Source of the DNA: Gemmatimonadota bacterium
GTDB lineage: Bacteria > Gemmatimonadota > Gemmatimonadetes > Gemmatimonadales > Gemmatimonadaceae
Length of the DNA: 64,000 bases
Assembly: GCA_031372565.1 (NCBI GenBank)
Contig: JANMLN010000124.1
Location: 1 to 64,000 of the forward strand
Direction: 5' to 3'
Part shown: piece by piece, positions 1 through 64,000 of the stretch
Numbering within the stretch: position 1 is the stretch's first letter
Layout: each line of letters starts with the position of its first letter
Translations under genes and position numbers: made by a program
The notes under the pieces: generated by a model
Database searches by the model: none
Told to the model about the DNA's origin: nothing
What the model saw: the letters and a program-made list of their open reading frames with translations, nothing else

Positions 1-2
1 AG

Positions 3-212
3 ACTTGGACTGAATGGTTCGTGGTCATGGACACCCTTGGCGAAGCGGATCGAGCTACGCTGGAGAGCAACACATGGCGCTTGCGTCTTGCTTTGGCGCA
101 TCGCGACCCTTATGCTGCATTGGCGCAGCTCAATAAGGAGCTGGATAGCGAATCCAATACTAAAGATTTGGGTTTAAAACTAATACTTGCCGGTTACATT
201 ACAAACAACTAA
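3..212 (+). other. AT-richer open frame entering from the window edge, unknown product; the same frame resumes after TAA at 210-212
   Basis: Frame 3 is open from nt 3 to TAA 212 and continues (QRLSLLSPPFDTGEVEKKYASY...) into the 255..560 ORF; composition is visibly AT-richer than the rest of the window. Confidence 0.3.
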
Positions 213-430
213 CAGAGACTTTCGCTCCTAAGCCCTCCGTTCGATACTGGCGAAGTGGAGAAAAAATATGCGTCCTATGTCGAGGCGAATAAACGCGACT
301 TCGCAATGGGAGAATTGTGTTACACGTCGCCATACAACGGCCGCCACTTCAAGCGCGCAGAAACAAAATTCAAATCACCCCCGCACCTCTCCCCCCCACC
401 ATTCCCCTCCCTTCCCCTCCACAAAGCTCA

Positions 431-865
431 ATGCCGAACCTCGACGCCCTCTACCAGGAAGTCCTCCTCGACCACTACCGCAAGCCCCGCAACAAGGGCG
501 CGCTGGATGGGGCGACGGCGGACGCCCAGGGGCGTAACCCGCTCTGCGGCGACGAGGTGAATGTCGCGGTCATCATGAACGGCAACGTGGTCGAGGCGGT
601 AAAGTTCACGGGTCAGGGCTGTTCCATCTCGCAGGCGTCGGCCAGCGTGATGACACAGCTCGTCACGGGCAAGTCGGCCGCCGAGATCGAGGCGATCCAT
701 GCGCGCTTTCATGCGCTCGTGACCGGCACGCAGCCGCTGGCCGAGGGTGAGGGCAAGCAACTCGGCTCGATGGCCGCGTTTGCGGGGGTAAGCAAGTATC
801 CGGCGCGCGTGAAGTGCGCGACGATGAGCTGGCACACATTACGGAAGGCGATGGGAACCGAATGA
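431..865 (+). CDS. sufU: SUF system NifU-like Fe-S assembly protein
   Basis: LYQEVLLDHY..PRNKG, NPLCGD, GQGCSISQASAS, PARVKCA motifs; ATG at 431. Confidence 0.95.
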   Translation: MPNLDALYQEVLLDHYRKPRNKGALDGATADAQGRNPLCGDEVNVAVIMNGNVVEAVKFTGQGCSISQASASVMTQLVTGKSAAEIEAIHARFHALVTGTQPLAEGEGKQLGSMAAFAGVSKYPARVKCATMSWHTLRKAMGTE

Positions 866-1233
866 GCGACGCTGTACGCGGTGACATTGACCACAACGAG
901 CTGAACCTCTCCGGCTTCGAGCATCTCGCAAACCTCGCCGACTTCGGCCCCAACGGGCTCAAGGCCGTCCGCACCAACGGCGGCACGCGCGTGTGCCTGG
1001 TGAAGATCGGCACGCAGGTGCGGGCGATTGCCGACAACTGCACGCATCGCGACTTCCAGATGAGTGAGGGGGAGTTGCTCGAGGACGGGCGGGTCGAGTG
1101 TGCGTGGCATGGCGCGCAGTTCGATACGGCCACCGGCGCGGCCGTGCAAGCGCCCGCGACCAAGTCGATCACGCGCTACGCCGTGCGGCAGCGTGGCGAG
1201 GAGATCTGGGTAGGCGGCGTGATCCATGGCTAG
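862..1233 (+). CDS. Rieske [2Fe-2S] ferredoxin
   Basis: CTH...CAWHG Rieske ligands; ATGA overlap with the sufU stop. Confidence 0.9.
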   Translation: MSDAVRGDIDHNELNLSGFEHLANLADFGPNGLKAVRTNGGTRVCLVKIGTQVRAIADNCTHRDFQMSEGELLEDGRVECAWHGAQFDTATGAAVQAPATKSITRYAVRQRGEEIWVGGVIHG

Positions 1234-2635
1234 CCTCCACACCGCTGTCGTCCTGAGCGAAGCGAAGGACCTGCTTGTGCCCGTGAACACCGCTGTCATC
1301 CTGAGCGAAGCGAAGGACCTGCTTGTGCCCGTGAACACCGCTGTCATCCTGAGCGAAGCGAAGGATCTGCTTCTGCCCGTGAACACCGCTGTCATCCTGA
1401 GCGAAGCGAAGGATCTGCTTCTGCCCTTGGCCCCCCGCTCCGACTTCCCGTTACTCGCCGCCAACCCCACCCTCCACTACCTCGACTCCGCCGCCACCGC
1501 GCAAAAACCGCGCGTCGTCCTCGACGCCATCCGCGACTACTACGAGACCTCCTACGCCAACCCGCACCGCGGCGCGTACGCCCTCTCCGTGCTCGCCACC
1601 GATCGCTTCCACGCCGCCCGCGAGACCATCGCGCGCTTCTTCGGCGTGACCGACAGCGCGACGCTCATCTTCACCCGCGGTACGACCGAGTCGATCAACC
1701 TGGTGGCGAGCACCTGGGGGCGCGCCAACCTGTCGGCCGGCGACGAGGTGGTGACGACCGGCATGGAGCACCACGCGCAGTTCGTGACGTGGCAGCGGGC
1801 CGCGCGCGAGGCGGGCGCGGCGTTCAGGATTGCAGAGCTGACGCCGGACGTGCGCATCGACCTCGACCACCTGGCGTCGCTCCTGAACGAGAAGACGCGC
1901 GTCGTGGCATTCACGCATGTGTCGAACGCCGTGGGCACGATCAATCCGGTCGCCGAGATCGTGGCGATGGTGCGGGCCAAGGCACCCCGCGCGATCATCG
2001 TGCTGGACGGGGCGCAGTCGGCGCCGCATCTCGTGGTCGATTTCCCGAGCCTCGGCGTGGATTTCTACGCCTTCAGCGGCCACAAGCTGGGCGGGCCCAT
2101 GGGGATTGGCGTGCTGATCGGCCGTCGCGAGCTGCTCGAGGCGATGCCGCCGTACCAGACGGGCGGCGACATGATCGAGTTCGTGCATGACGACGTGAGC
2201 ACCTGGAACGTGCTGCCGTACAAGTTCGAGGCGGGAACGCCGAACGCGGCGGACGCGGTGGGGCTCGCGGCGGCGTGTGACTACCTGTCCGGGCTCGGCA
2301 TGGCGCACGTGCGCGCGCACGAGCGGGCGCTGACGATCGCGATGAGTGATGCGCTGGCGGCGATTCCCGGCGTGACGGTGTATGGGCCGGCGGCGGCAGA
2401 GCGGTCAGGGGTGGTGAGCTTCACGATGGCAGGGGCGCATCCGCACGATCTGGCGACCGTGCTGGATGAGCACGGGGTGTGCGTGCGGGCGGGGCATCAT
2501 TGTTGTCAGCCGTTGATGCGGCGGCTGGGAGTGAGTGCGACGGCGCGGGCGAGTGTGGGGATGTACACGACATCGGGCGATGTGGAGGCCGTAGCTGGCG
2601 GCGTGCGACGCGCCTGCGAGCTGTTCGGGACCTGA
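1226..2635 (+). CDS. sufS: SufS-family cysteine desulfurase with a repeat-derived N-terminal extension
   Basis: YLDSAATAQKP, FSGHK (PLP lysine), RAGHHC; an alternative TTG start lies at 1427, after the repeats. Confidence 0.95.
   Translation: MASLHTAVVLSEAKDLLVPVNTAVILSEAKDLLVPVNTAVILSEAKDLLLPVNTAVILSEAKDLLLPLAPRSDFPLLAANPTLHYLDSAATAQKPRVVLDAIRDYYETSYANPHRGAYALSVLATDRFHAARETIARFFGVTDSATLIFTRGTTESINLVASTWGRANLSAGDEVVTTGMEHHAQFVTWQRAAREAGAAFRIAELTPDVRIDLDHLASLLNEKTRVVAFTHVSNAVGTINPVAEIVAMVRAKAPRAIIVLDGAQSAPHLVVDFPSLGVDFYAFSGHKLGGPMGIGVLIGRRELLEAMPPYQTGGDMIEFVHDDVSTWNVLPYKFEAGTPNAADAVGLAAACDYLSGLGMAHVRAHERALTIAMSDALAAIPGVTVYGPAAAERSGVVSFTMAGAHPHDLATVLDEHGVCVRAGHHCCQPLMRRLGVSATARASVGMYTTSGDVEAVAGGVRRACELFGT
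1241..1426 (+). repeat. Four tandem 48-nt units (last truncated), each containing the REP-like core GTCRTCCTGAGCGAAGCGAAGGAYCT
   Basis: Units start at 1241, 1289, 1337 and 1385; they translate as TAVILSEAKDLLVPVN. Confidence 0.95.
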
Positions 2636-2736
2636 CGTCGCTCCACTGGCGCGGTTATCCTGCTTTCAGCCAAGGCGCCTCGCGGTACCCGAGCTTGCAA
2701 GGCTGTTGACCTGGGATCGAGATGAGCGCCTGAACG

Positions 2737-2853
2737 ATGCTCGAGGTCGGTGCGACTACATGCGAGGCCTTGGGGCGGTCGGCAGGATCAATCTGGAGAG
2801 GGTGGTGGGCGGCGGCGTTCGAGATTGAGCTGACGACGTTGTTCGCGGCGTAG
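2737..2853 (+). pseudogene. Possible decayed 3' end of a Uma2-family gene
   Basis: Ends ...IWRGWWAAAFEIELTTLFAA*, resembling the paralogue end ...RWHPQGAATPFEMSVAELFAPI*. Confidence 0.3.
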
Positions 2854-2915
2854 CTGAGCCGATCAACACCGAAACGTTCGGTTCGGCACGTCTACCGGAA
2901 GCTGCCGCAATGTTC

Positions 2916-3024
2916 TGTTGCACCCCGCGTGCGATTGGTGACGAGGAACCACTCGGGCATCGCTACGCTCAAGGATGCACCCCCCTTGCGCCTCCCCTCC
3001 CGCCGAGCCGACGTTATGCACATG
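2916..3024 (+). promoter_or_regulatory. Conserved Uma2 leader 1
   Basis: GGTGAC..ATGCACCCCCC-TTGCGC-N18(ending GCCGAGCC)-GACGTT-ATGCACATG. Confidence 0.7.
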
Positions 3025-3588
3025 GTCGCCCCAACCCACTGGACCGCGAACATGGTGCGCGCGCTGCCCGACGACGGCCAGCGCTACGAGACCATCGGCG
3101 GCGAGCTGCTCGTGAGCCCCGCACCGCGCGAACTGCACCAGCGGGTGCAGCTGCGACTGTTGCTCGCGATCGGGAACTATCTGGAGCGCGAGCCCGTCGG
3201 CGTGCTCTATCCGCCGCCGATCGACCTCTCGTGGAACGACCCCGACGTCACGGTGCAGCCGGACCTCACCGTCGTCGACATGGAGCAGGCGGCAACCGGC
3301 ATGTGGAACCGCATGACGCGCGTGTTGCTGGCGGTCGAGATCCTGAGCCCAGGGTCGGTGCGCGCCGATCGCGTGCTCAAGCGTCGGCTCTACCAGGCGA
3401 AAGGCGTTGCCGAGTACTGGATCGTGGATGCCGATGCGGCGCGCGTCGAGGTGGTGTCGCTCGGGCGCCCTGCGGGACATGTCGTGGACGAGGAACTGAC
3501 CTGGGCGCCACACGGCGCCACTGTCCCTCTCACAGTCGCTCTGCCGGCGCTCTTCGCACCCTTGGTCGCTCGGCGACATCCCGGCTGA
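3016..3588 (+). CDS. Uma2 (DUF820) PD-(D/E)XK-like endonuclease, copy 1 (true start may be the second ATG, 3022)
   Basis: RYETIGGELLVSPAP..H, QPD, VEILSPGS..DR..K..Y, YWIVD. Confidence 0.9.
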   Translation: MHMVAPTHWTANMVRALPDDGQRYETIGGELLVSPAPRELHQRVQLRLLLAIGNYLEREPVGVLYPPPIDLSWNDPDVTVQPDLTVVDMEQAATGMWNRMTRVLLAVEILSPGSVRADRVLKRRLYQAKGVAEYWIVDADAARVEVVSLGRPAGHVVDEELTWAPHGATVPLTVALPALFAPLVARRHPG

Positions 3589-3639
3589 CGCGCCTCACAG
3601 TATCAGCCGGGGAGTCTGCGTGTCGTTCGGTGCCGACTC

Positions 3640-4080
3640 CTACTCCGGCTTCGCGCTCATCTGCCACAAGCTGTACAACATCGGCACCACCGCCAGCCAC
3701 CCCACCACCGTCCAGCGCCGGTACGCCCGCTCGACGCGCGTATCCTCGCCCTTCCCCGCCTTGAGCATCATCACCTGCGCCGGGATGAGCAGCGCTGCCC
3801 ACAACACCGTCGACACGGCCAACCCCACCATCGCGCGCACGATCCACCCCGTGCTGAGCATCGGCACGCCTAGCTGCAACGCGCGGAAGACGCCGGTCAC
3901 CACGAGCAGCGAGCTCGCGCCAAGAGTGAAGATGATATCGGTGACCATGATCGCCCGTGCCGCCGGCGCGAACCCCTTGGCGCCGTGCTCGCGCCAGAGC
4001 GCGATGGCCCACACCCCGGTCACGATCACGTTGCCGAGGAGCAGGATGGCCGAGAGAATGTGCAGATACTTGAGCAGCAT
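3640..4080 (-). CDS. DUF2269-like integral membrane protein
   Basis: LKYLHILSAILLLG N-terminus, about 4 TM segments, C-terminal MSAKP. Confidence 0.75.
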   Translation of the reverse strand: MLLKYLHILSAILLLGNVIVTGVWAIALWREHGAKGFAPAARAIMVTDIIFTLGASSLLVVTGVFRALQLGVPMLSTGWIVRAMVGLAVSTVLWAALLIPAQVMMLKAGKGEDTRVERAYRRWTVVGWLAVVPMLYSLWQMSAKPE

Positions 4081-4165
4081 GCAGAAGTGTTACCGTATGG
4101 GTCTGTACGACAGCGCAGTGGCTGACGCGCACAGTGCGTGAAACTGGGGTGATTCGCAACAATCG

Positions 4166-4254
4166 GGTTACGGCGAAAGCTCCCTGTCGTGCGAGCTTCG
4201 CGCCATGCGTCCCTCTTGCGCTGTCCCCCCAGCCGAGCCGACAATATGCACATG
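4166..4254 (+). promoter_or_regulatory. Conserved Uma2 leader 2
   Basis: GGTTAC..ATGCGTCCCTC-TTGCGC-N18(ending GCCGAGCC)-GACAAT-ATGCACATG. Confidence 0.7.
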
Positions 4255-4794
4255 GTGGCCCCGCAATACTGGACCGCAGAGATGGTGCGCGCACTGCCTG
4301 ACGACGGCCTGCGCTACGAGACGGTGTACGGGGAGCTGCTCGTGAGCCCCGCGCCTCGGCCATGGCATCAGCTCGTGCTCTGGCGACTCGTCATGGCATT
4401 GGGCGCGTACCTCGAGCGAGAGCGTGTTGGTCAGCTGTTCTTCGCTCCTGCGGACATCTCCTGGAGCACCGACACGCTGGTGCAACCGGACTGCTTCGTG
4501 GTGGACCTCGAGCAGGCGCGCACGCTCGAGTGGGAACAGATGCAGCGCCTTCTCGTCGCCGTGGAGGTGCTGAGCCCGTCGTCGCTCACGGCCGATCGCT
4601 TCAACAAACGCGTGCTCTATCAGCGGCAGCAGATCGGCACGTACTGGGTGATCGACGCGGATGTCGGCACGGTCGAGACGTGGACGCCCGACGCGACCTT
4701 CCCGCTCTTCGCCAGCGAGCGCCTGGACTGGTACCCGGATGGCGCGAGCGTGCCCTTCAGTATGACGCTCGCGGAGCTTTTCCGGCCGATGTAG
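4246..4794 (+). CDS. Uma2 (DUF820) endonuclease, copy 2 (alternative start 4252)
   Basis: RYETVYGELLVSPAP..H, QPD, VEVLSPS, K, YWVID. Confidence 0.9.
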   Translation: MHMVAPQYWTAEMVRALPDDGLRYETVYGELLVSPAPRPWHQLVLWRLVMALGAYLERERVGQLFFAPADISWSTDTLVQPDCFVVDLEQARTLEWEQMQRLLVAVEVLSPSSLTADRFNKRVLYQRQQIGTYWVIDADVGTVETWTPDATFPLFASERLDWYPDGASVPFSMTLAELFRPM

Positions 4795-4865
4795 CGGGGC
4801 GTCGGTGCGCTGTGCCACCAGCGCGCGCATGATGCAACAGAATAATGCGCGTGATTTGGAGACGG

Positions 4866-4969
4866 TGTGCGTGATTCGCGTTACCAGCCCAACGCCCAAG
4901 CGGTGTACGCTGTCGCTCCATGCACACCACTTGCGCAGTTACCCTCGCCGAGCCGACAATATGGGCATG
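4866..4969 (+). promoter_or_regulatory. Conserved Uma2 leader 3
   Basis: CGTTAC..ATGCACACCAC-TTGCGC-N18(ending GCCGAGCC)-GACAAT-ATGGGCATG. Confidence 0.7.
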
Positions 4970-5512
4970 CCCGCTGCACAGGCGTACTGGACCGTGGACG
5001 AAATGCGCGCGCTTCCGGACGACGGGCGTCGTTACGAGGTCGTGCACGGGGAGTTGCTCGTGAGCCCGGGGCCCACGCTGCCGCATCAGGAGATCGCGGG
5101 GCGGCTGTATCGGCGCCTGTCTGACTATCTCGATGCGTTCGGCGGCGGACACTGTTTCATCGCCCCGACGTCGGTACGCGGCTCGGCGACCACCGAAGTC
5201 CAGCCCGACGTGCTCGTGCTCAAGCCCGGCGCGCGCCTCGACGCGAAGTGGGCGAACCTCACGGATCTTCTCCTCGCCATCGAGGTGGTGAGCCCGTCCA
5301 CCGCGCGCGCGGATCGCTTCGTGAAGCGGCGCCTCTTCCAAGAGGCCGGCTTACCTACCTACTGGATCGTGGACCCGGGCGAGAGCCTCGTGGAAATCTG
5401 GACGCCGCGCGACATGACCCCGCTACTCGAACGCGCCGCACTCACCTGGCGCGCGAGCGATGACGCACGCGCGCTCATTATTCCAATCGCAGAGCTGTTC
5501 GCACCGCTCTGA
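4961..5512 (+). CDS. Uma2 (DUF820) endonuclease, copy 3 (alternative start 4967)
   Basis: RYEVVHGELLVSPGP..H, QPD, IEVVSPS, K, YWIVDP. Confidence 0.9.
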   Translation: MGMPAAQAYWTVDEMRALPDDGRRYEVVHGELLVSPGPTLPHQEIAGRLYRRLSDYLDAFGGGHCFIAPTSVRGSATTEVQPDVLVLKPGARLDAKWANLTDLLLAIEVVSPSTARADRFVKRRLFQEAGLPTYWIVDPGESLVEIWTPRDMTPLLERAALTWRASDDARALIIPIAELFAPL

Positions 5513-5518
5513 ACGAGT

Positions 5519-5549
5519 TCGGCGGCCCCGGTTGATCCGAAGCCGCCGA
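5519..5549. terminator. Hairpin between convergent genes
   Basis: TCGGCGGC...GCCGCCGA inverted repeat, no U-tract. Confidence 0.4.
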
Positions 5550-5589
5550 GGCATGCGGGTGAAGCGTCACCACGCTACACACCACCGCA

Positions 5590-6927
5590 CTAAGCGCCGA
5601 TCTTGAACAGGATCAGCGTCGCTCCCATCCGCAGCTCCGCGCCGTCTTCCAAGCTCACCGGCTCCGTGACCACTTCGCCGTTGAGCAGCGTCCGGTTGGT
5701 CATCCCCTCGTTCTCCAGCACGAACCCGAACGTCTCGTCCCGCAGGATCTTCGCCTGCGCGGTCGACACGGTCGGATCGGTCAGCGGGAAATGATTGCGC
5801 CGCCCGCCCTCGCGCCCGATGAAGATGGTGTTGCTCCCGATCGGCATCTTCCGCCCCGCGTCCGGTCCCTCGACAATCTCGAGCCGCGCCCCGGTGTACT
5901 CGAATGGTTCCGTCTTGGGCGGACGCGGGTCGAACGGCTGCGTGATCGGCGCACCGCGCGCGGGCGGACGCGGCGGCAACGCGAACGGATTGGCGACCAT
6001 GGGTCCGCCGAGCACGGAGCGCTGCACGGGCACGGTGGGACGCGGCGCGCGCGACGGCTCGTTCGCAGCAGCTGCGGCTCCGTTCTCAGGCACGCTCGGA
6101 TGCTCGCCGGTCGTGCCGATCACCGGCGTTCCGCCCGGCGTCTGCCGCACGATGGGTGACCCGTTGGGCGTTGTGCGTGGCAGCGTGCCGGCACCCGGCG
6201 GGGGTCCCTTGGGTGGCGCCATCGGGCCATCGAGCGTCGGCCGGAACGCGCCACTCTGCCGCCCCTCCAGATTCGCCCACGGCATGTACACCGGTGGCGG
6301 CGCCATCCGCACAGGCCCACCAATGACGATGGGCACGGGCGGGCGCGCGGCATCGCTCGGGTCGACACCAGGCATCACGCGCGGCGCACGCTTGAGGAAA
6401 TAGAACAGCGCCCCGCCCAGCCCCAGCGCGATCAATCCCGAGATCGCCACGATCCAGAGCAACCACTGCGGCTTGTCGAGCGCCTCGCGTGACTTCTCCC
6501 GGATGATGGGAATGGTCGCGTTCTCGCGGCTGGGCACGACCACGCCGCGAATGCGAAGCACGCGCCCGGGCGCAGGCAAGTCGTCGCTCTCGACCGCGAT
6601 GCCGGTCGTGTCGGTGTAATCGACAAGCCGATACGTCCCCACCTGGCTCCCCGGCAGCGACGACTCCGCTCGTCCCACGAGCCCGGCGACATCGACTTCG
6701 AGGTTCCAGAACTTCTGCGGGTTGGCGCGGATCGCGGCGATCGAGTCCTGGGTTTGCGCGGAGAGAGGGAGGGAGAGGAGGGAGAGGAGGAGGAGGAGGG
6801 CGAGGGACAGAGCAAAAGCAGGTCCTTCGCTGCGCTCAGGACGACAAGCAGGTCCTCTGCTGCGCTCAGGACGACACGCAGGTCCTTCGCTACGCTCAGG
6901 ACGACGGAGGCGGGGAGATGGACGCAT
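5590..6927 (-). CDS. Membrane-anchored FHA-domain protein (signal peptide, extracytoplasmic domain, TM, Pro-rich linker, FHA)
   Basis: IFIGR...DPTVS..QA...TNRTLLNG...LEDGAELRMG; TGATG coupling to the PP2C stop. Confidence 0.85.
   Translation of the reverse strand: MRPSPRLRRPERSEGPACRPERSRGPACRPERSEGPAFALSLALLLLLSLLSLPLSAQTQDSIAAIRANPQKFWNLEVDVAGLVGRAESSLPGSQVGTYRLVDYTDTTGIAVESDDLPAPGRVLRIRGVVVPSRENATIPIIREKSREALDKPQWLLWIVAISGLIALGLGGALFYFLKRAPRVMPGVDPSDAARPPVPIVIGGPVRMAPPPVYMPWANLEGRQSGAFRPTLDGPMAPPKGPPPGAGTLPRTTPNGSPIVRQTPGGTPVIGTTGEHPSVPENGAAAAANEPSRAPRPTVPVQRSVLGGPMVANPFALPPRPPARGAPITQPFDPRPPKTEPFEYTGARLEIVEGPDAGRKMPIGSNTIFIGREGGRRNHFPLTDPTVSTAQAKILRDETFGFVLENEGMTNRTLLNGEVVTEPVSLEDGAELRMGATLILFKIGA
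6816..6905 (-). repeat. Three tandem 30-nt REP-like units inside the 5' end of the FHA gene
   Basis: AAGCAGGTCCTTCGCTGCGCTCAGGACGAC-type x3; translates as RPERSEGPAC. Confidence 0.9.
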
Positions 6928-7910
6928 CACCACAACTCCAGCAGCAAGCCCGTGGCCCACAGCAGCACGCACAACACCACGCCGAGCGCGCTGCCCATCC
7001 ACACGATCGTCGTCTGCCGCGCACGCGCCTCTGCCGCCCGCTTCCGCAGCGGCGCGCGCGTGCGCCCCATGTCCGGGTCGGTGAGCCGCGCCGCAAACTT
7101 GTACGGCACCCGCGCCAACACGAGCCCGATGTTGTCGTCACCACCGCGCGCGTTCGCCTCGGTCACCAGCTTCTCCGCCAGCTTCTTCACGTCGGGTTCG
7201 CGCCGCAACACGTACTGCAGCGCGTTCGGGTCCAGATGGTGCGACAGCCCGTCGCTGCACACCAGCAACAGATCCCCCGGCAGCGATTGCGTCCATCGCA
7301 CATCGGGCTGCACTTCATCCCGATAGCCGATCACGCGCATGAGCTGCGCCGCGTACGGGCTCTCACGAATGTCTGCCTCCGACATCGCTCCGCTCGCGCG
7401 CTGCTCCTCGGCCCACGAATGGTCCACCGACAGCTGCTGCAACAACCCCGAGCGCAGCCGGTAGATGCGGCTATCACCCACGGTGACCACACCGCACCAA
7501 TCGCGCAGCATGAGCGCCACGGCCAGCGTGGTGCCCATCCCCTTGAGCTCGTCCGGCTTCTCTTCGGCAATCCGCAGCACTTCGGCATTCGCATGCGAGA
7601 TCACCGCGTGCAGGAACTCGGTCGCATGCTGCTGCCATTCCGCGCCGAGCAGATCGAAGTCCGGACGCCACGCCGAGAGCGCATCACGCACGACGCCGAG
7701 CACCAGGCTGCTCGCCACTTCGCCACCCACTCGGCCACCCATGCCGTCGCAGACGATGAGCGCGGCGTGCGCTTCCTTGTCCCCTGCGGGACCGCCGGCG
7801 GCAAACTGGATGGCGAGCGCCTGATCCTGATTCGTCTCGCGCACCATGCCGATGTGCGACACCGACGCCGCCTCGACCGACGCGCCACGAAATGCCGTCA
7901 GGAGACTCAT
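6927..7910 (-). CDS. PP2C/PPM-family Ser/Thr protein phosphatase with C-terminal TM
   Basis: G.VR..NQD, CDGMGG, GMGTT, VGDSR.Y, CSDGL, GGDDN. Confidence 0.92.
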   Translation of the reverse strand: MSLLTAFRGASVEAASVSHIGMVRETNQDQALAIQFAAGGPAGDKEAHAALIVCDGMGGRVGGEVASSLVLGVVRDALSAWRPDFDLLGAEWQQHATEFLHAVISHANAEVLRIAEEKPDELKGMGTTLAVALMLRDWCGVVTVGDSRIYRLRSGLLQQLSVDHSWAEEQRASGAMSEADIRESPYAAQLMRVIGYRDEVQPDVRWTQSLPGDLLLVCSDGLSHHLDPNALQYVLRREPDVKKLAEKLVTEANARGGDDNIGLVLARVPYKFAARLTDPDMGRTRAPLRKRAAEARARQTTIVWMGSALGVVLCVLLWATGLLLELW

Positions 7911-9727
7911 GGCGCGGCCATCCGGCGCGTGATGGTGCGCCCGGGAAAGACGACCACGGTATCGCGCACCACGCTCCCGCCGCGCTCGATGACAATCACG
8001 TGTCGCCCTGGTGAGAGCGCCAGAAAATCGGCCGGCGCTGGGCGCGACTCGCCAGCGTCGATGCGTACAGTCGCGGCACCATTGGTGATCTCGATGCGCA
8101 CCGCACCGGTGGCCGCGTAGCCAACGGTCAGCGTCCTCTCCTCGTCCTCGCGCACCACCAGCGTGAAGGTGGAGTCGTCGAAAGAACGCGCGCGGAAGAT
8201 CGCGCGATAGCTCCCCGGGGCGAGCTTGACCGTGAGGGGCGTCTGTCCTTGTGCGAGCACCCGATCGCTCCCATCGGTCGCGCGCACTTCGGCAAAGGCC
8301 GTGATCGGACTCTTCAGGATGGCCGTGCCAGTCCCGCCGCCCAGCACCACGCGCAGCGGACGACCCTTGAACCAGATGCGACGCGAACTGTAGCGCGGAT
8401 GCTCGATCGCGAGCTGCACCGAGTCGCCCGAGTTCACCGTGACCTCGGCGTGGTCGCGCCACTGCTTCCGATCACCGTCAATGCGGCGAATGGTCGCACC
8501 TTCAGGCACGACATCCACCGACGACACCAGCATGCGCTGCACCGGCGCCATGGGGAGCGGCGCGTCCACCTTGGGGGTGTCGACCTTGAGCGCGGGCGCC
8601 GCAACAGCGGGCGATGCCGCGACGACCGGCGGCGTCAGCATCGGCGCCGGCGCTGGCATTCTGACGCGGGCCATTGCCGGCGGTGTGACTGCCTGCCGTC
8701 CGAGGAAGCCGCCCCCGAACGCGTACAGCGCGGCCGCACCAAGCGCGACGGCCATCGTCATCGACAGTGCTACCACGAGCCAGGTGGGGAGCTTGGACGA
8801 CACCGGCGTGACGACTCCCGTTACCGGGCCCGTGTCCCCCAGCGGCGTGATCGGAAAGACAACCCCCGACTCCGGCGACAGCTGGTACGCGATCGGCATC
8901 AACGCTTCACCCAGCGCCGCCGCATCCGGATATCGCCGCTTCGGATCCTTGTCCATCGCCTTGGCGATGATCGGCGTGAGCACACCAAAGCGCAGCTCGG
9001 CCATCGCCATGTTCTCGAGCAGTGGCGGCGTACCGCTCGCCACGCGCGCCGCGATCTGTTCGGCCGAGCCGCCGCCAAAGGCGCGCTCGAGCGTCATCAT
9101 CTCGTAGGCGATGCTCCCGAGCGAGAAGACATCGGCGGCCGGCCCCGCATGGCCACCCATCACCTGCTCTGGCGACATGAACTCCACGGTGCCGATGAGC
9201 GGCGTGCTCACCGGCGTGTCCGAACGCTCGGCCAACCCGGCAATGCCGAAGTCGAGCACCTTCACGCGCCCGTCGGGGAGGAGCATGATGTTCCCCGGCT
9301 TGAGATCGCGATGCACGATCCCGCGCCGATGCGCTTCGGCCACACCATCGCACACGGCCGCGAGCAGCATGGCGGCGTGCACGGCGTTCCAGGGCTGCCT
9401 GCGCGCGAGCTGCTGTGCGAGCGTTTCGCCCTCGAGCAGCTCCATGACGATGAGCGCGTCGTCGCCCGCCTGCTCATAGGCGTGCACCGTGACGAGGGCA
9501 GGATGATTGACCGCGCCGGCCATCTGCGCCTCGCGCAGGAACCGCTGCCGCGCGTCGGCGAGCGTTTCGTTGGGGAGCGGTGTCGGGTGCACGACCTTGA
9601 TCGCGACCGGCCGCCCGAGCATGGTGTCCGTGGCACGGTAGACCACCCCCATGCCACCGCGGCCGAGTTCAGCCTCGATGCGGTAGTGGGAGATGGTCGA
9701 ACCGGGGGTGCCGATGCGGGACGTCAC
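7907..9727 (-). CDS. Hanks-type Ser/Thr protein kinase with TM and PEGA-like extracytoplasmic repeats
   Basis: GRGGMGVVY, VAIK, HRDLKPGN, DFG, MSPEQ; GTG at 9727 preceded by TAGATT (ORF track start 9787). Confidence 0.92.
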   Translation of the reverse strand: MTSRIGTPGSTISHYRIEAELGRGGMGVVYRATDTMLGRPVAIKVVHPTPLPNETLADARQRFLREAQMAGAVNHPALVTVHAYEQAGDDALIVMELLEGETLAQQLARRQPWNAVHAAMLLAAVCDGVAEAHRRGIVHRDLKPGNIMLLPDGRVKVLDFGIAGLAERSDTPVSTPLIGTVEFMSPEQVMGGHAGPAADVFSLGSIAYEMMTLERAFGGGSAEQIAARVASGTPPLLENMAMAELRFGVLTPIIAKAMDKDPKRRYPDAAALGEALMPIAYQLSPESGVVFPITPLGDTGPVTGVVTPVSSKLPTWLVVALSMTMAVALGAAALYAFGGGFLGRQAVTPPAMARVRMPAPAPMLTPPVVAASPAVAAPALKVDTPKVDAPLPMAPVQRMLVSSVDVVPEGATIRRIDGDRKQWRDHAEVTVNSGDSVQLAIEHPRYSSRRIWFKGRPLRVVLGGGTGTAILKSPITAFAEVRATDGSDRVLAQGQTPLTVKLAPGSYRAIFRARSFDDSTFTLVVREDEERTLTVGYAATGAVRIEITNGAATVRIDAGESRPAPADFLALSPGRHVIVIERGGSVVRDTVVVFPGRTITRRMAAP

Positions 9728-9803
9728 GTACGGAAATCTATAGGGACGAACGGTACCCCCGCGCGCCGCGTGCTGGTTTGCTTTCACGTAGCCGAGGGCG
9801 CCG

Positions 9804-11162
9804 TCACTCCGCGTGCAGCTCGTCCCACAGCTTCACCGCCTTGCTCTCTGGCACCCAGAAGGCGCCCACGATCACGGTTATGAGAGCGACGCCGATCGGG
9901 TACCAGAGGCCGGCATAGATGTTCCCCGTCTTGGCCACGAGAGACGTCGCGATCAGCGGGAGAAAGCCGCCGAACCAGCCGTTCCCGAAGTGATACGGCA
10001 GCGACATCGACGTGTAGCGGATGCGCGCCGGGAAGCTCTCCACCAGGAAAGCGGCCACGGGACCGTAGCTCATCGTCACGAACAGCATCTGCACCGTGAC
10101 GAGCAGCGTGAGCGCTACCGGATTGATCGGATCGCTGTTGGCCTTCATGGCCTGGTAGATCGGGTAGTAACAGACCGCTGCCAGCAGCATGCCGGTGAGC
10201 ATGATGCGCTTGCGCCCGATCCGGTCCGAGAGCGCACCAAACACCACGAAGAACGGCGTGCCCAGCACGAGGGCCACCGCCATGATGATGTACGCCGTGG
10301 TGAGCGGCACCTTGAGCACGGTCTGCAGGAAGAACAAGGCGTAGAACTGCCCGGTGTACCAGACCACGGCCTGTCCGCCGGTGATGCCGAACAGCACCAG
10401 GAAGAACACCTTCCACCGCTCGGCGGTCCCGAACGCTTCCTTGATGGGCGCCTTCGATGTCTTGCCCGCCGCCTTCAGCTTCGTGAACAGCGGCGACTCG
10501 GCCATCTTCGACCGGATGTAGTACGAGAAGAAGACGAGCAGCACCGACAGCACGAACGGGATGCGCCACCCCCACACCTTGAAGGCATCCTCGCCGACGA
10601 TCGTGCGCACAGCGAGGATCACCACGAGTGACACGAACAAACCGAGTGTCGCCGTGGTCTGGATGAAGCTCGTGTAGAAGCCGCGCTTGTCGTCGGGGCT
10701 GTGCTCGGCCACGTACACCGCAGCGCCACCGTATTCGCCGCCGAGCGCGAGCCCCTGCAGCATGCGCAGCAGCACGAGGATGATCGGCGCGGCGGGGCCG
10801 ATGGTCGCGTAGCCCGGGAGCAGTCCGATGACGGCGGTGGAGCCGCCCATGAGCACGAGCGTGATGGTGAAGGCGTACTTGCGTCCGACCAGATCGCCGA
10901 TGCGCCCGAAGACCAGCGCGCCGAACGGACGGACCGCGAAGCCGACTGCGAAGGTGGCCAGCGTCTTGAGCAGCTGCGTGAGCGGCGTATCCGTGGCCGG
11001 ATAGAAGACGCCGGAGATGATCGCCGTGAGCGAGCCGAAGATGAAGAAGTCGTACCACTCGATCACCGTGCCGGCGCTCGAGGCGGCAATGACCTTCCAG
11101 ATATCCTGCGGCTTGTCGACGTCGTGCGTTGGGGAAATGCCGGGGACGACGGCGCCGCTCAC
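9804..11162 (-). CDS. MFS transporter, MHS (metabolite:H+ symporter) family
   Basis: EWYDF, RPFG...GDLVGRK, GLALGGEYGG, WGWRIPF, ESFP..RY. Confidence 0.92.
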   Translation of the reverse strand: MSGAVVPGISPTHDVDKPQDIWKVIAASSAGTVIEWYDFFIFGSLTAIISGVFYPATDTPLTQLLKTLATFAVGFAVRPFGALVFGRIGDLVGRKYAFTITLVLMGGSTAVIGLLPGYATIGPAAPIILVLLRMLQGLALGGEYGGAAVYVAEHSPDDKRGFYTSFIQTTATLGLFVSLVVILAVRTIVGEDAFKVWGWRIPFVLSVLLVFFSYYIRSKMAESPLFTKLKAAGKTSKAPIKEAFGTAERWKVFFLVLFGITGGQAVVWYTGQFYALFFLQTVLKVPLTTAYIIMAVALVLGTPFFVVFGALSDRIGRKRIMLTGMLLAAVCYYPIYQAMKANSDPINPVALTLLVTVQMLFVTMSYGPVAAFLVESFPARIRYTSMSLPYHFGNGWFGGFLPLIATSLVAKTGNIYAGLWYPIGVALITVIVGAFWVPESKAVKLWDELHAE

Positions 11163-12427
11163 GGGCGAACCCCGTCGAGTCCCGTGAGCGTCGTCACGAT
11201 CGACATCACGAACTGCGGCCCCTTCCAGCCGTCCTTGCCGTCGTCGTAGGCCTCACGCAGCGAGTGCGCGTCGGTGCCCTCTCCGCCGCCGCCGATGGTG
11301 ATGGCCGGAATGCCGCGTCCCATCGGCACGTTGGAGTCGGTGCTGCCGGAACGCGGCGTGATGCGCGTCGAGCCGAAGGTGATGGCCGCGTCGAGTGCCG
11401 CCTTCACGATCGGCGTGCTCTCGGTTTGCGTTTCACTCGCAGCGCGAATGCCGATCGTGTCGATCTTGACGTCGAGTGCCATGTTCGAGCCGGGCCAGCG
11501 TGCCTTCTCGTCAGCCGCACCTGCAGCGATCGCAGCCCTGATCTTCGCGTCGATCTTGTGGAGCTCGACGGCAGACTCGGAGCGCATGTCGATCTCCATG
11601 GCCACCTCGAACGGAATCGAGTTCACGCTCGTGCCGCCCGAGAGGAGGCCGACGTTGAAGGTCGTCTTGGGATTGGCCGGCGTACGCAGCTCGGCGATCT
11701 TCGCGATCGCCCGGCCCATGGCGTGTGCCGGGTTCGGCATGCCGAAGGCGTTGAAGCTGTGTCCGCCGGGACCGATGAAGCGCACCTTGTAGCGGTGACT
11801 GCCCACGCCCCGGTGCACGACCGAGAGCCCGGTGCCATCCACGGAAATGAAGTGCGTGATGCGGTCCCTGAGCGGCGACTTGTTGAACAGGTAGCGCACA
11901 CCGCGCAGATCGCCGGGACCCTCTTCGCCCACATTCGCAATGAACAGGATCGTCCCCTTGGTCTTGACCTTCGAGAGCTCGAGCGCGCGCCCCACCGCGA
12001 GCAGTACCGCAAGACCGCGACAGTCATCGCCGATGCCGGGCGCCTTCATGAGCGTGCCTTCACGCTTCACGGTGACGTCGGTGCCCTCGGGGAACACGGT
12101 GTCCAGGTGCGCGGCGAGCACCACCACCGGGCCCGCACCGCTCCCCGGCCGCTCGGCGATCACGTTCCCTTCGGCGTCGATGGTCACGTTCTTGAAGCCC
12201 AGCGCCTCGAAGCGCCGCTTCATCTCGAGACCGCGCGCCTGCTCCTTGAATGGCGGCGCGGGGATCTGGCAGATCGACTGCTGCTGGTCGAGCGTCCAGC
12301 CGTTATCCGTCTTGACGCGCTCGAGGGCATCACGCAGTGCAGGGTCGGTGACCTGCGCGCCGGCATGCGGTGCAACAAGGGCGAACGCGGCCGCGAGCAC
12401 CGCGGGGCAGACAACAGAACGCAGCAT
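11159..12427 (-). CDS. Secreted M20/M25/M40-family metallohydrolase
   Basis: Signal peptide, AHLDTV, GIGDD, GEEG, GGHS, STDSN, AHS. Confidence 0.85.
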   Translation of the reverse strand: MLRSVVCPAVLAAAFALVAPHAGAQVTDPALRDALERVKTDNGWTLDQQQSICQIPAPPFKEQARGLEMKRRFEALGFKNVTIDAEGNVIAERPGSGAGPVVVLAAHLDTVFPEGTDVTVKREGTLMKAPGIGDDCRGLAVLLAVGRALELSKVKTKGTILFIANVGEEGPGDLRGVRYLFNKSPLRDRITHFISVDGTGLSVVHRGVGSHRYKVRFIGPGGHSFNAFGMPNPAHAMGRAIAKIAELRTPANPKTTFNVGLLSGGTSVNSIPFEVAMEIDMRSESAVELHKIDAKIRAAIAAGAADEKARWPGSNMALDVKIDTIGIRAASETQTESTPIVKAALDAAITFGSTRITPRSGSTDSNVPMGRGIPAITIGGGGEGTDAHSLREAYDDGKDGWKGPQFVMSIVTTLTGLDGVRP

Positions 12428-12500
12428 GGCAGACAATGCGAGAAGGAATGAGTGGTTGGGACGGTGGGGTATGCACCCGGAAACGGACGGCGACAAGGGG

Positions 12501-13664
12501 CTATGCGCCGGGGGTCACGGGGCGCAGCCAGATGCGCGCCGCGATCGTGCCGCCGACGAGCGCGACCGCGTACCCGTACGGCACACTCGGTGCGATGAGC
12601 GCCAGCAACAGCGCCAGGGTGAGTGAACGCGCATCCCCGCTCACTTCCTTGACCAGGCTCAGCAGCGTGACCGCTTCGACCACGAGCAGCACGCCGAGGA
12701 TGGGCCCGGGAAAGAGCGAGAGCAGCGCCCGTGCATCGGCGCTGGCAATTCCCGCAGCGGTGAACCAGAAGAGGCCGTAGAGGACCACACTGCCGCCGGT
12801 GCGCGCCCCGAACGCGTAGTGGCCCGCCATCCCGCCCGAGCCATGGCAGACGGGAATCCCGCCGAGCGGCGCGCTCACGAGGTTCATGACGGCGTACGTG
12901 ATCCCGATGTGCGGCAGCGTGATCGGTGGCCGTTCGGGGAAGAGGTCGATCGCGAGTTGGCGCGTGGCCAACACCGAGTTGCCGAGCGAGAGTGCGATCT
13001 GGGGCAGAGCGAGCATCAGGAATCCCTGCTGCAGCGCTGCCACGGACGGCATGCCGACAGCGGGGCCGGGCGCTGCGAAGCCCAGCGCCGGACCAGAGCC
13101 CCAGCGCCACGCGGCCCAGCCGAAGCCGAGCGGGAGCACGAGGAGCGCCGGCGGCACCTTGGGGTTGTTGCGCACCGCGAGCACGAGGGCGAGCGCCACG
13201 GCAGCCAAGGCGAAACCGCCGGGACCATCCTGCGGCACGAACTTCTCCAGCGCGAGCCGACCGAGCTGGAGCCCCAGCCCCAGCTGGATGCCGCGCACCA
13301 CCACCGTGGGAACGAGGCGCTGCAGCCACGCGAGGCCGCCCGTGAGTGCCAACACGAGCATGAGCGCGCCGATGGTGAGCCCGCCGGCGCTCAGCACCTC
13401 GCGCGAGATGCCGCCGGCAATGACGATGGCGGCCACCGCCTTGAGCGGCTGCACCGGCATGGGAATCCGGTAGATGAGCCCCGTGCACACCTGCAGCGCC
13501 CCGTACACCAGAAAAACGGTGGCGGCGTCGAGGCGCGCGGCCACGATCATCCCTACCAACAAGGGTAGGTCGGTCCCGAGATCGCCAAAGGCGCCCGACC
13601 ATTCCTGCCGGCTGAAACTGAGGGCGGTACGCCCCACGTATGGAGCCGGAGCGCTGACAGACAT
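12501..13664 (-). CDS. Putative molybdate/sulfate transporter (MOT1-like MFS)
   Basis: GAFGDLGT, PMPVQPLK, PVCHGSGGMAGHY.FGART. Confidence 0.88.
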   Translation of the reverse strand: MSVSAPAPYVGRTALSFSRQEWSGAFGDLGTDLPLLVGMIVAARLDAATVFLVYGALQVCTGLIYRIPMPVQPLKAVAAIVIAGGISREVLSAGGLTIGALMLVLALTGGLAWLQRLVPTVVVRGIQLGLGLQLGRLALEKFVPQDGPGGFALAAVALALVLAVRNNPKVPPALLVLPLGFGWAAWRWGSGPALGFAAPGPAVGMPSVAALQQGFLMLALPQIALSLGNSVLATRQLAIDLFPERPPITLPHIGITYAVMNLVSAPLGGIPVCHGSGGMAGHYAFGARTGGSVVLYGLFWFTAAGIASADARALLSLFPGPILGVLLVVEAVTLLSLVKEVSGDARSLTLALLLALIAPSVPYGYAVALVGGTIAARIWLRPVTPGA

Positions 13665-13730
13665 GACCCTATATTAGGCGCAGTGCGCGTGGCTCACACG
13701 TGCGCTCCCCCACCCTTTCCACGACGCACC

Positions 13731-14696
13731 ATGGGCGGCCTCGCCGTCGAGATTCGTGGCATCTCCAAGCGATACGACCAGCACGTGGCCGTGCGAGAGT
13801 TGTCGCTGGAGGTTCCGACCGGCACCGTGTACGGCCTGCTCGGGCCGAACGGCGCCGGCAAGACCAGCACGATCCGGATGATCCTCAACGTGATCCTACC
13901 CGATACGGGCGCGATCACGATCCTGGGCCGCCCGAACACCGACCAATCGATCCTCGATCGCGTCGGGTACCTGCCCGAGGAGCGCGGCCTTTACAAGAAG
14001 ATGAAGGTGCGCGATGTGCTGCGCTTCCTGGCCGAACTCAAGGGGATCGGTGCGAAGGATGCCAACAAGCGCATCGACGAGTGGCTGGAGCGACTCTCGC
14101 TCAAGACCGCAGAGCGCGACTGGGGCAACGCGAAGGTGGACGAGCTCTCGCGCGGCATGCAGCAGAAGGCACAGTTCATCGGCACGCTGCTGCACGACCC
14201 CGACCTGGTGATCCTGGACGAGCCGTTCTCGGGGCTCGATCCGATCAACGCGCAGGCGCTCAAGGACACCGTCGTCGACCTCAAGCGCCGCGGCAAGACG
14301 GTCATCTTCTCGACGCACCTGATGGACAACGCCGAGCGGCTGTGTGACTCGGTGTGCATCATCGCGCGGGGCGAGAAGGTGCTCGACGGCACCGTGGCGG
14401 GGGTCAAAGCCGAGCATGCCGGGCGCTACGTGGCGGTCGCGTGCGACAACGCCAACGAACCCGCGGTGCAGGCCGTGATGCGCGATGGCACGCTGGTCCG
14501 CAACGTGGACGACCAGAACACCTTCTTCGAGCTGGAGATGGTGCCGGGCGCCGACCCGCAGCGATTGCTGACGCGGCTGGTGGAGGCGCACGCGACCGTG
14601 CGCCGATTCGAGCTGGTGCAGCCGTCGCTGCACCGCATCTTCCTCGAGAAAGTGGGCGCCACAGGTGTGGAGCCCGGGATGACCGGACATGGGTAA
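13731..14696 (+). CDS. ABC-2 type ATP-binding protein (NatA-like)
   Basis: GPNGAGKTS, LSRGMQQK, ILDEPFSGLDP, STH. Confidence 0.93.
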   Translation: MGGLAVEIRGISKRYDQHVAVRELSLEVPTGTVYGLLGPNGAGKTSTIRMILNVILPDTGAITILGRPNTDQSILDRVGYLPEERGLYKKMKVRDVLRFLAELKGIGAKDANKRIDEWLERLSLKTAERDWGNAKVDELSRGMQQKAQFIGTLLHDPDLVILDEPFSGLDPINAQALKDTVVDLKRRGKTVIFSTHLMDNAERLCDSVCIIARGEKVLDGTVAGVKAEHAGRYVAVACDNANEPAVQAVMRDGTLVRNVDDQNTFFELEMVPGADPQRLLTRLVEAHATVRRFELVQPSLHRIFLEKVGATGVEPGMTGHG

Positions 14697-15987
14697 GCTC
14701 TGGGCGGTGATCCGCCGCGAGTACCTCGAGCGCGTGCGCTCCAAGTGGTTCCTCATCGGCACCTTCCTGGGGCCGGTGTTCATGCTCGTGATCACGGTGC
14801 TGCCGGTCTGGCTGGCCACGCGCACCAAGGCGACGGCGGGCCTCACGAACATCCAGGTGCTGGACGCCACGCAGTCGCCGATCGGCGCGCGCGTCGTGGC
14901 CAAGCTCGGCGCCCTCCCGATCGAGGGCGGCGGCGGTACCACGCCCAAGCTCATGGTCGTTTCGGCGGCGGAACTGGGCAACGCCGAGGTGGTAGCCACC
15001 AAGGCCGTCATGGCCAAGGAGATCAAGGGCTACCTCGTGCTGAGCGGCGTGGCACCTGCGGACGTGAAGGTGCGCTATGCCGGGCGCAACGCGTCCACGG
15101 TGAACGACATGCAGCTCCTCCGCGATGCCGTGCGCACGAGCGTACTCGCGATGCGCCTGGAAGGCGCGGGACTCGATCCCGCGCGCATCAGCGAACTCAC
15201 CTCGGTGCGCGTGCCGATGGAAGAAGAGGTGCTGGATGATCGCGGTCGCGGGGGCGGCGGCTCGGGCAAGGGGTCGCTCATCGTCGGCTATCTGGTGTCG
15301 TTTCTGCTGTACATGATGATCGCGTTGTACGGGCAGAACATCCTGCGCGGCGTGATGGAGGAGAAGTCGACGCGCGTGGCCGAGGTGGTCGTCGCGAGCG
15401 TGCGTCCCGATGTGCTGCTCGCCGGCAAGGTGATCGGCGCAGGCGCGGTGGGCATCACGCAGCAACTGATCTGGATCATGTCCGGGGTGCTGATCTTCAC
15501 GCAGCGGGCCGCGCTGACCAAGGCCTTCGGGATCGCCGACCTGCCGTTCTCGCTGCCCACGATCGGGGCCGGGTTCCTCGCCGTGACGCTGCTGTACTAC
15601 ATCTTCGGCTTCCTGTTCTACGCCTCGCTTTTTGCGGCTGTGGGCGCGATGGTGAGCAACCAGGAAGATGCGCAGCAGGCGTCGATGCCGGTGACGGTCA
15701 TTCTCATCCTGAGCGTGATCTTCATGCAGCCGCTGCTGCTGGCGCCCAACGGCAACATGGCGCGCATCATGACGCTCGTGCCGAGTGCCTCGCCGGTGCT
15801 GATGCCACTGCGCATGAGCATGGTGGATGTGCCCGCGTGGGAGATTGCCCTGTCGCTCGTGCTGCTGGCGGGCGCGTGCGCCGTGTCCGTGTATCTCTCG
15901 GCGCGTGTGTATCGCGTGGGGTTGCTGATGTACGGCAAGAAGCCAAGCGTGGCAGAACTGATCCGCTGGATCCGTTACGCGGGGTGA
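14689..15987 (+). CDS. ABC-2 type permease (NatB-like)
   Basis: REYLERVRSK.F, VMEEK..R..E, GKV.G, multiple TMs. Confidence 0.9.
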   Translation: MGKLWAVIRREYLERVRSKWFLIGTFLGPVFMLVITVLPVWLATRTKATAGLTNIQVLDATQSPIGARVVAKLGALPIEGGGGTTPKLMVVSAAELGNAEVVATKAVMAKEIKGYLVLSGVAPADVKVRYAGRNASTVNDMQLLRDAVRTSVLAMRLEGAGLDPARISELTSVRVPMEEEVLDDRGRGGGGSGKGSLIVGYLVSFLLYMMIALYGQNILRGVMEEKSTRVAEVVVASVRPDVLLAGKVIGAGAVGITQQLIWIMSGVLIFTQRAALTKAFGIADLPFSLPTIGAGFLAVTLLYYIFGFLFYASLFAAVGAMVSNQEDAQQASMPVTVILILSVIFMQPLLLAPNGNMARIMTLVPSASPVLMPLRMSMVDVPAWEIALSLVLLAGACAVSVYLSARVYRVGLLMYGKKPSVAELIRWIRYAG

Positions 15988-16023
15988 GCGCACGACAAGC
16001 GCTCGTCGCGCCCGGCATGCGCA

Positions 16024-16133
16024 TGATGCACCGTGCGTGGTTTCGGTTACCTGATGTGAGAGCGGGGGAGGCATCGTTCGCGGATGCGTCCCCCTTGCTT
16101 TTTGCCCCCTGCCGAGCCGAACGTATGGTCATG
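16024..16133 (+). promoter_or_regulatory. Conserved Uma2 leader 4, with internal hairpin
   Basis: GGTTAC..GGGGGAGGCATC/GATGCGTCCCCC-TTGCTT-N18(ending GCCGAGCC)-GAACGT-ATGGTCATG. Confidence 0.7.
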
Positions 16134-16673
16134 GCCCAGACGCTCATGTGGACCGTGGAGATGGTCCAGGCGCTCCCGTCCGACGGGAACCGGTACGAAG
16201 TGGTGCGCGGGTCGTTGCTCGTGACTCCGGCGCCGACGTTTGGTCATCAGGATCTGGTCACCCGATTGCTGTACGCCCTGAAGAGGTACATGGAGCGCGA
16301 GCCGGGCGTCTATGTCGTCCTGTCACCTGCGGACGTGCTCTACGACGAACACACGGTCGTGCAGCCCGACCTGTTCGCGCTTCCGATCGCCGAGGCACGC
16401 AAGCGGGACTGGAAGCTGATGCGCGGGCTTCTGCTCGCCATCGAGGTGCTCAGCCCGTCCAGTGCGCGCAGCGACCTCGTCACGAAGCGGACGCTCTATC
16501 AGGAAGAGGGGGTGCCCCTCTACTGGATCGTCGACGCGGACCATGCGCGCGTTCTCGAGTGGACACCTGAGGCGACGGAGCCGATCGAGCGGCGCGACGT
16601 GCTGCGCTGGCATCCGCAGGGCGCAGCCACCCCGTTCGAGATGAGCGTGGCGGAGCTCTTCGCGCCGATCTGA
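16125..16673 (+). CDS. Uma2 (DUF820) endonuclease, copy 4 (alternative start 16131)
   Basis: RYEVVRGSLLVTPAP..H, QPD, IEVLSPS, K, YWIVD. Confidence 0.9.
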   Translation: MVMAQTLMWTVEMVQALPSDGNRYEVVRGSLLVTPAPTFGHQDLVTRLLYALKRYMEREPGVYVVLSPADVLYDEHTVVQPDLFALPIAEARKRDWKLMRGLLLAIEVLSPSSARSDLVTKRTLYQEEGVPLYWIVDADHARVLEWTPEATEPIERRDVLRWHPQGAATPFEMSVAELFAPI

Positions 16674-16698
16674 CGCAGCGGCCTGCATGCGTAAACGA

Positions 16699-16736
16699 CA
16701 GCGCGGCGGCGCCCCACCCGGGACGCCGCCGCGTTG
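16699..16736. terminator. GC-rich hairpin between convergent genes
   Basis: CAGCGCGGCGGCGCCCC / GGGACGCCGCCGCGTTG. Confidence 0.55.
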
Positions 16737-16752
16737 CTGCCATGACGCCCGC

Positions 16753-17184
16753 TTACGCCGTCTGCGGCTGCGCGCAGTACTTGTCGAACGCGGCCGTGAG
16801 GTCCGACGCGATCTCCGAGGCCATGCGCCCCTCGATCTGCCAGCGCTCGATCATGTGCACCAGCTGCCCGTCCTTGAGCAGCGCGATCGACGGTGAGCTC
16901 GGCGCGTAGCCGGTGAAGTAGCCGCGCGCGCGCGTGGTCGCGTCCATGTCCTGTCCGGCGAACACGGTGGTCACATGGTCGGGCTTGATGCCGTGCGCCA
17001 TGGCGGTGGCCACCGCCGGGCGCGCATTGCGGGCGGCGCACCCGCACACCGAGTTCACGACGATCATCGTCGTCCCGGGGCGCGAGACCGCCGCATCCAC
17101 CGCGTCCATCGTGCGCAGCTCTTCGACGCCCAGGCGCGTGAGCTCCTGCCGCATCGGGACGATCATCATTTCAGGGTAGTTCAT
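16753..17184 (-). CDS. BrxA/BrxB-family bacilliredoxin
   Basis: PMRQELT..G..EL, VNSVCGCAA..ARP, TVFAGQD, PSSPS.AL.K.G. Confidence 0.92.
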   Translation of the reverse strand: MNYPEMMIVPMRQELTRLGVEELRTMDAVDAAVSRPGTTMIVVNSVCGCAARNARPAVATAMAHGIKPDHVTTVFAGQDMDATTRARGYFTGYAPSSPSIALLKDGQLVHMIERWQIEGRMASEIASDLTAAFDKYCAQPQTA

Positions 17185-17225
17185 GGCTATGGTGCTCCGT
17201 GGTTGGTCAGTTGGTCGTCGGTGGC

Positions 17226-17612
17226 TCAGTCGTCGTCGTGCCGGCCCTCGCGCACGAGCGCGAGGATGGCCGCCTGCGGAATCACGAGGAAGCGATCTCC
17301 TTCGAAGGAGATCTCCATGCCCGCCTTGCGGTAAAACAGGGCCCAGTCGCCGACCCGCGCCTGCATCGGGACGTGACGAGTCTCGCGCGTGCCGGCGGCG
17401 CCCATCCGCCACGGTTCCTCGCTGTTGTCCGCGCCCATGTCGGGCAACGGCAACCCCGGTCCGGTGGCCATGATCGTCCCACCCTGCACCGCCTGCCCTT
17501 CGACAGCCGTTGCGGGGAGGTAGAGCCCCACCTTGGTGCGGTCCTCGCCGTCCTCGATCCGCACAAGGACGCGGTCGCCGACGACAATCAGGTTCTTGTT
17601 GTTCTTGCGCAT
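17226..17612 (-). CDS. groES: GroES/Cpn10-like co-chaperonin (no adjacent groEL)
   Basis: GDRVLVR....RTKVGLYLP, G.IMATGPG, RVGD, ILA. Confidence 0.75.
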   Translation of the reverse strand: MRKNNKNLIVVGDRVLVRIEDGEDRTKVGLYLPATAVEGQAVQGGTIMATGPGLPLPDMGADNSEEPWRMGAAGTRETRHVPMQARVGDWALFYRKAGMEISFEGDRFLVIPQAAILALVREGRHDDD

Positions 17613-17632
17613 CGACAGAAACGAATCAGGTG

Positions 17633-17654
17633 GCGGGTCCGACGTCGGACCCGC
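17633..17654. promoter_or_regulatory. Perfect 22-nt palindrome upstream of the groES-like gene
   Basis: GCGGGTCCGACGTCGGACCCGC. Confidence 0.5.
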
Positions 17655-17711
17655 GTGTCCGTGTGAAGATACAACGGCGCAGGAGCCCCACGGGGTTCCG
17701 CGCGCTCGCGC

Positions 17712-19133
17712 TCAGGCCTTGGGCTTCGACGCCTTGGGCTTCACCAGCCAGAACTTCTCCTGCCGCCCCAGCGCCCACTGCGGCTTGCCGTCGGCGCCAA
17801 TCACGAAGTCCTCTTCCTGCCGCACCCGCACCGGCTGGTTCCCCCACTCGGGGATCGGGCTCGTCACCTGCAGCTCGCTCGAGAACCACATGTTGGGAAT
17901 CACCACGGCATCGCCCCGCCCCGGCACGCCATCCTGATAGTCCCACAACCCGATCAGCGGACCCGCGCCGTGGCCGTGCAGCCCGATCGGATGCGAGTAC
18001 ATGGTGCCCTCGAGCCCCTCGATCGCCAGCTTCGCGCGCACCGCGGCGAGAATCTCGTTGCCGCTGCGGCCGGGTCGCGTTTCCTCGAAGAGGATGTCCT
18101 GGAACCGGTTGGACCGCTTGAGCGCCGCCTGCAAGCCGGCCGGCGGTTCCGTTTCGCCATCCTCGAGCACGTAGCCGTTGTGCTGCGTGTCGGTGTTGAG
18201 CCGGAGCGCGGTAATGCCCACATCGCACCAGAGCATGTCGCCCGGCATGATCACGGGATCCTCGCCCAGCTGCGACCCGGTCGCGCCCTTGCGCTGCACA
18301 TCGATGCTGGGCTGGAACCAGGTGCCGATGCCCAGGTCCGCGACCTGCTGGCGCCACCACCAGACGAGGTCGCTCGTGCGCGTCTTGCCGGGAGTGACGA
18401 CCTCGTTGGAGAACATCCGCTCGATGAGCGACCAGACCAGCTGCTGATGCTTCTTGTAGTACGCCGCCTCTTCGGGGAGCCGCGAGGCGATCATCTCGAG
18501 GGCAAGCGCCTCCGCCGGGCGGAACTTGCTCGACCAGGACGGCCCGAGCGCATCGGACATGCCCGCCAGCTCGCCGCTCGACAGGCCATCGGTGAACGCG
18601 AACACCTTGGACGTGTTGATGGCGATCGTGCGCGGATTGCGCTCGACGATCACCGCCTTGAGCGCCTCCCACTGCTCATCGCCCCACAGCTCGGCTTGCC
18701 GCGCGCCGACCGCCGCGTTCACGGCCTTGGTGCTCGAGACCGCCTTGAAGACGCCACCCTGCGACGTCCCGCCGAGGGCCAGCCGTTCGATCCCCTTGTC
18801 GCACGTGGGCGCAGGCTCGACGCCACCCGCCGTGCAGCGATCAAAGAAGACGTAGATCGTGCGGCGGCGCGCGGCGAACGTTGTGGGACTCGTGATCGCG
18901 CTGAAGACCGGGTCCTCGTTGTATTCGCGCATCGGCACCACCCACATGTCCACGCGCTGCTTGCGCATGAGTGCCGGCAGGAAGGTGTCGAGGCGCTTGG
19001 CGAGCCACGCCTGCTGCACCGCCGCCTGTTCCTTGACGGTACCGAACGGGCGCGTGGGTGCCTTGGCCTGGGCCGAGGCAACGTGCGCGCTGGTGGCCAG
19101 CGCGAGAGCGGCAAACGGGAGGGTGCGTGTCAT
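17712..19133 (-). CDS. Secreted M24-family (Xaa-Pro-like) aminopeptidase
   Basis: Signal peptide; CDVG..NTD, HPIG..GHG, SSE, EED metal ligands. Confidence 0.85.
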   Translation of the reverse strand: MTRTLPFAALALATSAHVASAQAKAPTRPFGTVKEQAAVQQAWLAKRLDTFLPALMRKQRVDMWVVPMREYNEDPVFSAITSPTTFAARRRTIYVFFDRCTAGGVEPAPTCDKGIERLALGGTSQGGVFKAVSSTKAVNAAVGARQAELWGDEQWEALKAVIVERNPRTIAINTSKVFAFTDGLSSGELAGMSDALGPSWSSKFRPAEALALEMIASRLPEEAAYYKKHQQLVWSLIERMFSNEVVTPGKTRTSDLVWWWRQQVADLGIGTWFQPSIDVQRKGATGSQLGEDPVIMPGDMLWCDVGITALRLNTDTQHNGYVLEDGETEPPAGLQAALKRSNRFQDILFEETRPGRSGNEILAAVRAKLAIEGLEGTMYSHPIGLHGHGAGPLIGLWDYQDGVPGRGDAVVIPNMWFSSELQVTSPIPEWGNQPVRVRQEEDFVIGADGKPQWALGRQEKFWLVKPKASKPKA

Positions 19134-19151
19134 GGGGTTGTGGGCGAAGGG

Positions 19152-19288
19152 TGTCGTCCTGAGCGCAGCCTGTCGTCCTGAGCGCAGCGAAGGACCTGCT
19201 TCTCGCGAAACCGCACAAGCAGATCCTTCGCTGCGCTCAGGATGACTCAATATGCAGATCCTTCGCTGCGCTCAGGATGACTCAATAT
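19152..19288. repeat. REP-like cluster: one partial and one full forward copy, two reverse copies (inverted pair)
   Basis: TGTCGTCCTGAGCGCAGCGAAGGACCTGCT (19171-19200) versus AGCAGATCCTTCGCTGCGCTCAGGATGAC; 35-nt duplication at 19219/19254. Confidence 0.92.
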
Positions 19289-19850
19289 GCGGTGGCGTCG
19301 GCGGGTGCTCGCCTGTCGTGATCTCCGCGACCTCCGTGTCCGCTTCACGGTCCATCGCGGCACGCTCGGTCGGCTTGTACAGCACATACCGCGCCGCCGT
19401 CACCGAGACCGCCAGCAACAGCCCGAACCCCCCGAGCAGCAGCATCCGGTTGCGGATGATGGTCAGCGCGATCGCGGGCCACTGCGCCACGGTTGCGCGC
19501 TCCACGCCGAGCGGTTCCATCCCGACCATGATCAGCGTCAGCGAGGCGAGCGCCTCGATCATCGCCTCCGCGAGCGCAAACAGCGGCACGCGCCACACCC
19601 ACGTCCGCAGCGTGTAGTTGCCCACGTGCGCCGTGAGCGCACCACACGCGAAGAGCAGCAGCGCCGCGGCGTACAGCGAGGCCACCCACCAGCTCCCGCT
19701 GTTCAGGCCGAAGAGGGCGGCGTGCGCCACGCGCACCCCGACCCCGGCGCCGATCGCCAACGGCCACAAGGCGATCGAGAGCCGCCTGACCAAGGTCGGT
19801 TCCTCGATTGCCGTCCATCGGATCGTTTCGCGCGGGAAGAAGGCGACCAT
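19272..19850 (-). CDS. Hypothetical membrane protein
   Basis: About 4 hydrophobic segments; ATG 19850 preceded by TAGCTT; the stop codon lies within the REP. Confidence 0.7.
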   Translation of the reverse strand: MVAFFPRETIRWTAIEEPTLVRRLSIALWPLAIGAGVGVRVAHAALFGLNSGSWWVASLYAAALLLFACGALTAHVGNYTLRTWVWRVPLFALAEAMIEALASLTLIMVGMEPLGVERATVAQWPAIALTIIRNRMLLLGGFGLLLAVSVTAARYVLYKPTERAAMDREADTEVAEITTGEHPPTPPHIESS

Positions 19851-19990
19851 GCTGGCGAAGCTAGGGCGAGCCAACCGCACGCGACAGGGCGCAGGTCACG
19901 CCTGCCGTGTCACGCCACTGGCGGCGCGACACACGCGCCCCCCTGACAGGTGCGCACGCCGCGCCGCTCGATCCTGGTCTCACCCCACCG

Positions 19991-20485
19991 TCACCGGACG
20001 GCAATGCACTCGATCTCGACGCGGGCATTCAGCGCGAGGCCGCTGGCGCCGAAGGCACTCCGCGCCGGGAAGCGGCCGTTGCTGAAGTACGTCTTGTACA
20101 CCTCGTTCATCGCGTCCCACTCCTTCATGTCCGCCAGGAACACGGTGCACTTCGCGACCTTGTCCATCGACGAGCCCGCCTTGCCGAGCAGCTCCTTGAT
20201 GTTCTCCATCACCTGCCTCGTCTCCGCCGTGATCCCACCGGGGACGACCCCACCGGCCGCACTCGGCGCCGTGCCCACCTGCCCCGCGAGGAAGAGCAGG
20301 TTGCCGACGCGCACGATCGGCGAGAACGGACGCGTGGGCGGACCGTACGGGTGCATGAACTCGATGTCATTCGACGCGCCCGTCTGTGCCTTGGCCGCCG
20401 CCTTGGGCTTGGCGTTCTGCGCGGTCAGGGATGTCGAGGCCGAGGCGACGAGCACGAGCACAGCGAGCGAGCGAAGCGGGCGCAT
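19991..20485 (-). CDS. RidA/YjgF-family protein with N-terminal signal peptide
   Basis: PFS..VRVGNLLFLAGQVG, K.TVFL.D, N..Y..F...FPARS, VEIECIA. Confidence 0.9.
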   Translation of the reverse strand: MRPLRSLAVLVLVASASTSLTAQNAKPKAAAKAQTGASNDIEFMHPYGPPTRPFSPIVRVGNLLFLAGQVGTAPSAAGGVVPGGITAETRQVMENIKELLGKAGSSMDKVAKCTVFLADMKEWDAMNEVYKTYFSNGRFPARSAFGASGLALNARVEIECIAVR

Positions 20486-20522
20486 GGTGGTGAGGGCGAA
20501 GGGAAGTGGGCGACGTGCGATA

Positions 20523-22859
20523 TCAGCGAGGGAGCGAGAGCCGTTCACCGCGAAGGACCGCGGCCAGTGTTTCTTCGAGCCGTTCGAAGGTGAACGGCTT
20601 GGCCACGGTCGGTTGACGCGACGCCGGACCGAGTCGCTGCGTCACGTCGAGGACATCGCCCGTCACGAAGACGGTGCGATCCGCGAGCGCGGGGTGCGAG
20701 AGGCGCAGCTCCTCGTGAAAGGCCACACCGTCCATGCCGGGCATGCGCAGGTCGCACACGACGGCGTCGAAGGCGTTGGCGTTGGCCGCGGCCAGGCCGG
20801 CGGGGCCGCTCTCGACGGCGACCACGGTGATGCCCCGCATGCGACCGAACGCCTCGAGACCCGCGCGCAGCGACGGCTCGTCATCGACCACGAGCAAGCG
20901 TCGCCCCGCGAGCGGCGATGCCGCGGTGACCGCCTTCATCTCGCCGCTGCGGCGGCGCGGCGGCGCGTCGCCACCCACCGGGAGGGTGACCACGAAGGTC
21001 GCGCCCGCACCGGGCGGACGGTCGGCCAGGCGAATCTCGCCCCCGTGCGAGGCCACGATGCCGTACGAGACCGAGAGCCCGAGCCCGGTGCCCTCCCCTT
21101 CCGGCTTGGTCGTGAAGAACGGCTCGAAGATGTGGGCGCGCGCGTGCACCGGCACTCCCGTGCCGGTGTCGCTCACCTCGATGGTCACGGTGGCATCGGT
21201 GCCACCCAGCGTGCGCACCGTCAGCGTGCCGTGCCCGCGCGGTGCCATGGCCTGGATGGCATTGGTGATCAGGTTGAGCAGCACCTGCTGCAGCTGGCGG
21301 CCATCGCCATCGATGGCGGGCACCTGCGAATCCAGCTCCGTCACGAGTTCGATCCGGGCCGACGTCAGCTGGAAGCCACGGAGCCGCAGGGAGCGCTCGA
21401 CCAGTTCGTTGACGTCCACCGCGTTCCGCTCGGCCGGCGCCCGGCGCGCGAACGCGAGCAGGTCGCGCACGACCTGACTGGCACGCTGCGTCTCGGAGCG
21501 GATGACCTCGATCGATTCGCGGTGCTCGGTGCCCAGCGTCGGGTCGCGCAGCAGCAGCTGCGCGAACGCGCTGATGGAGCCCAGCGGATTGTTCACCTCG
21601 TGCGCCACCCCCGCGACGAGCTCGCCGATGGCCGCCAGGCGTTCGGTCTCGAGCAGCCGCGCCCGCAGCTCCCGTTCGCCGCTGATGTCGCGCGCGACGA
21701 TCAGCACGGTCGGCGGTTCGGTGTCGGGCAGCCCCGTGATGGCGAGCGCGGTGAGGCGGTTCATACCGTCGCGCTTGATGCGCACCTCGAGCCGCGCCAT
21801 GATCCCCTTGAGGGCGCCTTCGAGTGCGCGCAGGACAGCGAGGCGGTCCTCTCCGGCGACCAGGTCCGCGAACAGACGGCCCTGCAGCGCCGCGCCGGGA
21901 ATCCCGGTGAGATCGTGGGCCGAGTCGTTGGCTTCGGTGATCTCGCCGCGCGGCAGCACCGTGAGGATGGCATCGGGTGCCGCGCGGAACAGGGTGCGGA
22001 AGCGCGACTCCGCCTGCCGCAGGTTCTCGACGTGCTCGGCGTTGTCGAGCGCGACGGAGAGCATGTCGGCCATGGCCTCGACGCGCCGGATGTCCGCATC
22101 GACCCAGACGCGCGGCTTCATGCCGAGGATCACGACACCTCCGATGCGCTGCCGCTGCCGGCGCAGTGGCACGACCAGCATCGACCGGATCCCTTGGCTC
22201 TTGTAGATCGGCACCGCAGCCGGATGCAACAGCTCCTCGCCGATCCCGGTGCTCAGGTCGACGATGGCGAGCGAGGTGCCGCTCTCGGCGACGCGCGCGA
22301 CGGCGGAGCCGGCGGCCGTTTGCGTCTTCCCGATGAACGGGGTGCCCACGCCACTCGCCGCGATGATGCGCAACATGCCGTCGCCCTCGAGCGCACCGAG
22401 GTAGGTCCCTTCCACGCGCTCGATGTCGGCGAGCGCGTTCATGAACCGCTGGAGGACGCGATCGGGCCTGAGCTCGGCGTTGATCTCGTGCCCCAGCTCC
22501 CACATGCGGTGCAGCACGCGCTGCGCTTCGGTGAGCGCGGCCGTGCGCTGCGCCACGTACGTCTCGAGCGTGGCGCTCAGTTCCTGCTCGGCGCGGACGC
22601 GCTCCTCGAGGTCACGCGCGCGTCGCTCCGCCTGTGCCGCCACGCGCTGCAGCACGAGCAACCCGAGCGCGAGCGCAAGCAGGATGAGCTCGACCGAGAC
22701 CCCACCCGATACCCAGGACCAGACGATCACCCCCGCCAGGAGCAGGATGGCGAGGATCTGGAGCGAGGTCTCGATGGGAGTCGCAGCCGTCGGGCGCGCC
22801 GATGCGGGCCCCTGTGGGGGAATCGGCGGCGCGGTGCCGACACCCTCGGGCGCGGTCAT
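20523..22859 (-). CDS. Hybrid sensor histidine kinase (2TM-GAF-PAS-HisKA-HATPase-REC)
   Basis: AHEVNNPL, NLITNA, DTGTG, FEPFFTTK, GTGLGL, VDDE..CDLRMP..KPF. Confidence 0.92.
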   Translation of the reverse strand: MTAPEGVGTAPPIPPQGPASARPTAATPIETSLQILAILLLAGVIVWSWVSGGVSVELILLALALGLLVLQRVAAQAERRARDLEERVRAEQELSATLETYVAQRTAALTEAQRVLHRMWELGHEINAELRPDRVLQRFMNALADIERVEGTYLGALEGDGMLRIIAASGVGTPFIGKTQTAAGSAVARVAESGTSLAIVDLSTGIGEELLHPAAVPIYKSQGIRSMLVVPLRRQRQRIGGVVILGMKPRVWVDADIRRVEAMADMLSVALDNAEHVENLRQAESRFRTLFRAAPDAILTVLPRGEITEANDSAHDLTGIPGAALQGRLFADLVAGEDRLAVLRALEGALKGIMARLEVRIKRDGMNRLTALAITGLPDTEPPTVLIVARDISGERELRARLLETERLAAIGELVAGVAHEVNNPLGSISAFAQLLLRDPTLGTEHRESIEVIRSETQRASQVVRDLLAFARRAPAERNAVDVNELVERSLRLRGFQLTSARIELVTELDSQVPAIDGDGRQLQQVLLNLITNAIQAMAPRGHGTLTVRTLGGTDATVTIEVSDTGTGVPVHARAHIFEPFFTTKPEGEGTGLGLSVSYGIVASHGGEIRLADRPPGAGATFVVTLPVGGDAPPRRRSGEMKAVTAASPLAGRRLLVVDDEPSLRAGLEAFGRMRGITVVAVESGPAGLAAANANAFDAVVCDLRMPGMDGVAFHEELRLSHPALADRTVFVTGDVLDVTQRLGPASRQPTVAKPFTFERLEETLAAVLRGERLSLPR

Positions 22860-23938
22860 TGCAGGAACTCGTGCAAGAGGCCGTGAAAGTGGTGCACCCC
22901 GTTCTCGCGCGTGGCGGAGTAGCGGCCCCGCTCGTACACGCGCGACCGGAGGTTGCGCTGCACCGCTTCGCAGATGCCGATGTCCTCGTCCTGGATCGTG
23001 TCGCTGAAGGCGATCATGCGCGTCCACTGCGGATCATGGGCCGCGTCAGCGGGCGCCTGGCTCGAGTACCAGTCGTAGATCACCGTGGTCCGATCGGCAC
23101 CATCGGGCACGACCAGGTTGAGCTGCAACTGCCCCTGATAGACGTTGAGCATCAGGTTGGGGAAGAGCCAGTAGTACTGCGCATCGTCGCCGTCACCTTG
23201 CGGCGTGTACAGGCGGCTCGTGTCGCCCGCGCGCACGGGGCGGATGGGCGCGTGTTGCAGCGACCACCATCGATGCGGTTCGATCCGGTACTGGTCGTAG
23301 TCGATCTCCTGGTGCAGTCCCGGATGCACCATGGGCAGGTGGTACCCTTCGAGATAGTTGTCGATGTACACCTTCCAGTTGCACGCGACCGACCAGCGCT
23401 TGCTCTGCACGAAGCGCATGGCGGCCATGCCGAAGGCCGCGGTGCGTTCGGGGATATCCTCGAGGAAGTACGCGAGCGCCGGCGCCTTCGGGTCGAGGTT
23501 CACGAACACGAGCGGACCGAACGTCGCCACCTGCACCGGCAGCAGATGCATCTCCTCCGGGCGGAAGTGCGCCGTGCCTTCCATTTCTGGCGCGCGCAGC
23601 AACCGGCCGTCCAACCCGTACGTCCACCCGTGATAGCGACACTGCAGCGTCTGGCGCTTGCCACAGCCACTGGCCACCGGTCCGGCCCGATGGAGGCAGA
23701 TGTTGTGGAAGGCGCGCAGCTGGTCGGCGTCGCGCACGATGACGATCGACTCGCCGGCGACGTCGGCCACGACGAACTGCCCCTTCTCCACCAGTTGCTC
23801 CGTGCGGGCGGCCACCTGCCAGGTCCGGCCGAAGATCTTCTCCTGCTCGAGCGCGAGGTACACCGGGTCGGTGTAGAGGCGCGCGGGGATCGTCGACGCG
23901 GTCGCGATGTCGGGACTGAACGCGAAATGGCGGGTCAT
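22856..23938 (-). CDS. Rieske non-heme iron oxygenase alpha subunit (choline monooxygenase-like)
   Basis: CLH...CRYHGW, NWKVYIDNYLEGYH...H, QDED. Confidence 0.9.
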   Translation of the reverse strand: MTRHFAFSPDIATASTIPARLYTDPVYLALEQEKIFGRTWQVAARTEQLVEKGQFVVADVAGESIVIVRDADQLRAFHNICLHRAGPVASGCGKRQTLQCRYHGWTYGLDGRLLRAPEMEGTAHFRPEEMHLLPVQVATFGPLVFVNLDPKAPALAYFLEDIPERTAAFGMAAMRFVQSKRWSVACNWKVYIDNYLEGYHLPMVHPGLHQEIDYDQYRIEPHRWWSLQHAPIRPVRAGDTSRLYTPQGDGDDAQYYWLFPNLMLNVYQGQLQLNLVVPDGADRTTVIYDWYSSQAPADAAHDPQWTRMIAFSDTIQDEDIGICEAVQRNLRSRVYERGRYSATRENGVHHFHGLLHEFLQ

Positions 23939-23978
23939 GGGCTGCCTCGTCGCAAGAGGCGCGACACCCCGGTCGAAC

Positions 23979-25319
23979 TCAGCGGGCGCGCGTCTTCCAA
24001 ATGTACATCGGCACCCCGAGCGCAACGACCGCAGCACCCCACGTGATCGTTTCGCGACCGACGCTCGCGATGGCCCACAGCACGAACAGCGTGGCGCCGA
24101 TGCCGACCACGAGCATGCGCGGTCGATCGCGCTCCGGGACGATGCGACCGGGACGCGCACTCAACACGATGACCGACACGGTGGTCGCGAGGTACGCGAG
24201 CAACACGCTGAAGTTGGCCATCAACACGAGCTTCTCGAACGCTTGCAGCAGCGACTGGCTGAAGTAGGTGAACAACCCGGCCGATGCGAACGCGGTCCCG
24301 ACCCACAGTCCCACGTACGGCGTGCCGTGGCGCGGATGCACGCGCGCAAACACCGCCGGAAAGACGCCGTCCTGCGCGGCACCGAACGGCACGCGACCGA
24401 GCAACAGCGTCCAGCCGTTGAGGCACGCCACGGCCGTGCCGACCCCCAGCACCGCCACCGCCGTACTCGCCCACGGTCCGAGGGCGTGCTCCAGCACCGC
24501 CGCGAGCGGTCGCGCCGTGGCCGCGATCTCTGCACTCGGCAACACACCGATCACGACCACGGCTGCGAGCACGAACATCCCCGCGGCGATCGCGAAGCCG
24601 ATGCGCGTCCCACGGCGGATCACCCCGTGATCGCCCTGCACCTCCTCGGCCGCCACCGTCGCCGATTCGACGCCCGCGAAGGCCCACACGAGCAGCGCGA
24701 CGCCACCGCCGAGCGCACCCACGCCCTTGGGCGCGAAGGGGTGGAAGTTCTCGAGCCGCACGCTGGGCAGGGCCAGCAGCAGCAGCACGAACGGCACGAT
24801 GTTGAGCACGAGGAGCAGCTGCTGCACACGGCCGCTCTCGCGGACGCCGCGCACGTTGAGCCAGGCCGCGCCCCAGAGCAGCCCCTGCGCCGCGAGGAAG
24901 CGCAGCAGCGGACTCTGGTCGAGCGCGGGGATGAAGAAGCCGAGGTAGGCGACCACGCCGGTGGCGATGGCGACGTTGCCGACCCAGACCGTAAGCCAGT
25001 AGCACCAGGCCGTCTCGAAGGCGGTGAAGCGCCCGAGGGCCACCTCGGCGAAGACGTACGGGCCGCCGGTCCGCGGGAAGCGCGGTCCGAGTTCGGCGAA
25101 CGTTTCGGCGATCAGCCAGAAGCCGAGCGCTGCGAGGAGCCACGCCACGAGCCCCAGAGGGCCCACAGAGGCCGCCACGGCGGCCGGGAGGGTGTAGAGT
25201 GCGGTTCCGAGCTGATTGCCCACCACGAGGGCAATGAGCGCTCCGAGCGGCAGGCCGCGCCGCAGCTGCGGCGCGGGAGCGGGCGAGGCGACGGCGTCGG
25301 CCGTCGCTACTCGATCCAA
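23979..25319 (-). CDS. APC-family amino acid permease (start uncertain; TTG overlapping lepB chosen)
   Basis: GNQLGTALY.LP, GGPY, WAFAGVES, FP.VFARV...GTP. Confidence 0.88.
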   Translation of the reverse strand: MDRVATADAVASPAPAPQLRRGLPLGALIALVVGNQLGTALYTLPAAVAASVGPLGLVAWLLAALGFWLIAETFAELGPRFPRTGGPYVFAEVALGRFTAFETAWCYWLTVWVGNVAIATGVVAYLGFFIPALDQSPLLRFLAAQGLLWGAAWLNVRGVRESGRVQQLLLVLNIVPFVLLLLALPSVRLENFHPFAPKGVGALGGGVALLVWAFAGVESATVAAEEVQGDHGVIRRGTRIGFAIAAGMFVLAAVVVIGVLPSAEIAATARPLAAVLEHALGPWASTAVAVLGVGTAVACLNGWTLLLGRVPFGAAQDGVFPAVFARVHPRHGTPYVGLWVGTAFASAGLFTYFSQSLLQAFEKLVLMANFSVLLAYLATTVSVIVLSARPGRIVPERDRPRMLVVGIGATLFVLWAIASVGRETITWGAAVVALGVPMYIWKTRAR

Positions 25320-26104
25320 TGCCCGATCCGTCGCCAGCGGATATCGGTCAGGAAGGGAAGCGCGCGGTCGCTTTCGGCGTCCCACGAGTAGTACACGAAG
25401 AGGGGCCGCCCGCGGATGTTCGCGCGGGGCACGGGGCCCCAGTAGCGGCCATCCTTCGAGTTGTAGCGATTGTCGCCGAGCATCAGGTAGTGGCCGGCGG
25501 GCACGATGAGCGGCCCCCAGTTGTCATGGGTCGGCGAGGCGGGCGGCGGCCCGAAGCGCGAGCCGGTGATCTCGGCAGCCTTCTGCCAGGCGTAGAGCGG
25601 ATTCACTTCGGTGCCGTCGCCGACCGGATTGTTCGACGCGAACCCCTGCCGCTGCGCGACGCCGTTGAGGTGGAAGAGGCCATCGCGCATGTAGACCGTG
25701 TCGCCACCGACGGCCACGAGCCGCTTCACCAGGGTCGGGGTCGCGTCCCACGGCTGGTCGATCTGCGGGGGCGACTCGAAGACGACGACATCGCCGCGCT
25801 CCGGCTCGGCGTAGCCCGGCAGGTTGATCTTCGTGAACGGGATGTGCGGTCCGAAGCGGAGCTTGTTCACGAACAGCCAGTCGCCGATGAGCAGCGTGGG
25901 CTCCATGCTCCCCGAGGGAATGCGATATGCCTCGACGAGGAAGATGCGCAGGCAGAAGAAGACGATGAGCACCGAGCCGACCGACTTGATGAACTCGATG
26001 GCCTTGCTGCGCAGCGTGGCGGATGCGCCGCTGCCCCCGCTGCGCACCTGCGCGACGACGGATTCGGACGAGGGAGCTTTCGGCGACTTCTTCTTGCGGG
26101 CCAC
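25307..26104 (-). CDS. lepB: Signal peptidase I
   Basis: IPSGSMEPTL..GD, RGDVVVF, LVKR, GDNR.NS.D.RYWG. Confidence 0.95.
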   Translation of the reverse strand: MARKKKSPKAPSSESVVAQVRSGGSGASATLRSKAIEFIKSVGSVLIVFFCLRIFLVEAYRIPSGSMEPTLLIGDWLFVNKLRFGPHIPFTKINLPGYAEPERGDVVVFESPPQIDQPWDATPTLVKRLVAVGGDTVYMRDGLFHLNGVAQRQGFASNNPVGDGTEVNPLYAWQKAAEITGSRFGPPPASPTHDNWGPLIVPAGHYLMLGDNRYNSKDGRYWGPVPRANIRGRPLFVYYSWDAESDRALPFLTDIRWRRIGHWIE

Positions 26105-26176
26105 GGGCAGATGGGGGTGAGCGGGAGCGCGAAAGTTCCTGTGCCGCACGGGCGGCGGGCAAGGGTCCGTACGCAA

Positions 26177-26210
26177 CGAGGGGGCGCGCCGTTTCGGGCG
26201 TGCCCCCTCG
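26177..26210 (-). terminator. Hairpin downstream of the SWIB gene
   Basis: CGAGGGGGCGCGCC / GGCGTGCCCCCTCG. Confidence 0.6.
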
Positions 26211-26230
26211 CCGTACCGCCGGAGCGGTGC

Positions 26231-26566
26231 TTACGACAGGTGCTTGCTGACGAGCTTGGTCATCTCGAACATGTTGACGACGTCCTTCTTGAAGATCGGC
26301 TTGAGCTTGTCGTCGGCGTGGATGTTGCGCTTCATCTTCTTGTCCTGCAGCGCGTTCTTCTTGATGTACGCCCACAGCTTCTTGGTGACCTCGGTGCGCG
26401 GCATCGGCTTGTCGCCGACGACCGCGGCAAGCGCGGCGCTCGGCGTGACCGGCTTCATGAACGCGGCGTTCGGCTTACGCTTCGCCGCCTTCTTCACGAC
26501 CTTCTTGATCGCCTTCTTCGCGACCTTCTTGGTCGCCTTCTTTGCGGCCTTCTTCTTGGCAGCCAT
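26231..26566 (-). CDS. SWIB/MDM2-domain protein with a histone-H1-like Lys/Ala-rich N-terminal tail
   Basis: PSAALAAVVG...PRTEVTKKLWAYIKKNALQD...MFEMTK; GGAGAGG RBS. Confidence 0.92.
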   Translation of the reverse strand: MAAKKKAAKKATKKVAKKAIKKVVKKAAKRKPNAAFMKPVTPSAALAAVVGDKPMPRTEVTKKLWAYIKKNALQDKKMKRNIHADDKLKPIFKKDVVNMFEMTKLVSKHLS

Positions 26567-26622
26567 CAGAGCCTCTCCGTTGTGAAGTTCGTGTCTCCGA
26601 GCAAGTACCACTGACGCGCACA

Positions 26623-26652
26623 AGCTTATTGCGCCAGCCAGCCCGCGCAATA
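26623..26652 (-). promoter_or_regulatory. Putative sigma70-type promoter overlapped by an 8-bp inverted repeat
   Basis: Minus strand TTGCGC-N16-TAAGCT; TATTGCGC-N10-GCGCAATA at 26627-26652. Confidence 0.55.
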
Positions 26653-26820
26653 GGCAGTTTCTCCTCTGTGGCAGGGGAGCGCCCCCCGGGAGAAGCCCGG
26701 AGCGCACGCCAGCATGTGCGCGGTGTCACCCTTGAGACGAGCCGCCCCTGCCCTGCGCAACCTTGCCTGGAAGCACGTTCTCCCTCTGGAAAGGTGCGCC
26801 ACGCGTGCGGCGCGCACCGC

Positions 26821-27720
26821 TCAGCCCGCGAGCTCCCGCAGCAGGGCGAGCATCCGCAGATCGTGCGGATCGGGGGTGTCATCGGCGTCACTCTCGGGTT
26901 CGCGCGCATTGGGCGTTTCGAGAATGAGCGGCACGCCCCGGGTGCGCGGGTCCGCCAACAGCCAGCGAAACGGCTCGATGCCGATCGTCCCCTCACCGAT
27001 GAGCATGTGGCGGTCCTTGTTCGACGCCAGCGCCCCCTGCGAGTCGTTCAGGTGGAAGAAGCCGGGCGGCTCCCCGGTGGCGCGCTCGAACTCGTCGAGA
27101 ATGGCCGTCACCGCCGCCGGCCCCGCGCCGAGGTCGTGCCCGCTCGCGTAGAGGTGGCAGGTGTCCAGTCCGTAGCCGGTGCGTGCCCGCAGCGCGGCCG
27201 GCACATGCTGCAGCATGAGCGCGATCTCGTCGGCGGTGCGGCCCATCGTGTGCCCCGCGCCGGCGGTGTTCTCGATGAGCAGCCGCGTGGGTCCGGCCGG
27301 CACCGCGGTGAGCGCCTGCGTGATGGCCGCCCCCGTGCGCGCGCAGGCCTCGTCACGACTCGACGCACCGGCGCTTCCCGGGTGAAAACAGACCGCCCCG
27401 ACGCCGTACGCACTCGACCGCTCGAACTCCTTGGCCAGCGCGGCTGCGGCCTTGGCCGCCTTCTCCGGCTCCGGCGACGCCGTGTTGAGCACGTAGCCCG
27501 CGTGCACCACGACGAAGCGCGGCTCGATGCCGGCCGCATCGAGCGCCGCACGGAACGCCGCGGCCTTGTCGGGCTTCACCCCCGCCTTCTCGTTGTAGAA
27601 GGTCGGCTTGGCGGTGAACAGCTGCAGCGCCTGCATCCCGGCCGTCCCGGCGCGGCGCGCCGCCATGGCAGGGCCGCCTGCATCGGCCGTATGCGCGCCG
27701 AAGTGGTGCGACGCGCTCAC
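26821..27720 (-). CDS. nfo: Endonuclease IV (AP endonuclease)
   Basis: HAGY..N, FHPG, LIENTAG, GLDTCHL, HLNDS, DRH, ILETP. Confidence 0.93.
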   Translation of the reverse strand: MSASHHFGAHTADAGGPAMAARRAGTAGMQALQLFTAKPTFYNEKAGVKPDKAAAFRAALDAAGIEPRFVVVHAGYVLNTASPEPEKAAKAAAALAKEFERSSAYGVGAVCFHPGSAGASSRDEACARTGAAITQALTAVPAGPTRLLIENTAGAGHTMGRTADEIALMLQHVPAALRARTGYGLDTCHLYASGHDLGAGPAAVTAILDEFERATGEPPGFFHLNDSQGALASNKDRHMLIGEGTIGIEPFRWLLADPRTRGVPLILETPNAREPESDADDTPDPHDLRMLALLRELAG

Positions 27721-28409
27721 GGAGCGTTCGGGTCCGTGACGGGGGTACCGGAGAGATCGATCATCCGTTCGCCATAGGCATACTCCACCGATCGCGGGCG
27801 CTCGAGCGAGTTGAGCCGCTTGGTGACGACGGCAATCCGGTTCGCCTGCTCCGCCACGACGGCCAGCGCCTCGGGCACTTCGTGCGGCTCGTAGAGCCCC
27901 TGCTGGATCAGCCCCACGACCGACAGCAGCGCCGCGAGCGGGTTGTTGATCTCGTGCTGCACGGCAATCGCCGTTTCGCCAATGCCGGCCAGGTAGCGCG
28001 CCTCGGTGAGTGCGTGCTCGGCGCGACGGCGCGTCTCTTCGGCCGCGATGCGCCGTTCGGCGATGCGCAGCCGCGTGAGGAACACCTGCGGGGTCAGCGG
28101 CTTCGAGACGTAGTCGTCGGCGCCGGCATCGAGCACGCGCGCGAGGTCGTCGGTGCTGTCCTTCGCGGTCACCATGAGGATGAACGACGTGCGGTCGGGA
28201 TCCTTGAGGCGAATGCGACGACAGACTTCGTCGCCCTCGACCTTGGGCATCACCCAGTCAAGGATCACCAGCTCGTGATGGCGCGCCTGCCACGCATCCC
28301 ACGCGGCCTGCCCGTCGTGCACCACTTCCGCCTCGTGCCCAGCCGCCTCGAGGAGGGTGCTGAGCAGGAGGCGCATCATCTCGTCGTCGTCGGCATAGAG
28401 GACCCGCAT
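27717..28409 (-). CDS. Response regulator: REC domain plus a HisKA-like helix pair, no ATPase domain
   Basis: ADDD, LDWVMP, GADDYVSKP, then QHEINNPL. Confidence 0.85.
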   Translation of the reverse strand: MRVLYADDDEMMRLLLSTLLEAAGHEAEVVHDGQAAWDAWQARHHELVILDWVMPKVEGDEVCRRIRLKDPDRTSFILMVTAKDSTDDLARVLDAGADDYVSKPLTPQVFLTRLRIAERRIAAEETRRRAEHALTEARYLAGIGETAIAVQHEINNPLAALLSVVGLIQQGLYEPHEVPEALAVVAEQANRIAVVTKRLNSLERPRSVEYAYGERMIDLSGTPVTDPNAP

Positions 28410-28540
28410 GCGCACAAATATGCAGAATGCGCGGCGCGTGGCGAGGGCGCGGCGCACAACCCCTGCGAGTCGCTCGCCCCGCCGATAGCTTCCGTGGCCA
28501 TGGAGTGTGCGTGATGCCGCTCCCGTTGCCCCGCCCGGCC

Positions 28541-30250
28541 ATGACTGCCACCGCGCCCGCCGCCTCCTCGCGCGCCGCCTCCAATGGCGCCGCTGCTTCG
28601 CCCGCGTCCACGCCGCCGCTGCCCGGCTTCACCGGCGTGCGCCGCGTGCCCACCGCGATCAACGAGCCGATCAAGGCGTACGCGCCCGGCTCCCCCGAGC
28701 GTACCGAACTCAAGGCGCGGCTCGCGAGCATGAGCACCGAGCGCCCCGACATTCCGGCGATCATCGGCGGCGAGGAAGTGCGCGTCGGCGCGGCACAGCG
28801 CGTCACCATGCCGCACGCGCACCAGCACGTGCTGGCCGACTGGCACCTGGGCGGCGCGGCGCAGGCGACGCTGGCCATCGAGCGGGCACTCGCCGCGCGC
28901 GCCGAGTGGGCGGACTGGAGCTGGGAAGATCGTGCCGCCGTGTTCCTCCGTGCGGCGGACCTGCTGTGCGGCCCGTGGCGGGCCACGCTCAACGCGGCCA
29001 CGATGCTCGGCCAATCCAAGAATGTCTTCCAGGCGGAGATCGACGCGGCCTGCGAGATGGCCGACTTCTTCCGCTTCAACGCGATGTTCGCGCAGCAGAT
29101 CTACGAGGAGCAGCCGGTCGCGGCACCGGGCGCGTGGAACGCGATGGACTACCGCGCGCTCGAGGGATTCGTGTACGCCGTGTCGCCGTTCAACTTCACG
29201 GCCATCGGGGGCAACCTGCCGACGTCGGCAGCGCTCATGGGCAACGTGGTGCTCTGGAAGCCGTCGAACGCGGCCATGCTCTCGTCGTACTACACGATCA
29301 AGCTGCTCGAAGCGGCGGGGCTGCCACCGGGGGTGATCAACTTCGTGCCGGGCGATCCGGTCGAGATCTCGAAAGTCGCGCTCGCGCACCGCGAGTTGGC
29401 GGGGGTGCACTTCACCGGCAGCACGACCGTGTTCAACTCGATGTGGGAGACGATCGGCCGCAACATGGGGTCGTACGCCTCGTACCCGCGCATCGTGGGC
29501 GAAACGGGAGGCAAGGACTTCATCCTCGCGCACCCGAGCGCCGATCCGCAGGTGGTGGCCGTGGCCGCGGTGCGCGGCGCCTACGAGTACCAGGGGCAGA
29601 AGTGTTCGGCGGCCTCGCGGCTGTACGTCCCCAGGTCGCTCTGGCCGAAGGTCAAGGAGGCGATGGCCGCGATGATCGCCGACATCAAGATGGGCGACAC
29701 GCGCGACTTCCGGAATTTCATGGGCGCCGTGATCGACAAGCGCGCGCACGACCGGATCAGCGGCTACCTCGCCGATGCCAAGGCGAATGCGACGATCGTG
29801 GCCGGGGGCGTGGCCGACGCAAGCACCGGCTGGTTCGTGCAGCCCACGCTCGTCGAAGCGAAGACGCCGGACTATCGCCTGATGTGCGAGGAGATCTTCG
29901 GCCCGATCCTCACCGCGTACGTGTACGACGACGCCAAGTGGCACGAGACGCTCGGCGTGATCGACCGGACGTCGCCGTACGCGCTGACGGGCGCGGTCAT
30001 TTCGCAGGATCGTGCCGCCCTGGGCGAAGCGACGCACGCGCTGCGCAACGCGGCCGGCAACTTCTACCTGAACGACAAGTGCACCGGCGCGGTGGTCGGG
30101 CAGCAGCCGTTCGGTGGTGCACGTGCGAGCGGCACGAACGACAAGGCGGGCTCCAAGTGGAACCTCATGCGCTGGGTGAGTCCGCGCACGATCAAGGAGA
30201 CCTTCGTGCCGGCCACGCAGTACACCTACCCGCACATGGCGGCCGAGTAA
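28541..30250 (+). CDS. pruA: L-glutamate gamma-semialdehyde (P5C) dehydrogenase
   Basis: NEP...YAPGSPER, PFNFTAI, FTGST, GETGGK, EYQGQKCSA, EEIFGP, SGTNDKAG. Confidence 0.95.
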   Translation: MTATAPAASSRAASNGAAASPASTPPLPGFTGVRRVPTAINEPIKAYAPGSPERTELKARLASMSTERPDIPAIIGGEEVRVGAAQRVTMPHAHQHVLADWHLGGAAQATLAIERALAARAEWADWSWEDRAAVFLRAADLLCGPWRATLNAATMLGQSKNVFQAEIDAACEMADFFRFNAMFAQQIYEEQPVAAPGAWNAMDYRALEGFVYAVSPFNFTAIGGNLPTSAALMGNVVLWKPSNAAMLSSYYTIKLLEAAGLPPGVINFVPGDPVEISKVALAHRELAGVHFTGSTTVFNSMWETIGRNMGSYASYPRIVGETGGKDFILAHPSADPQVVAVAAVRGAYEYQGQKCSAASRLYVPRSLWPKVKEAMAAMIADIKMGDTRDFRNFMGAVIDKRAHDRISGYLADAKANATIVAGGVADASTGWFVQPTLVEAKTPDYRLMCEEIFGPILTAYVYDDAKWHETLGVIDRTSPYALTGAVISQDRAALGEATHALRNAAGNFYLNDKCTGAVVGQQPFGGARASGTNDKAGSKWNLMRWVSPRTIKETFVPATQYTYPHMAAE

Positions 30251-31156
30251 GTGGAGTATCGCTTCATCACGGCCGACGTCTTCACGACGGTCGCGTTCGG
30301 GGGGAACCAGCTCGCGGTGCTCCCCGATGCGCGCGGCCTGACGACGGAGCAGATGCTCGCGATCACCCGCGAGTTCAACTACTCCGAGACGGTGTTCGTG
30401 CTGCCGCCGGAGCAGGGGGGCACGAAGCGACTGCGCATCTTCACGCCGGGCACGGAGATGCCGTTCGCGGGGCACCCGACCGTGGGCGCGGCGCATGTCC
30501 TCGCGACCACCGGCGACATCACGCTCACGGGGGCCGAGACGAAGATCGTGTTCGAGGAAGGGATCGGTCCCGTCCCGGTGACGATCCGCGCGGAGAACGG
30601 GGTGGTGACGTTCGCGCAGCTCTCTGCGGCCAAACTCCCCGAGTTCGGTCCGCCGCCGCCGACGCGGCAGACGCTGGCCGAGATGCTCTCGCTCGAGACG
30701 GACGATCTCGCGGGCGGGACGAGCCAGCCGCAGGCCGTGTCGTGCGGTGTGCCGTTTCTGTTCGTGCCGCTCAAGAATCGCGACGCGGTCGCGCGCTCGC
30801 GGGTACGCCTCGACAAGTGGGAGCCGGTGCTGTCGCGCTGGTGGGCGTCGTCGATCGTGGTCTTCTCACGCGACGCCGAGCAGCCCGGTCACGACGTGCG
30901 AGCGCGCATGTACGGCCCTGGACTGGGCGTGGCCGAGGATCCCGCCACCGGCGGCGCCGCGGTGGCGCTCGCGGGCTACCTCGCCTCGCGCGACAGCACC
31001 GCGGACGGCACGCTCCGCTGGGTGATCGAGCAAGGGTTCGAGATGGGGCGCCCGAGCATTCTCGAGATCGAGGCCGACAAAGTGAAGGGGCAGATCACCG
31101 CGGTGCGCGTCGGTGGGTCGAGCGTGCTGATGATGGAAGGGACGCTGCGCGTGTAA
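30251..31156 (+). CDS. PhzF-family isomerase
   Basis: DVFT....GGN.LAV, SETVF, RIFTP..E.PFAGHPT, EDPATG, QG.EMGRPS. Confidence 0.92.
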   Translation: MEYRFITADVFTTVAFGGNQLAVLPDARGLTTEQMLAITREFNYSETVFVLPPEQGGTKRLRIFTPGTEMPFAGHPTVGAAHVLATTGDITLTGAETKIVFEEGIGPVPVTIRAENGVVTFAQLSAAKLPEFGPPPPTRQTLAEMLSLETDDLAGGTSQPQAVSCGVPFLFVPLKNRDAVARSRVRLDKWEPVLSRWWASSIVVFSRDAEQPGHDVRARMYGPGLGVAEDPATGGAAVALAGYLASRDSTADGTLRWVIEQGFEMGRPSILEIEADKVKGQITAVRVGGSSVLMMEGTLRV

Positions 31157-31174
31157 GTCGCCCGGTCGCCGCTG

Positions 31175-32407
31175 CTACTTGGCGGCGCCCACCGGGATCA
31201 CCGCAGTCTTGACGCGCTGCGTGAGCGGATCCGCCCACACGATCATCGCCTCGTCGCCGCGCACCACGATGCGCGCGAAGCCGCTCGCCCGTTTGCCCCC
31301 CGCGAGCTTTGCCAGGTCCATCGCGGGTCCCTTCACGCCGGCCGCACTCACGCGCCGCAGTCGCAGCGCGCTCGTGTCGCCGCGCGTCTCGATCCACCCG
31401 ACCAGCGCATCACCCGCAGCGGTGAGCCCCAGTGACACGCGTCCCTCGGGACGCCCCTCGTGCACCTCGACCGGCGGGCCAAAGGTCTTGCCCGTATCCT
31501 GCGAGAAGGCGAGCCGCACGTGCGGCGTATCGTTTGGCGCGGTGAACCAGGCCAGCGCCACCGTGCCGCCCTGCGCCGCGATGCTCGGCCCGTTCACGGG
31601 GCAGCCCCGGATGACCCAGTTGTCCTTGTGCACGGGCACGCCAGGGTCGACAACCGTGCCGGTGATGCGCTGCACGTAGATGTCGCGTACCTCGCCGGCG
31701 GATCGGTCGCGGTAGGCGACGACGGCCACGCCGCGTGCATTCGTGGCAGCCGCCGTCTGACAGCAGTCGCAGATGCGCGTATCGATCGGGAACTCCGGGC
31801 TCGCGGCGCCCGTGGAATCGAGCGTCGAATACATGAGCTGCGTTTCGTGCCGGCTGCTGTCGGCCAGCGCATAGTTGCGCCCGTCGAGCCAGATGAGCCC
31901 GAGGCCATCGTCCTTCGGGAAGAACGACACGAACCCGTGCTCGGCCGCGATGCCGTCGTGGTGCACGGGGACGCTCGCACTCCAGGTGGCACCCGCATCG
32001 GTCGACGACGCCAGCATCAGGTCGTAGCCCTCCTTCACGCTCGACCCGCGCAGCCAGCCCGCCACCACGCGCCCGCTCGCCGTTTCCGCCGTGCGCGGGA
32101 TGTCGGCCCAATTCACCAGCAGATCGTTCGACCGGACCACCTCGCGCACGGGCCCCCACTGCCCGCGCTCGTGGGCCGCGACCTTGAGCGCGACGGTCGA
32201 GTCCGCAGCACGCTCGAGCCACGAGAGCCAGACCCGGCCGTCGCGACCGAGCGACAGACTCGGCTGCGCACTCCCGACGGGAGCGGGGTTGTCGAGCATC
32301 GTCGGCGCGGGCACGGGCGGTCGATCGCCGCAACTCGTAACGATCAGGCAACCCACCGTCACGCGACAGAACGTGACGATCGACCGAGTTGACAATGACA
32401 GACGCAT
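31175..32407 (-). CDS. Sialidase-like/BNR-repeat lipoprotein
   Basis: Lipobox-like VTSC, Asp-boxes STDAGATWS and SQDTGKTF, CDCC and GCPVNGP motifs. Confidence 0.75.
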   Translation of the reverse strand: MRLSLSTRSIVTFCRVTVGCLIVTSCGDRPPVPAPTMLDNPAPVGSAQPSLSLGRDGRVWLSWLERAADSTVALKVAAHERGQWGPVREVVRSNDLLVNWADIPRTAETASGRVVAGWLRGSSVKEGYDLMLASSTDAGATWSASVPVHHDGIAAEHGFVSFFPKDDGLGLIWLDGRNYALADSSRHETQLMYSTLDSTGAASPEFPIDTRICDCCQTAAATNARGVAVVAYRDRSAGEVRDIYVQRITGTVVDPGVPVHKDNWVIRGCPVNGPSIAAQGGTVALAWFTAPNDTPHVRLAFSQDTGKTFGPPVEVHEGRPEGRVSLGLTAAGDALVGWIETRGDTSALRLRRVSAAGVKGPAMDLAKLAGGKRASGFARIVVRGDEAMIVWADPLTQRVKTAVIPVGAAK

Positions 32408-32704
32408 CGGAACGAGGGCAGAATGTGGTGAACGTGCAACAGTGCGATGAGACAATATGCCACGTTCGTGAGGCCATGGCCTGTGTACGCGCCTCGTGAG
32501 CCCGCTCGAGCGACTGCGGCCCGATGTTTGCACTAGCTGTTCTGTGCAGTCTGCTCGTCGGACGGCAGTTGGTAAACGCACGGTCACAGACAGTCAGCGT
32601 GGGGCGTCGGGGCGGTTACCCGATGCGGGAGACCACGATGCAGAGCGGGGCGGGCCTCTGGTCGAGGTCCGCCCCGCGTTCTGTTTGCCACCGGCCTGCG
32701 TGCG

Positions 32705-35377
32705 CTAGAAGCGCACGTCGACCGAGAAGTCCACGCGGACCTGCTGCGTCGGGTAGATGCCGCGCGCGACATCGAAGCGCAGCAGGCCATCCAGCAGGCT
32801 CAGGCCGACCCCTGCCCCTGACAACGGACGGCCCGGCTCGTTCCACCCCTTCTTGCGCCCCGTCCAGCCGGCGTCGTAGTACACGCTCGAGCGGAACCCC
32901 GCGCCGCCGTACCCCAGCTCGGTACGCGTCAACCAGTAGGCGGTACCGCCGGGAGTGCCCACAATGCCGCCGCGGTCGGCCGCGGTGCCTGGCGCGAGGC
33001 CGCGCACGGTATGCAGGCCGCCCAGGTAGAACATGCGCTGCTGCGGCACGTCGCCGAATGCGGCGCCACCACCGGCCGTGACGGACAGACTGAGCGGGCC
33101 AAACAACGGATGCTGTGCTCCCATGTCGATCGCGCCGCGCTGGTAGCTCCAGTCGCCTGCGCCGAGTTCGGCGCGACCATCCGCGAAGAAGCGCCAACCG
33201 TTCGGATCAACGCCCGCCTCGCGCCGTACGCGCGTACTCGCTCCAAACACGTTGCCGGCACGGGCCGTGAGATTCGGCACGAAGCCGGGATCGTTGTCGC
33301 CACCGAACAGCGAACGGCGCGTCACGACGGGCATGTTGTCCTGCCGCTCGCCGAAGAGCCGCACCTCGAAGTCGGGCTTGGGATCGGTACGCCACACCAC
33401 TTCGGCGCCGGCGTTCCGGAAGTAGAACCCTTCGTCGCGCGCATACAGCGCGGCGGCCAGCGACGCGCCGAAGCCGAACGGACTGCCCCAGTCGTTGGCG
33501 ACCGTGGTCCGCCGGTACGCCGTGACGTCGATCGTGCGTCGTCCGTTTGACCGCTCCACGCCGGCTTCGCCGATGACGGTGGCTTCACCAAAGTTGTAGC
33601 GTGCCTGCGCGTGCCACGCGTAGCCACCGCCCAACAGCTGACGCGCGCCAAGCCCGCTCGACATTCCCTCGACGCGATTGAAGCGGAATGCCCCGTCGGC
33701 GAGTGCGGTCTGCCACTGGATCTTCTGCGGTGCGAAACCGGGCTGCAGCCCGAGGTCGAGCGCCTTGAGGAGTTCCTCGCGCTCCGCCGTGCCGAACAAC
33801 TCCTCCCCTGCGTCGTAGATCGACGGGGGCAGGTCCTTGGACACCGCGAGCACGGCGGTGTCGCATGGCGTGCGCACGGCCACGGGGAGCGTGCCGCCGT
33901 AGCGCAGCTCGGTTTTCACCGTGAAGCCGTTGTTGGCCGCGCACTCCGCGCGACGCGCGTCCTCGCGGGCCTTGATCCGCTCCTTGCGACGAAGCGCGCG
34001 CGCGGCGCGTGCGCTGTCGGTGTTCGAGCCCGGCTTGGCGTTGGGGCCCACTCCCGCGTCGGCCAGGATGCTGTCGCGACGCGCACGTGCAACGCTGTCG
34101 CGTACGGTGCGCGCACGCGGCGCGGTGCCCGTCTCCACGCTCGCGGACGCCCCGCGCGAGCCGATGCCGACCGTGACCGCGCGCGTGACAACGCTGTCGG
34201 CATCGGCATCGTCGTCGTCGGAGTTGTCCGGCACGTCACCAAACGCGCCGCCCGAGTTGGACGTGCCGTGTCGCTTGGCAGCGAGAATGACCGGCAGCGG
34301 CGCGTCGTCCTTGGCGTTGACACTCGTGTAGGTGTAGCGCTCTTCCATGCGCACCGGCAGGCGCATGAAGCTCACCTGCGCGAATGCCTCCATCGCCTGC
34401 GCGCGCGGCATCCAGACGCCGTTGAACAACCCGTACTCGATCGTGATCGACTGCAGGTCCACCTGCATCGGAAAGATGAACGGCTTCACGAACGCCGGAA
34501 TCTCGTCGATATCGGCCTTGTCGGACGAATCGCCCACTTCACGCGCCACCGCCATCGGGTCCATCGGCTGCGACAGGCGGTACACCGCGCGCACCAGCTG
34601 ACCGGAGCCCACATCGAACCAGAACGAACCGACGATCAGGTTCCAGCGTGGCTGCCGCGCCGTGATGCGCATCTCGCGCAGCCGGATGGTGCGATCCTTG
34701 GAGATGTTGATCGTCAGCGAGTCGCCGGTGGCATAGCGGTAGTACGCTTCGGAACCGGTGGCCAAGGGATGCACCATCTGCCGGTCATCGACCTGTGCAC
34801 GGGCAATCCCGCCGCCCATCCAGAGCGCTTCCTTGCCGGGGAACCAGGGGACGGGCGCCATGTCGCCCATTTCGCCACGCGACATTTCGCGCTCGGCCTC
34901 CTTGCCGCCGATGCCAGCGATCATCGGTACCACGGCACGCGATCCCGTGATCTCCATGTACAGCCCCACCGCGCGACTCCAGCGGACATGGGCCGAGTTC
35001 TCCACGCGGAAGGCCAGTCGATCACGCCCGAGCGCCTTGAAGCCGAGTCCCGCCGAGAGCCGCTGGTAGGTGGTGGCGTCGTACGCCGAGATGCCATCGT
35101 CGTTGCGAACGCGCGCGACACGCGCACGCTCCAACAGCTCACGCGCGCCCGCGTCCGCGAACGCGCTCGTCCGCATGGCCTCGGTCACCTCGACCCGACG
35201 CGCGCGTCCCTGCCGCTCGGTGCGCGCGCTGTCCCGGGCAATCCGCTGCTCGACGTCGCGCGGGCGCAGTGTGTCACCCGCCGTGACCCGGCGACGGCGT
35301 GCGGGTGTCGTGTCGCGGGCAACGGTCGGCGTCTGCGGCAGCGCCATCATGGCCGCGAAGACCAGCGTCGAGAACAT
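32705..35377 (-). CDS. Large outer-membrane protein with a C-terminal Omp85/ShlB-like beta-barrel
   Basis: Signal peptide, RFNRVEG, FYLGG..TVRG, terminal DVRF. Confidence 0.7.
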   Translation of the reverse strand: MFSTLVFAAMMALPQTPTVARDTTPARRRRVTAGDTLRPRDVEQRIARDSARTERQGRARRVEVTEAMRTSAFADAGARELLERARVARVRNDDGISAYDATTYQRLSAGLGFKALGRDRLAFRVENSAHVRWSRAVGLYMEITGSRAVVPMIAGIGGKEAEREMSRGEMGDMAPVPWFPGKEALWMGGGIARAQVDDRQMVHPLATGSEAYYRYATGDSLTINISKDRTIRLREMRITARQPRWNLIVGSFWFDVGSGQLVRAVYRLSQPMDPMAVAREVGDSSDKADIDEIPAFVKPFIFPMQVDLQSITIEYGLFNGVWMPRAQAMEAFAQVSFMRLPVRMEERYTYTSVNAKDDAPLPVILAAKRHGTSNSGGAFGDVPDNSDDDDADADSVVTRAVTVGIGSRGASASVETGTAPRARTVRDSVARARRDSILADAGVGPNAKPGSNTDSARAARALRRKERIKAREDARRAECAANNGFTVKTELRYGGTLPVAVRTPCDTAVLAVSKDLPPSIYDAGEELFGTAEREELLKALDLGLQPGFAPQKIQWQTALADGAFRFNRVEGMSSGLGARQLLGGGYAWHAQARYNFGEATVIGEAGVERSNGRRTIDVTAYRRTTVANDWGSPFGFGASLAAALYARDEGFYFRNAGAEVVWRTDPKPDFEVRLFGERQDNMPVVTRRSLFGGDNDPGFVPNLTARAGNVFGASTRVRREAGVDPNGWRFFADGRAELGAGDWSYQRGAIDMGAQHPLFGPLSLSVTAGGGAAFGDVPQQRMFYLGGLHTVRGLAPGTAADRGGIVGTPGGTAYWLTRTELGYGGAGFRSSVYYDAGWTGRKKGWNEPGRPLSGAGVGLSLLDGLLRFDVARGIYPTQQVRVDFSVDVRF

Positions 35378-35487
35378 GGCGTAGAACCGGAAGGTCGAGT
35401 GGACGGTGTCGAACGCCCATAGCCGTACGACGGAGCGTACCGGGCGGTTTCGACACGGGGCACACGCCGCGGATTATCTTTCGCTCC

Positions 35488-36432
35488 ATGTCTTCCGTCG
35501 CCAGCCCGCCCCGCGCGCTCGAGGTTCGCGGCCTGGTCAAGCGCTACGGCGACGTGACCGCGGTGGACGGCCTGGACCTCGAGATCTTTCCGGGCGAGTG
35601 CTTCGGCCTGCTGGGCCCCAACGGCGCCGGCAAGACCACCACGATCGAGATCTGCGAGGGACTCACCACCCCCGACAGCGGCCAGGTGACGGTGCTCGGC
35701 CGTCGGTGGGATCGCGACGAACAGGCGCTCCGCGAACGGCTCGGCATCGCCCTGCAGGAAACGCAGCTGTCCGACAAACTCTCGGTGCAGGAGACGCTCG
35801 AACTCTTCCGCTCGTTCTACAGCGACCCGCGCTCCGTCGACGAGGTCATCGACCTCGTCTCTCTCGACGAGAAGCGCACCGCGCGCGTGGTGGCGCTCTC
35901 GGGCGGGCAGAAGCAACGGCTCGCGGTCGCCTGTGCACTGGTCGGCAACCCCGAGCTGCTCTTTCTCGACGAGCCCACGACTGGACTTGACCCGCAGTCG
36001 CGGCGTCAACTGTGGGACATGGTCGAGCAGTTCAAGGCGACGGGCCGCACGGTGCTCCTCACGACGCACTACATGGACGAAGCCGAGCGCCTCGCCGATC
36101 GCGTGGCAGTGGTCGATCATGGCCGCGTCATCGCGCTCGGTACGCCGCGCGAACTGATCGACTCGCTCGGCGCCGAGCATGTGGTGGCCTTCTCGCTGGG
36201 ACATGACGCCACGGTCAGCCTCGACACCCTGCGCGCGGTGGAGGGGGTGCGCGCGGCGCGCCTCGATGCGGGCACCTACGAGCTGCAGGTGACGGCGGTG
36301 CATCAAGCGTTGCCGGCGTTGCTGGGCACCCTGCAGCGCAGCGGGCTCGAACTCGCCGAGCTGCGTACACACTCGCCGACGCTCGAAGACGTGTTCGTGT
36401 CGCTCACGGGCCGCGCGCTGCGGGACGGATAG
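35488..36432 (+). CDS. ABC-2 type ATP-binding protein
   Basis: GPNGAGKTT, LSGGQKQR, FLDEPTTGLD, TTH. Confidence 0.93.
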   Translation: MSSVASPPRALEVRGLVKRYGDVTAVDGLDLEIFPGECFGLLGPNGAGKTTTIEICEGLTTPDSGQVTVLGRRWDRDEQALRERLGIALQETQLSDKLSVQETLELFRSFYSDPRSVDEVIDLVSLDEKRTARVVALSGGQKQRLAVACALVGNPELLFLDEPTTGLDPQSRRQLWDMVEQFKATGRTVLLTTHYMDEAERLADRVAVVDHGRVIALGTPRELIDSLGAEHVVAFSLGHDATVSLDTLRAVEGVRAARLDAGTYELQVTAVHQALPALLGTLQRSGLELAELRTHSPTLEDVFVSLTGRALRDG

Positions 36433-36433
36433 C

Positions 36434-37534
36434 GTGACCGACGTCGTGCCCCCGCCCACGCGCACCGAGCCGCCGCCACGCGCACCTCGTGGCTGGCGTG
36501 ATCGATCCATCGTGCAGCTCACGCTGGTGCGCCTGCGCGAGTTCTTCCGTGAGCCCGAGGCGGTGTTCTGGACCTTCGGCTTTCCGCTGGTACTCGCGGG
36601 CGGGCTCGCCGTGGCGTTCCGCAACAAGCCGCCCGAAGCGGTACCTGTTGGCGTGGTCACCGGTGTGCCGGGGAGTGATCGGGCGCGTACGTCGCTCACA
36701 GGGACGGCTGGACTGATCGTCGACGCGTTGCCGCTCGACTCGGCGGTGCGCGCACTGCGCACCGGGTCGATTGCCGTGCTCGTGGTGCCGCAGGGCGACA
36801 GCGCGGTGGAGTACCGCTTCGACCGGGACCGTGCCGAAGCGCGCACCGCGCGACTGCTGGTGGACGAGGCGCTGCAGCGTGGCGCGGGCCGCACCGACCC
36901 GGTGCAGCGCCGCGAATCGCAGCTGAGCGAGCCGGGATCACGCTACATCGACTTCTTCATTCCCGGTCTCCTCGGGATGAACCTGATGGGGTCGAGCGTC
37001 TGGTCGATCGCGTTCGGCGTGGTGAATGCGCGCAGCAAGAAGTTGCTCAAGCGGCTCACGGCCACGCCGATGTCGCGTGCCGAGTACCTGCTGTCGTTCG
37101 TGTTGTCGCGGCTGATCTTTCTGGCGGCCGAAGTCGTCGCCATTCTCGGGCTCGGCGTCTTCGTGCTCGGCGTGCCGATGCGCGGGTCGCTGATGCTCAT
37201 GGCGGGGATCGCGTTGCTGGCGTCGTTCGCCTTCAGCGGGATCGGGCTGTTGGTCGCGTCGCGTGCCAGAACGGTGGAGGCCGCGAGCGGGCTGGCCAAC
37301 CTCGTGCTCTTCCCGATGTGGATCTTCTCGGGAGTGTTCTTCGCGTCCACGCGTTTCCCCGATGCGTTTCGCCCGTTCATCCAGGCGCTGCCGCTCACGG
37401 CGACCAATGACAGCCTGCGCGCCGTGATGCTGCAAGGCGCCGGCATCGGCGCGGTGTGGCCACAGTTGGCGGTGCTGACGGCGTGGCTGCTGATCTCGTT
37501 TCCGTTGGCATTGAGGTTGTTCCGTTGGCGGTAG
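36434..37534 (+). CDS. ABC-2 type permease
   Basis: REP.AVFW.F.FP, RYIDF..PG, LKRL.ATP, FSGVFF. Confidence 0.9.
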   Translation: MTDVVPPPTRTEPPPRAPRGWRDRSIVQLTLVRLREFFREPEAVFWTFGFPLVLAGGLAVAFRNKPPEAVPVGVVTGVPGSDRARTSLTGTAGLIVDALPLDSAVRALRTGSIAVLVVPQGDSAVEYRFDRDRAEARTARLLVDEALQRGAGRTDPVQRRESQLSEPGSRYIDFFIPGLLGMNLMGSSVWSIAFGVVNARSKKLLKRLTATPMSRAEYLLSFVLSRLIFLAAEVVAILGLGVFVLGVPMRGSLMLMAGIALLASFAFSGIGLLVASRARTVEAASGLANLVLFPMWIFSGVFFASTRFPDAFRPFIQALPLTATNDSLRAVMLQGAGIGAVWPQLAVLTAWLLISFPLALRLFRWR

Positions 37535-38481
37535 CGCAGACGGCCACGCCCACGCGCACGCAGCTGGTCCTGGCCTTCCTGTCGGTGTACGTGCTGTGGG
37601 GGTCGAGTTACCTGGCCATTCGCATCGCGATCGAGAGCATGCCGGCCTTCCTGATGGTCGGCACTCGCCTGCTCGTGGCGGGCGGGCTGCTGTGCGGCTG
37701 GGCGCTCTGGCGTGGTGCACCCCGTCCGCGCGGCATCGAAGTGGGTGCCACGGCGGTCACGGGGCTGCTCATGCTCTGCATCGGGAATGGCAGCGTGACA
37801 TGGGGGGAGCAGTTCACGGCATCGGGACGCGTCGCGCTCATCGTGTCGATGACCCCGGTCTGGTTCGTGCTCATCGAGTGGCTGCGGCCGGGGGGTGTGC
37901 GACCAAGCGTGAAGCTGCTCACCGGTCTCGCCGTCGGGGCGTCGGGGGTCGTGTTGCTCGTGGGCGCCGACGCGCTGCATGGCGTGCACGCACCCGGCGC
38001 GTTGCTTGCCGAAGTGGTGGTCTTGTGCGGGTCCCTCTCGTGGGCGCTCGGCTCCATGTACTCGCGACACGCCCCGTTGCCCGAGTCGAGTGCGCTCGCG
38101 AGCGGCCTCCAGATGCTGTTCGCCGGGCTCTACCTCACGATCGCCGGCACCGTGCGCGGCGAGATTGCGAGCTTCCACGCGGCCGATGTCACGACGCGAT
38201 CGCTGGTCGCGCTGGTCTATCTCGTCGCGGGGCCATCGCTCATCGGCTACACCGCTTACGTGTGGCTGCTCAAGGTCAGCACGCCGGTGCTGGTTGGCAC
38301 CTATGGCTACGTGAACCCGATGATCGCGGTCTTCCTGGGCTGGCTGGTGCTCGGCGAAGCGGTCACCAGCCGCATGTTCGCGGCCGCCGCCGTCATCGTG
38401 GTCGGCGTGGCGCTCATTACCCTGGCGCGCACGCCACAAGCGGCGCCGCGCGAGCCGGAACCAGAGGCAGAGCACGCATGA
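37525..38481 (+). CDS. EamA/DMT transporter (YedA-like; start uncertain)
   Basis: VYVLWGSSYLAIR, YGYVNP.IAV.LG...LGE. Confidence 0.88.
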   Translation: MAVAQTATPTRTQLVLAFLSVYVLWGSSYLAIRIAIESMPAFLMVGTRLLVAGGLLCGWALWRGAPRPRGIEVGATAVTGLLMLCIGNGSVTWGEQFTASGRVALIVSMTPVWFVLIEWLRPGGVRPSVKLLTGLAVGASGVVLLVGADALHGVHAPGALLAEVVVLCGSLSWALGSMYSRHAPLPESSALASGLQMLFAGLYLTIAGTVRGEIASFHAADVTTRSLVALVYLVAGPSLIGYTAYVWLLKVSTPVLVGTYGYVNPMIAVFLGWLVLGEAVTSRMFAAAAVIVVGVALITLARTPQAAPREPEPEAEHA

Positions 38482-39329
38482 GCGCCCTCGTGTCGAACGG
38501 TCCCATCACGCGCGTGATCGCCGTCGACTGGTCGGGCAGCGCCGACATCAAGGCGCAACGCCGGGGCATCTGGCTCTGTGAGTGGAACGGGGCGGGCGTC
38601 GTACGACTCGAGGGCGGGCGTACGCGCGACGAGCTTGTCCGCGCGCTCGTGGATGCGATCGACGCGGACGCTGCGCTGGCCATTGGCCTCGATTTCGCCT
38701 TCGGCTTTCCCGGCTGGTTCGTCGAACAGGAGGCAGGCGGGAGTCCGCATCGCCTCTGGACGGTTGCCACCGAACTGGGTGAATCATGGCTCGCGCGGTG
38801 TGAGCCGCCATTCTGGGGCCGACCGGGAAAGGCGCGGCCGGTCGACGACGAAGCGCGCCCTGCGTTTCGACAGACCGAACGAGAGACGCGCGCCGTCCGG
38901 GGGATTCGCCCGAAGTCCGTCTTCCAGATCGGCGGAGCGGGCAGCGTCGGCACAGGGTCGATCCGTGGCATGTCCGCGCTTCACGCACTGTCGAATGCGG
39001 GTGCCACCATCTGGCCGTTCGACGCAGCAAGCCTTCCCGTGGTTGTCGAGATCTATCCGCGGCTGCTGACGGGCGACGTGAAGAAGGCGAACGCTGAGGC
39101 CCGTGCTGCGTATCTTGCCATGCGCGAGTGGACCCTTCCACCCGACGTGCGCACCGCCGCACGCGAAAGCGAAGACGCGTTCGATGCATTGGTCTCGGCG
39201 GAGTCCATGTGGCGTCATCGCCGGCAATTGGCGTCGTTGCCGTTGGGCAATCCGATCGAGGCGATCGAGGGCATCATCTGGGCGCCCACAGCGGCGCACG
39301 CATCGAGCACACTCACTCACGCCGCATGA
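38478..39329 (+). CDS. DUF429-like predicted RNase H-fold nuclease
   Basis: IAVDWSG, IGLDFAFGFP, R.TE, VEIYP, DAFDA, EGIIW. Confidence 0.65.
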   Translation: MSALVSNGPITRVIAVDWSGSADIKAQRRGIWLCEWNGAGVVRLEGGRTRDELVRALVDAIDADAALAIGLDFAFGFPGWFVEQEAGGSPHRLWTVATELGESWLARCEPPFWGRPGKARPVDDEARPAFRQTERETRAVRGIRPKSVFQIGGAGSVGTGSIRGMSALHALSNAGATIWPFDAASLPVVVEIYPRLLTGDVKKANAEARAAYLAMREWTLPPDVRTAARESEDAFDALVSAESMWRHRRQLASLPLGNPIEAIEGIIWAPTAAHASSTLTHAA

Positions 39330-40885
39330 CAGATCACGCCACTGGCCCGCGCCGCGCCCTGAGCAACACGAATGCCTCTCCGTCCGGCCCCGCCGACGGA
39401 TGGGACGCGCACGTCGGCCGCGACGTGGACAACACGCCACTCGCAGCGCCCGGCGACTTGCCGGTCGAGCTCTTCCGCACGCACGCGGCCGAACTCGTCG
39501 ACTGGATCGCGAAGTACCTGGCTGAGCCGGAGCGCTTTCCGGTCGTGCCACGCGTGGCACCGGGCGACATCACCCGCGCACTCCCGACCACGCCACCGCG
39601 GGACGCCGAGCCGCTGGCCGAGATTCTCGCTGATGTCGAACGGATCATCGTGCCCGGCCTCACGCACTGGAATCATCCCGGCTTCTTCGCCTACTTCGCC
39701 AACTCGGCGTCGATTCCCGGCATCCTGGGCGAGCTGCTCACGAGTGCGCTCAACCAGAACGCGATGCTCTGGAAGACGAGCCCGTCCGCCACGGAGCTCG
39801 AGCAGGTCGCCATGGACTGGCTGCGGCAGTTGCTCGGACTTGGTCGCGGCTGGTTCGGGATGATCACCGACACGGCGAGCATCTCGACTTTTCTCGCAAT
39901 CGCGGCCGCACGCGAGGCGAAGCCGGAACTCGACGTGCGCGGCCGCGGACTCGCAGGGCGCACCGATCTGCCAGTGATGCGCGTGTATTGCTCATCGCAC
40001 GCGCACACGTCGGTCGACAAGGCCGTGATGGCGCTCGGCCTGGGCCACGACAATTGCGTGCACATCCCGGTGGACGAACAGTTCCGCATGCGTCCGGATG
40101 CGCTCGCGGCAGCCATCGCCGCGGATGTCGCGCGTGGCATGCTGCCGATTGCCGTCGTGGCGACGGTCGGCACCACCAGCGTTGCAGCGATCGATCCGGT
40201 GCCCGAGATCGCCGAGATCGCGCGCTCGGCGGGGGCGTGGCTCCACGTGGATGCCGCGTACGGTGGCGCAGCGGCCGTGGTGCCCGAACTCGCCGGCATT
40301 CTCGATGGCGTGGACGAAGCCGACTCGGTGGTGATGAACCCGCACAAGTGGTTGTTCGTCCCCATGGACTGCTCGGCGCTCTGGGTGAAGCATCCGGAGG
40401 TACTCAAGCGCGCCTTCTCGCTGATCCCCGAGTATCTCGTCACGCGTGAGCAGGACGCGGTGGTGAACTACATGGACTACGGCGTGCAGCTGGGGCGGCG
40501 GTTCCGCGCGCTCAAGCTGTGGATGGTGATGCGCGCGTACGGCGCCGACGGACTGGCGGCGCGCGTGCGCCAGCAGATCGCGCTCACGCGCGCCTTCGCG
40601 AGCTGGGTGCGCGCCGAGCCGTACTGGGAAGTGATCGCCCCCGTGCACCTGTCGCTCGCGTGCATCCGGCATGCGCCACCGGGGCTCGATGCCGCCGCCA
40701 CGGACGCGCACAACGAGCGCCTCATGCATGCGGTGAATGCGAGCGGCGAGGCGTTTCTGTCGCACAACAAGACCAATGGGCAGCTCGTGCTGCGCTTCGC
40801 CATCGGCAACATCCGCACCGACGAGCGCCATGTGCGGCGTGCGTGGGCGCTGCTCCGGGCGGCGGCGGCCGCCGACCTGGCATGA
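39326..40885 (+). CDS. Group II PLP-dependent (aromatic amino acid-type) decarboxylase
   Basis: THWNHP.FFAYF, SPSATELE, HVDAAYGG, NPHKW, RRFRALKLW. Confidence 0.92.
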   Translation: MTDHATGPRRALSNTNASPSGPADGWDAHVGRDVDNTPLAAPGDLPVELFRTHAAELVDWIAKYLAEPERFPVVPRVAPGDITRALPTTPPRDAEPLAEILADVERIIVPGLTHWNHPGFFAYFANSASIPGILGELLTSALNQNAMLWKTSPSATELEQVAMDWLRQLLGLGRGWFGMITDTASISTFLAIAAAREAKPELDVRGRGLAGRTDLPVMRVYCSSHAHTSVDKAVMALGLGHDNCVHIPVDEQFRMRPDALAAAIAADVARGMLPIAVVATVGTTSVAAIDPVPEIAEIARSAGAWLHVDAAYGGAAAVVPELAGILDGVDEADSVVMNPHKWLFVPMDCSALWVKHPEVLKRAFSLIPEYLVTREQDAVVNYMDYGVQLGRRFRALKLWMVMRAYGADGLAARVRQQIALTRAFASWVRAEPYWEVIAPVHLSLACIRHAPPGLDAAATDAHNERLMHAVNASGEAFLSHNKTNGQLVLRFAIGNIRTDERHVRRAWALLRAAAAADLA

Positions 40886-42090
40886 GCGACCTGCGCCGGT
40901 CGCAGTGGCTCGACCTCGCGAGCCTCGACCTGCGCAAGAACGCGGCGGGGAAGCCGCGTCGTCGCTGGCCGTTGGCCACGGCGGTCGTGTTGCTGCTCGC
41001 GTCCATTCCGTTCGTGGGCTGGCACCTTGTACCGCGTGCGCCCGGCGGTGTCGTCATCATGGACAAGACGGTCCCGAATGCCGAACGACGCGCTCACGCG
41101 CAGCTCATGTGGTGGCTCACGCACGCGCGCGTCCCCGCGCCCGGCGGCGACTGGTGGGACATGGCGCGCGACTATGTGGGGTACGATCCAGAAGCACAGC
41201 AGGGGCGGTTGCTCGACAGCGCCGCACTCGCGCCCGCGCGGCTGGTCTTCCTCGCGGATGCCTATGGCGTGTATTCCGGCGATGTCGCCACCCCCGACAC
41301 GAGCGCGGGCGCGTCGGCACGACGGTCCACGCCCGTCTTTGCGGGGGTGCAGCTCAGCGAGGCGCGGGCACTCGCTGCGTTCCGCGCGCGCGGTGGCGCG
41401 GTGGTAGCCGAATTCAATGTGTTGGAGAGCCCGACGGCTGGCACACCTGCGGGCGCGATGCTCGAGCAACTGCTCGGCGCGCGCTATCTCGGCTGGCTAG
41501 GCCGCTGGTACGACGACCTGTCGAGTGATGTGGACGTGCCCGCTTGGATGCGCGCCAAGTGGCAGCGTCGCCACCGCGCTGCGTGGTCGTTCACCGGGCC
41601 CGGGTACGTGATCTTCTCCGAACGGGACGACCGGATTGCCGTGATCCTGCGCGAGCAGCTCGAGGGCACGCATGTGCTCACGCTCGAGGTGGACACACCC
41701 GACGATCCGCTCGTGCATGGCGTCGTGAACGGCGGCGGTTATCGGTCGTGGGTGTCGGGGGTCGCACCGACAGACAGCGGCGTGGTGCTCGCGTCGTTTG
41801 CGCTGCACGTGGACACGGCGGCACGCGCGCAGCTCTCACGCGAGGGCTTTCCGCTCCGCTTCCCGGCGATCGTGCGACGAACCACCGGCCCGCTGGCCGC
41901 GTACATCACGGCCGACGTGAGCACTGCGCCGAGCGCGCTCCCCTACGTGCAGCGGACCGTGCTGCTCGACTGGTGGCGTGCTCGGCGCGTGCGCGAGGCG
42001 GTGGGAGAGGACGCGACGCTGGACTTTTTCTGGCGGGTGGTTGCGCCGGTGTGGAGCGCGGCGCTCAGGGTGTCGGCGCCGAATCGCTGA
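40882..42090 (+). CDS. Conserved hypothetical membrane-anchored protein
   Basis: Single TM then DKTVP..H..W, DY.G..P, ADAYGVY, AEFN, GW.GRW; ATGA coupling. Confidence 0.65.
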   Translation: MSDLRRSQWLDLASLDLRKNAAGKPRRRWPLATAVVLLLASIPFVGWHLVPRAPGGVVIMDKTVPNAERRAHAQLMWWLTHARVPAPGGDWWDMARDYVGYDPEAQQGRLLDSAALAPARLVFLADAYGVYSGDVATPDTSAGASARRSTPVFAGVQLSEARALAAFRARGGAVVAEFNVLESPTAGTPAGAMLEQLLGARYLGWLGRWYDDLSSDVDVPAWMRAKWQRRHRAAWSFTGPGYVIFSERDDRIAVILREQLEGTHVLTLEVDTPDDPLVHGVVNGGGYRSWVSGVAPTDSGVVLASFALHVDTAARAQLSREGFPLRFPAIVRRTTGPLAAYITADVSTAPSALPYVQRTVLLDWWRARRVREAVGEDATLDFFWRVVAPVWSAALRVSAPNR

Positions 42091-42132
42091 GTGGCTGAGT
42101 GGCTCCGTCTGCGGAGGTCAACGGAGCGGTGT

Positions 42133-42277
42133 GAGGAAACCGATGACGGCTGCTGGTCGATCTACTTTCATCGCGTCCTGCTGACCACGCTCGACGAACG
42201 CGACTGCATTATTCAGAGCTAGTTCACGTGTAAACGATGTTGCCGGACAAGGTGTCATCTATCTTCCCGACTGTTCA
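42133..42277 (+). mobile_element. Relic right end of an IS481-like element
   Basis: EETDDGCWSIYFHRVLLTTLDERDCIIQS* (stop 42220-42222), then two imperfect direct repeats (42229, 42253) ending TGTTCA. Confidence 0.55.
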
Positions 42278-42653
42278 GCCCCGCACCGTCGCGGCGGCGC
42301 CCGATCTCCACGAGTGGCTCGCCCGCGACCAGCAATTCCGCGACGCGCGGCCACGCCCCCAGCACCAACGTCCGCAGCACCGCGTTCCGGACGTTGCCGC
42401 ACGTGACCCACACAACTTGTGGCGGGGGGCCCTGGCGCTCCACCAGCGCGACAAAATCGTCATCCTTCGTCACCACGACGGCTGCTCGGCCCGTCCGCGC
42501 TGCCGCAAAGATGGCTGGATCGTCGGCCTCGAGCTGCTCCACCTCGTCCACGTGCCAGGCGTCGATCCCGTGCGCCTGCCGGAGCCAGCGCGCCAGCGCA
42601 GGCGGCATTTGCGCGTCCACCCACACCACGCCAAGCCCGGGCGCGTCGGTCAT
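42255..42653 (-). CDS. DUF5615 PIN-like toxin (VapC45-like)
   Basis: WVDAQMPP, D..IF, VTKDDDF, PPQVVW..CGN. Confidence 0.88.
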   Translation of the reverse strand: MTDAPGLGVVWVDAQMPPALARWLRQAHGIDAWHVDEVEQLEADDPAIFAAARTGRAAVVVTKDDDFVALVERQGPPPQVVWVTCGNVRNAVLRTLVLGAWPRVAELLVAGEPLVEIGRRRDGAGLNSREDR

Positions 42654-42659
42654 CCCGGC

Positions 42660-42890
42660 CTACGCCGCGACGTTCGGATGGTTCAGGCGCCGGGCGGCGT
42701 ATAAGAGGCAGGCGGCGATGTCGTCGGCCTCCAGATAGGGATAGTCCTCGAGGATCTGCGCGTGCGACTCGCCGGCGGCCAGCAACTCCAAGACATCGAT
42801 CACGCGGATGCGCATCCCCCGAATGCAGGGGCGTCCCCCACATTGCTCGGGGCGGATGGTGATGCGCTGCAGGAGGTCGGCTGGGGGCAT
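42660..42890 (-). CDS. DUF433 antitoxin (VapB45-like)
   Basis: RITI.P..CGGRPCIRGMRI.V, IL.DYP.LE..DI.A.L.YA. Confidence 0.92.
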   Translation of the reverse strand: MPPADLLQRITIRPEQCGGRPCIRGMRIRVIDVLELLAAGESHAQILEDYPYLEADDIAACLLYAARRLNHPNVAA

Positions 42891-43279
42891 GGGCGTGGGC
42901 TCGGGACCTTCGAAAGATAGGCCCACGAGACCGAGTGGGACAGCGGGCGCGATCCCGAGGAACAAAGGTCTCGGCGGTGCGGACAGCGGAGGCGGCACCC
43001 GCGGACTCGTCGTGAAGCCCCTACCGCGCAGCTTGCAGCGATGTAAGTGGACCGGTGTTCCTGCTGACTATCACGCTCATCCGATCGGCGCGCATCGTCG
43101 TGTGCGCAGACCTAGCTGCTGGCCGTCTTGTATCTACCGTTTTCATGATTCTGCAGTAGTTCCGGTCAGGGCGCCAGCTCGATGCAGTCTGGGTGGCAAA
43201 CACCGTGCGTTAGCCGGAGCGGTGATGGTCCGCACCCGAGTCGACTGTATGCTCGGCGCTCCCCGGTCCCGGAGCGTGC

Positions 43280-44506
43280 ATGCCCGACGCGGCCCCGGCG
43301 GCGCGTGGCGTCTACAAACCCCGGCGCCCCAAGGCGTCGCCGCTCTTTCGGTTGGTGTCGGACCACCTGCATCGCCTGCAGACGGTCTACGACGAGCGCT
43401 TCGCGCGCGAGTATGGCCCATGGCGCCCCGTCGTCGCGCAGGTCGCTGGCAAGTTCCTCGCCGGCGGCGTGCTCGAGCACGGGTTCGCGCGCATCCGCTG
43501 CGACGACTGTGCACACGAATACCTGCTCGCGTTCTCCTGCAAGTGTCGCTATTTCTGCCCGAGCTGTCACGCCAAGCGGCTCGCCATCTGGACGCGGTGG
43601 CTCGACACGACGCTCCTCACGCCCGTGCCGCACCGGCAGGTGGTGCTCACCATTCCCAAGCGCCTCCGGGCGTATTGTCTGTACCGGCGACGCCTACTCG
43701 GCGAGATCGCCCGCGCCGCCGCCCGCACCGTCACCGCCGCCATTCGGACGCTGACCGGCGAGCGCGATCTCGCCGTGGGGATCGTCGCGTGCCTGCAGAC
43801 GCACGGCTCCCGGGCGAACTGGCATCCGCACCTGCACCTCCTCGTCACCGACGGCGGCTTCCGGCCAGATGGCACCTTCGTGTCGTGGCCGGTGCACGAT
43901 ACTGCGCGTTTGACTGAGGCGTTTCGCCGCGCCGTGCTGCGGTTGTTCGTGCGGCTCGAGCTCTTCGATGAAGACCAGGCCGCGGGCATGCTGACGTGGC
44001 CGCATTCCGGGTTCCACGTGCACACCGCCGTGTGGGTCCCGGAGGACGATCGCGCGTTCGCCACCCGCCTCGCGCGCTACTGCGCCCGGAATCCCGTCGC
44101 GCTGGAGCGGCTGACCTACGACCGCGCCGCCAAGGCGGTGACGGACCGGTCGGACAAGTCCGAGGGCCCGACGGCGGGTACCGAAACCGCCGACCCGCTC
44201 GAGTTCCTGGCCCGGGTGCTGGTGCATATCCCCGACAAGGGCCACGTCACCACGCGGTACTATGGCTGGTATGCCAACCGCCCCCGTGGCATGCGGATCG
44301 CCGCGTGCATCACGCAGGCCTCGGTGATCGACCAGCTCCTCACACACCTCCGCACCCGCGCGGCGCACGCGGCCCACACCGGCGCACGGAGCCCGCCATC
44401 GACGCGGACCCCCGCGAGCCGAGGGGCATCACGCGCCTCACGCACGAGAGTGCCGACGCGCCGCTGTCGGCGGCGGTCGTGGAGGGGCGCGAGCAGTCCC
44501 TCGTGA
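43280..44506 (+). pseudogene. IS91-family-like (HUH/Y2) transposase, probably degenerate
   Basis: RCDDC...FSCKCRYFCPSC, HPHLH, HSGF, ARY, RYYGWY; LAGG where LACG would be expected; abrupt C-terminal jump at RGMR/IAACITQ. Confidence 0.75.
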
Positions 44507-44614
44507 TCGCACGATGGCGGGCGGCTGAACGACAACGGCCCGGCGCCCCACCCGCGGGGCACCCGGCCGTCTCGATGTGCGCCTCGGGGGGAGGCGCTGA
44601 CCAGCCTGCGCGCG

Positions 44615-46621
44615 CTACTTCTTCGCCGCGAGCTGCTTGAGCGACGCCGACAGCATGCCGACCTTGCCCTTGTCACTTGACGCCGCCGCATCCTTCTCGA
44701 CGGCCGAGGCGAGTGTGACGAGCGCGCGGGCGCGCGCCGCGCCGGTGGCCTTCTCCGCCTTGTCGAGCGCAGTGCGCACCGCCGTCACGCGTGCCTCAGC
44801 CAGTCCGCTCGAGCGCTCGAGCTGGTCCACGTACGCGCGCGAGAGCGCAAAGCTCGCGGGCCACACCATGCTCGGCTGCCCCTGTGCGTTGAGGTAGTCA
44901 TACTTGACCGTCTTGGCCGCGTCGATCTCGTTCTGCGAGATGAAGCCGCTCGGCTCCAGCTCGAAGATGTCGAGGCCGCGCATGATCTCGGAGCTCACGA
45001 TCAACCCGTTGTACCAGTACACCGACCAGGAACCGCCGAGCGCGATGGTGGCCGTCGCGGGGCCACGGTCGTGGAAGGCGATCTCGGTCGGCTTCCTGGG
45101 ATCGGTGAACTCGAACACCGAGATGCCGCCCTGGTACCACGCCTGCACCATGATGTCGCGCCCCGGAATGGGGATCAGCGAGCCATTGTGCGCCACGCAA
45201 TTCTCGGCGCTGGTCTGCGGTGCGGGGAGCTTGTAGTAGCTCTGGAATTCCATCTTCCCGTTTACCAGCGTGAAGATCGCGTTCGCGCCCCACGCCCGCG
45301 GGTCCGACGCGCGGCACTTGGGCGCCATGCCGCCGCCCCACTCGTCGGTGAAGATCACCTTCGAGCCGTCGTTGTTGAACGTGGCCGAGTGCCAGTACGA
45401 GAAGTTCGAGTCCGACACGGCGCCAATGCGCATCGGGTTGGTCGGGTTCTTGATGTCGAGCAGCAGGCCGTACCCCTCGCACGCGCCGCCGGCGTAGCCG
45501 ATCCCGGGGTAGAGGGTGATGTCATGACACTGGGTCGGGCCCGCGCGCGGGCCGCTGCGGTCGTTGTCCTCGCCGAGCAACCGAGCAACGATCACCGGCA
45601 TCACCTCGCGGAGCTTGGCGCTGTCGGCGCCTGTGGGCGCGCCGGCGCCCCCACGCACCTTGATCAGCGAGTCGAGCTGGGTGCGCACAAAGTTCGGACC
45701 GACAGGCTGCTCCTTGCCCTGGATCATCGCCGTGAAGCCGCCGGCCGCCTTGGCCTTCTCCACCGCCGCCATGCGCATGGAGTCCTGCTTGGCCGCCGCG
45801 GCAATATCCTCGGGCGCGAGTCCGTGCGTCGGTGGCTCCGCCAGGTCGTTGAAGATCCGCGGCGAGCTCACGATGGCCGCCTTCGACGGGTCCTTGAGCG
45901 GCACCTTGATCACTTCGATGCGGAAGAGTGCCGAGTTCGGGTCCTTCTTGGGATCCTTGTCCACACATCCCGGCATCTCGGCGTCGGGGCGCACAGGCGC
46001 CGAGCCCGAGATGTACACGTAGATGTTCTCGGGATCCTTGGGGTCCACGAGCACCGAGTGCGTATGCGAGCCGCGGCACGTCTGCACCGCCGCGAGCGAC
46101 TTCGGGTTGTTCAGGTCGGTGACGTCGAAGATGCGCAGGCCGCGGAGACGATCCGTCGACGCCGCGCCCTTGACGCCACCGCCGGCACAGTCGAGCCGCC
46201 CCTCGAGCCCCTCGCCCGAGACGAACAGGAGATTCTTGTACACCGACACGTCGCTCTGCGAGCCTGGGCAGAAGTAGTCCTTGAGCAGCGTAACGCTCGA
46301 CGGGTTACTGATGTCCCACACCTGCCACCCGTTGAAGCTTCCCTGAAAGACGCGATTGCCGTTGAACGCCAGGTCGGAGTTGATGCCGTTCATGAACTTC
46401 GGGCTCGGCTTGGTGGCCGAGATGAGCTTCAGGTTCCAGATCGCCTCGGCGGCGTCGAACATGCCGGGCTTGAGCCCCACGCGAGGGTCAGGGGAGGGCG
46501 CCATCTGGCCTACCGTCTTGGCGACGGTGGTCTGGGCGGCAAGCGCGGCGGGGGCCGCGACGAGCGCAAACGCGGCGAGGCTGGCGCCCGCGCGTCGCGT
46601 GATCAAATCCAATACCAGCAT
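44615..46621 (-). CDS. Secreted LVIVD-repeat beta-propeller protein
   Basis: NSDLAF, QSDVSVY.NLLF, CRGSHTH, CHDIT, YWHSATF, DEWGGG, NCVAHNG, WYQGG. Confidence 0.85.
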   Translation of the reverse strand: MLVLDLITRRAGASLAAFALVAAPAALAAQTTVAKTVGQMAPSPDPRVGLKPGMFDAAEAIWNLKLISATKPSPKFMNGINSDLAFNGNRVFQGSFNGWQVWDISNPSSVTLLKDYFCPGSQSDVSVYKNLLFVSGEGLEGRLDCAGGGVKGAASTDRLRGLRIFDVTDLNNPKSLAAVQTCRGSHTHSVLVDPKDPENIYVYISGSAPVRPDAEMPGCVDKDPKKDPNSALFRIEVIKVPLKDPSKAAIVSSPRIFNDLAEPPTHGLAPEDIAAAAKQDSMRMAAVEKAKAAGGFTAMIQGKEQPVGPNFVRTQLDSLIKVRGGAGAPTGADSAKLREVMPVIVARLLGEDNDRSGPRAGPTQCHDITLYPGIGYAGGACEGYGLLLDIKNPTNPMRIGAVSDSNFSYWHSATFNNDGSKVIFTDEWGGGMAPKCRASDPRAWGANAIFTLVNGKMEFQSYYKLPAPQTSAENCVAHNGSLIPIPGRDIMVQAWYQGGISVFEFTDPRKPTEIAFHDRGPATATIALGGSWSVYWYNGLIVSSEIMRGLDIFELEPSGFISQNEIDAAKTVKYDYLNAQGQPSMVWPASFALSRAYVDQLERSSGLAEARVTAVRTALDKAEKATGAARARALVTLASAVEKDAAASSDKGKVGMLSASLKQLAAKK

Positions 46622-46677
46622 GTGATGACGGGGGTTGGGGGAAAGGGTCGTGCGTACGGCAGGGGCAGCGGCACCCC

Positions 46678-47376
46678 TCAGGGGCCGCGCTTCTCGATCA
46701 GGACGTCGGCCAACAGGAGCCGCATCCGTTCGATCTCGGTGGTCTGGTCCACGTTCACGTCGGCGGCAAACTTGAAGACGGTACGATCCTGCGCGGCCCC
46801 GTCGTGCGTGATCAACTCCTTCACCATCACGGTTGCCCCCTGATGGTGCTGGATCATGCCGGCCAGGAAGAGGCGGTCGAACTCCACGCCGCGTGCCGCG
46901 TCGAGTCGCTGCAGCTGCTCGGGGGAGAGCATCCCCGGCATCATCGTCGCGCCGTGCGACATCCCGGGCATGTCATGCATCGCGTGCCCGCCCGTGCCGC
47001 TGGCGTCGTTCACGTCGGGCACGGGCAGCCCGCGCTCCTTGAGCCATTGCGTCATGAGCGCGATGTCGTCCTGCTGCGCATTGATGATGCGCGCGGCCAG
47101 ACGCTGGACGGCGTCACTGGCGTCGTGCGTGGGCGCCATGCGCGACATCACCAGCGCCTGCGCGTGATGGTGCATCATCCCCGCCATGAAGGCGGCGTCG
47201 GCCGGGTTCGGCTTGGGGGCCGCGGGGCGGCGGCGCGCGGCCGGTGTCGGCCGCGGGGCGGCCGGAGCGGGCTTCGGTGCGGCCTGCCTCGAGGGTGCTG
47301 GCTGGGCCGCCACCGGATCGGATTCGAGCAGGAGGGCGCCCAGGAGCGTCAGGGCAGCGAGGCACAAGGAGCGCAC
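46678..47376 (-). CDS. DUF305 ferritin-like His/Met-rich secreted protein
   Basis: D..FM..MMHHHAQA..M, MPGM, FD..FL..MI.HH.GA..M. Confidence 0.88.
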   Translation of the reverse strand: MRSLCLAALTLLGALLLESDPVAAQPAPSRQAAPKPAPAAPRPTPAARRRPAAPKPNPADAAFMAGMMHHHAQALVMSRMAPTHDASDAVQRLAARIINAQQDDIALMTQWLKERGLPVPDVNDASGTGGHAMHDMPGMSHGATMMPGMLSPEQLQRLDAARGVEFDRLFLAGMIQHHQGATVMVKELITHDGAAQDRTVFKFAADVNVDQTTEIERMRLLLADVLIEKRGP

Positions 47377-47509
47377 GTGTATCAGGAGCAGGTAGTCCGG
47401 AAACGGGATTCTTAATCGGTCGCCCGAAAATGCTTGGCAGTCCGCGTCGCGAATACTACAGGTCGACCAACGCAACACGAAACGGCCGCGGCCGCGGGAA
47501 CACGTCCCT

Positions 47510-47660
47510 TGGACACGACCGCTTCGCACATGGTTGGGAGTGCACGCACGCTTACGTGCTGGCCTTCTCCCGCAAGTGCCGCTACGTCTGCCCCAGTTCT
47601 CCTGCCCAAGCGCCTCGCGATCTGGACCCAGTGGCTCGACGCCACACGCCGCGCGTTTGC
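47510..47660 (+). mobile_element. Degenerate fragment of the same IS91-like transposase type
   Basis: 47541-47645 aligns with 43508-43611 (CTHAYVLAFSRKCRYVCPS../KRLAIWTQWLD) with a +1 frameshift. Confidence 0.75.
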
Positions 47661-48028
47661 TAGCGGTGCTGGTCGAAGAGCAGCGGGTTCCCGTCCGGAT
47701 CCGTCACCATGAAGAACGCGGGCCCCGTCGTGCCCGGATCCGCTTCCGGAGCGACGGCGAGCCCCTTGGCCTTGAGCGCCTGCTGCAGCTCGCGGACATC
47801 CGTGAACTCGGCCAGCGGCGCTGCGTTCTGGTCCCAGCCCGGATTGAACGTGAGGGTGTTGGTGGGAATCATCCCCTGAAAGAGGCCGATGAGGTGGTCG
47901 CCATTCTTCATGATCTGCCAGTTCTTGCCGTTGCCGCCGAACACAGCGAAGCCGAGGTGCTCGTAAAACGCGCGTGAGGCAGCGAGGTCCTTGACGTTGA
48001 GGCTGACCGAGAACGCACCGAGTTGCAT
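47660..48028 (-). CDS. VOC/glyoxalase-family protein
   Basis: SL.VKDL.AS..FY..LGF, DPDGNP.L.DQH. Confidence 0.9.
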   Translation of the reverse strand: MQLGAFSVSLNVKDLAASRAFYEHLGFAVFGGNGKNWQIMKNGDHLIGLFQGMIPTNTLTFNPGWDQNAAPLAEFTDVRELQQALKAKGLAVAPEADPGTTGPAFFMVTDPDGNPLLFDQHR

Positions 48029-48146
48029 GGGGGCTCCTTGCGGGGGTGGGAGGACTACTTCGCGGCGCGGAGGTCGCGCGCGACGAAGACACGCGAGCCG
48101 GCCTCGGAGGTGAACGCCGTGGGGCGTGCGCAGGCGACGGTCCACG

Positions 48147-48707
48147 TCATCGCGCAGCGGCGGCGGCGGGGCCGGCTTCGATCTTGGCCTTGAGGCGCGC
48201 GAGGTCCTCGGTCTCCTTCTTCTGCGCCTCGGGCGTGACGAGGGGCTCCAGCAATCGCCAGAACAACGACGCGTAGGTGAAGCGCGACGCGCTGACGAGG
48301 CGCGTGCCGCCGCCGGGCAACGGGCGAAAGGTCGCGGTGCTGCGTCCGTCGAACATCGCGGGCATGCCGATGGTGATCGTCATGCTTGAGTCATCCTCGG
48401 CGGCCAAGGTGCGCACGAACGAGGAGCGCTTGCCGCCGTCGCGCGGGTCCTGCATGAACCACTCCTGCTGCGAGCCCGGGCCGGATGGCGTCGCGCCCAC
48501 CGGCTTGACCTCCACCAGCCAGGCAACCCACTGCGTGAGCTTGTCGGGCTCCATGAACCAGCGGCGCACCTCGGCCGGAGGTCGCGCGATGTCGATGGTG
48601 GTATCCATGCGCCCCGCGTTCGCACGCTGGCTCATGGCGAAGAGCGCGAGGAGGCCGGCGCCGATGAGGGACACGAGCCCGCCGCCGATGATCTTCACCC
48701 ACCTCAT
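48147..48707 (-). CDS. SRPBCC/START-family protein with N-terminal TM
   Basis: IDIARPPAEV...EPDKL..W, GGT.L, C-terminal helix DLARLKA. Confidence 0.8.
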   Translation of the reverse strand: MRWVKIIGGGLVSLIGAGLLALFAMSQRANAGRMDTTIDIARPPAEVRRWFMEPDKLTQWVAWLVEVKPVGATPSGPGSQQEWFMQDPRDGGKRSSFVRTLAAEDDSSMTITIGMPAMFDGRSTATFRPLPGGGTRLVSASRFTYASLFWRLLEPLVTPEAQKKETEDLARLKAKIEAGPAAAAAR

Positions 48708-49168
48708 GCGAGGGGCTCCGGCGTTGACCCCTGCTGCGAACGCGATGCGCTCCCGAGGTGCCAGCCGAGCGTCGCGATGGCGGCGGCGATGACGGAGCTG
48801 GCGAGCATCCACGTGAGGTGCGGTGGGTGATCGGCGCGAAGCGGCACGTGCGCGAGGATCGTGCGCCAGAGTGACCATGCGGCCAGGTGCGCGAACAGCC
48901 CGAAGGTCGCACCGACCGCGATCGGCGCCCGATGGCGCGTGACGACGCGCACGCCGAGCGCGCCCCAGCAGCGGAGCAGCGCGTCGAGTGCATCGCGCCA
49001 GTGATGCTGCGAGGCACCTGCGCTCCAGATCTCGACGAGGTCACCGGCGATCGCCTCGCCGTAGGGCGCGCTCACGAGCCGGACCAGCACGCGGAGCAGT
49101 CGCGCGTCGGTCGCACTCAGGCCCGGCGGAAGTGGCTCATGCGGTCCCAAGCGCCGCCTCCAGTCCAT
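48704..49168 (-). CDS. Hypothetical membrane protein of the PadR-associated type (start uncertain)
   Basis: EAIAGDLVE motif plus TMs; the ATGA coupled to padR (49140) is out of frame. Confidence 0.55.
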   Translation of the reverse strand: MDWRRRLGPHEPLPPGLSATDARLLRVLVRLVSAPYGEAIAGDLVEIWSAGASQHHWRDALDALLRCWGALGVRVVTRHRAPIAVGATFGLFAHLAAWSLWRTILAHVPLRADHPPHLTWMLASSVIAAAIATLGWHLGSASRSQQGSTPEPLA

Positions 49169-49466
49169 CCATCATGCGCTGCACCGCGTCGTGCGAGCGC
49201 GCGATGGCTTGCTTGCCGGAGGCCGTGAGCCGGTAGCAGCGTCGCGAGCGGCCACCGCGTTCGCCCGTGGGGGCGGAGTCGGAGGCCGTGAGCAGCCCCT
49301 TGTCCTCGAGGCGCACGAGCGTGGCGTAGACCGCGCCCAACGTCACCGCGCGCGGCGTGCGCGTGGTGATCTCCCGCTGGATCGTGACGCCGTAGGCGTC
49401 GGGCGCGAGGCGGGCGACGGCGAGGGCGACGAGCATCTCGAACTCGCCCAGGTAGGAACTCGACAT
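49137..49466 (-). CDS. PadR-family transcriptional regulator
   Basis: LGEFE..V, AYGV.I, GAVY.TL.RLE.KG, R.R..Y.LT..G. Confidence 0.92.
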   Translation of the reverse strand: MSSSYLGEFEMLVALAVARLAPDAYGVTIQREITTRTPRAVTLGAVYATLVRLEDKGLLTASDSAPTGERGGRSRRCYRLTASGKQAIARSHDAVQRMMDGLEAALGTA

Positions 49467-49486
49467 AGTCCTACAATGTAGAACTA
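49466..49486. promoter_or_regulatory. Palindromic operator over the padR -10 and start
   Basis: TAGTC-CTACA-A-TGTAG-AACTA; contains TACATT on the minus strand. Confidence 0.7.
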
Positions 49487-49502
49487 ATGGACGACGCGCA
49501 AG

Positions 49503-49526
49503 GGGCCACCCCGCGCGGGGTGGCCC
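49503..49526. repeat. Perfect 24-nt palindrome
   Basis: GGGCCACCCCGCGCGGGGTGGCCC. Confidence 0.6.
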
Positions 49527-49706
49527 GGTCGCGTGTGAGAGTGGAGGGGGAGCCAATACTCCAGCCACCCCGATCGCATTTCCTATCGGGACCACCCGCG
49601 CGAGCGCCCCGCCCGGAGTGTCCGGAACCGCGCACACATCCGCTCTGGCCTTTACTCGGGCACAGAGACAGAATTGCGGATTCGACGCTCCCTCACTCCC
49701 GCTCAC

Positions 49707-52469
49707 GTGTTCACCACCGAGCAGCTCAACACCGCCCTCGCCGGTCGATACGTCATTGAACGACGCATCGGCGAGGGCGGCATGGCCATCGTCTACCTCG
49801 CGCGCGACCTGAAGCACGATCGCCGGGTCGCACTCAAGGTGCTGCGTCCTGACTTGGGCGCGATCGTCGGCGAGGAACGGTTCCTGGCCGAGATCCGTGT
49901 GACGGCCAATCTGCAGCATCCCAACCTGCTGCCGTTGTTCGATTCGGGCGCCGCGGATGGTCTGCTCTTCTACGTCATGCCGTACGTGGAAGGCGAGTCG
50001 CTGCGCGCGCGTATCGACCGCGAGAAGCAGCTGCCGGTGGACGAGGCCGTACGCATCACGGTCGCGATCGCGGGCGCGCTCGAGACGGCGCACCAGCAGG
50101 GGATCATCCATCGGGATCTCAAGCCCGAGAACATCCTCCTGCAGGCCGGACAGCCGGTGATCGCCGACTTCGGGATCGCGCTCGCGGTGAGCAACGCCGG
50201 CGGCGCGCGCATCACGCAGACGGGCCTCTCGCTCGGCACGCCGATGTACATGAGTCCCGAGCAGGCCACGGGTGATCGCTCGATCGACGGGCGTACCGAT
50301 CTGTACTCGCTCGCGGCGATGACGTACGAGATGCTCACCGGCGAGGCGCCGCACACCGGCACGACGTCGCAGGCGATCATCGCGAAGCTGATGACCGAGA
50401 ATCCGCGGCCGCTCACGACGCTCAGACGCAACGTGCCGCCGCACGTGAATGCGGCCGTGCTGCACGCGCTCGAGAAGGTGCCGGCCGACCGGTTCTCCAC
50501 GCCGCGCGAGTTTGCGGCGGCGCTCACGACGCCTGGGGCGGTACTGGCCACCGGGACGGTGGGCGACGCGGTGCCGGTCGCCCAAAGGCGCGGCGCGAGC
50601 GCGGGCCGCCTGATCGTGGCGGGGCTGGCGGGCGCGGTGATCACCGGGGCGGCGGCCGCGGGGTGGATGGCGTACACGCGAGTGAGTCCGCCAGTGACGC
50701 GGGTCTTTCTCGATGTGCCGGAGAATGCGCGCGTGGCTGAGCGCTCGCGGTTCGCCCTGTCGGCTGATGGCTCCACCCTCGCGTACAACAGCGATGCCGA
50801 CTCGACGGCGCCATACGCCCTGTGGGTGAAGGGGCGCTCGCAGCCCACGCCTCGGCAGTTGATTCCTCGTCCCGTGAACAACTACGCGCTCTCCGCAGAC
50901 GGCAGTTGGTTGGCGTACATCGAAGGGGGGCGGCTGTTCAAGATCTCGACCACCGGCGGCACGGGGATCCCGTTGGCCGACTCGGTCGGTGCCGTGCTGG
51001 GATGGACTGAGGCGGGCGAGATAGTCGTCGGCCGATTTGATGCGTCGCGCCGGCGGGGCGTGGTCTATCGCATCGCGGCGGACGGTGGTGCGTCGAGCCA
51101 GCTGGTGGCCCTTCCGGACTCTCTCTTTCCGACCAACCCCGTGATACTGCCAGGGCAGAAGGGAGTGCTGTTCGCTGGCTGCCCCGCGCGCGCCTGTACG
51201 GCTGGCGGAGGCGACTTCTCGCTCTGGGTCATTTCCACCGCCACGGGGGAAGCGCGTACCCTGCTGCCCGGTGGTATCGCGGGGTGGTACCTCCCGACAG
51301 GCGATGTGCTCGCCATTCGGCGCGACGGGACGCTGTTGAGGCTTCCCTTCGATCTGGGCTCCCTGACCGTCCGCGGGAATCCGGTCCCGGTGCTTGATAG
51401 TGTCGGGGTCTTCGTCTCGCGTGGCGGCGCACCAGTCGCGCAGTTTGCCGTCTCGTCACAGGGCACGATGGTCGCCACCCTCGGTTCGGTGAGCGCCACC
51501 CGCACTGGCGGGGGACGGTACCGCATGCTGTGGGTGGATCGCACCGGCAAGGTGACGCCCATGGACTCCTCCTGGACCGTCTCCCTCACGGTCGCCACCG
51601 GCAACATCGGCTGGGCCATCTCACCCGATGGGCGACGGCTGGTGATCGGGGAGAACCGGCAAGGGCAAGACAACATCTGGATCAAGGAGCTCAAGCCGAA
51701 TGGCAACGAGATGCGGCTCACAACCGACACGGCGTCGGAGTATCGCCCGCGCTGGAGCGCTGACGGCCGCACGGTGACGTACCAGCGGTCCACCGGATTG
51801 CAGGCGCTGTACCGACGGGCCGCCGACGGCACGGGAGAGGAGACCCTGATACTCCCTCCCAAGCGACTCGGCGTGGCGGAGCACGCATTCTCGCCCGACG
51901 GCAAGTGGCTGGTGCATCGCAAGGGCGGCAACAACGACATCGTGGGCGGACGCGACATCTGGGCGCGCCGCACCGATGGCGACACCGTCGGGAAGCCGAT
52001 CGTCGCCGATCCCAAGTTCGACGAGGCGGCGTTCTCGATCTCCCCTGACGGGCGGTGGATCGCCTTCGAGTCGAACGAGACCGGTGCACGCGAGGTGTAC
52101 GTGCGTCCGTTCCCCGAGACCGACAGCGGCAAGTGGAAGGTCTCGAATGGCGGTGCACACGCCGCCCTGTGGGCGCGCAACGGGCGCGAACTCTACTTCG
52201 TCACCAGCGCACGCGACCTGATGGCGGTGCCGCTGCGCCCCACCGCCACCTCGCCCGGGCTCGGCACACCGGTCAAGCTCTTCCGCGTGCAGGACAACTG
52301 GGCGCTGCGCGACGACGAGAACTACACGCCGTTCGACGTGGCCCCGGACGGCCGCTTCCTCATGGCCGAGCAGGTGGGGAATCGCGAGCAGGTGGCGCCC
52401 AAGCGGCGCCCAGTGCTGTACGTCGAGAACTGGTTCGCGGAGCTCATGCGGTCAGGGAAGGAGCGATAG
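49707..52469 (+). CDS. Hanks-type Ser/Thr kinase with TM and PD40/TolB-like beta-propeller repeats
   Basis: GEGGMAIVY, VALK, HRDLKPEN, DFG, MSPEQ; repeated (W/F/I)SPDG. Confidence 0.93.
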   Translation: MFTTEQLNTALAGRYVIERRIGEGGMAIVYLARDLKHDRRVALKVLRPDLGAIVGEERFLAEIRVTANLQHPNLLPLFDSGAADGLLFYVMPYVEGESLRARIDREKQLPVDEAVRITVAIAGALETAHQQGIIHRDLKPENILLQAGQPVIADFGIALAVSNAGGARITQTGLSLGTPMYMSPEQATGDRSIDGRTDLYSLAAMTYEMLTGEAPHTGTTSQAIIAKLMTENPRPLTTLRRNVPPHVNAAVLHALEKVPADRFSTPREFAAALTTPGAVLATGTVGDAVPVAQRRGASAGRLIVAGLAGAVITGAAAAGWMAYTRVSPPVTRVFLDVPENARVAERSRFALSADGSTLAYNSDADSTAPYALWVKGRSQPTPRQLIPRPVNNYALSADGSWLAYIEGGRLFKISTTGGTGIPLADSVGAVLGWTEAGEIVVGRFDASRRRGVVYRIAADGGASSQLVALPDSLFPTNPVILPGQKGVLFAGCPARACTAGGGDFSLWVISTATGEARTLLPGGIAGWYLPTGDVLAIRRDGTLLRLPFDLGSLTVRGNPVPVLDSVGVFVSRGGAPVAQFAVSSQGTMVATLGSVSATRTGGGRYRMLWVDRTGKVTPMDSSWTVSLTVATGNIGWAISPDGRRLVIGENRQGQDNIWIKELKPNGNEMRLTTDTASEYRPRWSADGRTVTYQRSTGLQALYRRAADGTGEETLILPPKRLGVAEHAFSPDGKWLVHRKGGNNDIVGGRDIWARRTDGDTVGKPIVADPKFDEAAFSISPDGRWIAFESNETGAREVYVRPFPETDSGKWKVSNGGAHAALWARNGRELYFVTSARDLMAVPLRPTATSPGLGTPVKLFRVQDNWALRDDENYTPFDVAPDGRFLMAEQVGNREQVAPKRRPVLYVENWFAELMRSGKER

Positions 52470-52668
52470 ACCCCGTGAGCATGCTCGAGCGACTCGCGGC
52501 GGCCCTCGCCGGACGGTACGCCGTCGAGCGCGAAATCGGGGCCGGCGGCATGGCCACCGTCACGAGGCCGGGCTTGGTCGGATGGCGATACTGCGCGTGG
52601 CTGCCGCGCGTCCGAGCGCGCAACCAGCCGTCATCGCGCAGGACGCGGAGCATATCGCGGATCTTCAC
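52444..52668 (-). pseudogene. hicA: HicA-family toxin, 3'-truncated and running into antisense kinase sequence
   Basis: MKIRDMLRVLRDDGW..ARTRGSH.QYRHPTKPGLVTVA; no hicB present. Confidence 0.8.
52475..52561 (+). pseudogene. 5' stub of a second paralogous kinase
   Basis: SMLERLAAALAGRYAVEREIGAGGMATV matches the upstream kinase start LNTALAGRYVIERRIGEGGMAIV, then similarity ends. Confidence 0.75.
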
Positions 52669-52889
52669 CTGCGGAGTTGCACGAGTCCGCGTGAGGAAGG
52701 CAAGCGCGTAACGTGCGCAGTCAGGCGCGTGCGAACAGCGACCGTTCGTCGCCGCCCTCCGGGCGCACGGCCTACTCATCCTTTCAGGCGATGGTAGTCC
52801 GAAGGAGGGATGTGCAGCATGTGATGTGGGCGCCGAGGCCACGGCCGAGGGACTTTGGGCAACGCGCCAGACATCGAGGATCCATTCAC

Positions 52890-53723
52890 ATGTCTCGCAT
52901 GCGCACTTTCGGCGCCGTCGCACGGGCCGCCGTCGCGACGCTGGTGCTCTCGACCGTCGCAGCCGCCCAAGGGCCGCTCCGGAGCGCCAACCCGTTTGCC
53001 GTGCTCGGTGGCTCAACCGTGACCAATACGGGCCCCACCACGATCACCGGCAATCTCGGCCTGTATCCGGGAACGGCCATCACAGGTCTCGGCAGCATCA
53101 CGCTGAACGGCACCGTGCACGCCACCGATGGCGTGGCCGCGCTCGCGCAGCAGGACGCGCGTACCGCGTACAACTACTTCCGCAGCCTGCCGCTCACGAC
53201 CGACCTCTCGGGTATCGATCTGGGTGGTCGTACGTTGACGCCGGGGGTCTACGCGTTCTCGTCCTCGGCGCAACTGACCGGCAACCTGGTGCTCGACTTC
53301 CTCGGCAACCCGAATGGACAGTTCATCTTCCAGATCGGCAGCGCGTTCACGTCCGCGAGCGGATCGTCGGTGTCGGTGCTCAACGGCGGCGCGGGCAGCG
53401 GCGTGTACTGGCAGGTTGGCAGTTCGGCCACGCTCGGCAGCACGACGAGCTTCATGGGCAACCTGATTGCCGACCAGAGCATCACGATGACGACCGGGGC
53501 CAAGATCGGCTGCGGGCGCGCGTTCGCGCTCGTTGGTGCCGTCACACTCGACAACAACGTGATTGCCGCGAGTTGCCGTGCTGGCGGCGGCCCCGATGAC
53601 TTCGGCAGCGGTGGCTTCAGTGGCGGGACCCAGCCGGCCGTGGTGCCGGAGCCCGCGACGTTCGTGTTGCTCGGAAGCGGGCTTCTCGGCATGCTGGCGT
53701 TCGGGTGTCGTCGCTCTCGCTGA
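52890..53723 (+). CDS. DUF3494 ice-binding-like protein with PEP-CTERM sorting tail
   Basis: Signal peptide; [65 protein letters not shown]. Confidence 0.9.
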
Positions 53724-53728
53724 CGCGC

Positions 53729-54865
53729 ATGACGGATCCCGCATCTCGCCGCCACGTGCTCGCCGCGATCGGGCTCGTGGCCGCGGGGCTCGCGATGCGT
53801 CGGACCCGCACGTGGGGAACGGTGCAGGCATCCGCACCGCTGCGTGGAGGGGCCCCCGCGCTCCTGAGGCTCGTGTCGGCCCCACTCGCGGCACCGTCAT
53901 CGCTCCTTGCGATCGTCACCGCCGCCACGCGCGCGGCCTCCAGCCACAATACCCAACCGTGGACGGTGAGCCTTTCGGACAGCATGGTGTCGGTGAAGCC
54001 CGACTTCACCCGCCGATGTCCGCAGGTCGACCCGGATGATCACCATCTGTACGCGAGCCTTGGATGCCTGGCGGAGAACATCCACATTGCCGCGCGGGCG
54101 GCCGGGTGGCCCGGCGACGTCGGCGTGACGCTGCCGCATGTCGCGGACGGGCGTGCACGACTCGTGCTGGCCGACGGCCCACGCGATCTGGCGCCATTCG
54201 CGGCGGCCATGGCGGCGCGTCAGTGTACGCGCAGCGGGTTCGATGGACGGTCCGTGCCGGTGCCGCATCTCAAGCTGCTGTCCGCGGCCGGCACCGGCGA
54301 TGGCGTCAGCATGCTGCTGTTCACGGACCCGGAGCATCGAAGCGGGACCGCCGAGTGGGTGGCACAGGGCAACACCGCGCAGATCGACGACGCCGCGTGG
54401 CGCGAGGAACTCGTGCGGTGGCTCCGATTCAGCGAGGGCGAGGCGCGAGAACACGGGGACGGACTCTGGTCTGCGGCGACCGGCAATCCGGGACTCTGGC
54501 GCGCCATCGGCAAGGTCGCCCTGACGCTCACCTACTCCTCGCGATCGCAGAACAAGAAGGAGGTGCCGTGGATCACGGGCTCGTCCGGCATCGCCGTGTT
54601 CGTCTCGGAGCGCAACGACGCGCCGCACTGGATCGAGGCGGGGCGCTGCTACCAGCGATTCGCCCTGCAGGCGACGCTGCTCGGCATCAGGCACGCCTTC
54701 ATCAACCAGGCGGTGGAAGTGGCGGCGTTGCGACCGCAGTTCGCGACCTGGTTGGGAATCGGAGATCGCCGTCCGGATCTCGTGGTGCGGTTCGGGTACG
54801 CGGAGGCGATGCCCATGTCGTTCCGGCGGCCGATGGCCGCCGTGCTGGCGCGCGACGACGGGTGA
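53729..54865 (+). CDS. Acg-type FMN nitroreductase-like protein with a Tat-like leader
   Basis: SRRHVL leader, AASSHNTQPW, DPD..L..SLGC..EN, RQCTR, W..AG...R..L.AT, R.GY, RRP. Confidence 0.8.
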   Translation: MTDPASRRHVLAAIGLVAAGLAMRRTRTWGTVQASAPLRGGAPALLRLVSAPLAAPSSLLAIVTAATRAASSHNTQPWTVSLSDSMVSVKPDFTRRCPQVDPDDHHLYASLGCLAENIHIAARAAGWPGDVGVTLPHVADGRARLVLADGPRDLAPFAAAMAARQCTRSGFDGRSVPVPHLKLLSAAGTGDGVSMLLFTDPEHRSGTAEWVAQGNTAQIDDAAWREELVRWLRFSEGEAREHGDGLWSAATGNPGLWRAIGKVALTLTYSSRSQNKKEVPWITGSSGIAVFVSERNDAPHWIEAGRCYQRFALQATLLGIRHAFINQAVEVAALRPQFATWLGIGDRRPDLVVRFGYAEAMPMSFRRPMAAVLARDDG

Positions 54866-55009
54866 GCGGCGTCGGACTCGTCCGGTGGGCGATCGCGTCG
54901 CATACGCAACCGACGCGGATCGAAATTCCTTCTGTGAAGCGCCGGCCCGCGACAAGCCCCCACATGCTGTTGCGAGGCTTGGCGTGGCAGCTTCTTCAAT
55001 TGTCCGAGC

Positions 55010-55185
55010 GATCCTCGAGGTGCTGCTCAGCCTTGTGTTCGCGCGCTCGGATGGGACGCGATGGTCCCGGCGCATGCGGGTGGTCCGAAGAAGCGGGGTG
55101 GCGCCAACTCTCCCACGACGTCGATGGTCCGTGGTGCGTCAAGGAATCTCACGCGCGCTGTCGCTCCCGATTCAGTCATCTCGAT
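55010..55185 (-). ncRNA. Candidate bridge/seek RNA (boundaries approximate)
   Basis: Two stem-flanked internal loops carrying GAGATTCCT/GGGAGAG and ACCACCC/ACACAAG, resembling the target and donor junctions. Confidence 0.6.
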
Positions 55186-55204
55186 TCGCGCCCGGTGCGC
55201 GGCG

Positions 55205-56233
55205 CTACGCCGCGCGGGGTGGGGCCTCCGTCGGACGCGGGCGGAGCTGCTGCGCGTCGAACGACGCACCGTCCCGCCAGATCGCGTAGAGGATGCCCGC
55301 CAGTCGGCGCGCGAGGGCGACCGCGTCGCTGCGCGATCTGCACGGTCCACGCACGCAGCGCCGCGGTCTCGGTGGACGTCGAGCGCAGGATCGTCCACGC
55401 CGCTTCCACCAGCAGCCAGCGCATGCGCCCGTTGCCCGCTTTCGTGAGGTGCCCCAGCTGCCGCTTCGCGCGCGATCTGCGCTCGCTCGGAATCAGGCCG
55501 AGGTACGCCTCGAGTTCGTGGGCCGAGCGAAACCGCGTGATGTCATCCACCGTGGCCACGAACGCGCTGGCCGTCAGGGGCCCCACGCCCGGCGCGGTCG
55601 TGAGGCGCAGCGCGATGGGCTCCTCCTGCACGAAGGCCGCGATGCGCGCATCGGCCACGCCGATCTGCGCGTTGAGCGGGGTGAACACCGCGAACAGTGG
55701 CGACAGTTCGGTGGTCAACGTGGGTGAGAGCTCCAACTCGGCAATCCGCGTCGGCGCCCAGGCACTCGCACTCGTTGGCACCCGCAACCCGTCGCGTCGT
55801 ACGAGCGCCTTCGCGAGCGCGACATACCGCGTGCGCGTGCGCACGAGCGCATCGCGCACTGCGGGTTCGGCCCGCACATGCCGTCGCGCCTCGGAGAGCC
55901 GATAGGCCGGACGCCAGGCGCCCGTTTCGCACGCGTCCATCAGTGTGCGCGCATCGCGCTTATCGGTCTTGGTGCGGCGCGAGCGATTGGCGTACATCGG
56001 CGCATAGTTCGGGTCTGCCACGATCACCTCGTGGCCGAGCGAATCGAGGTGGCGCGCCACCCACTCGCTCTCCCTGCTCGCTTCGAGCAGGATGCGAGCC
56101 GGCGCCCGCCCGCGCAGCACCGCGGTGAACCGCTCCCGGCTGGTGGCGATCCGGCGATCGGTGACGGTCCCGTCGGCTGCCTTCATCGACAGCTGACTCT
56201 TGCGCTTGTGCAGATCCAGGCCTATGACTTCAC
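55205..56233 (-). pseudogene. IS110-family DEDD recombinase/transposase, frameshifted near both ends
   Basis: IGLDLHK, LEAS, KTDKRDA, PGVG, YLGLIP, TKAGN..MR..L.EAA; GTG 56233 (after GGAGG) is out of frame with EVIGLD; VALARRLAGILYAIWRDG continues in another frame from about 55320. Confidence 0.88.
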
Positions 56234-56448
56234 GGTGGCTGGCCTCCCGGTATGCGCCCCGGCGGCAGACGGTGCGCGGGTGGATCGTGGTGGGGCAGAG
56301 GGTAGCTCCGCGTTACCGTGGAGGTCCAGCCGCCGCTTCATACCAACTATCCCGACTTCGACCCGAGCTCCGAGGTATCCTGTGCGCCGTTCGCAGACTC
56401 CCCCCCCCCGCGCTGAATACACACAGGCGAGCATTCGCTGCGCGCAGC

Positions 56449-58155
56449 TTGCGAGCGCGCATCATTTGGTGGTTTCGCCGAGGCGTGGTATGCGGTAGCG
56501 TCGCCCTAGCCGTGGCGTGTGAGCGACCGACCGAGGGCCTACAGACCAACGCAACGCCACCTCGCGAGGTGCGTTCCGCCGCACTGGCGACACGACCACC
56601 TCTTGCGGACACGATTGAGGAAGTACGAGTCGCTCTCGCCGCAGGTCTCCTGCCCGAGCTGCCATCGGACGCGGCGCTCATGCGCGCGGTGGAGGAGTCG
56701 AAGGGTATTGTTTTGATCGGGCTGAAGGAGCCCTTGCAGCCGAGTACGCGCGCTTCCGGACGGTTTCAGGCCATGGCACGCGCGCGTGTCGAAGACCTTC
56801 AGCGCCTGCTCGCGGATGAGGGCGTCGCGGTGCTGCAGTCGATGCGATACACATCCACCGTTGTCGCGCGTATCGACGCGATTCAGGCACCTCGTCTGCG
56901 ACGCCTGCCCATCGTCAATTTCCTTGAGGTGCCGGCCAGCGGCGCTCCGGGACAGGCTGCGCAGATCGTCGACACCGCGCAGCGCATCTACGGGTTGCCA
57001 GGCGTATGGACCATGGGCGGCGGCGCGGGAGGCAGCGCCACGATCACAATCCTGGATTCCGGCTTGGACTCGTTGCACTACTATCTGCCGACGGGAGATG
57101 GACCGGCGAGTCTGAGCGTGTGCGGCTACGTGTCCTCGGCGCGGTCCTGCTACAACCCCGCCGACGTCCATGGCAGCGCCGTGGCGGGCGTCGTGGCGGG
57201 CCGAGACAACTGCTGCGGGATTGTGGGCGTGGCATACGGACCGTTGACGGTGAACTTTGCGCGAATCACCGACAGCGTGCAGTACTGGGGCGAAGCGGCG
57301 TTCATTGCGGCTCTTGACTGGGCGACATCGCTCCAAGTGCCCCGTCACATCGTCAACATGAGCTTCCAGTTCTGCACGATGGGCTCCGCTTCGTGGAACG
57401 CGATAGGTCGGGCCAGTCAGGCGGGCATTCTGCTCGTCTCGATCGCGGGGAACACGAACTGGCTCTGTTCCGGGTTTCCGCCCGGGGCGAACGGTGTGAC
57501 GTTCCCGGGACGCTATCCCGAGGTGCTTGCCGTTGCTGGCACGAGTGTGGCAGACGGCTTTGCGCTTCCGGAGGGGTCGTGCTCGGGGTCGCGACAGGGT
57601 CCCGAGGTCGCGCTCTCCGCGCCGTTCAAGGTGCAGACGATGGGCTTCGCAGGCTCAAGGGCGGTGATGTGCGGTACTTCGTTCTCGGCGCCAGCGGTAT
57701 CCGGCGCGGCTGCGCTTGTCTGGACGCAGAATCCATCGTGGAACGCAACCGCGGTGCGAAGCCGACTGTTCAGTTCCGCACTGGACCTCGGGCCGACTGG
57801 GAGGGATCAGCAGTTTGGCTTTGGGCGCCTGTCGGCTGTCAACGCGCTTCAGTCTCCCCTGCAGGTGTCCCTATCGGGTCCCGGTCTCCTCGATGTACCT
57901 GGGACGTACACCTGGTCGGCGACCGCGTCGGGCTCGCAGGCTCCGTATTCGATCGTCTGGTCCTACCGGAGTTCAGCCACGGGCGCCTGGGTCGCTGTCG
58001 GCAGCGGCTCGACGCACTCGCGGAACGTCACCGCCTCTTCTCCAAGCTTTCAGCTGCTTGCTCAGGTCACGACCCCCGCTTGGCAGGGCAGCGCCTCGGC
58101 AACGACGGCCGTCACCGTATCCATGGGGGGCGGATGCAATCCGTACTGCGAGTAG
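56449..58155 (+). CDS. S8 subtilisin-like serine peptidase, probable lipoprotein, with C-terminal Ig/PKD-like domain (start uncertain)
   Basis: ILDSG, HGSAVAG, AGN, GTSFSAP; LAVAC lipobox-like. Confidence 0.85.
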   Translation: MRARIIWWFRRGVVCGSVALAVACERPTEGLQTNATPPREVRSAALATRPPLADTIEEVRVALAAGLLPELPSDAALMRAVEESKGIVLIGLKEPLQPSTRASGRFQAMARARVEDLQRLLADEGVAVLQSMRYTSTVVARIDAIQAPRLRRLPIVNFLEVPASGAPGQAAQIVDTAQRIYGLPGVWTMGGGAGGSATITILDSGLDSLHYYLPTGDGPASLSVCGYVSSARSCYNPADVHGSAVAGVVAGRDNCCGIVGVAYGPLTVNFARITDSVQYWGEAAFIAALDWATSLQVPRHIVNMSFQFCTMGSASWNAIGRASQAGILLVSIAGNTNWLCSGFPPGANGVTFPGRYPEVLAVAGTSVADGFALPEGSCSGSRQGPEVALSAPFKVQTMGFAGSRAVMCGTSFSAPAVSGAAALVWTQNPSWNATAVRSRLFSSALDLGPTGRDQQFGFGRLSAVNALQSPLQVSLSGPGLLDVPGTYTWSATASGSQAPYSIVWSYRSSATGAWVAVGSGSTHSRNVTASSPSFQLLAQVTTPAWQGSASATTAVTVSMGGGCNPYCE

Positions 58156-58166
58156 GAGCGCGAGTA

Positions 58167-58688
58167 GTGATTGGGCGCGGGGGCGGGCCACTCAGGCGTA
58201 TCAGGACTCTTCTTGGCGTAGGTGCCGTGGCGTTGGCGAGTTGCAGCACATCGCTCGCCGAGCCAGACGGCGGTTGTCAGTCCATCGTCCCGCGCGACCA
58301 GTCCGCCCGCACGACCATCACGCAGGGGATCGCGGGCAACGTGTGGCGGTGGGACGGGTTTGGCAACTGCTCCGATGCTGTGGCGGTGTCACGGACGATT
58401 CTGGTCTATCAACCCGTCCTAAAGAGCGCTCTCCCTTCGATGCGCCCGGACTCGTTCTTCGCCGACTCGCTCGTTGGCGTGGCCGTGGACAGCGTTCGCT
58501 CCGACAGCTTGGGCTTCTACCAGCTCCGGCTGCCCGCCGGTACCTACTCGCTGGTGGCGCGCGAAGGCGGTCGGTTGTACGTGAACCTCGGCACGACTGA
58601 TCTGCGCTACGTCGGCCTGACGGAGATTCCCCCGAACTCCGTCTTGCGTTACGACGTGTCGATACGCTATGTGGGGAGCCTCCCATAG
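58167..58688 (+). CDS. Hypothetical lipoprotein (carboxypeptidase-regulatory-like fold)
   Basis: AGGAG RBS, LASC lipobox, QGIAG.V, SD..GFY.L.LPAGTYSL. Confidence 0.65.
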   Translation: MIGRGGGPLRRIRTLLGVGAVALASCSTSLAEPDGGCQSIVPRDQSARTTITQGIAGNVWRWDGFGNCSDAVAVSRTILVYQPVLKSALPSMRPDSFFADSLVGVAVDSVRSDSLGFYQLRLPAGTYSLVAREGGRLYVNLGTTDLRYVGLTEIPPNSVLRYDVSIRYVGSLP

Positions 58689-58982
58689 GCACGCGGCCAG
58701 CGGGGTGTCGGGGCCTGAAGAGCGGTCGCAAGACGGGCGAAGCCCATCGAGGAGCCCGTCGAGTGCGCGAGCGCTCGACTGAGCTACACCCGACATGACT
58801 CTCTCGCTGCGTCGAACCTGGCAGCAACGCAACTAGCGGCCAGACATGCCGCAGACGCCGCCAGTAGGTGAACCGCGCCAGAGTGCATCGTCGCCCCAAC
58901 GTCAAGTTGAGCTGTGGACCCTTCAAGAATGCGGCCGCGGAGCGGCCGTCATCAGTAGCGCGGCCATCTTCACCAACTGCCG

Positions 58983-59320
58983 TCAGTGTACGCCCAGAAT
59001 GCGGCGCACTTCTTCTTGCAGCGCCGGAACGTTCGTCCGCAACACGCGCCAAACAATATCGAGGTCGACGCCGAAGTAGTCGTGGATCAGTCGGTCGCGC
59101 ATTCGCGCCATGGCGCGCCACTCAACCGCAGGATCGCGTTGCGCATCTCGGCGGGCACGCGCTTGGACGCCTCGCCGATTATTTCAAGACTGCGCACGAC
59201 GGCGCGCTGGAGGATGGGGTCCTCCTCCAGCACCTGGCGCGTCAGCGTCGTCCGCACCTAACCAAGGAAGTCTGCCTCGGCGAGGATGTGCCGAAGCACC
59301 TCATGCGGCTCGTACGACAT
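58983..59320 (-). pseudogene. HepT/DUF86 HEPN RNase toxin, inactivated
   Basis: MSYEP..LRHIL.EADFLG* (TAG 59258-59260), RSLEIIGEASK, frameshift near 59135, then W..MARMRDRLIHDYFGVD..IVW. Confidence 0.85.
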
Positions 59321-59618
59321 CCAAGGCGCCCGCGAGGATATGCGGGCGCAGGGAAGGCGGGAGGCCCTCGGCTGTGACGAGCTCGACGTGGCGTCCCAAC
59401 ACCGACTCGAGCAGATCTCCAAGGTCGACGAGGTGCGCCAGCGTCTTCTGCTCGGGCTCAAACTCGACAAGCAAGTCGACATCACTGTCCGGATGCGCGG
59501 TATCGCGTCGGACCGATCCGAACAGCGCCAAGCGCCGAACGCCCAAGCCGAAAATTTCGGCTTGGACGGCCTGCAAGCGAGCTTGCACATCGGAGCGGGA
59601 TGGAGCCTGAGCGATCAT
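59301..59618 (-). CDS. MNT minimal nucleotidyltransferase antitoxin
   Basis: LFGSVRRD.AHPDSDVDLLVEF, LGR.VELVT. Confidence 0.9.
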   Translation of the reverse strand: MIAQAPSRSDVQARLQAVQAEIFGLGVRRLALFGSVRRDTAHPDSDVDLLVEFEPEQKTLAHLVDLGDLLESVLGRHVELVTAEGLPPSLRPHILAGALDVVRAA

Positions 59619-59677
59619 GAAACAAAGCTATCCCGGCGCGTCGCGCTCGCCACGTCGAGGGCGTCACCCGCTCGTGA

Positions 59678-62600
59678 TCAGTCCCCCGCCACCGGCTGCA
59701 ACGCTGGCACGCGATGCTCCCCGGTCGCCTGCGCCACCTTCATCCCGAACCGACGCGCCAGTCCGGCACGCATCTCGTCCATGATCTCGTAGAAGGTCGG
59801 GATCACGATCAGCGTCAGCACGGTCGACGTGATCGTGCCGCCGATGACCGCGATCCCTAGCGGCGCGCGGAACTGCGAGCCTTCGCCCGAGCCGAGCGCG
59901 ACCGGGATCATGCCCGCGATCAGTGCGAACGTGGTCATGAGAATGGGACGCAAGCGGATCGCGCCCGCTTCGATCAACGCCTCGCGCAGCGGCAGTCCCT
60001 GCTTCTCGCGCGCCCACTTGGCAAAGTCCACCAGCAGGATCGCGTTCTTGGCCACGATGCCGGCCAGCAGGATGACGCCGATCATCGACATGATGTTGAT
60101 CGTCGCCCCCGTCACCATGAGGGCCAGCATCACGCCGATGAGCGAGAGCGGCAGCGAAATCAGGATCGCCAGCGGGTCGAGGAACGATCCGAACTGCACC
60201 ACCAGGATGAAGTACATGAGCATGACGGCCACGCCAAGCGCCGACAGGATGCTCGTGAACACTTCCGCCTGCTGCTTCGCTTCGCCACCCTGCGAAATGC
60301 GCACCGACGCCGGCTTCTGGAGCTTGGCCATCCGCTGGTTGATGTCCACCAGCACGTTGGTCAGCGCCTTGCCTGCCGTGTTGGCCTGCACGATCACGAC
60401 CTTCTCGCGATCGAGATGGCTGATCACGGCGGGTCCGAGCGTCTGCTTCACGCTGGCGATCTGGCCGAGCGGCAGCGTGGTGGGCGCGCCACCAGGCGCA
60501 CCGATCACGAGCGGCAACTGTTCGAGATCGGTCCCGCGGCGGCGCGACTCGGGGTCGAGGCGCACGCGCACCTCGCGCGTCTCGCCGCTCGGGTCCACCC
60601 AATCGCCCGTCTTGATGCCGGCAAAGGCCGGCCGCAGCGACTGCGCCACGGCGCCCACCGACACGCCGAGCGATCCGGCGAGCCCGCGGTTGATCTGCAC
60701 GTCCAGTTCGGGCTTCTGCCCCTTGCTGCTCAACCCGGCGTCCACGGCACCGGGAGTCTCCTTCACGGCCTGCAAGACCTGCTGCGCATAGCTCTGCAGA
60801 TCGGCCAGGTTGTCGCCGCGGAGTTCGAGCTGGATCTGCTTGCGGCCACCGCCAAAGTCGGTGGCGAACACGGCCACGGTCGCGCCGCCAACCTGCTTCA
60901 CTTCCTCGCGCAGTTGGCCCGCGAGCTGGATGACCGACAGCGTGCGCTCGCCCTTGGGCGTCGTCTTCACGAAGACGTTCGCCATGTCGACGGCACCGCT
61001 CGCCCCGCCGATCGTAGTGTAGGTGTAGATGACCTCCGGGTGCGCACGCGCGATGCGGGCCGCTTCTTCGGCCTTGAGGCGCGTGTACGACATGGTCGAG
61101 CCCGGCGGCGTCTCGACCGCGATGTTGAACTCGGACCGGTCATCCTCGGGCACGAAGCCGGCGCCCACCAGGCCGGTGGCCGGAATGGCGATCGCGATCA
61201 CGAACGACCCGACCGCCAGCGCCACCATCGCGAGCCGGTGATCGAGCGCCCACGCGATCACGAGTCGGTACCGCTCCGCCAACCGGTTGAACCAGTTGTT
61301 GAACTGGTCCAGTCGCTTCGTGATCCACCGCTTCTTCTCCTCGGGCACGTGCGGGTCGGGCCAGTAGGCCGACAGCATCGGATCGAGCGAGAACGACACG
61401 AAGAGCGACACCAGCACCGAACAGGCGATCGTGAGCGCGAACGGCTTGAACCACTGCCCACCCACACCGCTGATGAACGCGATGGGCACGAACACCGCCA
61501 CGATCGAGAAGGTGGTGGCCGCAACGGCGAGCCCGATTTCGTCGGTCCCCTCGCGGGCCGCGGTGTAGTGGTCTTTCCCCATCTCCACATGGCGCACGAT
61601 GTTCTCGCGCACCACGATCGCGTCGTCGATCAGGATGCCGATCGCGAGCGAAAGCCCCAACAGCGACATGGTGTTGAGCGTGAACCCGAAGAGCCACACC
61701 GCCACGAAGCTCGCCAGCACCGACACCGGCAGTGCCAGGCCGGTGATGACTGTCGAACGCCACGAATTGAGGAAGATGAACACCACCAGCACCGTCAGCA
61801 GCGCCCCTTCGAGCAGCGTCTCCTGCACGTTGCGCACCGACGCGTCCACGCGCTTGCCGGCATCGCGGACGATGTCGACCTTCACGCCGGCCGGGAGCCG
61901 CTTCTTGATCTCGTCGATCCGCTTGTTGAGCCGCATCGACAGATCGGTCGTGCTGGCTTCCTTCCCCTTCTTGATGTCGATGCCCACCGCCTCGACGCCG
62001 TTGTAGAGCGCCAGCGTGCGCGGCTCCTCGGTCCCATCGCGCACCGTGGCCAGTTGGCCCAGGCGAATCGGAATCCCGTTGCGCGTCGTGACCACGAGGT
62101 TCGCGAACTCCTGCGGGTCGAGCAGGCGTCCCTGCAGGCGGATCGAACGCTCCTCGAGCGGTCCCTCGATGCGCCCGACCGGTGCCGCCAGATTCTGCGT
62201 CTGCAACGCCTGCACCACCTGGGAGACGCCCACACCGTTGGCCAGCAGCGCCTGCGGGTGAATCTCCACCGTCAGCTCGCGCTTGATCGAGCCGACGACG
62301 GCCACATCGGCCACTCCCGCCAGCGAGCGGAACTCGCGCGTGATCCCCGGGTCGGCGAGTCGCGTCAGCTGCGCCGGCGTCAGCGACGTCGAACTCAGCG
62401 TGAGCGACAGCACCGGACGGTCGGTGTCGGAGATCTTCTTGAGGATCGGCTCCTCCATCTCCTGCGGGAGCTCCTGCCGCTTGAGCGAGATGGCGTCGCG
62501 GATGTCCTGCTGCGCCTCCTGGATCGGCTTCTGGAAGAGGAAGAAGGTCGTGATCTGCGCGAATCCGTCGCGCGCTTCCCCCTGGACGTAGTCGACCCCC

Positions 62601-62824
62601 TGGATGCTCTGGATCGCTTCCTCGATCGGCTCGAGGATCTCGCGTTCCACCTGATCGGGGGAGGCGCCAGGATAGATGATCGTCGTCGCCACGATCGGCG
62701 GCTGGACCTCCGGGAACTCGTCGGTCTTCAACCGCAACAGGGCGAACAGGCCGAACACCACCAGCCCCAACATCGAGACCACGGTGATGAGCGGTCGCTT
62801 GATCGCGAAATCCGAGATGAACAT
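59678..62824 (-). CDS. RND efflux permease (AcrB/AcrD/AcrF family)
   Basis: IKRP, GILIDDAIVV.EN, KNAILLVDF, RLRPILMTT, GG...ST.LTL..IP. Confidence 0.95.
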   Translation of the reverse strand: MFISDFAIKRPLITVVSMLGLVVFGLFALLRLKTDEFPEVQPPIVATTIIYPGASPDQVEREILEPIEEAIQSIQGVDYVQGEARDGFAQITTFFLFQKPIQEAQQDIRDAISLKRQELPQEMEEPILKKISDTDRPVLSLTLSSTSLTPAQLTRLADPGITREFRSLAGVADVAVVGSIKRELTVEIHPQALLANGVGVSQVVQALQTQNLAAPVGRIEGPLEERSIRLQGRLLDPQEFANLVVTTRNGIPIRLGQLATVRDGTEEPRTLALYNGVEAVGIDIKKGKEASTTDLSMRLNKRIDEIKKRLPAGVKVDIVRDAGKRVDASVRNVQETLLEGALLTVLVVFIFLNSWRSTVITGLALPVSVLASFVAVWLFGFTLNTMSLLGLSLAIGILIDDAIVVRENIVRHVEMGKDHYTAAREGTDEIGLAVAATTFSIVAVFVPIAFISGVGGQWFKPFALTIACSVLVSLFVSFSLDPMLSAYWPDPHVPEEKKRWITKRLDQFNNWFNRLAERYRLVIAWALDHRLAMVALAVGSFVIAIAIPATGLVGAGFVPEDDRSEFNIAVETPPGSTMSYTRLKAEEAARIARAHPEVIYTYTTIGGASGAVDMANVFVKTTPKGERTLSVIQLAGQLREEVKQVGGATVAVFATDFGGGRKQIQLELRGDNLADLQSYAQQVLQAVKETPGAVDAGLSSKGQKPELDVQINRGLAGSLGVSVGAVAQSLRPAFAGIKTGDWVDPSGETREVRVRLDPESRRRGTDLEQLPLVIGAPGGAPTTLPLGQIASVKQTLGPAVISHLDREKVVIVQANTAGKALTNVLVDINQRMAKLQKPASVRISQGGEAKQQAEVFTSILSALGVAVMLMYFILVVQFGSFLDPLAILISLPLSLIGVMLALMVTGATINIMSMIGVILLAGIVAKNAILLVDFAKWAREKQGLPLREALIEAGAIRLRPILMTTFALIAGMIPVALGSGEGSQFRAPLGIAVIGGTITSTVLTLIVIPTFYEIMDEMRAGLARRFGMKVAQATGEHRVPALQPVAGD

Positions 62825-62837
62825 GACCCGTGCCCCC

Positions 62838-63995
62838 TTAGTTGCGCTTGGTCGGTGCGGCCTTGTCGCCCGTTTCGGCGACCTTGACCGCGGATCCGAC
62901 GCTGATGCCCTGCGCGGCGCCGACGAGCAGCGTGTCCCCCACGCTCACGCCGGCGCGCACTTCGTACCGCTCCGTCACCTTGTCGTGCAGCCCGAGCTCC
63001 ACCGTGACCTGCTCGACCTTGCCCCCCTTCACGCGCATCACCAGCGGCGCAACGCCGCGCTGATCGATCGCGTTGGCCGGCACGAGCAGCCCGGCGCGCG
63101 ACGCGCTCGCGATGCGCCCTTCCGCGAACAGCCCACCCACGAGGGGCGCGCTCCCCGCCTTGGCCGTGTTGGGAATGGCCGCATACACCCGCACCTGCCG
63201 CGTCACGGGATCGGCGGACGGGTTCACGCGGGTGATCCGCCCGACGAAGCGCCGACCACCGTAACCGTTGACGACGAAGCGAACCACCGCGCCGATGCGC
63301 ACCTGCCCGAGCTGCTCCGCCGGCACCGCCGCCTCGAGCCGCATGCTCGTCGGATCGATGATCGTGAACATCGCCGCACCGGGTGCGACCACGTCGCCCG
63401 CCGAGACGACCCGCTCGCTCACCACGCCGGCAAAGGGGGCGACCAGCTTCGCGCGACTCAGATTCTCCTCGTTGGTCGCGTACCGCGACTTGGCGTCATC
63501 GAGCGCCGCCTTCGCGCCGAGGTCACCCCGCGTGGCGCTCTCCTCATCGCGCTCGGAAATCGCCCCTTCCTTGAGCAGCCGCTTGGCACGCTCGAGTTCG
63601 CGCGCGGCCTGATCGGCCGAGTTCTGCGCGTTGGTGAGCTGCGCCTTGGCGGCGAGGTAGGCGTCCTTGAAGACGCGATCATCCACTTGCGCCAGCGGCG
63701 CGCCGGCCGCCACGTATTCGCCTTGCTCGACGAAGGTGCGGAGCACCGAGCCACCCACCTGCGCGCGGATCTTCGCTTCACGCTCGGGAATGATCGTCCC
63801 CTGCACGGTGGGGCCGCTCTCGATCGAATCCATGGCGACCACGGCAATGGCCTCGGGACCAACGACGATGCCGTCGGTGTTCTTGGCTGCGGCGGCGGCG
63901 GGGCCCTTGCTGCAGGCCGCAGCAAGCAGGAGCGCCGACGAGGCGAGGAGGGCGCTGGCGAGCGGCCGTGTACGACGTGTACGAATGGTCTTCAT
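62838..63995 (-). CDS. RND periplasmic adaptor (membrane fusion lipoprotein)
   Basis: LAAAC lipobox, V.QGE.V..G, APFAGVV, G.ITRVNP..DP.TR, VPA.AI. Confidence 0.93.
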   Translation of the reverse strand: MKTIRTRRTRPLASALLASSALLLAAACSKGPAAAAAKNTDGIVVGPEAIAVVAMDSIESGPTVQGTIIPEREAKIRAQVGGSVLRTFVEQGEYVAAGAPLAQVDDRVFKDAYLAAKAQLTNAQNSADQAARELERAKRLLKEGAISERDEESATRGDLGAKAALDDAKSRYATNEENLSRAKLVAPFAGVVSERVVSAGDVVAPGAAMFTIIDPTSMRLEAAVPAEQLGQVRIGAVVRFVVNGYGGRRFVGRITRVNPSADPVTRQVRVYAAIPNTAKAGSAPLVGGLFAEGRIASASRAGLLVPANAIDQRGVAPLVMRVKGGKVEQVTVELGLHDKVTERYEVRAGVSVGDTLLVGAAQGISVGSAVKVAETGDKAAPTKRN

Positions 63996-64000
63996 GGAGT

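Follow-up and report, generated by a model that had tools for sequence, protein, structure and literature searches.

Two putative stacked promoters in a conserved block upstream of Uma2 nuclease genes in Gemmatimonadota

Why should every copy of a putative nuclease gene in one bacterial genome carry the same upstream block of about 110 nt? Uma2/COG4636 proteins have had an assigned fold and the label 'putative nuclease' since 2005, and the literature that we searched describes no function, partner or regulation for them; literature searches on promoters, leaderless mRNAs and competence control in Gemmatimonadota likewise found nothing. The accessible text of Feder and Bujnicki (2005, PMC551604) treats COG4636 as selfish nuclease genes with multiple paralogues and already postulates tight control of the potentially harmful Uma2 nuclease, that of Makarova et al. 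(2009, PMC2701414) describes Uma2 proteins as 'solo toxins', and neither gives, in those portions, associated partners or regulation. An earlier note on this locus suggested that nuclease and leader spread together as a module, belong to a dedicated regulon or are accompanied by a non-coding RNA. From motifs, spacing, specificity and distribution we infer start sites, regulators and a link to competence, and with moderate confidence we read the block as two stacked promoters, a proximal P2 and a distal P1, that would have been kept since before the order diversified and would act at the level of DNA rather than as a transcribed leader.

Uma2 genes and the proximal promoter-like block

The window, by which we mean the whole 64,000-nt stretch of DNA analysed, holds four of the five Uma2 (PF05685) genes of this genome; the fifth, missed by the earlier note, lies on another contig, and the upstream block is common to all five.

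3016..3588, forward strand, Uma2 copy 1, 191 codons counted from the first ATG (PF05685, E 3.3e-27)
3640-4080, strand opposite to Uma2, DUF2269 membrane gene
4246..4794, forward strand, Uma2 copy 2 (PF05685, E 1.2e-23)
4961..5512, forward strand, Uma2 copy 3 (PF05685, E 6.1e-27)
16125..16673, forward strand, Uma2 copy 4 (PF05685, E 2.1e-26)
Contig C81:16999-17544, Uma2 copy 5, with a leader of the same type containing GCCGAGAC

All five proteins pass the curated Pfam cut-off for Uma2 of 27 bits, the window copies at 83.9-95.5 bits (E 3e-27 to 1e-23) and the fifth at 101.4 bits. The protein alignment bears out the conservation of PD, E and K residues described in the earlier note, as QPD, E[IV][LV]SP and the K of DRxxKR are aligned in 5/5 copies, with the choice of catalytic lysine following the accessible text of PMC551604. 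These features point to PD-(D/E)XK-type nucleases with a relocated lysine and putative activity. The copies that the earlier note called an array are not strictly tandem, since the DUF2269 gene separates copies 1 and 2.

P2 reads CTTGCS, 18 nt, nAnnnT, ATGNNY and ATG, with a GCCGAG box inside the C-rich, 18-nt spacer.

2985..3024, forward strand, P2 of copy 1: CTTGCG (-35-like, TTGC 2986), GCCGAG 3002-3007, GACGTT (-10-like) 3010-3015, ATG 3016 and a second ATG 3022, the predicted transcription start and start codon
4215..4254, forward strand, P2 of copy 2: CTTGCG (TTGC 4216), GCCGAG 4232-4237, GACAAT 4240-4245, ATG 4246, ATG 4252
4930..4969, forward strand, P2 of copy 3: CTTGCG (TTGC 4931), GCCGAG 4947-4952, GACAAT 4955-4960, ATG 4961, ATG 4967
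16094..16133, forward strand, P2 of copy 4: CTTGCT (TTGC 16095), GCCGAG 16111-16116, GAACGT 16119-16124, ATG 16125, ATG 16131

The proximal half of the earlier description thus proved accurate in all four window copies: TTGC lies where it had been placed, TTGCNN is followed by exactly 18 nt ending GCCGAGCC, a GANNNT hexamer comes next, and ATG-NNN-ATG, as ATGNNNATG, follows at the first ATG. Among 92 subfamily genes examined, the 83 with an in-frame [AG]TGNNNATG define the geometry more widely. TTGC lies exactly 30 nt ahead of the first ATG, at the fixed 18-nt spacing, in 72/83; A and T occupy positions 2 and 6 of a hexamer abutting the first ATG in 76/83; and a pyrimidine stands immediately 5' of the second ATG in 78/82. 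Only that A and final T are fixed in the -10 hexamer, whose first base is T in 14/82, and the fourth -35 position is C in 75/82 and A in 4/82. Uma2 groups that are more distant read TATACT-CGGCGC-ATG.

The motif TTGC-N10-14-GCCGAG-N2-[TG]ANNNT has five matches on both strands of the 4.44-Mb assembly, all five at Uma2 genes. Across 41 related genomes, which are not independent samples, it yields 57 matches against 2 control matches; each of the 57 stands immediately 5' of a Uma2 gene, and all are 33 nt long under a pattern permitting 29-37 nt. In a sample of 401 genomes from the phylum the motif was present in 145, comprising 48/93 of family f1, 88/166 of f2, 3/5 of f3, 5/117 in other families of the class and 0/19 in other classes, and among 30 newly fetched loci a Uma2 ORF followed 28 of 31 sites. 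P2 is confined to one order of a lineage that is probably Gemmatimonadota.

The spacing of P2 matches a feature of the genome at large. In long ORFs the ATG is preceded by TAnnnT at a distance of 6 nt in 121 cases and of 7 nt in 100, where the background is about 20-45, and this leaderless -10-to-ATG peak takes in about 200 other genes. The earlier note's proposal that a leaderless promoter explains the proximal part is supported by this peak, and judged by its geometry P2 is a leaderless-mRNA promoter of a kind common in this genome. Transcription would begin with the A of the second ATG, with CTTGCS as a weak -35 and nAnnnT as the -10, and would give a leaderless mRNA. The general -35 of this genome is TTGAC with a 17-nt spacer, only the TTG of TTGC agrees with TTGACA, P2 matches TTGACA/TATAAT at about 7/12 positions, and a simple sigma-70 consensus scan of 2600-5700 and 15800-16800 returned 0 promoter-like sites; P2 and P1 are for these reasons non-canonical, and another sigma factor could read them. 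We favour the view that the departures of P2 from the TTGACA/TAnnnT consensus of the genome, which are themselves conserved, fit a promoter kept weak by design and subject to regulation, as a potentially toxic nuclease might require.

A dedicated alternative sigma factor reading P2 or both promoters, with CTTGC and GCCGAG as its contacts, would also account for the conserved C at the fourth -35 position, the rarity of T at the start of the -10 and the empty consensus scan. In the commonest class of leaders, moreover, GCCGAGCC ends 7 nt before the first ATG, an arrangement that could explain the double ATG; the -10 of sigma-28-type promoters, GCCGATAA, offers a comparison with GCCGAG. We regard this explanation as unlikely. 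The GCCGAG box lies mostly 2 nt 5' of the -10 but floats from 0 to 6 nt from it and shifts from N8 to N12 relative to TTGC, while TTGC stays 30 nt from the ATG; an invariant A and T in the hexamer characterise primary-type sigma factors; and the promoter of a fimT-like gene, GCCGAG-N2-GAAGCT, has no ATG at the position that such a sigma factor would predict. Since GCCGAG is too mobile for a sigma contact, it is most likely the putative operator of a family-specific regulator of P2. The earlier note had set this invariant box outside the leaderless-promoter explanation, and it does emerge as a separate, family-specific spacer box.

Before genes of this genome other than Uma2, the GCCGAG-N2-hexamer arrangement is convincing only at the fimT-like gene; C53:16251 (229 aa) is a doubtful case. 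As a Shine-Dalgarno sequence for P1 transcripts the box is a weak candidate: it is followed by C, not G, in 43/62 boxes and occurs also in 25/33 genes without P1. The 16S rRNA, and with it the anti-Shine-Dalgarno tail, was not found in the 96%-complete assembly. Nor does the box behave as half of a palindrome, a form found in only 3/73 of the relatives' set; CTCGGC(G)CCGAG is common in family f2 among the matches listed.

The distal promoter-like block and genes for DNA uptake

P1, stacked 41 nt from P2, reads GC-N8-GGTKAC, 21 nt, nAnnnT, 5-6 nt and ATGC.

2927..2977, forward strand, P1 of copy 1: GC-N8-GGTGAC (2937-2942), 21 nt, TACGCT (2964-2969), 5 nt, ATGC 2975
4156..4207, forward strand, P1 of copy 2: GC-N8-GGTTAC (4166-4171), 21 nt, GAGCTT, 6 nt, ATGC 4205
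4879..4922, forward strand, weaker P1 of copy 3: CGTTAC (4879-4884), 21 nt, TACGCT, 8 nt, ATGC 4920 (score 10.4)
16035..16086, forward strand, P1 of copy 4: GC-N8-GGTTAC (16045-16050), 21 nt, CATCGT, 6 nt, ATGC 16084 (score 13.4)

ATGCRY-N5-TTGC, as the earlier note described it, is present in 4/4 window copies, but its spacing of SGTKAC, given as 43-46 nt before ATGCRY, needs correction: the motif starts 38-41 nt before that box, with 32-35 nt between the two. An nAnnnT hexamer ends 5-6 nt before the [AG]TGC box in 40 of the 49 genes that have the box, and at other offsets in 0-9 genes, mostly 0-3. A sigma-54 reading of ATGCRY-N5-TTGC was rejected, as the -24 element lacks its GG and clades differ in how far the box lies from TTGC.

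A P1 matrix built solely from 91 sites in relatives was used to score 217,645 nAnnnT sites of the genome, and its matches at a score of at least 13 are comEA, Uma2 copy 2 (the second-best match genome-wide), a pilin-like gene and Uma2 copy 4. In the 41 related genomes, GCN8GGTKACN21NANNNTN5-6ATG gave 41 matches against 2 control matches; 22 could be assigned, to Uma2 (8), comEA (3), 23S_rRNA_IVP (3), fimT-like genes (2), comM (2), another pilin-like gene (1), yraN (1), PDDEXK_3 (1) and an MmeI-like enzyme (1), and 19 are unexplained or intragenic. The box agrees at 5 or 6 of its 6 positions in 31/40 Uma2 P1 sites, 25/30 yraN, 10/15 comEA, 7/14 fimT-like and 16/31 comM genes, as against 10/106 generic leaderless candidates and 6.9% of all TAnnnT sites. 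In four or five gene families GGTKAC stands at -27 to -22 from the start of the -10. Pooling the sites gives a matrix of GC, an A/T-rich stretch and GGTKAC, with no clear second half-site or dyad, and the box carries little information; within the genus alone it reads GTGA-N6-TTAC.

The occurrence of the box at the same spacing before comEA, comM, fimT-like and yraN genes suggests a regulon of the DNA-uptake type, and because P1 is common to these genes Uma2 would be tied to a regulon for DNA uptake or DNA processing. By its sequence membership such a 'competence regulon' is incomplete at best, the box being absent at dprA, comEC and 19/21 pilin-like genes of this genome. The dedicated regulon, one of the options in the earlier note, is both supported and sharpened by these results, with P2 private to one Uma2 subfamily (57/57) and the distal block a promoter box common to DNA-uptake and other nuclease genes. 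At P1 an activator would probably bind over the -35 region, transcription would start from the ATGC box, and the same box would drive leaderless comEA, comM, fimT-like pilin, yraN and other nuclease genes at the same spacing. As an independent hint, DUF820 nucleases of Thermus lie inside the pilA-comZ competence pilin locus, according to the accessible text of PMC5529391.

We tentatively extend this reading to a natural-transformation programme, a possibility that we hold with well under even confidence, in which Uma2 would act together with YraN, PDDEXK_3 and the 23S_rRNA_IVP four-helix proteins under a GGTKAC activator and a family-private P2 silencing switch. The activator would co-induce Uma2, comEA, comM and a DNA-binding minor pilin; the GCCGAG/P2 switch, possibly with a 46-codon frame opened at P1, would keep the nuclease silent otherwise; and Uma2 would process, restrict or recombine incoming or resident DNA during uptake.

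The frame just mentioned is the basis of another explanation, that a small gene of about 46 codons begins with the ATG of the P1 start and overlaps the Uma2 start out of frame; its product, translated from a leaderless P1 transcript, would be a regulatory peptide, a translational gate or a nuclease antidote. At comEA, comM, yraN and fimT-like genes the true start codon is the ATG that follows a P1-type promoter, the frame has 46 codons in copies 1, 2, 4 and 5 and 46-47 in three relatives, and no A occurs at either of the two positions where it would create a TGA (0/82 each); Uma2 is also called a likely solo toxin in the accessible text of PMC2701414. In 45/49 genes the box lies at 35, 38, 41, 44 or 47 nt, all in one phase, but these phase classes track clades, so few independent events stand behind the count. 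Spacer information content lacks three-base periodicity, at 68% GC other reading frames are often open, and the length of the frame is set by the conserved spacing together with a stop within the conserved LVSP codons. The box begins with GTG in 14/49 cases and is absent from 24/73 subfamily genes. We consider such a gene improbable.

RNA structure, coding capacity and mobility of the block

That about 110 nt are kept ahead of a gene family would also be expected of a structured RNA, whether a cis-regulatory 5' UTR, a riboswitch-like element or a small RNA from the distal promoter. CATGC-centred palindromes occur in some relatives, and copy 4 has a strong hairpin of its own:

16064..16094, forward strand, hairpin in copy 4 only, GGGGGAGGCATC...GATGCGTCCCCC, ending just before CTTGC and followed by TTGCTTTTTG

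This hairpin, which looks like a terminator in sequence, has a fold z-score of -3.4 here and -3.7 to -6.0 in L021, L063, L085 and L109, and is kept with compensatory changes in copy-4 orthologues, though not family-wide. A scan of 2700-5700 against Rfam at E up to 10 gave no match beyond four chance-level rows. No family-wide fold was found among 82 whole leaders (mean z -0.55, 13/82 below -2) or 73 local windows (mean z -0.77, 11/73 below -2, mainly in few clades). The conserved columns coincide with the -35, the -10 and the start, the C-rich spacer lacks a strand to pair with, and the block would be untranscribed whenever P2 is in use. We judge a structured RNA very unlikely; the associated non-coding RNA of the earlier note is not supported, and the conserved positions fit promoter geometry.

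The idea that the block encodes an N-terminal extension of Uma2 from the TTG of CTTGC, which in 5/5 copies precedes the first ATG by 10 codons in the same frame, fares still worse and can be given almost no weight. L020, L024 and L107 have a TAG in frame between TTG and ATG, as do members reading ...GTAGCGTATG and ...GTAGCCTATG; no Shine-Dalgarno sequence precedes the TTG; and GCCGAG lies 12, 14, 15, 16, 17 or 18 nt before the ATG, that is, in all three phases. By these in-frame stops and phase shifts the coding reading is already contradicted.

Whether leader and gene form a mobile or selfish cassette, with the block as its end or target site, is a question of how the copies arose. Among the five paralogues, mean identity over the 45 nt before the ATG is 0.69 (expectation 0.30), compared with 0.45 at fourfold-degenerate sites (composition expectation 0.37), so that the refuting condition set in the earlier note, leader identity no higher than synonymous-site identity, does not hold. 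Gain or loss of Uma2 copies has occurred within the genus: G003 and G004 have no copy 1 at the syntenic site, G004 also lacks copy 3, G002 carries its copies in another order, and lineage-specific expansions are seen. Together with the published proposal in PMC551604, in its accessible text, that COG4636 genes are selfish elements, these observations would suit a cassette. Set against it, no conserved 3' end of the genes was found; the copy-1 indel of about 1 kb is ragged, takes in about 270 nt beyond the leader, and shows no repeats or clean ends; and in G002 one Uma2 copy lies 17 nt behind another without any leader. The paralogues are moreover old, with orthologues across genus and sister genomes by a quick tree and with saturated synonymous sites. 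We find a mobile cassette quite improbable, and spread of the module by transposition, as proposed earlier, is at odds with the missing 3' conservation, the ragged ends and the age of the paralogues; comparison of empty and filled copy-1 sites likewise yields no precise unit boundaries. The pattern of gain and loss fits tandem duplication and deletion, not transposition.

Significance and relation to known systems

Stacked promoters in an order-wide control region, half of it private to the family and half common to comEA, comM and fimT-like genes, would make the question of Uma2 expansion experimentally testable, and would offer a first testable hint of the purpose of these nucleases, a new class of promoter in a phylum that has been little studied, and a putative annotation rule by which the Uma2 start codon is the second ATG of a leaderless mRNA. 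The selfish-gene and solo-toxin accounts concern the same protein family, found in multiple paralogues and cassettes, and describe no partners or regulation in their accessible text, whereas we propose that Uma2 has a conserved control region and is co-regulated with other genes.

Promoters of leaderless mRNAs, with a -10 hexamer 6-7 nt before the start codon, are known from Deinococcus-Thermus, Actinobacteria and others. P2 and P1 resemble them in placing nAnnnT 5-7 nt before an ATG, at the peak seen for about 200 other genes here. They differ in that P2 has a conserved non-consensus -35 (TTGC), a first -10 base other than T, a fixed extra ATG in the discriminator and the family-specific GCCGAG, and in that two promoters are stacked. 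Class II CRP/FNR-like promoters, which depend on an activator, share with P1 a box that overlaps the -35 region and keeps a set distance to the -10, but the P1 box shows no clear dyad symmetry.

The CRP-S/Sxy sites of Haemophilus, Vibrio and E. coli precede comEA (comE1), comM and pilin genes. As in that system, comEA, comM and fimT-like genes here have in common a short box that overlaps the -35 region and keeps a constant distance from the start; unlike the CRP-S/Sxy sites, GC-N8-GGTKAC has no clear dyad, dprA and comEC have no box, the genes appear leaderless, and Uma2, YraN, PDDEXK_3 nucleases and 23S_rRNA_IVP proteins are included. The radiation/desiccation response motif of Deinococcus, a DdrO operator near the start of DNA-repair genes, is similarly a lineage-specific cis motif near the transcription start of DNA-metabolism genes in a leaderless-rich organism, whereas the sequence here is another one, most members have no palindrome, and GCCGAG is nearly private to one paralogous family.

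Uma2 genes and their shared leader

The assembly derives from freshwater sediment and comprises 4.44 Mb at 68.4% G+C in 201 contigs, with the window corresponding to C4:1-64000.

Uma2 genes of the assembly, each with a Pfam PF05685 match
3016-3588, + strand: copy 1
4246-4794, + strand: copy 2
4961-5512, + strand: copy 3
16125-16673, + strand: copy 4
C81:16999-17544, outside the window: fifth Uma2 gene

All five proteins pass the Pfam Uma2 cut-off and retain QPD, E[IV][LV]SP and the KR lysine in alignment; the protein clusters nearest to copy 2 are mostly from Gemmatimonadota, a lead and no proof. The neighbouring genes are unrelated (class-V aminotransferase, DUF2269 membrane protein, FHA protein, ABC-2 permease, disulphide-isomerase-like protein), the DUF2269 gene lying between copies 1 and 2 on the opposite strand. 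The segment with copies 1-3 is flanked by tandem sets of a ~47-nt unit with a hairpin-forming core (...CCTGAGCGAAGCGAAGGA...), about four copies at 1239-1430 (+) and about three in inverse orientation at 6815-6905. This unit is an interspersed intergenic repeat family, present across same-genus genomes as dozens of 33-40-nt pieces of 95-100% identity in both orientations, and the two sets probably make the aminotransferase and FHA ORFs appear too long at their N-termini.

The ordered, spacing-conserved upstream elements described in the earlier note are present at every Uma2 copy. The leader opens with GGTKAC (CGTTAC in copy 3) and continues with ATGCRY, N5 and TTGCNN, then exactly 18 nt ending GCCGAGCC (GCCGAGAC in the fifth copy), GANNNT and ATGNNNATG. 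One number alone required correction: the distance from the first box to ATGCRY, previously put at 43-46 nt, is 38-41 nt start to start. The complete assembly contains five matches to the composite TTGC-N10-14-GCCGAG-N2-[TG]ANNNT, each at a Uma2 gene. The paralogues share 38-55% protein identity, and their leaders are under constraint of their own, because identity over the 45 nt immediately upstream of the ATG is 0.69 (0.30 expected) while fourfold-degenerate sites are saturated at 0.45 (0.37 expected), so that leader identity exceeds synonymous-site identity.

The predicted proximal promoter and its GCCGAG box

Of 41 related genomes, 30 have PF05685 matches, at 140 places in total, and all 140 were fetched. 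A profile made from the five copies, applied to the stop-to-stop ORFs of these loci, placed 92 ORFs in the same subfamily, 83 of them with an in-frame [AG]TGNNNATG. The elements of the predicted proximal promoter, P2, recur in these 83 genes: TTGC lies exactly 30 nt ahead of the first ATG in 72, GCCGAG 10-22 nt ahead of it in 69, and the hexamer abutting it has A at position 2 and T at position 6 in 76, with C or T directly preceding the second ATG in 78/82. The pattern TTGCN{8,12}GCCGAGN{3,7}ANNNTATG gave 57 matches in 41 genomes against 2 for the reversed control; all 57 are 33 nt long, though 29-37 nt was permitted, and each has a same-strand Uma2 match no more than 200 nt downstream. The pattern is present in 145 of 401 genomes sampled from the phylum (~378 matches against ~36 for the control), and in 30 newly fetched loci a Uma2 ORF follows 28 of 31 sites, the remaining three having ORFs of 21-36 codons behind them.

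Genomes with the P2 pattern (f1-f3, three families of the class)
f1: 48/93
f2: 88/166
f3: 3/5
Other five families of the class: 5/117
Other classes: 0/19

The unpublished genome G012 is counted in the 140 PF05685 places, the 57 P2 matches, and the orthologue sets and 41 strict P1 matches below; a second, G086, is counted in the 401-genome survey and the newly fetched loci. No claim rests solely on either. In relative G013, a more distant Uma2 subgroup (L043, L050 and L110) shows a conserved word of its own, (A)TGTCGCATT, 30-45 nt upstream of a leaderless promoter of the canonical form TATACT-N6-ATG; private boxes seem to differ between Uma2 clades.

Judged by its sequence, and in line with the earlier note, a leaderless promoter accounts for the proximal half; its predicted start is at the second ATG. 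Its promoter geometry is complete because TTGCNN sits 18 nt upstream of a hexamer that, abutting the first ATG, lies 6 nt from the second, which a pyrimidine precedes. This matches the genome-wide TAnnnT peak: for ORFs of 120 codons or more in this genome, TAnnnT stands 6 or 7 nt from the ATG 121 and 100 times, and about 20-45 times at other distances. More distant Uma2 groups read TATACT-CGGCGC-ATG. P2 deviates from the genome's own consensus, a TTGAC -35 with a 17-nt spacer, and a simple consensus promoter scan returned no site in either Uma2 region of the window. These departures are themselves conserved, the fourth -35 base being C in 75/82 subfamily genes and the first -10 base T in only 14/82. 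A coding role for the block is contradicted by an in-frame TAG between TTG and ATG in three loci (L020, L024, L107) and in GTAGCGTATG and GTAGCCTATG members, and by GCCGAG occurring in all three phases; sigma-54 was rejected for lack of the GG and for variable spacing.

GCCGAG falls within the P2 spacer, at the following distances.

Gap between GCCGAG and the hexamer (62 genes with the box)
2 nt: 33 genes
0 nt: 10 genes
5-6 nt: 12 genes
-3, 3 or 4 nt: 7 genes

The box looks like the site of a putative regulator, because its own position shifts and the distance from -35 to start does not. It is present in 37/40 genes with the distal promoter, P1, and in 25/33 without it; it is tandem (GCCGAGCCGAG) in 9/73 genes and palindromic (CTCGG..CCGAG) in 3/73 relatives' genes, and the palindromic form appears in many of the f2 sites among those listed. 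A Shine-Dalgarno role is disfavoured because C usually follows the box directly (43/62). Outside Uma2, the sole convincing case is a fimT-like pilin promoter in three genomes of the genus, reading GCCGAG-N2-GAAGCT or GCCGAG-N2-GATGCT. On contig C53 of this genome, a 229-aa ORF of unknown family (start near 16251, - strand) is preceded, 9 nt ahead of its ATG and without TTGC, by GCCGAGCCGATACT, the box-plus-hexamer of relatives' Uma2 P2.

The predicted distal promoter and genes sharing its box

The distal half is a predicted second promoter, P1, common to other genes. An [AG]TGC box is found in 49 of the 73 genes that have TTG at -30 (at -41 in 22, at -38 in 18), and nAnnnT ends 5 or 6 nt ahead of it in 40/49, other offsets being rare. 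GGTKAC precedes the P1 hexamer by 21 nt in all five copies of this genome. As a general -35 element it fails: 10/106 generic leaderless candidates of this genome match at five of six positions and none at six, against a 6.9% background at all TAnnnT sites. The phase of the P1 box relative to the Uma2 gene is constant in 45/49, and the P1 start opens a 46-codon ORF out of frame with Uma2.

Other genes of this genome also carry the P1 box at identical spacing ahead of a leaderless ATG, namely a ComEA-type gene (HHH_3), a FimT/GspH-like minor pilin gene, a second pilin-like gene and a YraN (UPF0102) nuclease gene, and the box is retained in orthologues from 41 relatives.

P1 box matches (5 or 6 of 6 positions) in relatives
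yraN (30/30 leaderless): 25/30
comEA (leaderless-type starts only): 10/15
fimT-like: 7/14
comM: 16/31
Uma2 with P1: 31/40

A matrix built from the relatives only, applied to 217,645 sites of this genome, ranked comEA, copy 2, the pilin-like gene and copy 4 as its top four. The strict P1 pattern had 41 matches in 41 genomes against 2 for the control; 22 lie at Uma2, comEA, fimT-like, pilin-like, yraN, comM, a PDDEXK_3 nuclease, an MmeI-like enzyme and three 23S_rRNA_IVP genes, and the other 19 are unexplained or inside genes. P1-type boxes with leaderless starts were seen at multi-copy 23S_rRNA_IVP four-helix-bundle genes, the PDDEXK_3 nuclease and the MmeI-like restriction-modification gene (relatives G011, C40 and C49; G025, C20; G011, C4; G003, C197). 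A full competence regulon is disfavoured because the box is absent from dprA, comEC and 19/21 pilin-like genes of this genome. A hint from elsewhere is the presence of DUF820 nucleases in the Thermus pilA-comZ competence locus (PMC5529391).

Gene turnover, RNA structure and comparison systems

The earlier suggestion that the unit spreads as a module does not hold for a transposable cassette: nothing is conserved 3' of the Uma2 genes, the ~1-kb presence/absence of copy 1 in two relatives (G003, G004) has ragged ends, and the paralogues are old, with orthologues across the genus in a quick tree. Duplication and deletion in arrays fits the pattern, because copies are lost or reshuffled within the genus and a copy-1-like gene with no such leader, the middle copy of L089 (G002:C718), lies 17 nt behind the preceding Uma2 stop. 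With ATC at the position of the first ATG, this gene resembles a natural variant lacking the promoter and is apparently operonic.

An associated ncRNA, also proposed earlier, finds no support as a structured RNA, since the region scanned against Rfam (2700-5700) has no match and folding z-scores are near zero across the family. A strong covarying hairpin is confined to the copy-4 clade and looks like a terminator. At copy 4, a hairpin flagged as terminator-like by the scan lies at 16018-16039, between the ABC-2 permease gene (ending at 15987) and copy 4, and the strong one, at 16064-16094, abuts CTTGC, with compensatory changes in orthologues.

The literature searched on Uma2/DUF820/COG4636/PF05685, including PMC1274311, PMC2701414 and PMC551604, describes no conserved Uma2 control region. 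The literature searched on Gemmatimonadota with competence or leaderless promoters yielded no competence box for the phylum. The systems with which P1 and P2 can be compared are CRP-S, DdrO/RDRM, sigma-28 and the leaderless promoters of other phyla.

Follow-up and report, generated by a model that had tools for sequence, protein, structure and literature searches.

A decayed IS1111-type insertion sequence of a Gemmatimonadota bacterium with a probable bispecific bridge RNA in its right end

Does the non-coding region 3' of the transposase gene in an insertion sequence from a soil-dwelling Gemmatimonadota bacterium encode an RNA that specifies both the target and the ends of the element? A sequence-only reading of the window (the whole stretch of 64,000 nt that was analysed, with a G+C content of 68%) had proposed this on the basis of four short segments of the minus strand. 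The segments are found where they had been placed (GAGATTCCT at 55150-55142, GGGAGAG at 55114-55108, ACCACCC at 55084-55078 and ACACAAG at 55038-55032), the junction sequences to which they had been compared are real, and the match counts given for them (8/9, 6/7, 5/7 and 6/7) are correct. We then compared these matches with those obtained after shuffling 264 nt of the 3' non-coding region, the last 12 nt being left out. The 8/9 match recurred in 0.8% of 5000 shuffles, the two 6/7 matches in 31% and 30% of them, and the 5/7 match in 96%; all four matches in the given order were found in none of 20,000 shuffles. Only the 8/9 match thus exceeds chance when each is taken by itself, and the case for a guide RNA rests on the relatives of the element and not on the window.

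The window contains a single IS110-family element, on the minus strand from about 56350 to 54929, which is the sole copy (Table 1). DNA similarity to 80 related loci sets in at 56349-56354 and ends at 54930-54913. In the aligned junctions, the left one reads ..GGGAT-AG-TTGGTATG, with the core dinucleotide AG at 56348-56347, and the right one ..CACAGA-AG-GAATTTCGATC, with AG at 54930-54929; the same dinucleotide is thus present at both junctions, a frame that also holds in the relatives. The element body runs from 56346 to 54929 (1418 nt), that is from TTGGTATG... through ...CACAGA plus the core, and its ends are nearly invariant among the loci (left, (T/C)AG-TTGGTATGAAGCGGC; right, GCCGCTTCACAGA-AG). 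Subterminal inverted repeats of 13 nt lie 7-8 nt inside the ends, and the non-coding ends measure 113 nt on the 5' side of the transposase gene vs about 275 nt (274-276) on its 3' side. The element belongs to the IS1111 group of the IS110 family, as recognized by its DEDD_Tnp_IS110 and Transposase_20 domains, its subterminal inverted repeats and its long 3' non-coding end. Members of this group are described as having subterminal inverted repeats of 7-17 bp (PMC11208160) and a transposase of 330-350 aa with a G(L)-P----S(T)G motif (PMC11187229).

Table 1. Coordinates of the element, of its predicted RNA and guides, and of uninterrupted target copies in related loci
Feature	Position	Strand	Basis or remark
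IS110-family, IS1111-type insertion sequence	54929..56348	minus	AG core counted at both junctions
Left half of target, GGGAT	56349..56353	minus	aligned junctions
Left subterminal inverted repeat, ATGAAGCGGCGGC	56329..56341	minus	complementary to 54946-54934 at 11/13 positions
Transposase pseudogene (DEDD_Tnp_IS110 + Transposase_20)	55205..56233	minus	Pfam, three-frame translation, alignment of relatives
Candidate bridge/seek RNA gene	54990..55192	minus	extent of the covariance-model match; structured core 55178 to 55021
Helix P0, 5' strand, UGACUG	55173..55178	minus	pairs with 55025-55021; encloses both guide loops
Helix P1, 5' strand	55153..55168	minus	basal stem of the target-binding loop
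Target guide 1, UGAGAUUCCUU	55141..55151	minus	reverse complement of one element base, core AG and right flank
Helix P2, distal hairpin of the target-binding loop, TGACG/CGTCG	55116..55141	minus	helix 4
Target guide 2, GGGAGAG	55105..55114	minus	left-flank sense and core AG; close-relative consensus GGGATAG
Helix P1, 3' strand	55089..55104	minus	includes most of GCTTCTTCGG
Donor guide 1, GACCACCC (UACCACCC in close relatives)	55078..55085	minus	junction linker between P1 and P3
Helices P3 (GCGCC / GCGCGC) and P4 (hairpin GGGAC / GUCCC)	55041..55073	minus	between the two donor guides
Donor guide 2, ACACAAG (ACAGAAG in 52 relatives)	55032..55038	minus	sense of right end and core
Helix P0, 3' strand, CAGCA	55021..55025	minus	RNAalifold and A2/A3 counts
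Right subterminal inverted repeat, GCCGGCGCTTCAC	54934..54946	minus	partner of 56341-56329
Right half of target, GAATTTCGATC	54918..54928	minus	aligned junctions
Uninterrupted repeat copies in related loci	L016:2155; L021:2061, 2893; L031:437/1165/2172; L033:543/1046/1478; L047:2838/5822/6304		at most 3 kb from insertions

The assignment of AG as the core relies on uninterrupted copies of the dispersed repeat that many relatives use as target. This intergenic repeat has the form CTAACGCC..AG(C/T)T(C/A/T)AGCTGC(G/A)(G/A)GCG, and its uninterrupted copies read ..AGCT[C/A]AGCTGC... A boundary model weighed at the outset, with a core GA, GC or CT just outside TAGTTGG...CACAGAAG, was dropped because of these uninterrupted copies, because loci L010, L011 and L025 are compatible with the AG/AA frame only, and because AG is present within the guides themselves. 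L010 and L011 are inserted beside a sequence ending in GGTTCAAATCC, which resembles a tRNA T-arm; a tRNA as their target was discarded, as ARAGORN finds no tRNA gene in either locus.

The surroundings of the window copy were searched for its own target. The idea that this copy is aimed at a repeat motif found no support, since no uninterrupted copy of the target was found in the window or in the 80 loci: the empty target GGGATAGGAATTTC, allowing up to 3 mismatches, gave 0 matches in the window vs 1.15 expected, and no empty site of this target class was found in the 80 loci. About 50 nt of the right flank (54928-54866, minus strand; GAAWTTCRATY..GGTC..GAGTAT..GATCGCCGACC), which include a palindrome, are common to the window and to L029, L049, L054 and L067; no further copy was found in the window, in which a motif derived from the shared flank gave 11 matches vs 8.2 expected. 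Orthologous flanking genes as the cause of the shared flank were rejected, as tblastn with both neighbouring proteins of the window against the loci returned nothing. A shared flank amid unrelated genes suggests that the target may be a REP-like element. On the other side, the element is separated from the start of the neighbouring subtilisin-like ORF by a left flank with a run of ten or eleven G (minus strand, 56410-56400). Elsewhere in the window, the ORF at 52713-53723 (plus strand) adjoins a long Ser/Thr-kinase-like ORF (49674-52469), and has a C-terminal end that resembles a PEP-CTERM sorting signal.

The transposase gene of the window copy is broken. Pfam recognizes PF02371 (Transposase_20, E=1.4e-21) and PF01548 (DEDD_Tnp_IS110, E=2.9e-10) in a pseudogene that starts with GTG at 56233-56231 and stops with TAG at 55207-55205. 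DNA alignment with 12 relatives revealed a 1-nt deletion near 56228/56227, which brings a stop after three codons (GTG-AAG-TCA-TAG vs ATG-GAG-ATC-ATA-GGC in the relatives). A second frame change, with the loss of about six residues, lies near 55322: when an intact 348-aa relative is compared by BLASTP, its residues 2-304 find their counterpart in one frame and its residues 311-348 in a different one. Moreover, the near-invariant C-terminal S-G motif reads S-R in the window, the S being retained and the G replaced by R; intact relatives are 348 aa long and carry the motif G-x-x-P-S-E-R-S-S-G. The closest of these is a metagenomic protein of 348 aa with 89% identity, and the named relatives come from Gemmatimonadota. 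A profile search of genome contigs with an alignment of 35 proteins gave 308 relatives, 80 of which make up the loci analysed here; these are mostly from Gemmatimonadaceae MAGs, with some from Rokubacteria/Methylomirabilota and Myxococcota MAGs and one from a 'delta proteobacterium' MAG. Upstream of the GGGAGG ribosome-binding site, the 5' non-coding region displays two conserved hairpins (CTCCACGG..CGTGGAG and CCGTC..GACGG, at 56325-56290 and 56275-56255, minus strand), for which compensatory differences are visible among the aligned relatives.

The window copy is a relic, as judged from the two frameshifts and the changed S-G motif of its transposase, from one mismatch to the copy's own junction or end in each of three of its four guides and from the absence of a second copy in the window. 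Decay had also been put forward to account for the guide mismatches, which is only partly upheld. The T-to-G change in GGGAGAG (a guide also found in L013) and the G-to-C change in ACACAAG are absent from most relatives, that is, private or nearly so, and the gene beside them is broken. By contrast, the A-to-G change in the right-flank guide need not be decay, since the resulting GAATCTCA is the flank actually present at L004 and L037.

Over the stretch between about 55192 and about 54990, a good alignment was obtained for the 3' non-coding regions of 56 copies. A consensus structure was drawn from RNAalifold and inspection, and a covariance model was built on the 46-sequence alignment, termed A2. 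In the window, cmsearch returned one match only (154.5 bits, E=7e-41), and the model also matched 71 of the 80 related loci, always on the transposase strand and 42-217 nt downstream of the end of the protein match. Five of the nine loci devoid of a model match (L005, L033, L045, L072 and L073) end at most 162 nt from the gene; in the other four (L008, L014, L042 and L062), downstream sequence is present.

From 5' to 3', the modelled RNA starts with the first strand of an outer helix (P0), followed by a long stem (P1) that bears an internal loop and ends in a distal hairpin (P2). A linker leads from there to a stem-hairpin (P3/P4), and another one to the 3' strand of P0. In A2, 92.8% of the cells are paired and 17 of the 33 pairs are changed on both sides. 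None of 500 shuffles reached the observed values, and partners slid along the alignment pair at 31-50% (maximum 49.9%). In an alignment of 68 distinct rows (A3), 94.7% of the cells are paired and 22 of the 33 pairs show compensatory changes, these counts leaning towards the structure since the rows were fitted to the model. P0 is paired in 97.8% of the cells of A2, with four of its five pairs changed on both sides in A3; nine of the 14 pairs of P1 (helices 2 and 3) are changed on both sides in A2, the two middle pairs of this stem being absent in the window and in L054; P3 and P4 (helices 5 and 6) are each paired in 99.1% of the cells, and all five pairs of P4 are changed on both sides, in 2 to 29 rows of A3. 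The TGACG/CGTCG stem noticed by eye in the window is real and conserved and corresponds to P2, which is paired in 86.4% of the cells of A2, with two of its four pairs changed on both sides, GC giving way to AU on both sides in 15 rows of A2 (out of 46) and in 21 rows of A3 (out of 68). The stem GCTTCTTCGG/CTGAGCAGC, proposed to close the second loop, does not correspond to the conserved pairing, in which its strands form part of P1 and P0; it forms seven of nine pairs in the window, and in the 46 relatives 67.7% of its cells are paired, one pair being formed in none of the 46. A small CAG/CUG hairpin that RNAalifold places over the right-end guide is invariant and hence uninformative, and was excluded from the model.

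Compared with its relatives, the window RNA departs from columns that are at least 90% conserved at six of 70 positions, three of which it has in common with L054, apparently as a lineage variant of P1; the model score of the window is the lowest among close relatives. Folded alone, the window RNA is no more stable than shuffled sequences (z=+1.10; 168 of 200 shuffles were at least as stable). An Rfam scan of 54500-56800 yielded no family at threshold (five matches up to E=10, all far below the gathering scores), and neither a sigma-70-like promoter nor an intrinsic terminator was found in 54850-56450. A hexamer TTGAC(G/A) is conserved in nearly all relatives some 24 nt from the right end (TTGTCG in the window, 54954-54949, minus strand). 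In ISEc11, a promoter is reportedly formed at the circle junction, and by analogy the hexamer might provide the -35 box of a promoter that arises at the junction upon circularisation; no -10 box is evident at the normal spacing from TTGTCG.

We compared the internal loop of the modelled RNA with the flanks of each insertion. In the relatives, its 5' side, when reverse-complemented, spells one element base, the core and 7-9 nt of the right flank, and its 3' side gives about 5 nt of left flank in the sense orientation, followed by the core. In the window, the two guides match the window's own junctions at 9/11 and 6/7 positions, respectively. Both target guides covary with the flanks across the relatives. 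For the right-flank guide (n=59, 31 distinct), the mean exact run is 7.85 nt at the guide's own junction vs 3.3 nt at foreign ones, and for the left-flank guide (n=49, 30 distinct) 5.49 nt vs 2.94 nt; in either case, none of 5000 permutations with one representative per distinct guide reached the observed match, many relatives sharing one target class so that rows are not independent. An earlier test with 18 distinct guides per side, in which L004 was scored 0 (no core having been located in its guide), likewise gave no permutation out of 20,000 that reached the observed match. Of the two, the left-flank guide gives the weaker signal: its median exact run is 6 nt, core included, and the run does not exceed 5 nt in 20 of 49 copies. 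The changes in the flanks are mirrored by the guides: the specificities include GAATTTCA, GAAATTCA, GCTGCGA, CTGCAT, GGGTTCAA, ACTGCTT and ACTGTCA, as well as GAACGATT, TCGACATA, GAAGGACA, GGCGAAT, GCGGCA and CACTAC. Single-base variants are also tracked within the target class of the window itself (GAATTTC vs GAAATTC in L003 and L001).

The left-flank guide is followed by bases that in most copies match the element and not the target. In the window, UUG (55107-55105) matches the first bases of the left end, and among 47 copies the first, second and third bases after the guide match the left end in 40, 45 and 30 cases, vs 4, 10 and 6 cases for the target. These bases shift from TT to AT or AG together with the left end, but most of the agreement reflects conservation, with only two or three independent changes. 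The extension is reminiscent of the IS621 handshake guide. Next to the right-flank guide and the right-end guide, the pattern differs between clades and yielded no consistent handshake bases.

The donor guides are predicted to sit in the single-stranded linkers of the three-way junction formed by the modelled helices. The first contains a 5-nt block (ACCA/UACCA; UACCA in the relatives of the window) that is complementary to positions 2-6 of the left end. The second is concordant with the right end of the element in 58 of 61 copies, the discordant ones being the window (ACACAAG), L054 and L046. The core dinucleotide is present in three of the four guides. Indeed, the left-end guide has a constant mismatch beside the core and matches one of the two core bases only; it also varies among copies whose left ends are identical. 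It is the least secure of the four guides and more weakly supported than the right-end guide, which covaries with the element end.

It might then be argued that the RNA seeks the target only, through the guides of its first loop, the protein reading the ends via the subterminal inverted repeats and the donor guides being conserved for structural reasons. In most copies, the ends and the donor guides hardly vary, and conservation alone thus explains most of their agreement; the left-end guide is irregular, as just described, and PMC11187229 stresses that IS1111 elements may differ in the way their ends are recognized. What makes this explanation very unlikely, in our opinion, is the behaviour of the few copies whose ends differ. 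A right end CATAGA goes with AUAGA in the guide in all six copies that have it, the same C-to-T change having occurred in both; where the left end is ATGGGA, AGGAGA or AGGGGA, the left-end block is UCCCC, UCUCC or UCCCC, and it changes in step with the left end in eight of ten loci with a different left end (three clades; L052 and L075 do not fit); and copies with an AA core (L025, L047 and L048) carry AA in their right-end guide. These variations of the donor ends come from only three or four clades and thus correspond to few independent co-change events. Still less credible is the view that the right end is merely terminal DNA recognized by the protein together with a 3' untranslated region, its likeness to the flanks being due to chance or to common descent in similar sites: the three chance-level matches of the window, the unremarkable fold of its single sequence and the target class shared by many relatives speak for it, but no permutation reaches the observed match when each distinct guide is represented once, very different flanks are each mirrored by a guide, and the compensatory changes in 17 to 22 of the 33 pairs would be needless in a DNA site.

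The bispecific guide RNA proposed to lie 3' of the transposase, with guides for the element's own target and own ends, is therefore borne out by the covariation of the guides with flanks and ends and by the covarying structure in the relatives. The region very probably encodes the bridge RNA (or seekRNA) of an IS1111-type element of the IS110 family, located in its long right end and on the transposase strand. In the proposed fold, P0 encloses two modules, one made of P1, the internal loop and P2, the other of P3/P4. The internal loop of the first module carries the target guides, its 5' side being complementary to the core and the right flank and its 3' side corresponding to the left flank and the core, with a continuation of 2-3 nt matching the left end of the element itself; the junction linkers carry the donor guides, one for the left end and the other for the right end and the core. 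By analogy with IS621 and ISEc11, the complex of transposase and RNA would base-pair through each loop to both DNA strands, those of the circularised element junction and those of the target GGGAT-AG-GAATTTC, and strand exchange would then take place at the core. What the comparison shows directly are the element boundaries, the conserved RNA structure, the covariation of guides with flanks and ends and the decay of the gene; transcription of the RNA, its binding by the protein and recombination are inferred.

The core itself varies within the clade. Copies with an AA core carry AA in three guides (L025 and L047). About 15 relatives (including L012, L016, L020, L023, L024 and L027) are inserted one base to the left of their sister group in the same dispersed repeat, with AG at the left junction and AA at the right one; in these copies, the right-flank guide has AA, and the left-flank and right-end guides have AG. 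Conceivably, the clade relaxes two rules of IS621, by inserting with unequal target and donor cores and by using a handshake-like extension in an RNA inverted with respect to the transposase, a proposition that we regard as doubtful. If both points hold, the clade would offer a natural series of more than 30 reprogrammed guides, together with data on core tolerance.

How does this RNA compare with known systems? It had been called uncharacterised, which does not hold: it belongs to a published kind, first described in 2024, and is not a new one. For IS1111 elements, right-end bridge RNAs or seekRNAs were demonstrated by experiment in that year and also predicted across the family (PMC11187229, PMC11208160), the prediction covering 93% of the IS1111 elements in ISfinder (PMC11208160). 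A literature search on IS110 elements in Gemmatimonadota found nothing on the present clade, members of which may already be listed in the supplements of the 2024 papers. The value of the present case to the field is thus that of an added example and not of a principle. It shows that a bridge RNA can be found by eye from one decayed copy, and that, in a Gemmatimonadota-centred IS1111 clade, the target guides, the donor guides, the core and the structure can all be read from natural variation alone. The intact relatives, unlike the window copy, could serve as additional programmable recombinases from high-G+C hosts.

IS621 (Durrant et al. 2024, PMC11208160; Hiraizumi et al. 2024, PMC11208158) provides the first comparison. 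As in its bridge RNA, which is bispecific with a target loop and a donor region, the guides, of about 9-11 nt (5') and about 7 nt (3'), match opposite strands and overlap at a 2-nt core. IS621 guides come in the order LTG, RTG, LDG, RDG, with the core dinucleotide represented in all four (PMC11208160). The order left target, right target, left donor, right donor ascribed to the window holds in the same sense: read antisense to the transposase, on the plus strand of the window, the core is CT and the IS621 scheme is recovered, the 5' guide of each loop being the sense of the left half (and pairing with the bottom strand) and the 3' guide being complementary to the right half. Directly behind the 3' target guide, 2-3 bases agree in most copies with the donor and not with the target, which recalls the handshake bases of IS621; the latter lie beside the top-strand guides and match the non-cognate DNA (PMC11208158; PMC13626964). 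By contrast with IS621, the RNA of the present clade is in the right end instead of the left one and inverted relative to the transposase, its donor guides are in a three-way junction instead of an internal loop, the inverted repeats of the element are long, and no consistent handshake bases are seen beside the donor guide.

Closer counterparts are the seekRNAs of ISEc11, ISPa11, ISKpn4 and ISPst6 (Siddiquee et al. 2024, PMC11187229), which are likewise encoded in the non-coding region downstream of a DEDD transposase of 330-350 aa in elements with subterminal inverted repeats, and in which the two target strands are matched by two short segments whose overlap lies at the insertion point. In those IS1111 elements, as here in the orientation of the transposase, the top-strand match lies 5' of the bottom-strand match, that is, in reversed order (PMC11187229). 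The present clade, compared with them by description, differs in being centred on Gemmatimonadota with relatives in Rokubacteria/Methylomirabilota and Myxococcota MAGs, in its targets and in the broken state of the window copy; beyond what is described for these seekRNAs, matches to the donor ends and an enclosing helix are also defined in it. Finally, it resembles the bridge RNAs of ISPa11, ISAzs32 and ISCARN28, whose structures are predictions for ISfinder entries (Durrant et al. 2024, PMC11208160): the RNA lies in the right end, the donor-binding bases are placed in a multiloop, as is often the case in IS1111 elements, and the pairing patterns span 8-14 nt.
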